DNA from: Chiloscyllium plagiosum
Lineage: Eukaryota
DNA length: 64,000 nucleotides
Direction: 5' to 3'
Assembly: GCF_004010195.1 (NCBI RefSeq)
Contig: NC_057719.1
Location: 27,773,458 to 27,837,457 of the forward strand
This document shows, piece after piece, positions 1 to 64,000 of this stretch. The notes beneath the pieces were generated by a model. That model had not been told where the DNA came from and searched no databases. It was given only the letters and a program-made list of their open reading frames with translations. The position numbers and the translations under genes were made by a program. How positions within the stretch are numbered: position 1 is the first letter of the stretch; each line of letters starts with the position of its first letter.

Positions 1-42
1 GGATCTGGGTATCATAGCAGTTTACTACATCGCTAAAGCAAG

Positions 43-1003
43 TCATAGTCATTGTGTCATAGAGATGTACAGCATGGAAACAGACCCTTCGGTCCAACCC
101 GTCCATGCCAACCAGATATCCCAACCCAATCTAGTCCCGCCTGCCAGCACCTGGCCCATATCCCTCCAAACCCTTCCTATTCATAGACCCATCCAAATGC
201 CTTTTAAATGTTGCAATTGTACCAGCCTCCACACTTCCTCTGGCAGCTCATTCCATACACGTACCACCCTGTGTGAAAAAGTTGCCCCTTAGGTCTCTTT
301 TATATCTTTCCCCTCTCACCCTAAACCTATGCCCTCTAGTCCTGGACTCCCCGACTCCAGGGAAAAGACTTTGACTATTTATCCTATCATGCTCCTCATG
401 ATTTTGTAAACATTTCTAAGGTCACCCCTTAACCTCCGACGCTCCAGGGAAAACCGCCCCAGCTTGTTCGGCCTCTCCCTATAGCTCAAATCCTCCAACC
501 CTCGCAACATCCTTGTAAATCTTTTCTGAACCCTTTCAAATTTCATAACATCTTTCCAATAGGAAGGAGACCAGAATTGCATGCAATATTCCAAAAGTGG
601 CCTAACCAATGTCCTGTACAGCCACAACATGACTTCCTAACTCTGTACTCAATACTCTGACCAATAAAAGAAAGCATACCAAACAGCCTTCTTCACTATC
701 CTATCTACCTGCGACTCCATTTCAAGGAGCTATGAACCTGCACTCCAAGATCTCTTTGTTCAGCAACACTCCCTAGGACTTTACCATTAAGTGTATACGT
801 CTTGCTAAGATTTGCTTTCCCAAAATGCAGCACCTCGCATTAATTTGAATTAAACTCCATCTGCCACTTCTCAGCCCATTGGCCCATCTGGTCAAGATCC
901 TATTGTAATCTGAGGTAAGCTTCTTCGCTGTCCATTACACCTCCAATTTTGGTGTCATCTGCAAACTTACTAACTGTAACTCTTATGCTCACATCCAAAT
1001 CAT
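43..1003 (-). mobile_element. CR1 (HER1-like) LINE, 5'-truncated 3' fragment
   Basis: Minus ORF 379-630 has the CR1 ORF2 C-terminus (YRTLVRPLLEYC..FWSP..LERRRLRGDL). A KFADDTK-encoding stretch lies near 950-965, and the shark CR1 3' tail lies at ~45-100. Confidence 0.92.
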
Positions 1004-3176
1004 TGTAATCAGGAAAGTTAATAGAATATTATAATTTATTGCAAGAGCAATTGCATTCAGTTATAAAGTTATGATTCAGTTTTAAAGGACAAGGTCAGAT
1101 GACATGAGGAATGCTGTGCACAGTACTGGTCACTTTATTTAAGGAAGGATATAAATATATTAGAAGCAATTCAGAAGTATATTAGACTAATGTCTAATGA
1201 GGAAGGGTTGAACACATCTGGCTTATATCTGGTGAAACTTAAAAGAATAAGAAGTGATTTGAGTTAAATTTATAAAATCTTCAATGGTCTTGATAGAATA
1301 ATGTCATTTCTTGATTCCCATTACTGCTTCTCCAGTGCTCCAATGTCCATTTATGTCCTCTCTTACCTTTTCCACATCTAATAAAGAATTTAATACATTT
1401 TTTTTGTTACTAGCTAGCTTACTCTCATGTTTAATCTTCTTCCTCTTATTGTCTTTTTCTGTTGTTTCCTTCGTTTTCAGAAGACTTCCCAATCCTCTGA
1501 CATCCCACTTCACCAAATTGCATGCTTTTTCATCTGCTTTTATGCTTCATCTGCTTTCCCTCGTCCTCCCTAAGCCTTTCCATCTCTCTTTTCTTAAGAT
1601 GTGCTTTCAAACCTAGCACATCGACCAAGTTCTTTAATCTGTCTGAATAGCACTATAGAAGGCTCAGTTTGTGCTTGTTTAGCATTGGGCAAAAGATAAC
1701 TATCTTGCCAGCAATGCTCAAATCTAGGTTGAATTGTAAAAATAACCATTCCCCTAAATTCTCTTGGCAGGTTCAACTATATTAATAGAGTTTATATAAA
1801 TGCAAGTTACTATTACTGGAAAATGGTGCCTCACTAATACTTGTAATTTCGTTTACAATGCTGCAGCGTACAAACAGTACAACATCTTGTGTTCTACAAC
1901 AAGCTTCTCAACTCAGGGTCTGAGAGGTATCTGGCAAAAATCAATTCCCAAACAAGCAACACTGAATGATATCCAGGACTACCATATATGGTCAATGGTC
2001 CAACATGTTAGCAAAGAGACATGGTCAAGTTTCAGTAGGGATACTCCATTCAGCTTGCTAGTTAACAGGAAACAAGAGAGAGATGGTGCAGTCACCAACA
2101 CGATCTGTATTCTTATCAGGTCAGTGACACTTTGGCAACCTTCCTTATAGAATTATACTGAAGCAGATAAACTACCAATCTCAGTGCTTGCCAAACTCAA
2201 TGATAGCTTAATCAAAGTCAACAACAGTCTAACTGGATCAGAATTCAACTTCAGGGACAGCCTTAACTTCATAATAAATTTCGCAGCCTCTATGCCAACC
2301 TATCAACTTCAATAACACTTTCTCATCTTCACCCTACCAATCTCAGCCACAGTTTACTCAGATCAATGAGTAGAATCAAGATTAATTCAATGTGAAACCT
2401 CCACATCTCAAAGGAATTGTTGTTCAACATCAGTAAAATGTTTCACAATAAGTAAAGCAAAAACAATACAAACATTTAGTCGCATAGTTGATTTTTAAAC
2501 AGAAGGAATACTTGCACTTTGTGACAGAAGTTCAGAGCAATTTTATTACATAATGGAAGGAATCCTCAGAAGCAAAAAGGTTGAGAATCCCTGGCCAATA
2601 AGGTTTGTGTCTGTGATGGAATCAAGCTCAATAAATGCTAGGAATGGAAAAGGATTGATCACAGATTTGCCTGCTATGCTTACACATCTCAATTTATGGT
2701 CTACTGGCTTGAATATTGTTAATGCCACTCATTCCAATGCATTGCAGGAGACAACAGCTAGTGTAGATGTGGTAGGTTTCCTTTCCTTAAGAATGAGTGA
2801 ACCAGTTGGATTTATACAAAAAAGACATGGTCACTTTGTTGCAAGACTAAATCATTAGATTCAGAGAATTAATTTATGAAAAAATTTGAATATTCAACCT
2901 CTGGTTACCTCATGCAGTAACTTAACAAACTGGTCTGTGCCCATAAATACTGTACCTTCTCATGTTTGAAATATTTTAAGCTACCCAGATGAATACCTAT
3001 CTAGTAAAAATCACACCAAATAACCGTGAGGTTTTGAACTTTTAACGCTTAATTACACAAGTATATTTTTTTAAATGGACAGCTACCTAACTTTTGAGAA
3101 GCTGATAACTTGAATTTGCTTATGACAGTTGGTGATAAGATTTGCTCTGAAGACCCATTTTGTAAATACAAAACTA

Positions 3177-3391
3177 AAACAAGAATCGCAGATGTTGGAA
3201 ATCTGAAACAAAAGCATAAATTATTGGAGAAACTCAGCAGGTCTGGCAGCATCTGTGGAGAGAAAACAGTCAATGTTGCTGGTCTACTGACCATTCTTCA
3301 GAAGGTGGGTCACTGGACCCAAATCATTAACTTTGTTTTCTCTCCACAGATGCTGCCAGACCTGCTGCGTTTCTGCAGCCATTTCTGTTCT
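3177..3391. repeat. Palindromic Penelope-like mini-element (two back-to-back arms)
   Basis: Arm cagcaggtctggcagcatctgtggagagaaaaca is followed by its reverse complement tgttttctctccacagatgctgccagacctgctg. The centre holds decayed hammerhead-like halves. Confidence 0.7.
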
Positions 3392-3725
3392 AGGTAATTA
3401 TGCGGCATATTTGTGGCTGAGCATTTCACACTGGGTTTAATCACTGGTTTATGCAGAATTAACTAATGATAACTGCAGGGCCACTGATCTAACCAGCACT
3501 AAATTCAGCCTGGGTACATGCATGACCTGAGTGGGAACTAGATCAGGTTCAGGTGTGGTGCACTTTGTGGCTAAATAGATGCAACAGTCACCATGTCAGC
3601 TCACATATGGACAAATATCATTGATAAGATATTGAAGGAGAACCAACACCTTTAGAAATGCAGCCTAGCAGCAGCAGCCAATGCATAGAGGGGATAACAG
3701 TATAACAAAAGAAAATGGTTCTTAC

Positions 3726-3853
3726 TAAAAGATAGTGGAAAACTTCATGTCCCTCCAGATTGCAGAGAATTCCTCATAGCGCACACTTTCAGTCTGTTGG
3801 AAACGCAACAGCAGCCTCTCCAAGTCATTCTTCAATCCCGCTGTCAATGACAT
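3726..3853 (-). CDS. SNAPC1: snRNA-activating protein complex subunit 1 (SNAP43), first coding exon (128 nt); gene continues left of the window
   Basis: Manual translation MSLTAGLKNDLERLLLRFQQTESVRYEEFSAIWRDMKFSTIF+2 nt matches the recalled human N-terminus MGTPPGLQTDCEALLSRFQETDSVRFEDFTELWRNMKFGTIF. Donor gtaag is at 3725-3721 and acceptor ttgcag ends at 3859. Synteny with HIF1A fits. Confidence 0.95.
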
Positions 3854-4659
3854 GATTTCTGCAATGTCGAGTCACAGATAGGCTAGCAACAGACAAACAT
3901 CAACCTCAATGAGATACTTTTCGAGAACAGGTTAAAGTACCAAATATGTTTGTGTGCACAAAACACTACCTACCTATTTTTCAAATCAACAGTAAGATGT
4001 CACTGGAAAGGCTTGTTCAGTCAGTGAATAGCTGAGCCACACAGAGCACAAACTTCAATCAGATATTGTTGCTAGTTAAGTTGCAAAAAACTAGAGCATC
4101 TGTGAGCAAGAAGAATAGGGCCAGACATTCAATCAAGAAGATCCCACGTTCGCCTGCTAATCTGCGTTAAATTCGCTGACTTTAGTGTTCCAGGGACAAG
4201 CAAGAAAATAAATTAACCAGGTTTTCCAATCTGAGTATCACCAATTCAAAATAAAGATGATTGTCTGCCATCAAAAAAATCTCAGTAAACATCAAACCTA
4301 AAATAGATGCAGCTATGGTATTCAATATTGAGCCCATTCCCAGATCTGTAGCAAAGCTACAGCAAGGGACTTTTGTTTGTAATTCTTTTCACTGCATTGA
4401 GAGATACTTAGTAGGCCAACACTGATTTAACATTCTCTATACGCAACCAAGAAAGTGTTAGTGAGTTGTCATGTTTAACTGTCACAAACCACATGGTGTA
4501 GGTATACCCACAGCGTTGTTAGGAAGTTCTAATATTTTGATTCAGGATCAATAATAGAATGGCAATTAAAGTTCTAAGGGTCATGTATGGCTTGAAGGGA
4601 ATTTTCAAATGGCCAAGTTCTCATTCATCTGTTGGATGTCATGGGTTTATATATGGACA

Positions 4660-5810
4660 TACAAACAAGGAACAAGGTTCGGTCCTTTAAGCCTGCTCTG
4701 CCACTCAATAAGGTCATGGCAATCTGATTTTCTCAAACTCTACACTCCTGCATATCCACAACAATCTTCCAACCCTTTAGCAATCAAGAATCTACCACTT
4801 CTTTAAAAATAGAAAGAAGCTGCTTCCATTGCCTTTTGATATGGGAATTCCAAAGACCCTCAATACTGAGAGAGAAAACAAAATTCCTCATCTTTGTTTT
4901 AAATGGACACCCTTTATGTTTGATCTATGACCCCTAGTTATAGATTCTCTCTCAAGTGGAAACATGCTTTCAACTTCCAATCAGTTAAGTGCCTTCATGA
5001 ACTGATGTTTCAGCTAAATCACCCCAGACTCTTAAGCTCAAGAGGAAATTTTCTCGTCTTTGGTCATGAGGCAACCTGTTCATTTGAGGCATTAGTCGAA
5101 AATGTTCTTTGAACTGCTTCCAAAATCCTTCTCTACGACACTGATCAGTACTGTACAGAGTACTCAAAATGCAATCTTTCCAATGCCCCGTATAACTGAC
5201 GCATAACCTCCTTACTCCTGCATTCAATTCTCCTCACAATAAACTACAACATTCGATTACTTGTCGTACCTGCATACTAATTTTCTGCGAGTCATGTGCT
5301 AGGACATTTGGATCTCACTACATCTCAGAGTTCTGCAACCATTCAACATTGAGATAATATTTTTTTTTAAGTTCTTTTTGACAAAGTGGACAATTTCAAC
5401 TTTTTCATATTGTACTCCATTTGTTAGATCTTTGACCACTCATTTAATCTATATCCTTTTGTCAGCTTGTGTCCTCTTCACAACTTACCTACCTACCTAT
5501 CTTTATGCTAAGCTACCACACATGGAACAGTACAGCAAAGGAACAGACCCTTTGGCCTACTATGTCTGTGCTAACCTTGATGCCACTCTCAACTAACGCC
5601 ATCTGCCTGCACATGGTCTGTAACCCTTATCTCCTCCCTGTTCACGTGTCGAAGTGTCTCTTAAACATGCTGTCATACATCTTTGATCCTGTCATCCTAA
5701 TCATTTATATGAATTGTAAAGAATTAGGCACCAGCACTGATCCTGGTGATACACCAAGACACCCCGCCAGCCTGAAAAAGATACACTCATTCTTAGTCAC
5801 TGCATCATCA
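4660..5810 (-). mobile_element. Old degenerate CR1 fragments
   Basis: Decayed CR1 3' tail and RT-like remnants (ggcaccagcactgatcctggtg; ORF 4985-5227 with YTGHWKDCILSTLYS). Confidence 0.6.
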
Positions 5811-7062
5811 TAGCTAACTAATACATTTTATTTTAGAACTTCCTATGACTAAAACAAGTGCACTAATTTAAAACATATTGTTGGGTTCAGTGATTAATTG
5901 ATAGCACTGATTATTTGATCTTTTTTAATTTTTCTAAGTTTTGGTTAAGATCAGAGAAAGGCATGGCTTTGATTTAACTTTCAAATTTATTTTGCAGATT
6001 CTGCTGAAAGATACTGGATGAGTTGTTGCAGTACATTTTGTGGACTGCCACTGTTTATTAATAGTGGAAGAAGTGAATGTTTAAGGTGGTGGATGTGGTG
6101 TCAATCAAGCAGACTGCTTTATCCTGGATGGTGTCAAGTTTCTTGAATATTATTGGAACTGCACCCATCCATAGGATCATAGTAGCATACAGCATGGAAA
6201 CAGACCCTTTGGTCCAACTAGTCCACACCAACAATGCTCCCAAACTAAACTCGTTTCACTTACCTGTGTTTGGCCCATATCCCTCCAAACCTTTCCTATT
6301 CATGTAACTGTCCAAATGTCTTTTAAACATTGCAACCGTACCTGCATCCACCATTTCCTCTGACAATTCATTCCATACACTGACCACATTATGTGAAAAA
6401 AAGTTGCCTCTCATGACCTTTTTAAATCTTTCTCTTCTCATCTTAAAAATATGCTCCCTATTTCCCCACCTTAGGGCAAAGTCCTTTGCTATTCACCTTA
6501 TCTATGCCCCTCACAATTTTAAAAGGTCACCCCTCAATCTCCTACACTCCATTGAGAAAAGTTCCAGTCTATCCAGTCTGTTTTTATAACTCAAGCTTTC
6601 CATTCCTAGTAACATCCTGGTAAATCTTTTCTGAACCCTCCCCAATTTAATAATGTCCTTCCTATAGCAGGACTACTAGAACTGCACACAGTAGTCCAGA
6701 AGAGGCCTCCTGCACAACATGGCATACCAACCGGTATACTCAAAGGTCTGAGCAGTGAAGGCAAGCATGCTAAATGCCTTTTTAACCACCCAGTCTACCT
6801 GTGAAGCAAACCTCAAAGAACTATACAACCCTTACGCGTATCTGTTCTACAATACTGCCCAGGACCCTCCCATTAATCGTATATGTCCTGACCTTGTTTG
6901 TTTTATAAAATTGCATTTATCAAAATTAAACTCCATCTGCCACTCCTCAGCCCAATTGATCAAGATCCCTTTGTAATCTTAGATAACCTTCTTCACTGTT
7001 CACTATAATCACTATAAATCCCAGAGGAAACATCACAGAAGTGCTTCACAGGAGGCTCCCAA

Positions 7063-7102
7063 GCACTGAGGATGTCACCTAGACAGGGGACGAAATGTCT
7101 GC
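7063..7102 (+). ncRNA. Minimal type I hammerhead ribozyme motif in a ~130-bp Penelope-like insert (7008-7140)
   Basis: GCA-CTGAGGA-T-GTCACC-TAGACA-GGGGAC-GAAA-TGTC-TGC: stem I GCA/TGC, CUGAnGA and GAAA boxes, GUC triplet. The insert is flanked by a ttcactata duplication. Confidence 0.65.
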
Positions 7103-7424
7103 AACACAAATTCCCAGCTTGGCGAACAGAACCACAACAACTTTTCACTATACTTCCAATTTTGTGTCATCAGCAAAGTTACTCACCATGCGTATATTCT
7201 CAGCAAAATCATTTATATAAAATGAGCAACAAAAGTGGACCCAGTACCGATCCCTGTGGAACACCACTGGTCACAGGCATCCAGTACGAAAAACAACCCT
7301 CCACCATTATCCTCTGTCTCCTGCTATAAGCCAATTTTGTATCCAGCTGACAAACTCACCCTGAATCTCACATTATCTAACTTTAATTACTAGTATACGA
7401 TATGGAACCTTCATACATCATCAT

Positions 7425-7737
7425 AGAATCCCCTTCAGCCCACCAAGTCCACACCAACCCTCTGAAGAGCAACCCACCCAGACCCATTCCCCCACCCTAT
7501 TATCCTTACCCCTGACCAATGCAACTAACCTACACATCCCTGAACACTATGGGACATTTAGCATGGCCAATTCACCTAACCTGCGCATCTTTGGATTGTG
7601 GGAGGAAACCGGAGCACCCAGAGGAAACCCACGCAGACTCAGGGAGAATATGCAAACTCAAAGAGTTTGCCCAAGGCTGGAATTGAACCCAGGTCCCTGT
7701 GAGGCAGCAGTGCTAACCACTGAGCCACCGTGCCACC
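7425..7737 (-). mobile_element. HE1-type V-SINE
   Basis: tRNA-derived head (ggcacggtggctcagtggttagcactgctgcctcac, B box gggttcaattcc), V-domain and CR1-like tail. Confidence 0.92.
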
Positions 7738-9021
7738 CCAAGCCTTGTCAAAAGCTTTACTAAAATTCAAGCAAACAACATCTATTGCTCTGCCCACATC
7801 CAGGCAAGTAGAGAGTACTATCAAGACTTGTGTTTTGCAGATGGTGGATAGGCTTTGGAGAATTAGAAGGCCAGTTACTCATGTCAGAATTCCTGCTCTT
7901 GTAGCTATATGGCTAGTCCAGTTCAGTTACCAGTCAATGATAACCTCAACATGCTGACTGTGGAAATTTCAGCAATGGGAATTCACATATCAAAGAGAAA
8001 TGGTTGGATTCTCTTGTTGGAGATGGCTGCTGCCTGACACTTGGGTGGCACAAATGCTATTGACTACATGTTAAACTATCACTTGAGACAGCACAGTGTT
8101 ATCTAATGATGGATGATGCTCAAATGAGGTACAATAACATCTCTGAATAGGATGATCAGAAATATCTAGACATAAAGAATTTCTAACATAAATATACATT
8201 AGTTAGCAATTAATCATGTCACGTGTGGCAACAGCACCTTAATATATGTATGCCTTAACTGCAGCTCACAATAAACAAACTAATGCAAATGTTGCAAATT
8301 AGAAAATGCTGAAAACATTCAGATCTCAACCTCAGCTGAGAGAACAGGCAAATTAATGTTTCGGATGTAGACATTTTTTCCTAAGATCTTATGTCCCAAA
8401 GAAGAAAACGTTTTGCAAAACCTTAACTTGTTTGTTAAATGTGCACTAGTGCCAAATAACCCGTTTATAATCTGTTTCCCGGGCTGTGTGCCCCAAAACA
8501 AAGCGGACCAAGGAGTGTGGAGGGTTAGGCCATTCGGCCCATCGGCCCCTGCTCCGACAAACCACCCATATTCATTATCAATCTCCCCGCTACAGATCAA
8601 AGAAAACGCGTTCCCGCGGGGATTCAGGAGCAGCGAAAACTCCTTTTTAGCTTTGGTTTCAAGGAATAATTTCTGAGACAGAGTTTTGTTTAACTGGGCC
8701 AAAGGGAAGGTGTTGCTGGACAACATTAAACATGTGCACGCACACACAGGGCCCTTGGCTGCACTCTGCTCAGATCAGGCGGTGTTTTCACGTTCCCACC
8801 AGTAAATTCTAGAAGATTTTTTCTTATAAAAATAAAAATACAGCTTCCCCTACCCCCCAGTAAAGATGGGCCCGGGCCCAGGGACACAGGTTCATATCCG
8901 AGCAAAAAGCCGGGGGGAGCCAAAATGCTCCCATCGCCGGCCCTGTAGTGACCCTTTGACCACCCGCAATCGCCTCACAGCTCCCGTCCGCCTCTCCCTC
9001 TCCCTGACCCAGACCCGTTAC

Positions 9022-9110
9022 CAGGGCCCCGGCTCCAGCGCCTTCCTCCACCCGCGGCCAGAGCGCGGCGTCTCCGAGCGACAGGAACCTCGAGCCGCCG
9101 TCCCTCCGCT
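9022..9110 (-). other. SNAPC1: Candidate non-coding first exon of SNAPC1 (TSS approximate)
   Basis: Minus-strand donor CTG|GTAACG at 9021, followed by GGG-rich sequence typical of a first intron. Confidence 0.5.
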
Positions 9111-9128
9111 GGCCGCTAGGGGGAGCGC
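9111..9128 (+). promoter_or_regulatory. CTCF motif (forward)
   Basis: GGCCGCTAGGGGGAGCGC closely matches the CCASYAGRKGGCR core. Confidence 0.55.
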
Positions 9129-9487
9129 GGAGCAGCCTGACCAACACGCTCTGCTCCAGGGAATGTACAGTCAGGTGTGTGTTCCCGGTGAGGAACATAG
9201 TCCTGCACCACACAAACCAGTGAACTACATTAACATACGTGTGTGTGTGTGTGCGCGCAAAATAAATTGTAACTCAAACTGCATAAGGTAGCTTTCCTAA
9301 AACAAAACGTGATTGCCAAAAGGGTGTGGGCATTGCCAGAATTTATCACCCATCCCTTGGGTGGGTTGTGGTGACTATTTCTCCTGGAGCCTTGGATTGT
9401 AGGTACACCACAGTCCTGCAAAGGAGGAAATTTCGGGATTTTGACCCAGCCGCATTGCAGGGGCGGGAAAGCCATGTAATTCATAGC

Positions 9488-9582
9488 TGAAAATGTGTTG
9501 CTGGAAAAGCGCAGCAGGTCAGGCAGCATCCAAGGAGCAGGAGAATCGACGTTTTGGGCATGAGCCCTTCCTGAAGCCCTTC
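9488..9582 (-). mobile_element. Penelope-like hammerhead mini-element, decayed
   Basis: Family body tgttgctggaaaagcgcagcaggtcaggcagcatccaaggagcagg with TSD ttcatagc at 9480-9487 and 9583-9590. The core is damaged (GAAA to AAAA). Confidence 0.7.
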
Positions 9583-9869
9583 TTCATAGCCAGGATGGGG
9601 GAGGTGGAACTTGCAGGCTTTAGTGTCCCCGTTTATCTGCTGCCCTTCTTCTACATGGTAGTGTTCATGAGTTTGGGCAAGTTGGATTTGTCCTTTATTC
9701 CGGGCAGGACAGACCTGGACAATGTGCACATTGTCAGGTGGTTGCCAGTATTGTGAGTCTGTATTGGAACAGCTTGGCTCGATCCGTAACTGAAGCAAAA
9801 TGTAAATCAAAATGAAAGCAAACTTAAATAAGGAGAATTTTTTTAAAAATAGCTTGACAAAGAAGAACT

Positions 9870-12290
9870 GCTTGTTCTATGGTGCTGTGGAGTCCGTGGA
9901 CTAAGTATATATTGGGTGTGGGCGCTTGCACTCCCTTTCTAATTTTCTTAAAAGCCTCCTTCTCTGTTTTTGGTTGCACTTCAGTCCCACAGTCCTGATC
10001 TTCGGGCAACCTGTACGGAGGAGAAGGGCAGGTCTGAAGACCTGCTTGTGGGTCTGCTCCTGGGCCTGGCCAAATTGGCCATAAACAGATCCAGGCAGCT
10101 GGCCGTGGAGGGGTTGTTAGGGCCTATTGCCTAACCCTCTACTGTGGTTTTGTTAGAGCCTGGTATCTTTGGAGAAGGAGCACGCCGTGTCCACTAACAC
10201 CCTTGAGCTATTCAGGGAGAGGTGGGCGCCGCAGGGAGTGGAGTGTGTTATTTATAGAGTCATAGAGTCATAGAGATGCACAGCATGGAAACAGACCCTT
10301 CGGTCCAGCCCGTCCATGCCGACCAGATATCCCAACCCAATCTAGTCCCACCTGCCAGCACCCGGCCCATATCCCTCCAAACCCTTCCTATTCATATACC
10401 CATCCAAATGCCTCCTAAATGTTGCAATTGTACCAGCCTCCACCACATCCTCTGGCAGCTCATTCCATACACATATCACCCTCTGCGTGAAAGAGTTGTC
10501 CCTTAGGTCTCTTTTATATCTTTCCCCTCTCACCCATAACCTATGCTCTCAACTTCTGGACTCCCCGACCCCAGGGAAAAGACTTTGTCTATTTATCCTA
10601 TCCATGCCCCTCATAATTTTAGAAGTCTCTATAAGGTCACCCCTCAGCCTCCGACACTCCAGGGAAAACAGCCCCAACCTGTTCAGTCTCTCCCTGTAGC
10701 TCAGATCCACCAACCCTGGCAACATCCTTGTAAATCTTTTCTGAACCCTTTCAAGTTTCACAACATCTTTCTGATAGGAAGGAAACCAGAATTGCACACA
10801 ATATTCCAACAAAGGCCGAACCAATGTCCTGTACAGCTGCAACATGACCTCCCAACTCCTGTTCTCAATGCTCTGACCAATAAAGGAAAGCATATCAAAT
10901 GCCTTCTTCACTATCTTATCGACCTGTGACTCCACTTTCAAGAAGCTATGAACCTGCACTCCAAGGTCTCTTTGTTCCGCAACATTCCCTAGGACATACC
11001 ATTAAGTGTATAAGTCCTGCTAAGATTTGCTTTCCCAAAATACAGCACCTCGCATTTATCTGAATTGAAAGCCATCTGCCACTTCTCAGCCCACCGGCCC
11101 ATCTGGTCCAGATCCTGTTGTAATCGGAGGTAATCTTCTTTGCTGTCCAATACACCTCCGATTTTGGTGTCATCTGCAAACTTACTAACTGTACCTCTTA
11201 GGCACGCATCCAAATCATTTATGTAAATGACAAAAAGTAGAGAGCCCAGCATGGATCCTTGTGGCACTCCACTGGTCACATGCCTCCAATCTGAAAAATA
11301 ACCCTCCACCACCACCCTCTATCTTCTACCTTTGAGTCAGTTCTGTATCCAAATGGCTAGTTCTCTCTGTATTCTGTGAGATCTAACCTTGCTAATCAGT
11401 CTCCCATAGGAAACCTTGTCGAGCACCTTACTGAAGTCCATATAGATCACATCTACTGCTCTGCCCTCATCAATCTTCTTTGTTACTCCTTCAAAAAACT
11501 CAATCAAGTTTGTGAGACATGATTTCCCACGCACAAAGCCATGTTGACTATCCCGAATCAGTCCTTGCCTTTCCAAATACATGTACATCCTGTCCCTCAG
11601 GATTACCTCCAACAACTTGCCCACCACNNNNNNNNNNNNNNNNNNNNNNNNNNNNNNNNNNNNNNNNNNNNNNNNNNNNNNNNNNNNNNNNNNNNNNNNN
11701 NNNNNNNNNNNNNNNNNNNNNNNNNNNNNNNNNNNNNNNNNNNNNNNNNNNNNNNNNNNNNNNNNNNNNNNNNNNNNNNNNNNNNNNNNNNNNNNNNNNN
11801 NNNNNNNNNNNNNNNNNNNNNNNNNNNNNNNNNNNNNNNNNNNNNNNNNNNNNNNNNNNNNNNTTCTAAGGATTCACTTGATCTATCCTGTCTATACCTG
11901 ACATATGCTTCCTTCTTTTTCTGAACCAAACCCTCAATTTCTTTCGTCATCCAGCATTCTCTATACCTACCAGCCTTCCCTTTCACCCTCTCCATCTAAA
12001 CCTTTAATACTATGGTAGTCCCAGTCGATGTTTGGAAAGTTAAAACCCCCTACCATAACTACCCTATTATTCTTACAGATGGCTGAGATCTCCTTACAAG
12101 TTTCCCTGTCCAATTCTATTTTGATTTAATCCCTGCCCTCCCCTTCACTGTTTGATCACACAGCATTGCCCTTTGATGTGAAGGGCACTGCCTGTCACTG
12201 GCCACTCGGGTGTTTCCTTTCTTCCTGGTGGTGGAAACTGAATAAAAATTTGCGTATCTTTTGTCTTTCACTGTGCCTCACACCTGCACA
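9870..12290 (+). mobile_element. Tx1/L1-clade LINE 3' end, split by CR1 (pieces ~9870-10254 and ~12104-12290)
   Basis: Plus-strand translation remnants EDLLVGLLLGLAKLAINRSRQ and LEKEHAVSTNTLELFRERWAPQGVEC. The 3' UTR with AATAAA (12241) and an A-rich tail resumes after the CR1. Confidence 0.6.
10255..12103 (-). mobile_element. CR1 LINE ORF2 fragment (contains N gap)
   Basis: Minus ORFs with QHGFVRGKSCLTNL, DFSKVLDKV, GVPQGS, YINDLD, KFADDTK and LRGDLIE; (catagagt)n tail at 10255-10275. Confidence 0.95.
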
Positions 12291-13994
12291 ACAAAAAAGA
12301 AAAAAAAGAGAAAAAAAAATTTATACTGAACTTGAGGCAATGGTGGCCAAATTTCCAGATAACTTGAAATAGGAGGCATAAAAGAAATTCTGAGTGCCAA
12401 AAGAAATGGTGACATGTTTTTAATAAACACACATTTGCTGATATGGTAATATTCCAGTGTTTTTATTGCTTAACTCTCCAGCACTCCTATTGAAGAATAA
12501 CAAAAATAATCCTGGAGATATTAGAATATAATTGCTACTAGGTACCTACTCCAACTGGAGCCATCTAGACTTCAATTAACAATGGATGACTGTCATTTCA
12601 TATAAAATTGTGGAATTGGCAAAAGAAAAGATGGAATTCATTGTCAGCAAGCATGAGGCATGGATGAGTTGGAGCAAAGGGTCTGTTCCCATGCTGTACG
12701 ACTCTATGAATCTATATACTTTAGAACAACACAGAGAATTTCAAGGTTCAAATTCACAAGGTGTTAAGAACAACATCTTGCAAATAAGGTTACTTACTAA
12801 AAAAAATTGTTTAATGGCAAAAGAACCATAACTTATAAATTCCACAAAAATATTATTAACGTCACAGTTAAAGCAATTTTTAGGTTCCATAGCATAGGAA
12901 GGACACAGAGGCAATATAAAGAGTAAAGCACAGATTCCCTAGAATTCTACTTCATGTGGGAAAATTGAAATATGAAGAAAGATTTGAAAAATTGAGGCTG
13001 TTTTACTGGAACAGTGAAGATTAATAGATGATTTGATTACTGGTTTTAAAACTAATGTAAGGCTAAACAGAAGAAAAAAGCAGACTGTTCGACGGTCTGA
13101 TCAAAAGGTCTTAGATATAAGACTAAGTAAAAGATCTGGGATATAAGTTAGTCTAAAGGGTTTTGAGCCAATAGAACATATTACCAGAACTAATGAGAAG
13201 CAGAGACTGTCTCAACATTTAAGAATAATTAGCTAGACGTTCTTGGGACTCAAACAATTATATATTCAGCCATAGTAATTTAGAATTCAAATTGTGAAAC
13301 ATGAATCCTTTATTATTTCTACCTAGCAGACTCCCTCTGCTGATACATCTATATATGGTAGCCTAATAATGCAATTTTTGTACACTACAGATGGTTAAAG
13401 GAAGCAATGATAAAGTGACATTGAAATAAAGTGAGAACAAAGGATTAGGCCACCACTCATGTCGAGGACAAACACCAACGTAGACTGATTGGATGAAATA
13501 AGCAGTAACTATGTTGCAATTGTTCTATAATTTTCTGTTACATTTTTCTGTACTTTGATGATTGTTACTGAATGAATTGTACTTATTAAGAAACTGCTAA
13601 CACTGCTGCTACAACAAGTTACAAATTTAGTGTTGAGAGATGCTCAATAGAATCTGTTGCTCTCTATAAAGGCTTTGAGATCAGTACCAAAAGTGGCACT
13701 TATATTGATATTGATATAGCTTTTAAAACATTTGCATAGTGGTTTAATTCTAATAACCACACAAATATTTTTCAAATAGATGTAAGGTTATACAAAAGAA
13801 CAAGACAGAATGGTAGGTAGTGGTTATGTTACTGGACTAGCAATCGAGCAGCTTGGAATAATATTCCAGAGTTCTCAAGTTGTTCACAGCAACTAGTGAA
13901 CTTGAGTTTAATTAATGAAATACATCTGCAGTGGACATGCTAGTAACCATGTTAAGAATGTAACAATCAGATTGTAATTAAAAACCATCAAAAT

Positions 13995-15617
13995 GAGGAG
14001 CTGGGATACAGTCTTGACCAGTTGATGTACTGGAAATTTTGGAAAACATTAAGATTGATAAGTCCTCAGGGCCAGACCAGATTTGTTCTAGGCAGCTCTG
14101 GGAAGCGAGAAAGAAGGTTGCTAAGCCACTGGCGAGGATATTTGCCTCCTCACTCTCCACAGGAATAGGACTGGAGGATTGGAAGGAGGCGAATGTTGTT
14201 CCTCTTTTCAAGAAGGGTAATAGGGAAATCCCTGGCAATTACAGACCAGTCAGTCTTACATCTGTGGTCAGCAAAGATTTAGAAAGAATTCTGAGGGATA
14301 GGATTTATGACTATTTGGCAAAGCATAGTGTGATTAAAGGCAGTCAGCATGGCTTTGTGAGGGGCAGGTCATACCTCACAAATATTATGAGGTCTTTGAG
14401 GAGGTGACGAGACAGGTCGACAAAGGTCAAGCAGCGGATGTGGTGGATATGGACTTCAGCAAGGCATTTAATAAGGTTCCCCATGGTAGGCTCATTCATA
14501 AAGTCAGGAGTATGGGAGACAGGGAGATTTGGCTATCTGGATTCCGAATTGGCTGGCTGACAGAAGGCAGAGAGTGGTTGCAGATGGAAAGTATTCTGCC
14601 TGGAGGTCAGTGTTGAGTGGGGTCCCGCAGGGCTCTGTTCTTGAGCCTCTGCTCTTTGTAGTTTTTATAAATGACTTGGATGAGGCTGTTGAGGGGTGGA
14701 TTAGTAAATTTGTAGATGACACAAAGGTTGGAGGTGTCGTCAATAGTATAGAGGGCTATTGCAGGCTGCAGCGCGACATAGACAGGATGCAGAGCTGGGC
14801 TGAGAAATGGCAGATGGAGTTCAACCTGGATAAATGCAAAATGCTGCATTTTGGAAGGTCGAACTCAAATGCTAAATATAGGATTAAAGACAGGATTCTT
14901 GGCAGTGTGGAGGAACAGAGGGATCTGGTTGTGCAAGTACATAGATCCCTCAAAGTTGCCACCCAAGTGGATAGGGTTGTTAAGAAAGCATATGGAGTTT
15001 TGGCTTTCATTAACAGGGGGATTGAGTTTAAGAGCACGAGGTTTTGCTGCCCCTCTACAAAACCCTGGTGAGACCACATTTGGAATATTGTGTCCAGTTC
15101 TGGTTGCCCTACTATAGGAAAGATACAGAGGCTTTGGAGAGGGTGCAAAGAAGATTTACCAGGGTGCTGCCTGGACTAGAGGGCTTGCCTTATGAAGAAA
15201 GGTTGAATAAGCTCGCACTTTTCTCTCTGGAGAGAAGGAGGAAGAGAGGAGACCCGATCGAGGTATACAAAATAATGAGTAGCATAGATAGTCAATAGCC
15301 AGAGACTTTTCCCAGGGCGGGATTGACTGGTACAAGGAGTCATAGTTTGAAGATATTAGGAGGAAGGTATAAAGGAGACATCAGAGGTAAGTTCTTTACA
15401 CAGAGAGTTGTGAATGCATGGAATGCGTTGCCAGCTGAGGTGGTGGAAGCAGAGTCATTGGGAACATTTAAGTGATTGCTTGACATGCACATGGATAGCA
15501 GTGAGTTGAGGGGTGCGTAGGTTAAGTTACTATGTTTTACATTAAGATTAAATGTCAGCACAACATCGTGAGCCAAAGGGCCTGTTCCATGCTATACTTT
15601 TCTATGTTCTATGTTCT
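13995..15617 (+). mobile_element. CR1 LINE, 5'-truncated
   Basis: ORFs 14039-15298 with NYRPVSLTS, QHGF, GVPQGS, KFVDDTK and HLEYCVQFW, broken by frameshifts; (ttctatg)n tail. Confidence 0.95.
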
Positions 15618-15904
15618 AAATTCACTATGCTTATTAGCCTCATTTCCCATATCCCTTGACCTCCTTGGAATCCAAAACTCTGTCAAGTTCAGCCTTGAAT
15701 ATATGACCAAGTATCCTACACCCTCTCAGTAGTGAATTCTAGATTCTCCTGCCAGGGACAACCACATCTACCCTCTCAGAATCTTAAATATTTCAATGTG
15801 ATAATCATTCATTCTGCTGAACTCTTGAGAGATTTCTCCTAGTAGAACAATTCGTTCATTCCAGGAATCAATCTAATGAATCCTTCATTGGACTTTCTCT
15901 GATT

Positions 15905-16230
15905 CATAGAATGATAGAACCCCTCAGTATGAAAAGTGGCTATTTGGCCCATTGAATCTGCACCCAACCTCCAAAGAGCATCCCACCCAGACTCAGCCCC
16001 CTATCCTTCTAACTCCTGCATTTGCCACCTAGCCTGCACCATCCCTAGACTCTGCAGACAATTTAGCACGGCCAATCCACCCAACCTGCGCATCCTTGGT
16101 CTTTGAGAGGAAACTGGACCACCCTGAGGAAACCCACGTAGACACTGAGAGAACGTGCAAACTCCGAACAGAGAGTCACGTCCCTCATGCTGTGAGACAA
16201 TAGTGTTAACCATTGAACCACTGTGCCAGC
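15905..16230 (-). mobile_element. HE1-type V-SINE, diverged
   Basis: V-domain and tRNA-like head on the minus strand. Confidence 0.8.
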
Positions 16231-17327
16231 CCAATCTTACCTTAGGAACAGTGGCCAAAGTATCTCAATATTTCATACGTGATTTTATTTGTACAATTGA
16301 TCAAGACATTAATACTGTACAACTTGATAAACGATTCAGGAAATTGGGCAAAGCGGTCATTTATTTTCATGCATGGACAAGGAGAGCTAGTCCTATCATG
16401 GTCAAGTTTGAAAACATTCTGCTTGGGTTATAGACACCTATATAAAATAATACAACATACGTATTACAAATCCCACAAGTCTTTGTCCAGGTGCACTGTC
16501 TTGCCACAGTTTTCACAGGCACTGTCTGTATTTTCAGTGCTATCTTGCTGATATTGCTGTTCCTGTGGTACATTTAGAGTTTCCATTTGGTTTTCAGATT
16601 GAAAACTTTACTCTGAACTAACTGAAACTGATTCAATTCCTTCACTACTTTCTTGATCACTTACTTAAATATATGTTTATATATCTAATTTGCAGAATTA
16701 CAGTCTACTCCTCACAGATGACTTTACAGCTTAATTTTATATCATCAGAAAATGTGCAAGCATTACACCTTGTTTACTCACTTAGCTAATTAATACAGAT
16801 TATAAATGCTGAGGGTGAAGTACTGACCCTTGTGACCTTGACTAGCAACAGCCTGCTATGATCTTCTTACCCATGCTCTCTGTTTTCTAGCCCGAACCCA
16901 AGCTCTATCCCTATTAGTTTATTACTGTCAATCCCATGAACCCTTGCAATGCACAGCAACAATTCAAGTATAACTTTACTGAATGCATTAGTTCCTCTTT
17001 ATCTACCCAAATTATTTCCTGAAATACTCCAGCAGATTTGCAAAAAACAATGTTTTTCTTCGTAAGATAATGTGATTTTGCCCAGATATAGTCTGAATTT
17101 CTCAGTATACTCTAATTGCTTCCCTCATCATTACCTTCCAACCCACTGAGATTGTTCCAAACTCTAAGGAATTTTGGAAGATTACAAACAGTACATCAAT
17201 CACCTCAGAAATGCAAAACACAATCAAGTTTTTAAAGTTTAATTAATACGAGTAGTTGCGCAGGTAAAAGATACAAGACAAATGTAAAGCATTAACTAAC
17301 CTTGAGAGCATGTTACTTGCAATTTTA

Positions 17328-17646
17328 GATTAGATTAGATTCCCTACAGTGTGGAAATAGGCCTTTCGGCCCAACAAGTCCACACCGACCCTCCGAAGAG
17401 CAATCCACCCAGACCCATTTTCCCTCTGACTAATGCACCTAACACTATGGGAAATTTAGCATGGCCTATTCACCTAACCTGCACATCTTTGGATTGTGGG
17501 AGGAAACATGAGCACCCAGAGGGAACCCACGCAGACACAGGGAGAATGTGCAAACTCCACACAGACAGTCGCCCGAGGCTGGAATCGAACCTGGGTCCTT
17601 GTGCTGTGAGGCAGCAGTGCCAACCACTATGCCACCGTACTGCCCC
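17328..17646 (-). mobile_element. HE1-type V-SINE
   Basis: Full head, V-domain and tail ending in (agatt)n. Confidence 0.92.
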
Positions 17647-18289
17647 AAGAAAGGCAGGCTGGTCCGAGTAAATTGTTAAGTTAACAACTGTGACACCTCT
17701 GTTCAAGAAAATATTTTCTGGGCACATTGTTAAGATTTCTTAATAATAGATCCAAGCATTTTCCTGACAATTGATTCAAGGCTAACTTGACCTGAAGTTC
17801 CCTGTGTTTTCTCTCCTTTCTTAAATAGTGGTGTCATATTTGTTAACTTTCTATCTGCAGAGACCATTCCAGAATCTAGGGAATTTGGAAAATCATAACA
17901 AGAGCATACATTGTTTCTGCAGCAATCTTATTAACATCCTAAAATATATGTCATCAGGAATCTGTTGGATTTTAGTTCTTTAAGCTTCTCCTGTACTTTT
18001 TCCTTGATGATGTTAACTGTGTCAATATTTTTATCACTTACCCTAAGCTTAATTTCTTCTATACAACTTATGTCTCCTTTTTTGTAGACAGATCATTGAA
18101 TCCTATCATAGAATCTTTACAACGTGCAAACAGGCCACTTGACCTGGGAAAGGAGGGACTTTTATATTTCCCTCCAGCTATATAAATGAGTGTTTTCTAA
18201 ACCTGAGACCTTACCTTGGTAGGGCCTCCCACCCAACCACCTCCTCTAACCTTAAACACCAGGTTCTCTTTTTTTTAACATTCTGATTA

Positions 18290-21200
18290 GGGGACTAGCA
18301 GGGACGGCAGTGCAGGGAGAGGAATGTTCCTCCTGCATGATGTTTGAGGAGAGGGACGCCATTAGTGTCCCATCCAAGTACACCTGCAGGAAGTGCATCC
18401 AACTCTCGCTCCTCTAAGACCGTGTTAGGGAACTGGAGCGGGAGCTGGATGAACTTCGGATCATTTGGGAGGCAGAGGCTGGGATAGATAAGAGTTACAG
18501 GGAAGCAGTTACTCCTAGACACAAAGAAAGCTGGGTAACTGTTAGAAGGGGGGAAAAACACAGTCAGTGCAGGGATCCCCTGTGGTCGTTGCCCTGAAAA
18601 ACAAATATACCGTTTTGGATACTGTTGGGAAGGATGACTTACCAGGAGTATGCAATGGGGTGCAGGTATCTGGCACAGTCTGTCCCTGTTGCACAGAAGA
18701 GAAGGAAGGTAAGGAGGAGAGTGTTAGTCATTGGAGACTCAATAGTTAGAGGGTCAGATGGAAGGTTTGTTGGGAACAAACAAGACTCACGGTTGGTGTG
18801 TTGCCTCCCAGATGCCAGGGTCCACGATGTCTCAGATCGTGTCTTTGGAGTCCTGAAGGGAGAGGGTGACCAGCCCCAAGTCGTGGCCCATGTAGGTACC
18901 AACGACACAGGTAGAAAGAGGGATAGGGATGTAAGGCAGGATTTCAGGGAGCTAGGGTGGAAGCTGAGAGCTAAAACAAACAGAGTTGTTATCTCTAGTT
19001 TGTTACCCGTGCTACGTGATAGCGAGGCAAGGAGTAGGGAGAGATATCAGCTGGTAGCTCCAGGGATGGTGCAGGAGGGAGGGTTTCAGGTACTTGGATA
19101 ATAGGGGGCTCATTCTGGGGAAGGTGGGACTTCTACAAATGAAGGTCTTCACTTGAACCAGAGGGGTACTAATATCCTGGGTGGGAAATTTGCTGGTGCT
19201 ATTCAGGTGGGTTTAAACTAGCTCAACAGGGGGATAGGAACCTATGGTGTAGTTCCAGTGCACAGGAGGATGAGAGTAGAGAAGACATGGACAGGATTTC
19301 ACAGTCACAGGAGTGTGCTGGCAGACAGCAAGCTGGTTTGAAGTGTGTCAAATTCAATGCCAGAATTATCCGGAATAAGGTAGGTGAGCTTACAGCATGG
19401 ATAGGTACCTGGGACTTCGATGTTGTGGCCATTTCAGAGACATGGATAGAGCAGGGTGAGGAATGGATGTTGCAGGTTCCAGGGTTTAGATCTTTTATTA
19501 AGAACAGGGAAAGCGGTAAAAGAGGGGGAGTTGTGGCCTTGTTAGTCAAGGACAGTATAACGGTGACTGAAAGAACTTTTGACGAGGACTCGTCTACTGA
19601 GGTAGTGTGGGCTAAGGTTAGAAACAGGAGAGGAGAGGTCACAGAGCTGGGGGTTTTTGAATAAGCCTTCGCAGAGTTCCAGGGATGTGGAGGAGAGGAT
19701 CGGCAAAACCAATCTGGGTAGGAGTGAAAGGAACAGGGTGGTCATTATGGGGGACTTTAACTTCCCCAACATTGATTGGAAATGCTATAACTCTAGTACA
19801 GCAGATGGATCAGTTTTTGTCCAATGTGTACAGGAGGGTTTCCTGACACAGTATGTTGAAGGGCCAACAAGAGGGGAGGCCACACTGGATCTGGTACTTG
19901 GTAATGAATCAGGTGAGCAATTTGGAGAGAGTGACCATAATTCAGTTATGTTTAGCTTAGTGATGGAAAGGGATATGTACATGCCGCAGGGCAAGAGTTA
20001 TCGATCGGGCAAGGGCAATTATAATGCGATTAGGCAAGAATTAGGATGCATAGAATGAGATAGCAAAATGCAGGGATGGGGACAATCAAAATGTGGAGCT
20101 GGTTTAAGGAACAGATATTGCGTGTCCTTGATAGGTATGACCCTGTCAGGCAGGAAGGAAATGGTAAGGTAAGGGAACAGTGGTTTACTACATAAATTGT
20201 ATCTCTTGTTAAGCAGAAGAAGGAGGCTTATGTGACCATGAGACAAGATAGTTCAGATGAGGCGATGGAGAGTTACAGATCAGCTAGGAAGGATTTAAAG
20301 AGAGAGTTAAGAAGAGCAAAGAGAGAACATGAGCATTCGTTAGCAAATAGAATAAACAAGAACCCTAAAGTTTTCTATAGGTGTGTGAGGAATAAAAGGA
20401 TGATTAGGGCAGGAATAGGGCCAGTCAAAGATAGAAGTGGGAAGTTGTGTGTGGACCCTGTGGAGATCGGAGAGGTGCTAAACGAACATTTCTCATCAGT
20501 TTTCACTCAGGAAAAGGAGAACATTGTAGAGGAGAAGAATGAGATATGAGATATTAGAATAGAAAGGATCGAGGTTAATAAAGAAGAGGTGTTATCATTT
20601 CTAGAAGGAGTAAAAGTAGACAAGTCCCCTGGGCTGGATGGGATTTATCCAAGGATTCTCTGGGAAGCTAGGGAGGAGGTGTTGGAGACTTTGGCTTTGG
20701 TCTTTGAGTTGTCAATGTCTACAGGTTTAGTACCAGAGGAGTGGAGGATTGCAAATGTTCAAAAAGGGCAGTAGAGATGACCCAGGTACTTATAGACCAG
20801 TGAGCCTTACATCTGTTTAGGAAAAGTTTTGGAAAGGATTATAAGAGATAAGATTTATAATCACTTAGCAAGCAACAATTTGATTTCAGATAGTCAACAT
20901 GGTCTCGTCGAAGACAGGTCATATCTCACAAACCTCACTGAGTTTTTTGAGAAGGTAACCTAACATGTGGATGAAGTTGACGTGATGCATATGGACTTCA
21001 ATAAAGTCTTTGATAAGGTTCCACATGGTAGGCTGTTGGAGAAAATGCAGAGGCATGGGATTGAGGTTGATATAGCAGTTTGGATTAGAAACTGCTTTCG
21101 GTAAAAAAGCAGTGAGTGCTGGTTGTTGGAAAATGTTCAGCCTGGAGTCCAGTTACTAGTGATGTGCCACAAGGATCTGTTTTGGGCCACTGCTGTATGT

Positions 21201-22135
21201 CATTTTTATAAATAACTTGGATGCAGGCATAGGTGGATGGGTTGGTAAGTTTGCAGATGACACTAAAGTCGGTGGAGTAGTGGATAGTGTGGAAGAGTGT
21301 TACAGGTTGCAGGGGAACTTGGATAAACTGCAGAATTGGGCTGAGAGGTGGCAAATGGAGTTCAATGCAGATAAATGTGAGGTGATTCACTTTGGGAAGA
21401 ATAACAGGAAGGCAGAATATTGGGTCAATGGAAAGATTCTTGATAGTGTGGATGTGCAGAAGGATCTTGGAGTCCATGTACATAGATCTCTGAAAGTTGC
21501 CACCCAAGTGGATAGTGCTGTTAAGGCAGCATACGGTGTGTTAGGTTTTATTGGCAGAGAGATTGAGTTCCAGAGCCGTATGTCATGCTGCAACTGTATA
21601 AAATGCTAGTGCGGCCTCACTTGGAATATTGTGTACAATTCTGGTCACCCCATTACAGGAAGGATGTGGAAGCATTGGAAAAGGTGCAGAGGAGATTTAC
21701 CAGGATATTGCCTGGTCTGGATGGAAGCTGTTATGAGGAAAGGCTGAGGGACTTGGGTTTGTTCTCATTTGAAAGAAAAAGGCTAAGAGGGGATTTGATA
21801 GAGACAGACAAGATGATCAGAGAATTAGATAGTGAAACAGTGAAAGTCTTTTTCCTAGGATGATAACGTCAGCTACAAACTGAGGGGTGATATATTTTAA
21901 GATAGATACCAGAGGCAGGTTGTTTACTCAGAGAGTGGTAAGGGCATGGAATGGCCTGCCTGCCAATGTAGTTAACTCAGTCACATTAGGGAGATTTAAA
22001 CAATCCTTGGATAAGCACATGGATGGTGTTGGGATAGTGTAGGGAGATGGGCTTAGATTAGTTCACAGGTCGGCACAACATTAAGTGCCAAAGGGCCTGT
22101 TCTGCGCTGTATTGTTTTGTGTTCTTTGTTCTATG
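18290..22135 (+). mobile_element. Near full-length but inactivated CR1 LINE (ORF1 zinc finger + SGNH esterase; ORF2 APE endonuclease + RT)
   Basis: ORF1 has CSSC/CRKC, VLVIGDSIVRG and VAHVGTND. ORF2 has NARIIRNK, VAISETW, GDFNFP, SDHNS, KFADDTK and [11 protein letters not shown]. Many stops and frameshifts. Confidence 0.95.
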
Positions 22136-22139
22136 TGCT

Positions 22140-22815
22140 AAACACGTGTTTTCTCTCAGACACACACACCCACACTCACCCGCACACCCTCTCACAGGTA
22201 TATACTCCATCGCACTTGCACATACACTTTATCAAGCACACACCCACGCACGCACATACATACACACACTCTCTGACTCCCTCACATGCACACACACACA
22301 TATAAGTCTATGGGGTGAATTGCGTTTGCACATTTGTATTTTCAGATACATTCTATTCTGTTCAAAAAGCACACAATCCGTAGGCAGTCAGTCCTTGTGA
22401 CATTTTATCAATTCATACTTTGGAAGTGGAACCAGTCTGATTCAAAGTTGGGATACAGACAGACTCTATCCTTACACCTTTAATGCATTGTTTGAGATGA
22501 GATGTCACCTTGCTTTTTATAAAACCTTCAGTGTTGTGACTTGAAAGAACTTCTGGGATTTACATATTAATGAATTGAGACCTGCAAATGCATTCTAAGT
22601 GATCAATCTAGCTTTGTTCAATACATTGCATCAGTTATATGACACTTTGATCTTTTACTATAAATTCTGTTCCCACGATCCTGCCCCACTGGTTAATTGA
22701 CGAAGGAGCAGCGCTCTGAAAGCTTGTATTTCCAAATAAACCATTGGACTATAATCTCATGTTGTGTGATTCTTAACTTAGTCCACCCCAGTGCAAAACT
22801 GGCACCTCCACATCA
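22140..22815 (+). mobile_element. Penelope-like element terminal remnant with decayed hammerhead
   Basis: CA-rich tract, then family sequence with TTGACGA-AGGAGC-AGC-GCTCT-GAAA-GCTT at ~22697-22725, ending in ctggcacctccacatcat. Confidence 0.7.
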
Positions 22816-23139
22816 TTCTCTGTATGGACCTTAGTCACTGATTCACTGCAAAACTATCTGTCCCTTCTGGTTCCATTCTACTTGTTTTTACTCATATCGT
22901 CTGTTCTGTTGCCTTGACATTTAGTTTCAGATTTGTAAATATCTTTTCACCCAAACATTGCTTCGCCTCTGTTAGTTTAATTCTCGAAGCACAGCACTAG
23001 TTATACAACTGCCTGCAATGGCATCCCAACCTTGTTTAATTTGGAGCACATTCTAACTTAAGAATTTTTTTTCCCTGAGTACTAGTGCTAGTCCCACATG
23101 AGTCAAAACCCTCTTTCTATCTGTTTAATAAACTAGATC

Positions 23140-25320
23140 TGTCTACTAGATTAGACGGGATTGAGGTTCATAAGAAGGAGGTGTTAGTGATTCTGGGAAG
23201 TGTGAAAATAGATAAGTCCGCGGGGCCGGATTGGATTTATCCTATGATTCTCTGGGAAGGCAGTGAGGAGATTGCAGAGCCTTTGGCTTTGATCTTTATG
23301 TCATCATTGTCAACAGGAGTAGTGCCAGGAGACTGGAAGATAGCAAATGTTGTTCCCTTGTTCAAGAAGAGGAGTAGAGACAACCCTGGTAATGAGAGAC
23401 CATGAGCCTTAGTTCAGTTATGGGTAAAGTCTTGGAAAAGGTTATAAGAAATAGGATTTATAATCATCGAGAAAGGAATAAGTTGATTATGGGTAGTCAA
23501 CATGGTTTTGTGAAGAGTAGGTCGTGCCTCGCAAACCTAATTGAGTTTTTTTGAGATGGTGACCAAACAAGCGGTTGATATTGTGTATATGGACTTCAGC
23601 AAGACATTTGATAAGGTTCCCCACAGTAGGCAATTGCACAGGAAGCATGGGGTTGAGGGTGACTTTGCAGTTTGGATCAGAAATTAGCTAGCTGAAAGAA
23701 GACAGAGGGTGATGCTTGATGGGAAATGTTCATCCTGGAGTTCAGTTACTAGTGGTGTACTACAATGATCTGTTTAAGGGCCACTGCTGTTCGTGATTTT
23801 TATAAATGACCTAGATGAGGGCATAGAAAGATGGGTTAGTAAATTTGAAGATGACACAAAAGTCGGTGGAGTTGTGGATAGTGCTGAAGAATGTTACAGA
23901 GGGACATAGATAAGGTACAGAGCTGGGCTGAGAGGTTCTAAATGGAATTTAATGCAGGAAAATGTGAGGTGATTCACTTTGGAAGGAGCAACAGGAATGA
24001 AGAGTACTGGGCTAATGGTAAGATTCTTGGTAATGTAGATAAGCAGAGAGATCTCGGCATCCATGCGCAGAGATCCCTGTAAATTGCCACTCAGGTTGAT
24101 AGGGTTTTTTTTTAGATGATTCCTTACAATGTGGAAACAGGCCTTTCGGCCCAACAATCCACACCGACCCTCCGAAGAGTAACCCAACCAGACCTATTCC
24201 CCTCTAACTAACATGGCCAATTCACCTGGCCTGCACATCTTTGGATTGTAGGAGGAAACCGGAGCACCCGGAGGAAACCCACACAGACACGGGGAGAATG
24301 TGCAAACTCCACACAGACAGTCGCTCAAGGCTGGAATCGAACCTGGGACCCTGATGCTGTGAGGCAGCAGTGCTAACCACTGAGCCACCGTGCCGCCCTA
24401 TTACTTACAATAGTGGAAACAGGCCCTTCGGCCCAACAAGTCCACACCGTCCTTCCAAAGAGCAACCTACCCAAACCCATTCCCCTACATTTACCCTTTA
24501 CCTAACACTATGGGCAATTTTGCATGGCCAATTCACCTATCCTGCACATTTTTGGACTGTGGGAGGAAACTGGAGCTCCCGGAGGAAATCCACACAGACA
24601 CAGGGAGAATGTGCAAACTCCACACACACAGTTGCCTGAGGCTGGAATTGAACCTGGGTCTCTGGCACTGTGAGGCAGCAGTGCTAACCACTGTGCCACC
24701 GCTTGTTAAGAAGACATACGGTAAGTTAGCTTTTATTGATAGAAGGATTGAGTTTCAGAGCCAAGAGGTCATGCTGCAGCTGTACAAAACTCTGGTGCGG
24801 CACTTGGAGTATTGCATACAGTTCTGGTCACCACATAATCAGAAGGATACAGAAGCTTTGGAAAGGATTCAGAGGAGATTTATGAGGATGTTGCCTGGTA
24901 TGGGGGGAAGGTCTTATGAGGAAAGGCTGAGGGACTTGAGACTGTGTTAGAGAGAAGAAGGTTGAGAGGTGACTTAATTGAGACATATGAGATAATCAGA
25001 GGGTTAGTTAGGATGGACAGTGAGTGCCTTTTTCCTCAGATGATGATGGTCAGCATGAGTGGACATAGCTTTAAATTGAGGGTTGATTGATATAGGACAG
25101 GTGTCAGAGGAAGTTTCTTTACTCAGAGAGTAGTAGGGACATGGAATGGCCTGCCTGCAATGGTAGTAGACCCACCAACTTTAAGGGCATTTAAATGGTC
25201 ATTGGATAAAATATGGATGAAAATGGAATAGTGTAGGATAGATTGGCTTCAGATTGGTTCCACAGGTCAGTGCAACATTGTGGGCTGAAGGGCCTGCGCT
25301 GCACTGTGATATTCTATGTT
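23140..25320 (+). mobile_element. CR1 LINE, 5'-truncated, with two nested SINEs
   Basis: KSAGPDWIYP, IANVVPLFKK, RT motifs and LYKTLVRHLEYC; tail at ~25300. Confidence 0.92.
24112..24700 (-). mobile_element. Two head-to-tail HE1-type V-SINEs
   Basis: Two complete SINE units (~24112-24397 and ~24400-24700) interrupt the CR1 sequence gttgataggg|ttgttaagaag. Confidence 0.92.
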
Positions 25321-26304
25321 AATTCTCTAACCTAGTTGACCCACATACTAACTGGCAATGCCTCAAGCAACAATCCAGCAAAGTTCTGTGATTCAGTTTG
25401 GACCCTAACTTGTCAAACTATCTCAGGAGAACAGAACTGTCATTGGATGCATTTGTCCCCACTGCTCTGGGTAACAGATCTCACTCTCATTGAATTTTAG
25501 AAGCAATATAGCAACAAATATGTTGCAGAGAACAGGCATTGGCTTGCAGCTGAATTGCTGCCAATAGTGCCTCTGAATTCATGATCCCCTCCCACAAAAT
25601 AAGAACTCAGTTTGGGAAACCATGCTCTTCACAGAGCAAGCCCCTCCTACAGGCAGGAGGTTGGGAAGCTTCAGAAAAGATCTAATCTAAATTCATTTCT
25701 CCATGCTGTTTGAAGTTTGCAGCAGAAATACAATCAACCAATATTGGAATTTTCAAAATGCCTTAAATCCAGATCTCCAGCAAGCAGCAGAGGTGAGTGG
25801 CCACAGCAATCCAAACCGTCGAAGTGAAATCAGCTCGCAGTTCCACGATTCAACACTATCCAGGAATTCAGGACAATGAGTGAATGTAAGTTGTCAAAAC
25901 CAGCATCTGTCAAAGCTTACATAAATCAGTGCCTTCAGGATGGAAGGAAAATAATTACTCAAAAATACAATACATAAATGCATTTTCTTTTTTAGAAAGA
26001 ATTCCTTCCCTAAGGACATTGTGTGTCAACATGCAGCATGTGGATTGCAGCAATTCAAGAAAGTGCTCACCATCACCTTCTCAAGAGCAACTAGAGACAG
26101 GCAATAACCTCCACGTCCCACGAGTGAATAAAAGAAAATTGCATTTATATTGGATCCTTAATATAATCAACTACCCAGGGTTGCTAAATATTCAGGGGAT
26201 AACACAAGAATATAAACACAAATTAAGAGAAGAGATTTGGAAAAAATATTAAGCACTTAATAGTAAAGATGTAAGGCTGAGAGCTTTAGGGAGGGAGATC
26301 TAGA

Positions 26305-27402
26305 CGAGTGCCACAAGGATCGGTGCTGGATCCCCTACTTTTTGTCATTTACATAAATGATTTGGATGCAAGCATAAGAGGTAGAGTTAGTAACTTTGCA
26401 GATGACACCAAAATTGAAGGTGTAGTAGACAACGAAGAAGGTTATCTCAGATTACAATAAGATCTTGATCAGATGGGCCAATGGGCTGAGAAGTGGCAGA
26501 TAGAGTTTAATTCAGATAAATGTGAGGTGCTGAATTTTGGGAAAGCAAATCTTAGCAGGACTTATACACTTAATGGTAAGGTCCTAGAGAGTGTTGCTGA
26601 ACAAAGAGACCTTGGAGTGCAGGTTCAAAGCTCCTTGAAAGTGGAGTCGCAGGTAGATAGGATACTGAAGAAGGCATTTGGTATGCTTTCCTTTATTGGT
26701 CAGAGTATTGAGTACAGGAGTTGGGAGGTCATGTTGCGGCTGTACGGGACATTGGTTAGACTGCTGTTGCAATTCTGGTCTCCTTCCTATCAAAAAGATG
26801 TTGTGAAACTTGAAAGAGTTCAGAAAAGATTTACAAGGATGTTGCCAGGGTTAGAGGATTTGAACTATAGGGAGAGGCTGAACAGGCTGGGGCTGTTTTC
26901 CCTGGAGTGTCGGAGGCTGAGGGGTGACCTTATAGAGGTTTACAAAATTATGAGGGGCATGGATTGGATAAATAGGCAAAGTCTTTTCCCTGGGGTTGGG
27001 GATTCCAGAACTTTTGTGGGCGGCACGGTGGCACAGTGGTTAGCACTGCTGCCTCTCAGTGCCAGAGACCCGGGTTCAATTCCCGGCTCAGGTGACTGAC
27101 TGTGTGGAGTTTGCACATTCTCCCCGTGTCTACGTGGGTTTCCTCCGGGTGCTCCGGTTTCCTCCCACAGTCCAAAGATGTGCAGGTCAGGTGAATTGGC
27201 CATGCNNNNNNNNNNNNNNNNNNNNNNNNNNNNNNNNNNNNNNNNNNNNNNNNNCATTTGGATGGGTATATGAATAGGAAGGGTTTGGAGGGATATGGGC
27301 CGGGTGCTGGCAGGTGGGACTAGATTGGGTTGGGATATCTGGTCGGCATGGACGGGTTGGACAGAAGGGTCTGTTTCCATGCTGTACATCTCTATGACTC
27401 TA
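26305..27402 (+). mobile_element. CR1 LINE 3' fragment with nested SINE and gap
   Basis: gtgccacaaggatcggtgctgg (VPQGSVL); ORF 26473-27099 with CR1 C-terminus; tail ctctatgactctat. Confidence 0.93.
27017..27205 (+). mobile_element. HE1-type V-SINE (runs into gap)
   Basis: gggcggcacggtggcacagtggttagcactgctgcc head, B box gggttcaattccc, V-domain. Confidence 0.92.
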
Positions 27403-28004
27403 TATGGATAACCAAATAAAGGTTAATTGATGCAAGACTGTCAATGAGACTTACACAGAAGACCAGAGCTGGAAGAGCAAAGGACATGAACTGGAATATA
27501 TGATTCAAAGAAGTTATAAAGAAGGGTTGAGTGAATGTATTGGGAATTTGGCACAGGCAAGAATATTGTCTTCAATGTTTTTAGAGATGAGGTGGTGAGA
27601 ACATGGGATTTAATAAAAAACAGATAGTTCACATTACTGAATGTCGAGGTATGGTAGCACAGTGATATGGATTAGTAACCCAAAGCTCCTTGACCAATAA
27701 ACACAGACATGCAGTGGAATCCACAAGCTTTGCTCCTGGCACAACAGCAAGATCTTTTTTGGGTTTGATATCTGACTCTCAACTCTGGTGGTTTCCAAAC
27801 TTCTTTCCACTGTGATCCAAATCTTGCGCCTTGAAAATTATGGAAAATTTTCAGTGACAACTGCATGAGTGGTGTAGAGGGACTAAGAGCAGACAACTGT
27901 TACTTGCAGCTGAATGGCTGCCAATAGTGCCTCTGAATTCATGATCCCCTCCCACCAAATAAGAACTCACTTTGGGAAACTATGCTCTTCACAGAGCAAG
28001 CCCC

Positions 28005-28495
28005 TCCTATAGGAAGGATATTGGGAAGCTTCAGAAAAGATTTACAAGGACATTGCCAGGGTGGGAGGGCTTGAGCTGCAGTGAGAGGCAGAATAGGCTG
28101 GGGCTGTTTTCCCTGGAACTGTCGGAGGCTGAGGGTGACCTTGTAGAAATCATGAGGGGCATTGATATGGTAAACAGACAAGGTCTTTCCCCTGGATTGG
28201 GGAGTCCAGAACTAGAGGGCTTAGGCTTAGGTGAGAGGGGAAAGATTTAAAAGGGACCAAGGGACAATTTTTTCACACAAAGGGTGTGTATGTGTGGAAT
28301 GCCAGAGGAAGTAGTGGAGGCTGGTACAAATTACAACATTTAAAAGACATCTGGATGGTTATATGAAGGAAAGGTTTAGATGGATATGGGCCAAGTGCTG
28401 GCAAATGGGACTAGATTCATTTAGGAAAATTGGTGGGCATGGACGGGTTAGACCGAAGGGTCTGTTTCCGTGCTGTACATTCCTATGACTCTGTG
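28005..28495 (+). mobile_element. CR1 3' fragment
   Basis: QKRFTRTLPG..LGLFSLE and the standard tail. Confidence 0.88.
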
Positions 28496-28989
28496 ATTGA
28501 CATCCAATCCCTGGTAAAAACCAGGAGATTTTCCTGCTCCTCTGATGCTGCCTGACCTGCTGTGCTTTTCCAGCACCACTCTAATCCAATCCCTGGGCTC
28601 AGTTAGGTAGGGACAATGATTGTGCCTTTTCCATTAAAGGTAGGATTTCTAATTAAAGAGACCACGCATTTTTCCCCATGTCTGGTCGAAATGGCCAGAA
28701 TCCCTTATTTGCATTTAGGGTAGTGGTGACTAACCACCTTTTCAAGGAATGTTAGGGGTGGCCAATGAACTGTCCAACATCCTGTAAACATATTTTCTAA
28801 AATGACCTTGCGCTGGGTAAGAGTTTGGAAGGCCAATGAAGACTGTATGCGGTCTTGAAGATTCATGCCGGGCAGCTGTTTGAGTGGTTGGTGGGTGGGG
28901 GTGGGCAATGATTTCAGAGCGGAACCAGAGTAATGCTGGCGGTGGATGGATGAACGCGGTGGAACACGTACCCGGTTCGGTACGTAAAA

Positions 28990-29206
28990 ACAATGACTGC
29001 AGATGCTGGAAATCAGATTCTGGATTAGTGGTGCTGGAAGAGCACAGCAGTTCAGGCAGCATCAGAGGAGCAGTAAAATCGACGTTTCGGGCAAAAGCCC
29101 TTCATCAGGAATAAAGGCAGACAGCCTGAAGGGTGGAGAGATAAGCTAGAGGAGGGTGGGGAGAAAGTAGCATAGAGTACAATAGGTGAGTGGGGGAGGG
29201 GATGAA
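28990..29206 (-). mobile_element. Penelope-like element terminus (continues into gap)
   Basis: Family terminal sequence actgcagatgctggaaatcagattctggattagtggtgctggaag, then the hammerhead, then a purine-rich body. Confidence 0.75.
29077..29112 (-). ncRNA. Minimal type I hammerhead ribozyme with intact catalytic core
   Basis: Minus strand reads TTC-CTGATGA-A-GGGC-TTTT-GCCC-GAAA-CGTC-GATT: complete CUGAUGA and GAAA boxes, perfect stem II, palindromic ACGU stem III, GUC cleavage triplet. Confidence 0.78.
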
Positions 29207-30064
29207 NNNNNNNNNNNNNNNNNNNNNNNNNNNNNNNNNNNNNNNNNNNNNNNNNNNNNNNNNNNNNNNNNNNNNNNNNNNNNNNNNNNNNNNNNNNNNN
29301 NNNNNNNNNNNNNNNNNNNNNNNNNNNNNNNNNNNNNNNNNNNNNNNNNNNNNNNNNNNNNNNNNNNNNNNNNNNNNNNNNNNNNNNNNNNNNNNNNNNN
29401 NNNNNNNNNNNNNNNNNNNNNNNNNNNNNNNNNNNNNNNNNNNNNNNNNNNNNNNNNNNNNNNNNNNNNNNNNNNNNNNNNNNNNNNNNNNNNNNNNNNN
29501 NNNNNNNNNNNNNNNNNNNNNNNNNNNNNNNNNNNNNNNNNNNNNNNNNNNNNNNNNNNNNNNNNNNNNNNNNNNNNNNNNNNNNNNNNNNNNNNNNNNN
29601 NNNNNNNNNNNNNNNNNNNNNNNNNNNNNNNNNNNNNNNNNNNNNNNNNNNNNNNNNNNNNNNNNNNNNNNNNNNNNNNNNNNNNNNNNNNNNNNNNNNN
29701 NNNNNNNNNNNNNNNNNNNNNNNNNNNNNNNNNNNNNNNNNNNNNNNNNNNNNNNNNNNNNNNNNNNNNNNNNNNNNNNNNNNNNNNNNNNNNNNNNNNN
29801 NNNNNNNNNNNNNNNNNNNNNNNNNNNNNNNNNNNNNNNNNNNNNNNNNNNNNNNNNNNNNNNNNNNNNNNNNNNNNNNNNNNNNNNNNNNNNNNNNNNN
29901 NNNNNNNNNNNNNNNNNNNNNNNNNNNNNNNNNNNNNNNNNNNNNNNNNNNNNNNNNNNNNNNNNNNNNNNNNNNNNNNNNNNNNNNNNNNNNNNNNNNN
30001 NNNNNNNNNNNNNNNNNNNNNNNNNNNNNNNNNNNNNNNNNNNNNNNNNNNNNNNNNNNNNNNN

Positions 30065-30285
30065 TTGGGCATGTGTGTGTGTGGGGTTCGGGTGGGCAGT
30101 AGTTCTGAATGTGTGTGCAGACAAGTCTGGGTCTGTGTGTGTGTGATGGAAGGGAATAGTTCTGGATGTGTGTGAGGGGACAGATTTGGGCATGTGTGTG
30201 TGGGTTTGGGGTGGGCAGTAGTTCTGAATGTGTGTGTGGGACCTGGTCTGGAAGTAGAGGTGGCCAGATCTGGATGTGTGTGAGG
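30065..30285. repeat. GT-rich minisatellite (~120-bp unit) next to gap
   Basis: ttgggcatgtgtgtgt..gggtgggcagtagttctgaatgtgtgtg occurs at 30065 and 30186. Confidence 0.8.
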
Positions 30286-30499
30286 TTTGAGGAAAGAACT
30301 CTTGCTTCACGACCTGTTGTCTCTGGCCCAAGAACAGAAATTGCTGAAGAAACTCGGCAGGTCTGGCAGTATCTGTGGAGAGAAAGCACAGTCCATGTTT
30401 CTAGTGCAGTAGCCCTTCTTCAGAAGTGCCAGATCCCCCTCCGGGGACTCAGAACTTTCTGGTTTTGTTTCTGATTTCCAGCTTGTTTCTCTTTTCTCT

Positions 30500-31100
30500 C
30501 GGGCTTTCAATTGGATGGATTCAAGTCTCGGGGGCGTGACCAGAACCGCCCATCGGCGCTGTGATTGGCTGAAGCGGGCTGCCCTGCTTTCTTCCTCATT
30601 TGATTGGAGGTCGCTTTTCCCGGCGGGTGCCCGGTGCTTCAGGGCAACAGGGGGCTGGGGGCTGCAGTGAACAGCAGTGGCTGGCGTTAGTAGCGGGAAT
30701 GGGCAGGGGGCTGGGGTAAGAATAGAGGGCTGCATGGGGTTTGGGCTGGGAAGCTGGAGGGATGTGATGGGGAGCGGGCTGGCGTGGTCGGTACTGTTTA
30801 CGGAATATTGAGGGTGAGTAACCCGGAAGACCGAAAGCAGTCCCTGGGGGAGAGAGCGTATAATGGGAGCAGAGTGAGTGGGTGCACGCCCTGATGCCAG
30901 AGCCCCGCAGCGGCAGGAGCTTACCCCGCTGCTTCCATTCCGGGAGAAAGCTCGGGGAACGGACAGGTCGGGGAGCTCGTTGGATCCAACAATTTGCAAC
31001 CACCGGCAAACAGAGGTATGATACAATCGGTCAGTCCTTGTCATTGTGCACTTAATGCATTTAGAATACGGAGTAAAGGAATTGGGTGTTGCTTGTTCCT
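30500..31100 (+). promoter_or_regulatory. Orphan CpG-island promoter
   Basis: ATTGG boxes at 30510, 30564 and 30603; GC box at 30531-30538; TTTTCCCGGC at 30615; ETS core CCGGAAG at ~30823; plus donors at 30716, 30814, 30874 and 31016; high CpG. Confidence 0.65.
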
Positions 31101-32089
31101 ATACGCGGCATATATGCCAAATATCGTCAAGTGAATCTTCAAATTCTCATATTAACGAGAATATGAGTCTGGTAAGTTATACAAGATTATTCGGTCAAAT
31201 TCCCCGCACCTGACTCATTAGAATCATTGTTTCTTACGAATAGCACGTCAGACTGTGCAAATAGAAAATGCTCCATGCTTTATAAATTACTTATAATCCA
31301 TAAAGCCGCTAGCAACACTCTTATCACTTGCACACCCCCCCCCCCCCCCCCACCGAACCATTCGGAACAATGTTAGGGACGCAAGGGTAGAAGGACAGGC
31401 TGTTGCAGACATGAATTAGTTATTTTGGATCTGTTTCCTGTGAACTGATATGAGTAAACTCTCATTAATAAAATTGCCGTTAGTGTCCTTGATATCTTTT
31501 AATAGCGTAACAAAGTTCAGCGGCTTGGTTTTCTAGTCATGCTAACCTGTCGTCCAAAAACATTCAATGGTAGCCCAGACCCATCTTCGATTTTATCGAG
31601 TTGCTAACTGGAATGTACATTTGAAATGTTTATTACCATAAGTTAAAATACAAACAATTCCAAAGTCATGTTGGAGTCGAAACATTAACTCTGTCTCTCT
31701 GCTTATCTCTGCTGCCTTCTGTTTGAACTTCTCCGGCAGTTTGTTTATATTTAAGACCTGCAGATTTTGCTTTGTTTGCTTTTGATTAAAATATAGATCT
31801 TCAGACTGCATTAACAAAAGGTCAAACATCTATGGAGAGTTAGTGGTAAACAACACCTTTATTACAGTAAATTGAATATCCCTTTTTCATGCCTTTATAA
31901 ATAGCAAGTTTTGAAGAATTTAACTATCTGAAGACTGGGATATTTTACAATGTTTGTTTGTGTTATTACAGTTTATCAAAGTGCAAATTGGTTGTCATAG
32001 TTTCACATTGTTTGCAGATCATATTGTCAACATGAATAGAAGCAGTCTGTTGGTTGGAATAGAAGCAGTCAGTTGATGGCAATCCCAAC

Positions 32090-32400
32090 TTTGAGTCAGA
32101 AGGTTGTGGGTTTAAGTCCCATTCAAGAGACTTCGGTGCAAAAATCGAGGCTGACACTCCAGTATGATATTGAGAGAGTGTATCACTGTAGGAAATGACC
32201 GTGTTTGCACTCCCAGGCTGATGCAAAAGATCTCTGGAGTCCAATGAAAAGCAAGGAGGTTATCTCTGCTACGTGAACCAATTTAATTTTAGCCACAATT
32301 AACATAATTAAAGCAAAAAGTATCCGATCATTATCATGTTTTTGAGAATATGCTGGGTACAAGATAGCTGGATCATTTCCTGTATTACAAAAATGATTTT
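32090..32400 (+). mobile_element. DeuSINE (SacSINE1/AmnSINE1-like), diverged
   Basis: tRNA-like head gagtcagaaggttgtgggtttaagtccc, then gctgacactccagt and Deu-domain-like sequence. Confidence 0.65.
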
Positions 32401-33249
32401 AACAAAAGCCTAAAATTTAGCTTAGTGCTTTAGATAATGTTCTTTTATTGATTATATCACATGTTTGCACGAAACAACTTGAAAATTGATATTTGTGATC
32501 CTTCAATGTGCTTATTATATGGTGCATAGTACCTGAACAATTCAGATATTTGACCTGAACTGGAAGATTTTTTTTGCAAGATGTAAAACCTTGATCCATC
32601 ACAGACAAATAATCCAATGTTTTACACAACCCACTTAGATGGGTGAAGAAGATTTGTCTTCAATTTTTTAAATACCAATTTTTATTCCTCTCCTTCCTTG
32701 CCTTTTTGCTGAAGTTAAGATTCATGATCACCAGTCTCATTGTGGTTTCTCGATCAAGTGGATATTTATAAGTCTTGATGGTAATTTTAAATTTTCCATT
32801 TATTATAAGCAATGAATAAAAAATTTAGTCCAGTTTCAGGAAACTATTTGACCATTGGGAGTATTATAGCTCAAGATGACACAATCCATCTTTTGTCCTT
32901 CTCCAGGGCAACGAGGAATGATGCAATAAATGTTGCCCAAGCCAGTGGCACCCATATTGTATGAATACATTTTTAAAAATATAATTTAACGAGGGATACC
33001 AAGATAGTTTCTCTGGCCTTTCTCTAATTTGAGTGTTCTTCATCATTAGTTAAAAGAACAGTAAAAGTGTCTGGGGGATCGATTTGTATTGCTGAGCTGT
33101 TCATTGCAGTTGGCCTATTGGGTAATGTGGAGATCATCATTACTCCGATCTGTTAACTGGTTGCTATTCAGGTTGATTCATTCGGTGTCAAAGGCATGAG
33201 ATTGGTTCAGGATTATAGCAACATTTTGGCAGGTTTTCACCCACCCTCA

Positions 33250-33525
33250 ATGCCTTTCAGATAAACTATTAACCCATAGTCTCCTTTGTCCTCTCGGATG
33301 GGTGTGAAAGATTCGATGACATGATTTTGAAAAAAGCAGAGGAGTTAGCTCCCTGATTGACTGAAGGGTAAATGTCGATGTCACAAAAAAGATTATTTGG
33401 TCATAATCACATTGCTGTTTTTGGGAGCTTGCAGTGCACAGATTCACTGCTGCAATTCCACATTACAACAGTGACTATACTTCATGAGTATTTCAAAGGC
33501 TGTAAAAGTACTTTTGGGACATTCA
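33250..33525 (+). mobile_element. DeuSINE Deu-domain and tail
   Basis: ggtcataatcacattgctgtttttgggagcttgcagtgcac..cattacaacagtgactatacttca. Confidence 0.7.
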
Positions 33526-33950
33526 TTCTATGTATTTAATTAGTTTAGCAGTGAGGAGTCACCTTTCCTAAGAGTAAATGGCCCTTGAATTTTGCCTTTA
33601 ATTCACAAAATATATAAAGTCTGTGAAAACCATGGTGATAGGTTCCTTTAATTTCTATCACCCAGTTATTAACTTGTATTAGTCCAAGTGCTTCAAGATG
33701 TGGATTTAGATTATTCAAACATCATTTGCTCTCGTTAATTTTCTTTTAAGAAGGTCACTAGCATGAAGTATAGAGAAATGCCTACATTGACTTTGAAAAG
33801 GCATTTTGATAAGGTTCCTCCAAGATTAGAAGCAAAATATATTGCACAGAATTGAAGATAATCTTGGGGCAATGGCTGGTAATTGGTTGGTAGGTTGGAG
33901 ACAAATGATAAAAGGAATGTACTCTGGTGATATGTAACAACTGCCCTCTC

Positions 33951-34050
33951 TAAACCTGAAAATGTGTTGCTGGAAAGTCGCAACAGGTCAGGCAGCATCC
34001 AAGGAGCAGGAGAATCGATGTTTCGGGCATGAGCCTTCTTCAGGAATTGA
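33951..34050 (-). mobile_element. Penelope-like hammerhead mini-element
   Basis: TSD gccctctc at 33943-33950 and 34051-34058. Minus strand reads CTGAAGA-AGGC-TCAT-GCCC-GAAA-CATC. Confidence 0.75.
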
Positions 34051-34214
34051 GCCCTCTCCAGAGGTCAACCTTCATTTTCCTTCTTGGATAAAGGAATAGA
34101 AAGTTGTATGTGAAAGTTGGCAGATGAGTCTAAAGTTAGAAAGCAAATCAAATGACAAAAATAGGAGTTGACAGTCACAAAGGTATGAGAGTGGGCAGAA
34201 CTGTGGCAATGAGG

Positions 34215-34530
34215 TTTAGATTAGATTCTTTACAGTATGGAAACAGGCCCTTCAGCCCAACAAGTCCACACCGACCCTCCGAAGAGGAACCCACCCGGAC
34301 CCATTTCCCTCTGACTAATATACCTACCGTTATGTGCAATTTAGCATGGTCAATTCACCTGACCTACACATCTTTGGACTGTGGGAAGAAACTGGAGCAC
34401 CCGGAGGAAACCCACACAGACACGGGCAGAACGTGCAAACTCCATACGGACTGCCGCCTGAGGCTGAAATTGAACCTGGGACCCTGGTGCTGTGAGGTAG
34501 CAGTGCTAACCACTGAGCCACCGTGCCGCC
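34215..34530 (-). mobile_element. HE1-type V-SINE inside an old CR1
   Basis: Complete SINE on the minus strand. Confidence 0.92.
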
Positions 34531-34905
34531 CAAGTGAGATCATCCATTTTGTACCTGAGAAAGATTAACAAATATAATTAATAATGAGAAACTAGGAACT
34601 GTGAAGGACTAAAAAGATAATACATTTTCCTGCACACAAATCATTTAAAATCTAGTGTACAGTGTTATGATCCCATCTGATGTTATTCCTAAGTCAGATC
34701 CCTGACAAGAACTTGCCTTGACAGATCATGTTTTGATTTCTTTTGATTTTTAAAAAAGTTGCTTCTTGCTAAGCACACAATGCTACAGATCTTTGCTTTA
34801 ATAATGTATCTGAAGGTTATCAACAAAAGAAAAGATAAAGTAGAATATACCCAACCATCTACTTCTGTTACAAATTCAAAGACTTTGAATGCTTCTGTAG
34901 AAGTA

Positions 34906-35569
34906 GCCATGATTTGGAGATGCCGGTATTGGACTGGGGTGTACAAAGTTAGAAATCACACAACACCAGATTATAATCCAACAGGTTTATTTGGAAGCAC
35001 TAGCTTTTTCAGCGCTGCTCCTTCCATCAGGTGGTTGTGGAGTATAAGTTCATAAGACACAGAATTTATAGCAAAAGTTTACAGTGTGATGTAACTGAAA
35101 TTATATATTGAAAAGACCTAGATTGTTTGTTAAGTCTCTCATCTTTTAGAATGAACGTGGTGGTTTCAGTTCTTTCATATATAAATTGCCGAACTTTTTA
35201 AAAGTTACATTCTCAAGTGACAGAATCAGTCTGACCATTGTGGCACAGACAGGCTCGCACAGGGCACCTCACACCTTCAATGCCGACATGACACCAATTA
35301 TTAAAGTTCACTTGAGAATGTAACTTTAAAAAAGTTCTGTGATTTACATATGAAAGAACTGAAATCAACATGTTCGTTCTAAAAGATAAGAGACTTAATA
35401 AACAATCCAAGTCTTTTTCAATATATAAATTGTTACATCACACCGTAAATATTTGCTATAAATTCTGTGTCTTATGAACTTATACTGCACAACCACCTGA
35501 AAGCTAGTGCTTCCAAATAAACCTGTTGGACTATAACCTGGTGTTGTGTGATTTCTTTTTAACTCTGTA
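34906..35569. mobile_element. Penelope-like fold-back element, ~270-bp inverted arms
   Basis: The left arm (~34940-35220) is the reverse complement of the right arm (~35308-35569). Each arm carries a damaged hammerhead. Confidence 0.85.
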
Positions 35570-35950
35570 AAAGTACTATCTCACTAATCCTAAAACTCCT
35601 ATATAAATTTTTAAAAAAGACAGGTTTTTGTACAAAGTTCAACACCCTTTGATACAGTATCCAAAGTAACACTCGTGCAATACTCTCATCAAAGTACTGT
35701 CTCTAACAAATCATTGGGTTATGCCATTGGGACTTCAAATTTTAGACTGGAACTGTAGATAGCACCTTCCTGGAACTATTTCACACTAACTTAAATGAAC
35801 TGAATTGTAAGAAACCTCTTCAAGGTTTTATGCCAACAGTCCTGATCTGGGACTAATGCTTCACACTAGGGTAATCTAGTTCACTATAATTCCGTTCCTT
35901 CCAATTGCACTTGTTCATAGTGCTATACTATTCCAAGGTCGTCTTAGAAC

Positions 35951-36016
35951 GACTCAAAACTCGACTCAAAACTCGACTCAAAACTCGACTCAAAACTCGA
36001 CTCAAAACTCGACTCA
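35951..36016. repeat. Perfect 12-bp tandem repeat (GACTCAAAACTC)x5.5
   Basis: Read directly; no mismatches between units. Confidence 0.97.
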
Positions 36017-36369
36017 GCTATGGGTGTTTCTCTTAACTTAAAAAGAATTATGTTTCAGAAGTCTCGAACACCTTAAAGCCCCACTTTATATCTAAAATAA
36101 ACAAAAGTTTATTAGTGGTGCACACTAAGTAGAATCTCAAAAACTGTTTTCAAAGAACTCACCATGGCTACAGAAATACTTTACAAGTTAATTCAGACAG
36201 AAAATATACTAGTTACTAACTCAAAATCCAGAGACCCAAACTAACATATTTTCAAAATTATCATTTTATTGTATAAATCTCACAGTTTACATCACAGCAG
36301 ATACAAAGGCAGTCAAAAGACTAATTGCAAGCTATCCTTATGTTGTACTTTTGACTCATGAGAATATTT

Positions 36370-36950
36370 TAGAATATTGAGCATTACAGCGCATTACAGG
36401 CCCTTCGGTCCTTGATGCTGCGCTGACCTGTGGAACCAATCTGAAGCTTATCTATCCTACTATATTCCATTTTCATCCATATGTTTATCCAATGCCGATT
36501 TAAATGCCCTTAAAGTTGGTGAGTCTACTACTGTTGCAGGTAGGGTGTTCCATACCCCTACTACTGAGTAAAGAAACTACCTTTCACATCTGTCCTATAT
36601 CTATCACCCCTCAAATTAAAGCTATGTCCCTTTTTGTTAGCCACTACCATCCGAGGAAAAAGGCTCTTACTGTCCACCCTATTTAACACTCTCATTTTAT
36701 GTTCAATTAAATCACCTCAAACTTTTTCTCTCTAATGAAAATAGCCTCAAGTCCCTCAGTCTTTCCTCCTAAGACCTTCACTCCGTACCAAGCAACATCC
36801 TAGTAAATCACCCCTGAACCCTTTCCAATGCTTCCACATCCTTCCTGTAATGTGATGACCAGAACTGTATGCAATACTCCAAGTGCAGCCATGCCAGAGT
36901 TTTGTACAGCTGCAACATGACCTCGTGGCTCTGAAACTCAATCCCTCTAC
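36370..36950 (-). mobile_element. CR1 3' fragment
   Basis: CR1 tail and C-terminal ORF2 remnants (ORF 36756-36941). Confidence 0.88.
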
Positions 36951-38459
36951 CCTTTACTAGAGTTACACAAGGTTAAATTACGAGGCCTAGTTGCATAAAC
37001 TTTGGCTGATTACTAAGTGTTCAGATGGTGGCCTGATCTAATTTACGATCTTTTGAAATGAAGTGTTGCATACAGTGAACTCGAATAATCCATCTGAAGG
37101 GGATGCAATCTTAAAATTACAATAAGGCCATTCAGGAGTGAAGCAATTTTTCACGAAGTTGTAGAAATCTGTTACCCTTCCCTAAAATGCTACGGACAAT
37201 TGCTTAGTTAAAATATTACGCCTACAAGTGAAATATTTTCGATAGAAGTATTTAAGGAGTGGATACAAGGCAGGGAGTTGAAGTACAAATTAGCCACAAT
37301 CTGACTCAATAGCTGGACAGGCTTGAGGGACTGAAGGCTCACTCTTGTTCAATTGTTCTTGTAAAATACCAATTAGCTAACGTCAGGTTTATGCTTTAAC
37401 TTTTCTACTTTTGCTTTAGTGATTATCTTACGATGTCACTTGTTTCGTTGCCTTTTCAAAGTGCTCCGATTGGGATTAAATCTAAACAAAGAATTAATTA
37501 AACTTTAATTGCAGGTTGTTTCTGAATCTGAAAATTGTGGGTTTGTTGATTTTAGGAGTTCATGATCACTGTTACCTAATGCAGGCAGTAAATGATTTAT
37601 TGCCATGTTCTATTAGTTTATTGAGTTTCTTAAGTGGCAATTTAATTAGGATACATTAGTTAATTATATAAAGTACACAACTATGACAATTGGAGATGGA
37701 CAGTCAGGCTATCAGGCAGAATATTTTCATCTCGTTAAAGGTTTGGGGGACAACATTGTTCTCTCTAGTTGTGGTTTTCAGGAACTCTTCCCAGGTCTCC
37801 CTCCTCCTTCTGAACAGGTTTCCGCCTGCCTGCTGAAGACTGTTCGATGAAATTATTCTCTGGAAATACTCCCCAAAGAACTCCCCTCTGCATTTATTGC
37901 TATATCATATTTCTAGGGGAGGATATTGTCTATGTGTCAACCAATTTTCTGAACCATTTTGACCAATGGCTAAGGGGCAACAACTTAATATGTTGAATGA
38001 TCACTGTCCCCTTCATCGGAGAGTTAGTTTACTATTCTAAGAACAAATACTTCTTTCTTTTGAAAACAGTACACCAATAATAGGGTCTATTTAGCACCAG
38101 ATGAATTAAATGGGCATCATGATCTCGGTTTCTCATAATTCCTTTGCTTTCATATATTACAATTTTGGAAAGTTGATTAGTGCTGGAGAAATCTCATGCT
38201 ACACAAAGTACTAGGAAAATTTTTAAGGGACCCTAATATTCAACAGGTTCAAACCCCTTTCTAAGACTGAAGTATTGTACATAATGTAGGCTGATACTTT
38301 GTGCAGTGCTGCACTAGCACAAGCTGTCTTTTAGCTAGGCCGCTCAGGATGGATGGTAGCCTGGTCCACTGAGTTCATGCCTCACCAAAATCCCACAAAG
38401 GACCATGGATATATTTACAGATTGATAGAACTCAACTGATTCACAATTGTCCCTTACTT

Positions 38460-38690
38460 GGTTTGCAGCTACATATGATTGGGATTGGTTTGCCATCCAG
38501 AGTGATGCTAACAACACTGGTTCAATTACTGCATCGACTGAGATTACTATGAACTCTCCTCTTTTTTCCCCCCCCCGCCACTTGCCTGAGGCATGGTGAC
38601 CCTCGGGTTAAACCACCACCAGTTGACTCTCCTAACCTCTCTGAGAGCAGCCATATGCTCTGGTAAGACTATGGTGACATTATCTTTTAT
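38460..38690 (+). mobile_element. tRNA-derived SINE (second family)
   Basis: ggttcaatt B-box remnant, then cctgaggcatggtgaccctcgggttaaaccaccaccagt..gactatggtgac; same family as 41075-41296. Confidence 0.6.
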
Positions 38691-39047
38691 CACATAGCAT
38701 AGTTGACTCTTAATGGCTTTATAAATTTAATTGACATGTACTGCAGGTCAGAGTGTTCTCAATGTTGCCAACAATAAATTTTTAAATAACATAAAAAAGA
38801 TTCTGCATATTCACTAAGAGCAGGGGCTTCTATTGGACATCCTGACCAAATAACTTGCCGCAACTGCCAAGGATTTTAAAGCCAGCTTGTCAAATGTATA
38901 AAAGTTCCTTTTTCACTATGCACTCACCTATGTGCCAATTATGTACTATCAGTTACTTGTGGTCTGTTCATACTGCACATTTACCATTGGTGCAATTTGG
39001 GTCTGAGGTCTAAAACAGCAAAGCGAGACTAAGATTCCTTTGTCCAG

Positions 39048-39113
39048 GTACTCGGGCTGTCTAACACCGCAACTGTAGAGCACTTGTCAACTTCTAAGCA
39101 TTTCAGTCACATG
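39048..39113 (+). other. Candidate internal exon (66 nt) of an unidentified plus-strand transcript
   Basis: Branch-like gactaag, acceptor attcctttgtccag, donor ATG|GTAAGT, in non-repetitive sequence. Confidence 0.45.
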
Positions 39114-40199
39114 GTAAGTGATGGGGTGATTCCTGGGATGAAGGCGTTGACAGATGAGTCAATTATTCATTAGAGTTTAAAAGAATGTGTGATGACCTTA
39201 TTGATACATACAAGATTCTGAGTGAATGAGTGTGGCTTGACAAGGTAGTTTTCACCAGTGGAGGCATCTCAAACTTGGGATCATACACACAGAATAATGG
39301 GACACACTAATATAAAACTGGGATGTGAAGGAATTTCTTCTCCCAGAATACTCTATCCCAGAGAGTTTGTGGAAGCTAGACACAAGAAGTATTTCTAGAG
39401 GAAGTAGATAATTTTTTTAAAATATTGGGAAGTTGAAGGCCATAATAAGTTGGCACAAAAGAGGAATTGAAGTCTGGAACAGATCGGCCGTGATCTTATT
39501 GAATGGAGGTGCAGGCTTGAGCGGCTGAATGGTCTTCTATCCTTATTTCTTTTGTTCTCAGGTACAACATTCTGTCTGGCAACCTCTTTGGCCTTCATCG
39601 CTAGGAGTACATTACAGGTGTTGTTCCTTCAGATTTTAATTGTTGATTAAACTGTGAATTTAGCAGGGTATTTTAAAAATATTTTTCCTTTCAGTGAAAT
39701 CTTTATTTCCCCTTCTTTTACACTCTGGGCTGATTTGACAATAGATGTCCTACTTCAGATTCCCTTCTCAGCTTCTCTTATAAAAAAAAATCAACCTGAT
39801 TTGATGAGAGAAAGGGACAATTAGGTGTCCAGTTCCAAGCCTCGGATTGCACCTTTTGTCAGCTAGTCCACTTAACAATTCGCCAGAGTACAAACAATTG
39901 AACCCAAAGGTACACAGGCGAATCTAACTAATGGCATTGTTACCCATAATCTCCAAGTATAACTCATAATATCTCACTTGAGAGATGCAACCACAGTATG
40001 TACAAAACATAAGGTTCCCAAATCAGTCTCTGTTGAGTTAGTGTAACATTTGACAGGTTTTCAAGACTGGCAAGGGAAAGTCTTTTTGGTTTCTTGATAA
40101 TTGGAGAATCCCTTCCCGGAAAAGAGACTGGTTGTTTGCAATTTATATAACCACTTCATGAGATGGATGCATTTTCGACCCTATATGGAAAAGGATGAA

Positions 40200-40830
40200 C
40201 CTGTCCATTATTTTTTTGAACGGTGACTGACGTGTATTTTAGACACTGCATTGATGTTGTGTCTAAATACAGCTGGATTGCAGTCGGCGAGTGGTGCCCC
40301 TAAAATAAGGGGTTGGCCAAGACCCACTGCTATTTCCAAAGGTGACCCTAACCTCCGCAGTGCGTTCAAATCTGCCGTGCAAAGATAAAATAGTGTACAT
40401 TTCTAGTGATCTCGTAATTGCAGTCACCCCGCTTGTTTGAGGAACTCGCTGTAATCAGACCGTGTGAGGAGGCACGTACGCATCGTTTGAGTGATTTGCA
40501 AAGTGGTATTCCTTGTAGCTGCTGTGCGGAGAGCGGGACGTGATTGCAAGCACTTGCCTGATGGGGGTGTGCCCTTTGGCTGCAGCGTGATTCATGTGGA
40601 AATCCTTTTTACCGGAAAATAACATGAACACCACCACCTCCACCGACTATATATTAACTGGAAATGGAAACGCTCGTTTCCTTTTTGCATCCCTCAAACC
40701 ATCAGACAACACAGTTGGGCTCGGCAAGGCATTTTTTAAAAAAAGCTGGATTGTAAGTATAGCTGTGAGAAAGTAAGTATTTTTTAATTTTAAAAATCGC
40801 ATTTACTTAAATGTTCGGTAAGTAACTAAT
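40200..40830 (+). promoter_or_regulatory. HRE-rich TATA promoter with first-exon donors, antisense to HIF1A
   Basis: RCGTG cores at 40230-40234, 40473-40478 (TACGTG on minus), 40538-40542 and 40585-40589; ETS-like ACCGGAAA at 40611; TATATATT at 40648-40655; GTAAGT at 40753, 40773 and 40818; CpG-rich. Confidence 0.65.
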
Positions 40831-41074
40831 GTGCAGAGTTTCAGTCGGTGGAAACTATAAATTTATTCTATATGAGCGAACCTGGAATAGCGCAGCAGCC
40901 GATATTCTCTTGTGTTAAGATGTTCCTTTCAAAAGCACTTTAACAGAACTGTTCATGTGCACGGTATCCTTTCCTAAGTCGGTGCTATTTTCTACAGCTG
41001 CGTGTGGTGCCTTATAATGTTCGAGGGACTTTTGTAAATCCGCTGAAAGAGCAAGTTTATCATTCTCAAATGTT

Positions 41075-41296
41075 GTGTCGCCATAGTCTTACGAGACCAT
41101 AGGGTCTGCTCTCTCAGTGAGAGAGAGAGAGAAACGACTGGTGATGATCTAACCTGAGGGCCACCAGACCTCATGCGAAGGAAGAGTTTGAGAAGGAGAG
41201 TCCTTCATGGTGATCTCAAACCGGTGATGGGAATTGAACCCACGCTGTTGCCATCGCGCCGCAGTGTAAACCAACAAGATAGCCAACTGAGCTAGA
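41075..41296 (-). mobile_element. tRNA-derived SINE (second family)
   Basis: Minus head tagctcagttggcta and B box gggttcaattccc. Confidence 0.7.
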
Positions 41297-41699
41297 GCGA
41301 TTTCTCAAAAGTAACTATAAGTAAAATACATAGAAACACGAATATTTTGTTCAGTACATTGGCAATTGTAGATGGATGTAAATGTACCTTTTTATGTTTC
41401 ATGTTTTAAAAAAAATGGGAGCATCAAAACCTTACTGAAGTTTGAAAGAAAACCATGTTACCCATTAAATCCTTTGGAAATGTTCACAAGTTTTACCCAC
41501 ACGGGACTGCGGCACCCAGTCCTGATCCGAATTCTGCTCCAGTGCCAGAACTAGGAGTCACATCATTTTGGGTATTGTGGACTGCTCACTCCTGTTAACC
41601 ACATCTCAGAAAAAAAGAGTAATTGTTGGGTTCTGTGGCATTATCCTGTTCCTTTGGTGTAGTGACAGTCAATATCAAGACAGAATATAAGGGAGAAAA

Positions 41700-41905
41700 A
41701 CCAAAATAACTGAGGATGCTGTAAATCAGAAGCAAAAACAGAAGTTGTTGGAAAAGCTCAGCAGGTCTGGCAGCACTTCAGAAAAGAAATCTAAGATATC
41801 GTTTCAGGTCCAGTGACCCTCGGAACTTCTCTAAGGAAGGGTCACCGGACCCGAAATGTTAACTGATTTCTCTTTGCAGATGCTGTCAGACTTGCTGAGA
41901 TTTTA
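41700..41905. repeat. Palindromic Penelope-like mini-element
   Basis: Inverted arms around CTAAGGA-AGGGTC-ACCG-GACCC-GAAA-TGTT (decayed hammerhead). Confidence 0.7.
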
Positions 41906-42217
41906 CAAAATATAAGGGATCTTTTTATGGTGTAATAGTAATGTCCTTATCTTTGGGCTGGAAGCTCGATGGTTAAGATCCACCTCAGGACATGATGGTA
42001 ATAGAGTTGTCGCTTAAATGCATCTAATTGATTTGTTTGACTGTCAATTTGTAAAGCTTTCTAAAACACCTTTGGCAGGTAATAAGATGGGAGAGCTTCC
42101 TGGCCAGCCAGTGGTACCTGCAATACAACAGCCTCCCCACGTTAAAAGATTCCATGTGCAGGTTCTTGGCACAAAATCTCTCCCCCAACCTGAGGGATGC
42201 CCCCACACTGACACACC

Positions 42218-44648
42218 ATAGAACATAGAACAATACAGGCCCTTCGGCCCACGATGTTGTGCCGAACATTTGTCCTAGCTTAAGCACCTATCCATGTATC
42301 TATCCAGTTGTCGCTTAAAGGTCACCAATGATTCTGACTGCCACTCCCACAGGCAGCGCATTCCATGCCCCCACCACTCTCTGGGTAAAGAACCTACCNN
42401 NNNNNNNNNNNNNNNNNNNNNNNNNNNNNNNNNNNNNNNNNNNNNNNNNNNNNNNNNNNNNNNNNNNNNNNNNNNNNNNNNNNNNNNNNNNNNNNNNNNN
42501 NNNNNNNNNNNNNNNNNNNNNNNNNNNNNNNNNNNNNNNNNNNNNNNNNNNNNNNNNNNNNNNNNNNNNNNNNNNNNNNNNNNNNNNNNNNNNNNNNNNN
42601 NNNNNNNNNNNNNNNNNNNNNNNNNNNNNNNNNNNNNNNNNNNNNNNNNNNNNNNNNNNNNNNNNNNNNNNNNNNNNNNNNNNNNNNNNNNNNNNNNNNN
42701 NNNNNNNNNNNNNNNNNNNNNNNNNNNNNNNNNNNNNNNNNNNNNNNNNNNNNNNNNNNNNNNNNNNNNNNNNNNNNNNNNNNNNNNNNNNNNNNNNNNN
42801 NNNNNNNNNNNNNNNNNNNNNNNNNNNNNNNNNNNNNNNNNNNNNNNNNNNNNNNNNNNNNNNNNNNNNNNNNNNNNNNNNNNNNNNNNNNNNNNNNNNN
42901 NNNNNNNNNNNNNNNNNNNNNNNNNNNNNNNNNNNNNNNNNNNNNNNNNNNNNNNNNNNNNNNNNNNNNNNNNNNNNNNNNNNNNNNNNNNNNNNNNNNN
43001 NNNNNNNNNNNNNNNNNNNNNNNNNNNNNNNNNNNNNNNNNNNNNNNNNNNNNNNNNNNNNNNNNNNNNNNNNNNNNNNNNNNNNNNNNNNNNNNNNNNN
43101 NNNNNNNNNNNNNNNNNNNNNNNNNNNNNNNNNNNNNNNNNNNNNNNNNNNNNNNNNNNNNNNNNNNNNNNNNNNNNNNNNNNNNNNNNNNNNNNNNNNN
43201 NNNNNNNNNNNNNNNNNNNNNNNNNNNNNNNNNNNNNNNNNNNNNNNNNNNNNNNNNNNNNNNNNNNNNNNNNNNNNNNNNNNNNNNNNNNNNNNNNNNN
43301 NNNNNNGGCAAGTCCTACCCTTCACAAATCCGTGCTGGCTGTCCCTAATCAAGCAGTGTCTTTCCAGATACTCATAAGTCCTATCCCTCAGTACCCTTTC
43401 CATTACTTTGCCTACCACAGAAGTAAGACTAACAGGCCTGTAATTCCCGGGGTTATCCCTATTCCCTTTTTTGAACAGGGGCACAACATTCGCTACTCTC
43501 CAGTCCCCTGGTACCACTCCCGTTGCCAGTGAAGACGAGAAGATCATTGCCAACGGTACTGCACTTTCCTCTCTTGCTTCCCACATAATCCTAGGATATA
43601 TCCCGTCAGGCCCGGGGGACTTGTCTATCCTCAAGTTGTTCAAAATGTCCAACACATCTTCCTTCCTAACAGGTATCTCTTCTAGCTTACCAGTCCATTT
43701 CACACTCTCCTCTTCTACAATACGGTCCCTCTCGTTCGTAAATACTGAAGAGAAGTACTTGTTCAAGACCTCTCCTATCTCTTCCGACTCAATACACAGT
43801 CTCCCACTACTGTCCTTGTTCGGACCTACCCTCGTTCTCGTCATTCTCAGGTTTCTCACATACGCATAAAATGCCTTGGGGTTATCCTTGATCCTATCTG
43901 CCAACGATTTTTCATGCCCTCTCTTAGCTCTCCTTATCCCTTTCTTCAGGTCCCTTCTGGCTATCCTGTATCCCTCCACTGCTCTGTCTGAATCCTGTTT
44001 CCTCAACCTTATGTAAGCCTCCTTCTTCCTCTTTACCAGACATTCAACCTCTCTCGTCAACCAAGGCTCCCTCACACGACCATTTCTTTCCTGCCTGATA
44101 GGTACATACATATCATGGACACGTCGTATCTGCTCTTTGAAGAAGTTCCACATTTCCACCACATCCTTCCCTGACAGCCTATGCTCCCAACGTATGCTCC
44201 TCAAATCCTGCCTTACAGCATCGTAATTTCCCTTCCCCCAATTATAAAATCTACCTTGTTGTGCGCACCCATCTCTCTTCATAACCAAGGTGAAAGTCAC
44301 AGAATTGTGGTCACCATCACCAAAATGTTCACCCATTAACAAGCCCACCACTTGTCCCGGTTCGTTTCCAAATACCAAATCCAATATGGCCTCCCCTCTG
44401 GTTGGACAATCTACATACTGAGTTAGAAAAGCTTCCTGGACACACTGCACAAACACCGCCCCGTCCAATCTACTTGATCTAAAGAGCTTCCAATCAATAT
44501 TTGGGAAGTTGAAATTGCCCATGACTACTACTCTGTGGCTTCTGTACCTTTCCAAAATCTGTTTCCCAATCTGTTTCTCCACATCTCTGCTGCTATTGGG
44601 GGGCCTATAGTAAACACCCAACAAGGTGACTGCTCCTTTCCTATTTCC
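42218..44648 (-). mobile_element. Young 5'-truncated CR1 LINE; ORF2 uninterrupted up to the gap
   Basis: Open frame 44624-43307 from GVYYRPP through NFNFP, GDHNS and NYRPVSLTS to QHGFVKG; tail (catagaa)n at ~42218. Confidence 0.96.
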
Positions 44649-44832
44649 AGGATCAAATATTAAGAAGCATTCAAAGTCAAGTGTTTTCTGGGTGCAGGCA
44701 GTGAGTATTTTTGTAATAGCCGTCTACCCAGGGCAGCAAATATGTATTTTTGCTTAACAGAAACAAAACTAGAAATTGTTGGAAAAGTTCAACAGGTTTA
44801 TGGAGCGAAATCTGAGTTAAAGTTTCAGGTTA

Positions 44833-46625
44833 ACGTGTGAGGAATAAGAGAATGCTCAGGGAGAAGGTAGGGCTGGTCAGGGATAGCGGAGGGAACTTGT
44901 GCGTGGAGTCTGAGCAGACAGGGGAAGCCCTAAATGAGTTTTTTGATTTGGTTTTCACCAAGGAAAGGGAACTTGTTTTAAATGAAAACTTTGAGGAGCT
45001 GGGATACGTGCTTCCCCAGATCAAGATTGATCAAGTTGATGTACTGGAAATGTTGGAAAACATTAAGATTGATAAGTCTCCAGGGCCAGACCAAATTTAT
45101 CCTAGGCTATGCTCCGGGAAGTGAGACATGAGGTTGCTAAGCTGCTGGCGAGGATATTTGCTGCCTCACTCTCCATGGGAGTTATATTGGAGGATTGGAA
45201 AGAGGCGAATATTGTTCCTCTTTTCAAGAAGGGTAATAGGGAAATTCCTGGCAATTAGAGACCAGTCTTGGGTCTGTGGTCAGCAAAGTTTTGGAAAGAA
45301 TTCTGAGGGATAGGATTTATGACTATTTGGCAAAGCATAATGTGATTAAAGGCAGTTAGCATGGCTTTGTGAGGGGCAGGTCATGCTTCACAAATCTTAT
45401 TGAGTTCTTTTGAGGAGGTGTTAAGACAGGTTGATGAAGGTTGAGCAGTGGATGTCGTGCATATGACTTCAGCAAGGCATTTGATAAGGTTCCCATGGTA
45501 GGCTCATTCATAAAGTCAGGAAGTATGGGATACAGGGAGATTTGACTGTCTGGATTCGGAATTTGCTGGCTGACAGAAGGCAGTGAGTGGTCGTAGATGG
45601 AATGTATTCTGCCTGGAGGTCAGTGTTGAGTGGGGTCTTGCAGGGCTCTGTTCTTGGGCTTCTGCTCTTTGTAGTTTTTATAAATGACTTGGATGAGGAG
45701 GTTGAGGGTTGGGTCAGTAATTTGCAGATGACACAAAGGTTGGAGGTGTTGTTGATAGTATAGAGGGCTACTGCAGGCTGCAGCACAACATAGACAGGAT
45801 GCAGAGCTGGGCTGAGAATGGCAGATGGAGTTCAACCCGGATAAATGCGAAGTGATGCATTTTGAAAGGTCGAACTTGAATGCTGAATATAGGATTAAAG
45901 ACAGGATTCTTGGCAAGTGGAGGAACAGAGGGATCTGGGTATGCAAGTACATAGATCCCACTAAGTTGCCACCCAAGTGGATAGGGTTGTTAAGAAAGCA
46001 TGTGGTGTTTTGGCTTTCATTAACAGGGGGATCAAGTTTAAGAGCCATGAGGTTTTGCTGCAGCTCTACAAGTCCCTGGTAAGACCACACTTGGAATATT
46101 GTGTCCAATTCTGGTCGCCCTACTATAGGAAAGATACAGAGACTTTGGATCGGATGCAAAGAAAATTTACCAGGATGCTGCCTGGACTCGAGGACTTTCC
46201 TTATGAAGAAAGGTTGAATAAGCTTGGACTTTTCTCTTGAGAGAAAGAGCGAAGGAGGAAGAGTGGAGACCTGATCAAGGTATAAAAAATAATGAGTGGC
46301 ATAGATAGAGTCAATAGCCAGAGACTTTTCCCCAGGGCTGGATTGACTGGCACGAGGAGTCCTAGTTTGAAGATATTAGGAGGAAGGTATAAAGGAGATG
46401 TCAGAGGTAGGTTCTTTACGCAGAGAGCTGTGGATGCATGGAATACGTTGCCTGTAGTGGTGGTGGAAGCAGAGTCATTGGGGACATTTAAGCGACTGCT
46501 GGACATGCACATGGATCGCAGTGAGTTGAGGAGTGTGTAGGTTAAGTTACTATGTTTTACATTCGGATTAAACCTCGGCACAACATCGTGGGCCAAAGGG
46601 CCTGTTCTGTGCTGTACTTTTCTAA
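44833..46625 (+). mobile_element. CR1 LINE, 5'-truncated, same subfamily as 13995-15617
   Basis: RT motifs and a near-identical 3' UTR. It is inserted into a Penelope-like mini-element (44755-44832 and 46626-46710). Confidence 0.94.
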
Positions 46626-46832
46626 GTTCAAGTGACTCTTCCTCAAAACTATTTCTGTTTCTTTTTGCTTCTGACTTACAGCATCTGTAGTTCTTTCAGT
46701 TTTTATTTTTTAACAGATGGTTCTTAAGATTTTCTTTCGAGGGCTGTTTGATTTTATGGGGCTTTCTTTTTCTTCTTCACTAACTAACTCGTTTATTAGG
46801 TGATAGTCGCATAGTAACAAGACCTTGTCTAT

Positions 46833-46912
46833 TTTTGTTGATGTAGGATATATTAATTATCGATCCTTCATTAAATGTGGATCGATAATTAATATATCCC
46901 ACATCAACAAAA
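46833..46912. repeat. Near-perfect hairpin: 34-bp arms, 12-nt loop
   Basis: 46833-46866 pairs with 46879-46912 with one mismatch. Confidence 0.92.
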
Positions 46913-48446
46913 TAATCTCTTCTCTTCCCCCCCCCCCCGATCTGAGGGATGACCTCACACAGACAAACAAGGAAAGTGGTCACTTGTTAGACAGCACAAT
47001 AAACTTTAGGTAGCAAGTTTTTTTCCCACAAAATAACTGAAACCACACAAGGCCGAAACTCACTTTCCACAGATTAAGGTCACCTAATTTATTTCTGTCA
47101 CTGGAAGGTTTAGCTGGAAGCTGGTAATTAGTACTTTTTTTTATATATATATATTGAAACTCTGGTCTCAATCTTAGATTCAAATCTCTGATTACAGTAG
47201 CATCCACTACACTCTGCTCCTGAAAAGATTTAAGCTCGAGATTCTACTTTATTTGCAAGCAATTCATTGTCTTTGTGATTTAATGTTTTCCTGGCTCTTA
47301 CTGAGTCTTGCTTTGTTAACATGGTGAAAATGTTCACTCTCTTTTGCAGCCTTCCCATTTCCCCTTGTGACTTTCTGTCCCACATTTCCCTTGCAGCTTT
47401 TCTTTTCCTAGCCCTTTGTAGCATTTACATTCCCCAACAGACAGCTCCTTGCTCTGGCGAAGACTTCTCCTTGCCTGCAGCTCACTTATTTACTTACTTT
47501 CTTTCCTTACTGAGCCTACTTGCAGGCAGAAAGCCTGTCCTCACCAATTATATATAGACCCTCACGGAGGTGACTTTTTTCCGATTGGCTGTTCCAATGA
47601 TATAATTTTCCTGGATGTTATGCAGTCTTCTGGGGCAAAATCACCCACCACCCAAACCTCAACTCATTTTGCAGAATCATTTATTCATGTTGCTGGTATT
47701 GTCAGACCAGAGCGTAACACCTCCTGGTATAATGCCACTATTAGCATTATCTAAACTTAAAGCATTTTGTTTCTCAAAGAGAAAACTACATATAATTTAA
47801 ACATAACTTGCCTTAGGTGCATAATTAATCATTTTATTTTTGATGTGGATTTGTTTTTATTTTTCTCATTACAAACAGCCTAAAACTGTATAACCATTAG
47901 CTGAAATGCATTAAGAATATGAGGGAACATCCATGTAGACTATTACAAACTGACGAGAAGCATTGTCATTTGTCTTCCTTGTGCCTCATGGCCAGAGGTT
48001 AGCAGTTGCTTCGTTCCCAGTTTCACAGTTCATATTTACATCATCTTTAATTTAAATATTCACAACAGCTCAGTTCTGATCTGCTGCTACTTTAACTTTG
48101 AACAGATCAAAAAAACATTGGAAAATGTTGTCACATTATTTAAACTAGAAAGCATGTGCAGGTTCAAGATTTATGTAGGGCATCATTGGTTTTAAAGCTT
48201 GCATTGAAAAAATTTTTGGATGTTTTACTTATGATGTCCTTCAAGGAGTGATTCTGGGACAAAGAGGCTAGTCAAAGAGGCTAGTTGCTAGCTTGTTGCA
48301 ACTTGCATTTCTTCTCTCTCAGAAATGTAAAATCTTGTGAACAGCACCGCAGTTTGTAGTTGCACTCCACCATTTATCCACAGAGGATATGTATACTGTT
48401 GGGGTATGTGGGGGCACACATCACAAACAATTCTTGTTCTCACTTT

Positions 48447-50238
48447 CTATAGAACAAAGAACATTACAGCACAATACATGCCCTTCTGCCCTCTGGGTCC
48501 ACAGGTCGGCGAAACAATCTGAAGCCCATCGAGCCTACACTATTTCATTTACAGCCATATATTTATCCAATGACTGTTTAAATGTGCTTAAAGTTGACGG
48601 GTCTACTACATTTGCAGGCAGGGCGTTCCATGTGTACTGCTCTCTAAGTAAAGAAACTACCTCTGACATCTATCCTATATCTATCGCTCCTCAATTTAAA
48701 GCTATGTGCCCTCGTGCTAGCCATCACCATCTGAGGAAAAAGGCTCTCACTGTCCACCCTATTTAACCCACTGATTATCTTGTGTCTCAATTAAGTCACC
48801 TTTCAACCTTCTTCTCTCTAATGAAAACAGCCTCAAGTCTGTCAACCTTTCCTCAATAGACCTTCCTTCCTTCCTTCCTTACCAGGTAACATCCTAGTAA
48901 ATTGCCTTGGAACACTTTCCAAAACTTCCACACCTTCCTTAAAGTGCTGTGACCAGAACTGTACGCAAAACTCCAAGTGTGGCTGCAGCAGAGTTTTGTA
49001 CAGCTGCAGCATGACCTCATGGCTTTGAAACTCAATTCCTGTACCCATAAAAGCTAACACACCGTATGCCACCTTAACAACCCTATCAATCTGGGTGACA
49101 ACTTTGAGGGATTTATGTAAATCGACACCAATCTCTCCCTGCCCATCTATATTACCAAACATCTTACCATTAGCTCAGTATGCTTTGGAAGGAGCAACAG
49201 GAATAAAGTGAATTACCTCATATTTTTCCACATTAAACTCCATTTGCTACCCCTCAGCCCAGCTCTGCAGCTTATCTATGTCCCTCTGTAACCTGCAACA
49301 TCCTTTGGCACTATCCACAACTCCATTGACCTTAGTGTTATCTGCAAATTTACTAACCCATCCTTCTACGCCTTCATCTAGGTCGTTGATAAAAATCACG
49401 AACAGCAGTAGCCCTTAAACAGATCATTGCGGTACACCACTAGTAACTGAACTCCAGTATGAACATTTCCCATCAACCATCACCCTCTGTCCTCTTTCAG
49501 CTAGCCAGTTTTGGATCCAAACCACTAAACCACCTTCAATCCCATGCCTCTGCATTTTATGCAATAGCCTATTGTGGGGAACCTTATCAAATGTCTTGCT
49601 GAAATCCATATACACAACAACTGCTTTACTCTCATCCATGTGTTTGGTCACCTTCTCAAAGAATTCAATAAAGGCTGTGAGGCACAACCCACCCTTCTCA
49701 AAACAGTGTTGACTATCCCGAATCAACTTTATTCCTTTCTAGATGACTATGAGTCCTATCTCTTTATAACCTTTTTCAACACTTTACCCACAACTGAAGG
49801 AAGGCTCACTGGTCTATAATTGCCAGGGTTGCCTCTACTCCTCTCCTTGAACAAGGGGGAATAACATCTGCTTACCTGCTGACATCTGGCACTATTTCTG
49901 TCGACAATGACGACATAAAGATCAAAGCAAAAGGCTCTGCAATGTCCTCCCTGATTTCCCAGAGAATCATAGGATAAATCCCATCCTGCTGAGGGGAGTT
50001 ATCTATTTTCAAACTTATCAGAATTGCTAACACTTCCTTCTTTGTGAGCCTCAATCCCATCTAGTCTATTAGCCTGTATCTCAATATTCTCTTTGGAAAA
50101 AGACAATGTTGTCAGTGTGAATACCGATGAAAAATATTTATTTAGTGCTTCTCCTATCTCCTTGGACTCCATGCACAACTTTTCACTACTGTCTTTGATT
50201 GGGCCTAAACCTACTCCAGTCATTCCTTTATTCCTGAT
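48447..50238 (-). mobile_element. CR1 LINE, 5'-truncated
   Basis: Minus ORFs with DFSKTFDKVPH, GVPQ and LYKTLLQPHLEFC. Confidence 0.93.
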
Positions 50239-52036
50239 CTATCTTAATATTCCTTAAATTATTGACAGAGATATTGCTGGACAACATTGGCAGTTGTGTT
50301 CTAAATTGTGCAATATTATTAGATGTCAACAAGTTTTTAATACTATCTTATTGTATTTTTAAGGTTTTTAGTTTGAGATTGATTGATTGAAAAGTTAATT
50401 TGGATGATGTACTAAATTGAGTTTTTTGTCTAAAACTAGACAGACCAATGTTTGTTACTAGAAGAAAGTGAGGACTAGAGATCAGAGTCAAAAAGTTATG
50501 CCTGAAATGTCGACTCTCTTGCTCCTCGGATGCTACCTGACCTGATGTGCTTTTCCAGCACCACACTTTTTGATAATGTTTGGTATCTGGTCTGTACTGA
50601 ATTTTCTGCATGAGTACTACAGTTGAATTTAGCACTCCTAAACTTATCGAGAGGGCAAGGAAGGGTAATCAGTCATTGTTTGAGATTTCTTTCTATCTTT
50701 ATGTGTAAATATATATGGAATACTAATGTCTGAGGAAAGGGTTGGATAAGTTATAATTTTTACCTTCATCTGATCAAACTGCCTATTGACATCTGTTGTT
50801 CATTTTTATGCATAGCGATCAACCTGTAAGGAGCTGACGTGGCTAATGGGATCCAAAGGACATGCTGAATTTTTGAAACATACTCTTGCATGTAACTTTT
50901 TCACAAGAGAATGGGCTAAGCACTGTTTTCCCTCCAGAAACTTGCTAAGTTAGATATCTGCTTGATCTCAAAAATAATCTACGTAGAATTCTGTGAAGAA
51001 CTATCCTTGCATGGAAATCTCATTATCATGCACGTCTCTTCAGATTGCCAGACGATCTCAATTTGTACAGCCATACGTTTTGATGGGAGAAAAACAGTGG
51101 CTTGCCAGCTACCATCCAGCAGTGGTAACTTATTTGTTCTTTTACTATCAGAGAATTGCTTTTAGTGCTGCATAGGAAGACTAAAAGGATGCCTGGAAAG
51201 ATAGCTGTGTGTTTGGTCATGAAAATGTGCTTTGGTTCTTGGTAAGGAAGGGTATGTCTTCAGCTTGGATAAGCTCCATGCAACAGTGTTTTAAGGTGAT
51301 GAATTTTTAATTAAGTAAATGTTATTGATATACTTAATTGTATTTGATAACTTTTTAAATAATTTATTCCCTCTAATAACATTAGTTGGTTTCCTCTCAT
51401 GTTTGCAATATATGGTTGGATTATCAAGCTGACATTGCAAATTTATATTAGTATGCTAAATCTATTTCCCAAAGCGCACACCTGCATGTTCACACCCACA
51501 ATAAAACATTCTCTATACTTTTTAAAGAAATCAACAGGGCCCTGTATTATTTAGTTTTGATTGTTTGTTTGTAAAGCCTCCGTTGCAAATAAGGAATAGT
51601 TTAATGCATCTCTCTGTAGAAAAAAAAGTCACTTTGATATTCTCTAATACTTGTAGCATGTGAAATATCTTGCATTTAAAGGTTTAAAATTGGCTCTTGT
51701 TTTTAATCTCTGTCGTATAGCATTCCTCAGGGGAAGCATTTCCTCAGGCCATGTGAGTAAATTTATCAAAGCTCCCCTCTGGTTTCTGAACAATTATATT
51801 TTTACAGTCTTCATTCTGAAATTGTTCCAGAAGCTTACTCTGCTTCAAAACACTGCAGTGGCTTTTGTGGCACATGGGCCGCTATGCTTGGTTACTTCAA
51901 GAATCAGTCCGTATTTGTAACAATCTGGCCATTGGTTGCACTTCAAGCCTACTCTAGATTATGAAATTTATTGCCCCAGATATTTTCCACCATGTTTTCT
52001 ATGAAAACTGGGAAGAGTGGGGCATGATTCAGATCA

Positions 52037-52144
52037 GGGTCTAGATTAGAGTGGTGCTGGAAAAGCACAGCAGGTCAGGCAGCATCCGAGGAGCAGGAAA
52101 ATCGATGTTTTGGGCAAAAGCCCTTCATCAGGAACCAGATGATT
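52037..52144 (-). mobile_element. Penelope-like hammerhead mini-element
   Basis: 14-bp TSD catgattcagatca at 52023-52036 and 52145-52158. Minus strand reads CTGATGA-AGGGC-TTTT-GCCC-AAAA-CATC (two CpG-type decays). Confidence 0.8.
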
Positions 52145-52961
52145 CATGATTCAGATCATAATAGTCTTGTGCAGCATCCAACATTTGCTTGAGTTAAGGT
52201 ATTGTTTCCCGCTGGAGTTGTGGGCTGAATTTAGCAGAGTGATGAGATATACTGCTTTCTAAGGCTCTAAGGTCCTGTTGTGAACTGAGTTTGAATTGCA
52301 ATTCAGTTTCTCAAAAGTATAGATGAGCTATATGTTGAGACCATCACTATTTTGTTTTAAATTTTCTCATTTTTTGGTTTGGATCTGCAAGTTGCAGTTG
52401 AGATTTGAACTTTGAAAAGCAGCTTGTTTCAAGAAAAAGAGAACAAGAAACTTACGTTTACTGTTGGGAACTGACAGAAAGATAATGCAGGTTAATTATT
52501 TCTCTAAGAACACTGTTCACAATTTGGCATCACGATGTTGTTATACTCAGGGACTGGCAGCTGGTTGGATGTTGACTTGATCAACGAAGGAGTACTGGTG
52601 CTGGCCAGCCAACCACAGGGAATGTTAAAAACAAAAAAAAGTCAACTGGCTCTGTCTAGATTTTTGAGCAGGAGACAATTTGCTTTAGAAACTGACAAGG
52701 GGAAGCTTTTTTTTTATTTTGTGCTGTCTAGTTCTTCTCTAGCTAGTGATCTGTTGTAAGTTCTCAGTTAAGAATCTCTGTCTTTACGAAATGATAATAA
52801 GGCTTTAGAAATATGCAAAAACTGTTTGCATTGTCTGGTAAATTTGAAATTCAAGTAAAATGTATAACTCTACATATCTGTAATATAAGCCTGAATCAAA
52901 AGGTTTAATGAAGGCCTGGCATTCATTGTTGAAGTGGTCGTCAAACTGGCAAATTTATCAG

Positions 52962-53102
52962 TTGGCCATGCTAAATTGCCTGTAATGTTAGGTGAAGGGG
53001 TAAATGTAGGGGAATGGGTATGGGTGGGTTGCGCTTCGGCGGGTCGCTGTGGACTTGTTGGGCCGAAGAGCCTGTTTCCACACTGTAAGTAATCTAATCT
53101 AA
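52962..53102 (+). mobile_element. HE1-type SINE 3' half
   Basis: ttggccatgctaaattgcc..gtggacttgttgggccgaa..(aatct)n. Confidence 0.85.
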
Positions 53103-53135
53103 AAAAGAATGAAACTTGGCTGCAGGAAATATAGT

Positions 53136-53168
53136 GGGCCACCTAGTGGCTGAATTAGCTTTTGCAGT
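53136..53168 (-). promoter_or_regulatory. CTCF motif (reverse) with upstream module
   Basis: Minus CCACTAGGTGGC (53149-53138) matches CCASYAGRKGGC exactly; a TGCA starts 17 nt upstream. Confidence 0.65.
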
Positions 53169-53480
53169 ATAACTATCAAATTGCTGAAAGTTCCCATTGT
53201 GCCAGTCAATAGCCAGCAAAAACATGAATTCTATTAAAAGGACAGGGAAGAACAAAACTTTAATGAGAAGGTCAAAGTGGCCTTAATTTCTCTATTGGCT
53301 GCACACTGAGTTCTCTGTTCTTCACTGGATTTTAATTTTCCTTTTCTTAAGAATGTAAGATTCAAGAGTGGGTCGGGCATCCCCTCTGAGTCTGCTGCTC
53401 CATTACAATTAATGACAGGATGAGTCTATTACTTGTGATTGGTAGTAGTAGGAGGGAACAAGGATGGGAAGGAGTAAGGA

Positions 53481-53715
53481 GAAAATAATATTCTGGATAG
53501 AGTTAGGTACAGAGGGACAGGAAGAATGTCTGACTTTGGAAAGGTGATAAATGCATAAATTACTTTTTTGAGCAATTAAGTATCAAAAGCTGGTATCATG
53601 AAAATAATATTCTGGATAGAGTACAGAGGGACAGGAAGAATGTCTGACTTTGGAAAGGTGGTAAGTGCATAAATTACTTTTTTGAGCAATTAAGTATCAA
53701 AAGCTGGTATCATGA
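53481..53715. repeat. Tandem duplication of a ~117-bp unique sequence
   Basis: 53481-53599 and 53600-53713 differ by a 5-bp indel and two substitutions. Confidence 0.93.
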
Positions 53716-56259
53716 TAAAAGATAATAAACAGATTTAAATTTGCAAAACTAAGCCAGTACCTAATGCACAGTTACATTAAATAAGGAGCTGCATAGATTA
53801 AAAAGAACATGGGTAATTAAAGAGTAGCATGTGGTCTGTATCCACTGAGGCAGTTAGTTGTGTTTGATTATAATAAGCTGTCATGGTTTCAAATGTAACA
53901 TTCCTCTGTCATCAAATCACTGGTGAAGGTATCCCTCAACACAAAGGGTTGAAGGAATTTTGAAAGCTGGGACAATAGAGAACAAAGATGTAGAACATCC
54001 CTAGGGCTTGTAAATTCACCAACTTGGCTAATGTACTTGCTTCACTTCTCAAAGATAAATAAAGATGAAGGTAAATTATAAATAGTATGCTGTTTTGACC
54101 TGCTGTAATCTTAAGAATAAAATGGTTTTAGCATGCAATGCCTGACCATAGGGATTAGGTGTGGAATTATCTCTCAGATGGAAGATTGTCTGGAAAAGTT
54201 TGTAGTATCTGTTTTATATGAACAGTAAGATCAAAATTGCTCACGTTGACAAAGGCATTACTGATCATATATAGGGTTAAGTTCCATACTTCCTTGGACA
54301 GTAGAAAGTTTACTTTGACATTCCACCAAGCTCTTATGATGAGAAGTATGGAAATTACCATCCAGCTGGTCATCAAACAAATACCTTCGTAACACCATTT
54401 GATGCTGGATGATATGGTGTATTAAAATGTGTTCGACTCCATTTTTACTCCCAATATTTCAAATTCCTCCAATCTAGACTGTTGACCGTTACCATGACAC
54501 CATCTCTGGCAACCCAAAATCAGTTTTGATTCAGAGAAAAGATACCTAATGGCGATATAGGTTCAGGGAGGAGTGTTAATTTTTCACTCTACTCATTGGA
54601 CTTTAGAAGATTGAGGTGATCTCAGTGAAACAAACATAAGCTGGTTCTTATGTGGCTTGATAGGATAAATGCTAAGAGAATGTTTCCCCTCATGGGAAAA
54701 TGTAGGACCAGAGGCCATAAGTAATGGGGTGCTGACTTAAGGAAGAATTTTTTGGGTTGAGTGCCTTTGGAACTCCTTGCCACAGAGGACTGTAGGGATC
54801 ACAGTCCTTGTGTATATTTAAGGCCGAGATGAACACATTCTTTGTCACTACTGAAGGGTTACAGGGAAAAGGCAGAAAAGTGGACATGACGTGAGGAATG
54901 TTAAATTAGCCATGATCATATAAAATGGTAGAGTGGGAGGGGGCTGCTGAAAGGCCTACTCCTGTCTTTATTTATGGTCTCAAATGGATCTTCAATTTGC
55001 AAATTAAATATCATGCAAATACAGACATTCTTGAGAATCCCCATTTGAAAACCAATTTTCTTTTTTAGCCACCAAGTTACATGTTAATTCTTTACACACA
55101 TGATATTTGTTTGCCATATAAATTTTTTAAATAATAAACTCCAGAATCTGGTGTTTAATCACAAAGTAAATGGGTGATCTAAAGAATGTAATGAGAAATC
55201 ACCAATGTATTTCACATGTAGGAATGAGCTCCGTCTAGATTGGGGCTACCTCCTATGGGATTTTAAGAGCTGTTATTCTACCAAGGGTTATTGTTACTTC
55301 AACTAGTAACTTTAAGAGTGTACAGATATATTCTGCAGGAAAGCAAGAGCAAGCAGATGGAGCAAGATATTGAAGAAAGGTTGAGGTGTCTCAGAATGGG
55401 ATCCAAAAGTTTCCTTTCATTCCATGGTAAAACTCAAAATTACAGGAACAATATATAGATTCCTTGAAGTAGAAGGGCAAGAGTCCTTTGTATTGTTTGA
55501 TAGCTATAACAAGGGAGAAACACCAAGTTTATGCTGAATATGACAAATGTCCAAAAACTATTGAGGTTTTGGGAAGTGGATTCATAATTTCTAGATTCAG
55601 ATTATGGTGAACAGTTTACATTAGAGGAATTTTAAATGAGTAAAATTGGAGACAAACCTTACTTTTAATACCAGCAATGTTTCAGCATCTAATAGTGTTG
55701 TAGAAGTGTATAAATTGTGAAGAGATTTGCAGAAGTATGTACTTAGAAATTACTTCCTTAGCTTGTCACTATCTGATTTTGGGACGAGCTGACTAACTTT
55801 CTGCTCTTTTCTCATCCACACCAACTACAATAGGTTGTCCACCTTACAATTTGGTGTTTAAACATGAAATTGAGCTTGCTTAAGCCTGATGTCAATTGAA
55901 AGGAACAATGTAAGGAATCAGACATGAAAACCAGAAATAGTACATCTTTGGAGTTGTGAAGAGACTAGATGCATTCACCTATCTAGTGAAGATTAGAGAG
56001 ACTGTAGATCATGGTGATAATTTAAGAGGAAATCTGGCTATAGGAGAGCAGGAGAAACCTACAACCCAAATCCTTCCAAAAACCCAAAATGAATGTCATT
56101 AAAGTGGAAATGAAAAAGAAACTGGAAATTTGCAGATATTAGAATAAAATGAGTTAGGGTCTTTGATTAAGACACCCATCAATGCTGGTGTACCTCAGTA
56201 GTAAGTTGTGGTAGCTGATAATGTATATTGTTGGTCATATAGAGGCCAAGCCTACGGAA

Positions 56260-56485
56260 TTAAAATTCACACAACAGGTTATAGTCCAACAGGTTTATTT
56301 GGTAGCACTATCTTTCAGACCACTGCTCCTTCATCAGGTGGTTATGCAGTATAAGATCATAAGACACAGAATTTATAGCAAAAGTTTACAGTGTGCTGTA
56401 ACTGAAGTTACATATTGAAAAAGACCTGGATTGTTTAAGTCTCTTGTCTTTTAGTATGAACATGTTGGTTTCAGTTCTTGTATAT
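56260..56485 (-). mobile_element. Penelope-like terminal arm
   Basis: Same sequence as 34950-35180; decayed hammerhead on the minus strand at ~56305-56340. Confidence 0.8.
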
Positions 56486-58116
56486 TCAGCACCTGAAGTG
56501 CATATACTTTGATGCAAGGAGTATAGCGAGTAAGGCAGATGAACTCAGCTTGGATTAGTGCCTGGGCGTATGCTGTTATTGCGATCACAGACTTGGTTAA
56601 AGGAAGGGCATGATTGGCAGCTAAATCTTCAAGGATATAGATGCTTCAGACAGGACAGAGAGGGAAGTAAAAGTAAGGGAGGAGTTGCATTGCTAGTCAG
56701 GGATGATATCACGGCTGTGCTAAAGGAGGACACCTATGGAGGGCTTGAGTAGTGAGGCATTATGAGTAGAGCTGAGAAATAAGAAAGGTGCAGTTACATT
56801 GTTGGGGCTGTATTACAGACTTCTCAACAGTGAGTGTGAGGTAGAAGAATAAATAGGTAAACACATTATGGAAAGATGTAGAGGCAACAGGGTGGTGGTG
56901 ATGGGACATTTTCCCAACATTGACTGGGATACACTTACTGTTAGAGCTCTGGAAGGGGCAGAATTTGTAAGAAGCATCCAGGAGAGTTTTCTAGAGCAGT
57001 ATGTTGATAGTCCAAGGAGGGAAGGGGCCATATTGGACCTAGTGTTGGGGAATAAGCCAGACCAGGTGGTAGAAGTTGCAGTGGGGAATTTCTTTGGGAA
57101 TAGTGACCAAAATTCTGTAAGTGTCTACGAGTATTCTAAAAAAGACAAGAGTGGTCCTAAGGGAAGAGTACTAAACTGGGCCAAGGCCAATTTTTAAAAT
57201 TCTGCAGAAGTTGGGAAATCTGGATTGGGGGCAGCTATTTGAAGGGAAGTCCACATTTGATATGTGGGAGGCTTTCAAAGATAGGGTAGGATAGGCATGT
57301 GCCTTTGAAAACAGGGGATAAGAATAGCAAGATTCGTGAATTGTGGTTGACAGGAGAAATCGTGCGATTAGCCAAGAGGAAAAGGGAAGCATACAATAAG
57401 GTCCAGGCAGCTCAGAACAGACCTTGGAGAAATATAGGGAGAGTAGGACCAATCTTAAGCGAGGAATCAAGCAGGCTAAAGGGGGCCATGAAATAATTTT
57501 AGTGAGCAGAATGAAGGAGAATCCCAAGGTCTTTTATTCATATATAAAAAGAAGCAAGAGGATAACTAGAGAAAGGATTGGTCCATTAAAGGATATGGAA
57601 GGTTGTGTCGAACCTGAGAAAATATGAGCGATTCTCAATGATTACTTTGCATCACTGTTCACGGAGGAGAGGGACATTATGAATGTTGAGAGTAGAAATA
57701 GAAGTTTGTTTGCTCTGGATCACCTTGACATAAGGAGGAAAGATGTGTTGGGTAGGCTAAGGTGGTCAAATCCCCAGGTACGGATAGGATCTATCCCAGG
57801 TTGCTGAGGGAGGCGAGAGACTGAATAGCTGGGGCCCTGACAGATATCTTTGTAGCATTCTTAAACATAGGTGAAGTGCCAGAGGACTGGAGGGTTGCTA
57901 ATGTTGTCCCCCTATACAAGAAGGGTAGTAGGGATATCCTGGGTAACTACAGACCAGTGAGCCTGACGTCAGTGGTGTGAAAGTTGCTGGGAGAAGGTAC
58001 TGAGGTATAAAATCTATTTATATTTGGAAAAGAATGGGCTTATCAGTGTTAGGCAACATGGTTTTGTGCGGGGGAGATTGTGCCTAACCAACTTAAGAGT
58101 TCTTTGAGGAAGTGAC
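56486..58116 (+). mobile_element. CR1 ORF2 internal fragment (EN to RT start), no 3' tail
   Basis: GGVALLVRD, ILDLVLGN, GNSDQNS, NYRPVSL- and QHGF-like sequence. Confidence 0.9.
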
Positions 58117-58727
58117 CCCACGACACTACACACACACCCCTACAGACCCTCTCTCATACGCTCACACATACACTTCCACACTCTCTCACTCTGACTTATG
58201 CCCCTTTACACTCTCACAGACACTCAACCCTCCCCCACTCCCTCTCCCTCCGAGTTTGTGGGGTGAATTTGTACTTGCAGAATTACATTTTATTTTGCTC
58301 AAAAACTGCATGAATCTATGTAAGATTCTGTAAATCTGTTTTTTAGATTAGAATCAGTCTGAAAGTTGTGGCACAGTCTCTTAAGGGTACCTCAAACCTT
58401 CGATGCATCATTTGGGCTGACGTGTCACAATTGTTAAAGTTCACTTGAGAACATAGCTTTAAAAAAGTTCTGCGATTTACATATGAAAGAACTGAAACCA
58501 ACACGTTCCTTCTAAAAGATGGGACACTTAAACAATCCAGGTCTTTTTCGGTATATAATTTGTTACATCACACTAAACAGTTGCTATTAATTGTGAATTA
58601 TGATCTTATACTCCACAACCACCTGAAGAAGGAGCAATGCTTGGAAAGCTAGTCTTTCCAAGTAAACCTGGTGTTGTGCTAATTTTAACTCTATATACCC
58701 CAGTCCAACACCGGCATCTCCACATCA
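58117..58727 (+). mobile_element. Penelope-like terminal remnant
   Basis: CA-rich tract plus family arm; CAC-CTGAAGA-AGGAGC-AAT-GCTTG-GAAA-GCTA-GT at 58620-58653. Confidence 0.8.
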
Positions 58728-59071
58728 AGCTGACTGAAGCCATGGTAATTCTTAATAGGTCACTATTGCCTCCCTACTCTCTAATATTTTAAGCATGATT
58801 TAATGAGGATTTATTAGGGTGGTATCAGGTTCAGGGGCTTCAGTTGATTAAAGTTGCTGAGCTAGTTCTCCATAAAGTAGAAGGTTATAGGGAGAGTTGA
58901 TAAATGCTCAAAATTATAAGGAGTTTTAGAGTGATAAGGAAAAGCTTCTGCGAGCAAAAGGGTCAGTAATGGAAGATAGATTTATGAACTTACAAAAACA
59001 GAGAGAAGGGTGAGAAATTTTACACAGCAAGTTATGATCTGAAATACACTAAAGCTTCTACTGATATTTCC

Positions 59072-59375
59072 TAGAATCCCTAGTGTGGAAACAGGCCATT
59101 TGGCCCACCAAGTCCACACCTACCCTCTGAAGAGTATCCCACCCAGACCCATTCCCCTACCCTAATACTCGACATTTCCCCTGACTAATGCACCTAGCAT
59201 ATACATCCCTGCACACTGTGGGCAATTTAGCCTGACCAATTCACCTAACCTTTACACATCTTTGGACTCTGGGAGGAAACCCAGTCACAGGGAGGAGGTG
59301 CAAACTCCACAGGGTCGACGGAGGCTGGAATTGAACCTGGGTCCCTGTGCTAACCACTGAGCCTCCATGTCACCC
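59072..59375 (-). mobile_element. HE1-type V-SINE with internal deletions
   Basis: Tail, V-domain remnants and ggaattgaacctggg B box. Confidence 0.85.
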
Positions 59376-59389
59376 ATGAATGCTGCCTG

Positions 59390-61025
59390 TGAAGAGAAAA
59401 CGACTGGTGAAGACAAATGTAGGTCTCTTGCAGTTAGAATCCAGTGAATTCATAATTGACGAAATAAAATAGCAAACTAGTTGAACAAAGATTTTGGATC
59501 TGTCTTCACTAAGGAGGACACATAATTTTCAGGAAATGCTAGGGGACGGAGTCCAGCATGAAGGAGGAACTGAAAGAAACTAGTCAGGAAATGGTACTGG
59601 GGAAATTGGGATTAAAACCTAATAAATCCCGAGGGTCTGATGCTCTGCATCCCAGAGTATTTAAGGAAGTAGCACTGGAATTGGAAGATCCATTGGTAAT
59701 CACTTTCCAATGGACTGGAGGGCAGCTAATGTAACTGTTTTAAAAAGAAGAAAAAAAAGGAGAGAAGAAATAGTGAATTATATGCCGGTTAGCCTGACAT
59801 CAGTGGTGGGGAAAATGCTGGAGTCAATCATTTCAAGGATGTAATAACTGAGCATTTGGACCAATTCTGTAACTACTTTCTAAGTCAGCATGGGTTCACT
59901 AAAGGGAAATCATGCTTGACAAATCTTCTGGAATTTTTTGAGAATGTGACCAGTAGAATAGACTATGGTAAATCAGTAGATGTTGTGTAAATGGACTTTT
60001 AAAAGGCTTTTGACAAGATTCCAAAAAAGAGGTGAGTAGACAAAATTCAAGTTGATGATATCAGAGGTAATATATTGACGTGGATAAAAAAAAAACTGGT
60101 TGGCAGACAGGAAGCAGAGAGTCACAATAAATGAGTCCTTTTCAGAGTGGCAGGCAATGGCGAGTGTGATGCTGCAGGATTCAGTGCTGGGACCCCAGCT
60201 ATTCACAACATACATTAATGATTTGGACGAAGAAATTGAATGCCATATCTCCAAATTTGCAGATGACACGAAGCTGGTTGGCAGTGTATGCTGTGAGGCT
60301 GAGTGGGCAAGTACTCGGCAAATGCAATGTTTTCCACTTCAGTCTCAACTGGAAGGCAGATTATCTGAATGGTGGCAGTTTAGGAAAAGGTAAGGTGCAA
60401 ACAAGACCAGAGTGCCATGGTACTCGCTGAAGGTTGGCATGCAAGTGCAGCAGGCAAGTGAGGAAAGCTAATGGCTTCATAGCAAGAGGATTTGAGTATC
60501 AGACGAAGGATATCTTGCTGCAATTATACAGGATCTTAGTAAGGCCACATCTTGAATACTGTGTGCAGTTTTGTCTCCTAGTCTGAGGAAGGACATTCTT
60601 GCTATTATTAAGGGAGTCCAGCAAAGGTTCACTAGACTGTTTCCCAGGATGGCAGGTCTGATGTGAGGAAAGACTAGATTGACAAGACCTGTATTTGCTG
60701 GAATTCAGAAGAACGAGGGGGAAATCTCAAACGTAAAATCCTGATGGGAAAGACAGGCTAGATGTAACAAGAATTTTCCTAACATTGGGAAATGCTGGAA
60801 TAAGGGATAAGACATTTAGGATTGAGATGAGGAAGAATTTCTTCACTGAGTTGTGAACCTGTGGAATTCTCTACCACAGGAAGCTTTTGGGCCAGTTCAA
60901 TAAATATATTCGAGAAGCTGAATGGGGAGAGGGCGGGAATGGGACACAGATTCAGTGTGATCATGCAAAGGTGGTGCCAGCTCCAAGGGCCAAATGGCCT
61001 ACTCCTGAATCTGTTTTCTGTTTCT
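59390..61025 (+). mobile_element. Older CR1 LINE
   Basis: QHGFTKGKSCLTNL-coding sequence, SVLGPQLFTTYINDLD and KFADDTK. Confidence 0.88.
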
Positions 61026-61369
61026 AAAGAACAGTGACATTGCTGTGGGGATAAATTTTTGGGTATGAGCTTTCTCTCAAAGCTGCTGCCAGACTTCAGC
61101 TGAGAATGTTTGTCAGAAGCTGAACACCAGATATATTTGAGGTGGTGTCACTAAGCACACTTGAGGCGCCCATAATTATGTAATCATGGAGAGGTGAGGT
61201 AAGGTAAATCACTTAGCTAAGTGCTAGTGGAATTATAGAATCACAGCAGTGCAGGTAGAGACCATTCAGCCCATAGACCCTCCAAACCTCATCCCAAACC
61301 AACCCTCCTCCCCAATTCTAAATTGGCTACAAGAAAAATGTAAAATGAGGTTTACACAATCTAATGGGT

Positions 61370-62655
61370 GAGCCTGGTCCACATATAATGTTTATTGATG
61401 TAATAAAACAATACAGTTAGTGTTAGATCCAACCACAAACAGTAAAAGATGACTGAGCATACGTTACATTTGCACGAGCAAAAGTGAGACTATGAAACCA
61501 TTTCAGTCAAGAACTGATTTGGGGCTGGGAATGGTAAGTTGGAAGAAGTCAAGAAAGGAAAATAACATACAATATAATCTACCTGATACTTTAATTGGGA
61601 TTTGCAAGTGACAGGGTGCTTCAGATTCAAGACAGAAGGGGTAACCAAACAGACTAGTCTTTTTCTAATACAATGCTATTTCAGTTACATTTACACTGGA
61701 TATTACTACCTACACATTGCAGAATAAGCAGCAACATTTATACTTAACGTATTGCTATGGTATTATAGTATGAACTTGTACAACTATAGTCAGATTTACC
61801 TGTGCTGACAATCAAGAGACTAATTATCAATAAAATGTTAAACAGCACAATAAAGATATTGTCCACATTCAATATTTCCAACCATCAGCTACATGACAGG
61901 AAGTCAGTCCTCATAGCTGACTAACACAAGCTGTTCTAGATTTTAAAAATGAAAATTAAAGTGAATATTTGTGTATGCATTCCACACTTAACATGATTTT
62001 TACTAAATAACTAAAAAAATCATTGTAGCTTTATCCTCTTAAAAACTAGATTTATAACTGCAAAACATACTGCATAAAGGACTGCTGGTACTTCTTAAGA
62101 AAATATATTTTGTGCAATTGTGGCTACAATTAACAGCTGGCAAAGCAACAATGCTTGTCAGGCAAGTATCCTAAAGTACGTGAAATATCGAAGCATCATA
62201 GACAATCTTGCCCATTCAAGTTTAAAGAATGGCCACAATTCTGACTAGAAAAAAGGTGCTACGTTCCCTTTAAGATTTGCTCAACGTCTTTGATTGAAAA
62301 CCATTATAAATTAGACACTTACGTAAAATGTTATCAATGCTCTTTAAAATAGACCATAAACTCATTTACATATGATGTGTCACTCATATAATCGATCCTC
62401 CAAATGCCATCCTAGGCTTGTCCATGTGCCTAAAAGCATCAAGTATAAAGATGATATTTTATAGAATTACAGACCTAGACCAATACTGCAAATAAACTGC
62501 AGGTCATGGATGGGGTCAGTGGTGGAGTACTGCTAACAGAAAAACTTCAGTACTGTAGCCAGGCTTCTATAACAATCAGATTTAGAAAATATAAATAACT
62601 GCTTTGGGTGATGGGGGCTTCACCATTGTCTGTTATTTTGTTCAGCCCTGTGAAC
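61370..62655 (-). other. HIF1A: HIF1A 3' UTR (~1.3 kb)
   Basis: Repeat-free AT-rich stretch after the stop codon. Blocks match recalled mammalian HIF1A 3' UTR sequence (gtagccacaattgcacaa..taccagcagt; tttgtggttggatctaacactaactgtattgtttt). Confidence 0.85.
61391..61396 (-). terminator. HIF1A: HIF1A polyadenylation signal AATAAA
   Basis: Minus strand ttacatcAATAAAcattatatgtggaccagg parallels the recalled human mRNA end. Confidence 0.85.
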
Positions 62656-62807
62656 TTAGTTGATTTGATCCAATGCTCTGAGAACTTCTTCACCCTGAAG
62701 CAAGGTTCTGTTGCCTTGGATAGGTGCATTCACTTCACAGTCGTAATTGGTGAGTGTTGGCAAGCTACTGCTCTCTGCTGAGTGAGTGAGAAGCCTTGAC
62801 ACTATAT
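62656..62807 (-). CDS. HIF1A: Hypoxia-inducible factor 1-alpha, last coding exon (C-terminal transactivation domain)
   Basis: After acceptor ctttcag (phase 1) the exon translates (D)[55 protein letters not shown] is HIF-1a type (HIF-2a has NVP), and SNAPC1 is adjacent as in human. Confidence 0.97.
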
Positions 62808-63231
62808 CTGAAAGTAAAAGATGACCAGAAATAAATACTCAATCAAAAATAGTTAAGAATTTTGTTTTTCAATTAGTAACTATCTTGTTATTTGCTTTAT
62901 TCAATTTAACATAGCATATTCAGTTTTTGAAGTATGCAAAATGCAGTGATTAGATTCAGCAACTTGATACTCTAACCAAGATTTCTGAATTACGAGAACT
63001 AGCACTTGGATTTAAGACATTATTTTTGTCACTATATTTAAGTAATTTCTTAATGTTCCTTGCAGGACAGTTTCCACATTAAAGAAAGGTGGCTGTGCAA
63101 CCTATTTTCAAATTGCAATGATCAACAGATAATTAGATTAAATGTCCAGTCAACCTTTCAAACAAGAGATTACAGTCATACAGCATGGAATCAGACCCTT
63201 CGGTCCAACGTGTCTGCTATAACCAGATACC

Positions 63232-63515
63232 ATAGATTCCCTACAGTGTGGAAACAGGCCATTTGGCCCAACAAGTCCACACCAACCTTGAGTATCCCAC
63301 CCATACCCATTCCCCTAACCTATGCACCTAATCCACACACCCATGAATACTATGGGCAATTTAGCATAGCCAATTCACTTAACCTGCACATCTTTGGACT
63401 GTGGGAGGAAACCCACACAGACACATACAAACTCCACACAGTCAGCCGAGGCTGGAATCGAACTCTGGTCCCTGGCACTGTGAGGCAGCAGTGCTAACCA
63501 CTGGAGCTATCGTGC
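63232..63515 (-). mobile_element. HE1-type V-SINE nested in a CR1 tail, within the last HIF1A intron
   Basis: SINE body is flanked by CR1 tail pieces at 63172-63230 and 63517-63612. Confidence 0.88.
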
Positions 63516-63699
63516 ATATATCCTTGACTGATCTAGTCTCATCCCCCAGCATTTGGCTCAAATCCCTCTAAAACATCCTCTTCACATAGTTACGTAGATG
63601 ACTTTTAAATGCCCTCTTTTGTTCTGGAGTGTAAAGCTGGTATCATAAATTGAATTTTACATTTTATTTGGGAGGGACAAATGAGTTAAAATCATTTTT

Positions 63700-64000
63700 A
63701 ATTCAGTTAATACAAGCTGATGACAGAGCAGGAGACATTGTTTACTTGATTTTAGTAAAACCTTTATTTATTAGTCTGCTGTGCAGACCCTTATCAAAAA
63801 GTTAGATCATGTGGGATTTAGGGTGAGCTTGCCAATCGGATGCAAAATTAATTTGATGGTAGGAGACAGAAGGTAGTTGTGGAGGTTTGTTTTTATTTTG
63901 GACTGGAGGCCTGTGACCAGTGGTTGGTATTGTATCCACTTTTGTCATGTTATATAAAATGATTTGGAAGAGAATTTTGGAAGCAGGTAGTAAGTTTGCA
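63700..64000 (+). mobile_element. Old CR1 RT fragment
   Basis: Decayed DFSK-, RRQKVVV- and INDL..SKFA-coding sequence. Confidence 0.75.

Follow-up and report, generated by a model that had tools for sequence, protein, structure and literature searches.

A spliced antisense RNA across HIF1A in the shark Chiloscyllium plagiosum and its candidate HIF-responsive promoter

Introduction

The closest described systems are the antisense RNAs of human HIF1A. As set out in the accessible sections of Downes et al. (2023, PMC10630634), the long human HIF1A-AS starts ∼2.8 kb past HIF1A and carries a HIF-bound HRE; both HIF1A and HIF2A induce it, and through its transcription it acts in cis as a repressor of HIF1A. 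The average vertebrate phastCons score of its promoter is given as 0.49. The same source places antisense RNA at ∼40% of human coding loci and inverse regulation at only ∼1%. The first exon of HIF1A-AS3 is reported to lie beyond HIF1A and to be conserved in placental mammals; the later exons of this RNA, some of them derived from SINE or LINE elements, are in HIF1A introns, and when the RNA was knocked down, HIF1A fell in one cell type (accessible text of PMC12310967). Mutation of the HREs in the promoter of HIFAL is reported to abolish hypoxic induction, and the authors describe a positive feedback (accessible text of PMC7910558). A further RNA, HIF1A-AS2/aHIF (NR_045406.1), is antisense to the HIF1A 3' end. 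In the openly accessible literature that we searched, we found no HIF1A antisense RNA from a non-mammalian animal (shark or fish).

Results

The window analysed here is a stretch of 64,000 nucleotides of the Chiloscyllium plagiosum genome (NC_057719.1, positions 27,773,458 to 27,837,457, forward strand); extended coordinates comprise the window and loci L002-L021. The position of HIF1A was obtained by mapping P0005, a protein named C. plagiosum HIF1A by its source. The gene lies on the minus strand in 14 coding stretches from 62659 to 99657 (extended coordinates), nine of which are 98–100% identical to the query while the others overrun into introns; exon 1 and its CpG island are near 122.6 kb (extended coordinates). 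The last exon occupies 61391..62807 on the minus strand, with coding sequence at 62807-62656 followed by the 3' UTR up to a poly(A) hexamer at 61396-61391, so that a previous reading of the letters alone (the sequence-only reading) was right to place a minus-strand HIF1A ∼20 kb from the block discussed below. By eye, RCGTG/E-box and CRE-like words stand close to the first exon in the HIF1A promoter (L007:8850-8960).

The flanking marker gene on the other side is SNAPC1, also on the minus strand, with its first coding exon at 3716..3853 (ATG at 3853) and a CpG island at 8.4-9.2 kb. In human, too, SNAPC1 is the next gene beyond HIF1A. Elsewhere in the genome, an intronless SNAPC1-like match with stops (G000:C15:202592-203158) is likely a retrocopy. 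Decayed LINE-type remnants, pieces of reverse transcriptase/endonuclease sequence, fill the interval between the two genes (at 14-25 kb and at 43.3-46.6 kb) and may account for the greater distance in shark than in human. Pfam families were matched by 6 of the 32 long open reading frames of the window, all retroelement-type, and no structured RNA of Rfam was matched at gathering score in the window.

Within this interval lies a low-GC, CpG-retaining, single-copy block at 40200..41100. Its CpG observed/expected ratio is 0.83-0.92 (0.83 at 44% GC), compared with a median of 0.23 over 800 windows spanning ∼255 kb; only three promoter-type islands are richer in CpG, those at the promoters of HIF1A and SNAPC1 and one at 30.5-31.3 kb. 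The block is likely an unmethylated promoter region. A search of the genome with 40150-41100, which passes over very common words, returns one match, the block itself, and within the window the block has no self-match before 41076, where repeats begin. The sequence-only reading of a CpG-rich and repeat-free block is thus borne out. We also considered the block as a transposable element, the case which that reading had named as damaging to it, and rejected it: there is no further copy in the genome (with the same caveat on common words), and the read depth over the block is flat at 11-13 in two sequencing runs, X1 and X3. Variants in the block are few (40442, 40470, 40508 and 40641, from X1, X3 and X2), and none falls inside an RCGTG core.

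The sequence RCGTG is the HIF-binding core. Motif search of 40200-40830 recovered every word named in the sequence-only reading at its position: four RCGTG cores spanning 360 bp, at 40230..40234 (+), 40473 (−, TACGTG), 40538..40542 (+) and 40585..40589 (+, where the RNA contig described below begins); an ETS-like CCGGAA at 40612..40617 (+); a TATA-like TATATATT at 40648..40655 (+); and three GTAAGT words at 40753..40758, 40773..40778 and 40818..40823 (+), 105-170 bp 3' of 40648. As a cluster, the four cores are not statistically unusual. When 40200-40830 is shuffled 5000 times with its dinucleotides preserved, 15.6% of the shuffles contain four or more cores (mean 2.1; P 0.16), and the window has two more 365-bp clusters with four cores (16135 and 22143). 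The number of cores in the block is not above chance, and CpG content accounts for the cluster. The cluster of GTAAGT donors is unusual: three are reached in 0.08% of 5000 shuffles of the same sequence (P 0.0008, a post hoc test).

Evidence of transcription was sought in public sequencing data. The 17 runs listed include none recorded as RNA, and five were examined: X1, X2, X3, X7 and X8. At the 88% likeness used for the first read placement, the tables of joints and loose ends were swamped by repeats. Two of the five are uninformative, since nothing from X7 (∼2 in 100 reads sampled) aligned to 39890-41050, nor anything from X8 to 30450-42220. X1 was tried as an RNA source and rejected: it covers all 30 bins of 30450-42220 at a flat, DNA-like depth of 10-16 in unique bins, and we treat the break of its contig at 40751 as an artefact because adapter letters follow there. 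X2 is RNA-like according to the guess of the tool. Several unique bins in the neighbourhood have no X2 reads at all, and within 39890-41050 the run yields only two contigs, together covering 40585-40752. The first (194 nt, depth 5.7) spans 40585-40752 with one inserted base after 40641; the second (151 nt, depth 2.1) spans 40708-40752 with one other letter. The RNA evidence in total consists of these two low-depth contigs from one run. X2 is labelled as organism B, unlike the other runs; since it hardly differs from the window in its contigs at the block and at 30760-31016, it provides no cross-species evidence.

Both X2 contigs depart from the genome at 40752, immediately 5' of the first GTAAGT, and continue with 25 and 106 foreign letters, while a contig of the DNA-like run X3 continues straight through this position. 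We conclude that the GTAAGT at 40753..40758 is a used splice donor of a plus-strand exon at 40585..40752, ∼20.6 kb past the end of HIF1A. Splicing had been predicted at 40752, 40772 and 40817; the first site is used in both contigs and the other two, preceding the second and third GTAAGT, in neither. X2 has no contig over 40753-41050.

The foreign letters lead to two acceptors. A single consensus was printed for both loose ends, with an agreement of 0.68, and we resolved it as a mix of two records on the assumption that ties in the consensus go to the alphabetically lower letter, the junction letters being thus deduced rather than read per record. Plain best-match search with the consensus as printed places at most 19 of 30 letters. 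For the longer record, one site in the window fits without violation: 51044 (+), preceded by a pyrimidine tract and CAG, with 11 of 11 differences in the required direction and 0.04 such sites expected by chance. The pattern of the shorter record is absent from the window and has one fit in the next 200 kb, at L004:2777, likewise preceded by a pyrimidine tract and CAG. Across the 3.56-Gb genome this pattern matches once (C10:27860231-58), and its reversed control not at all. Among 7258 downstream YAG sites, 51044 and 86777 (extended coordinates) form the sole pair with zero violations, and none of 2000 shuffled consensuses gave any pair, even with up to two mismatches allowed. The six columns common to both records predict an agreement of 0.683, against the reported 0.68.

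The distal acceptor lies between HIF1A exon 6 (84482) and exon 5 (87781), that is, in intron 5. The intron of the major isoform accordingly runs from 40753 to the end of the window at 64000 and on to G000:C10:27860234 (L004:2777), ∼46 kb in all including a gap of 908 N. The first 14 letters of the exon beyond it fall in a common repeat fragment, and plus-strand AATAAA words follow at 86889 and 87142. The downstream exon of the minor isoform is placed at 51044..51125 (+), its 3' end being guessed from a donor-like word at 51126. Just past it, the sequence at 51152-51400 has a 95% identical copy at G000:C23:19342302-19342554. One of the two contigs thus joins HIF1A intron 5 and the other joins 51044, and the GT..AG intron ends assign the RNA to the plus strand. 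We are highly confident that the RNA is a real spliced antisense RNA, and that the block holds an exon of this convergent transcript, whose precursor crosses HIF1A from exon 15 to exon 6. The main prediction of the sequence-only reading, plus-strand RNA spliced at 40752 and reaching beyond 61.4 kb into HIF1A, is realised in the X2 contigs.

The block probably comprises the promoter and first exon of this RNA, with the true 5' end at or before 40585, because of its retained CpGs, the donor cluster and the lack of an upstream joint. Contig ends in X2 do not mark transcription starts. The longer contig begins at 40585, so that the TATA-like word follows 63 nt and the predicted start ∼90 nt downstream. 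Since it begins upstream of both the ETS-like and the TATA-like words, which therefore lie inside the transcribed exon, the TATA layout does not describe the longer RNA, and the TATA-like word is not its core promoter. The TATA/ETS arrangement with a start at ∼40675-40685, some 30 nt past the TATA word, does not fit this contig, RNA already covering 40585-40752, although a second, shorter transcript may start there.

The first letter of the contig is the G of a CAG (40583-40585), and this allows another reading: the exon could be internal to a longer plus-strand lncRNA, with an acceptor at 40585/40586, that starts from the CpG island at 30.5-31.3 kb with its CCAAT and GC boxes. An X2 contig at 30760-31016 does end at a plus-strand donor, and contigs may stop at graph branches whose other arm is not shown. 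We regard this as improbable. No loose end precedes 40585; the pyrimidine tract there is weak (10 of 20, where the two acceptors in use have 14 of 20 and 15 of 20); the last letter of the 30.8-kb contig, the G at 31016, fits a next exon that begins with G, whereas 40586 is C; and the block retains CpGs of its own. As an observation in its own right, the region 30500-31300 is a second CpG island with CCAAT-type and GC-box words, and its X2 contig (depth 12.9) ends one base into the donor, marking another, unannotated transcript start in the interval from SNAPC1 to HIF1A.

Contrary to the sequence-only reading, the exon is not devoid of an open reading frame: a frame of 53 codons from the ATG at 40594 stays open through it. 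In the spliced forms the longest frames reach 80-100 codons, and a small protein of ∼76-100 codons could be read from them. We consider such a gene very improbable. The 1-nt insertion after 40641 in the X2 contig shifts the frame, the two isoforms yield different C-termini, and none of the three plus-strand frames tested matches a Pfam family. Among 1.84 billion proteins there was one weak match, to a repeat protein of 1512 aa, with 24 bits for each stretch. To judge from its sequence, the transcript is likely non-coding.

The best HRE candidate in the block is the TACGTG-containing element at 40472..40479 (−). It has the same eight letters in the same orientation as the human HIFAL promoter element tested by mutation, the match in orientation assuming that the paper prints the promoter in sense (accessible text of PMC7910558). 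The 8-letter word occurs on the same strand in 27 of 5000 shuffles and three times in 255 kb. TACGTG on either strand is found in 21% of shuffles, and the extra letters past it are a modest gain. Such a match is what any strong HIF site looks like, and would back function more than descent. A CA-rich word stands 6-8 nt beyond the element; in the EPO enhancer, CA repeats are reported to follow the HIF site (accessible text of PMC7379665), while HIF is said to occupy only ∼1% of such words (accessible text of PMC7385969). HIF may bind the element at 40472-40479, and we lean towards an antisense RNA that is HIF-responsive and hypoxia-induced.

The resemblance to EPO, together with the low RNA depth, would also suit a HIF-bound distal enhancer of HIF1A or SNAPC1, of which the spliced RNA is a by-product without repressive role. 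This is quite improbable, in that the spliced RNA runs in one direction across 46 kb and X2 has no contig upstream of 40585 within 39890-41050.

Discussion

The shark RNA most resembles human HIF1A-AS3/HIFAL (NR_144368.1) as described in the accessible text of PMC7910558 and PMC12310967. In both, the first exon (in shark, the probable first exon) lies past the HIF1A 3' end on the opposite strand, transcription passes over the HIF1A gene body, and the RNA is spliced to later exons in HIF1A introns. The later exons of the human RNA are in part repeat-derived, and the shark intron-5 acceptor sits in a repeat fragment. The first exons are of similar size, at least 168 nt in shark and ∼200 nt in human as counted from the printed sequence, and the first tested HRE of HIFAL has eight letters and their orientation in common with the shark element. 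The two differ in the distance to HIF1A (∼20.6 kb in shark, ∼2.8 kb in human), in the point of entry (intron 5 in the shark isoform, the first intronic regions in human), and in the additional intergenic exon of the shark at 51044. By eye, no long similarity is seen between the shark exon and the human first exon and primers, as far as the human sequence is printed. Short words shared with the human RACE 5' end and a ChIP primer were discarded: two of them, 6-mers, occur 131 and 188 times in 255 kb, and their order conflicts.

The long human HIF1A-AS likewise converges on much of HIF1A from a downstream promoter bearing an HRE, and it is by analogy with this RNA that we propose interference in cis for the shark; the human RNA is described as mainly unspliced and nuclear, whereas the shark RNA is seen as spliced contigs only (accessible text of PMC10630634). 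HIF1A-AS2/aHIF differs in that its mature RNA overlaps the HIF1A last exon. The shark precursor crosses the same region, including the last exon at 61391..62807, but the resolved acceptors lie elsewhere, at 51044 and in intron 5, and none of the exons resolved for the shark overlaps the HIF1A 3' UTR.

On this model, stabilised HIF would bind near 40472 and switch on the antisense promoter; polymerase would then traverse HIF1A exons 15 to 6 head-on and reduce HIF1A elongation, with delayed negative feedback, as modelled on human HIF1A-AS, as the outcome. Because neither resolved acceptor lies in a HIF1A exon, the effect would likely come from the act of transcription rather than from pairing of RNAs. 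The feedback may have either sign, since there are also reports that HIFAL and HIF1A-AS3 increase HIF output in human (accessible text of PMC7910558 and PMC12310967). Taken as a whole, our guarded preference goes to a chain, drawn by analogy, in which the block serves as promoter and first exon of an antisense transcript that is likely non-coding and likely induced by HIF, and that would damp HIF1A in cis.

Its main rival, which we judge unlikely though well within consideration, is the oxygen-independent promoter of a shark-specific lncRNA, whose overlap with HIF1A is incidental and whose RCGTG words are a by-product of CpG retention. It gains from a core count within chance, from the abundance of antisense transcription in human (accessible text of PMC10630634), from the lack by eye of long similarity to the human exon, and from an intron-5 acceptor in a repeat fragment. 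Against it, interval, direction and exon-in-intron layout are as in human HIF1A-AS3, and an identical 8-letter element stands in identical orientation upstream of the exon.

Returning to a HIF-driven antisense RNA, we give common ancestry with human HIF1A-AS3 slightly less than even chances. More tentatively still, the promoter itself may have been inherited from the shark-human ancestor, with position, direction and HRE kept and the downstream exons rebuilt from lineage-specific repeats.

HIF1A antisense RNAs have been described in human cells, and their sequence conservation has been traced through placental mammals (accessible text of PMC12310967). A spliced convergent shark RNA of the same layout suggests that transcription as such, controlled by an HRE, has been kept and not the sequence of the RNA, and thereby bears on the dispute between cis-interference and RNA-scaffold models. 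Exact junctions and one element are now available for testing, both in existing RNA-seq data of sharks and in bamboo and epaulette sharks under hypoxia. The bamboo shark group tolerates hypoxia. If the ancestry is true, feedback by antisense transcription at HIF1A would belong to the core oxygen response of jawed vertebrates rather than being a feature of mammals or cancer cells, and it could be tuned in hypoxia-tolerant carpet sharks.
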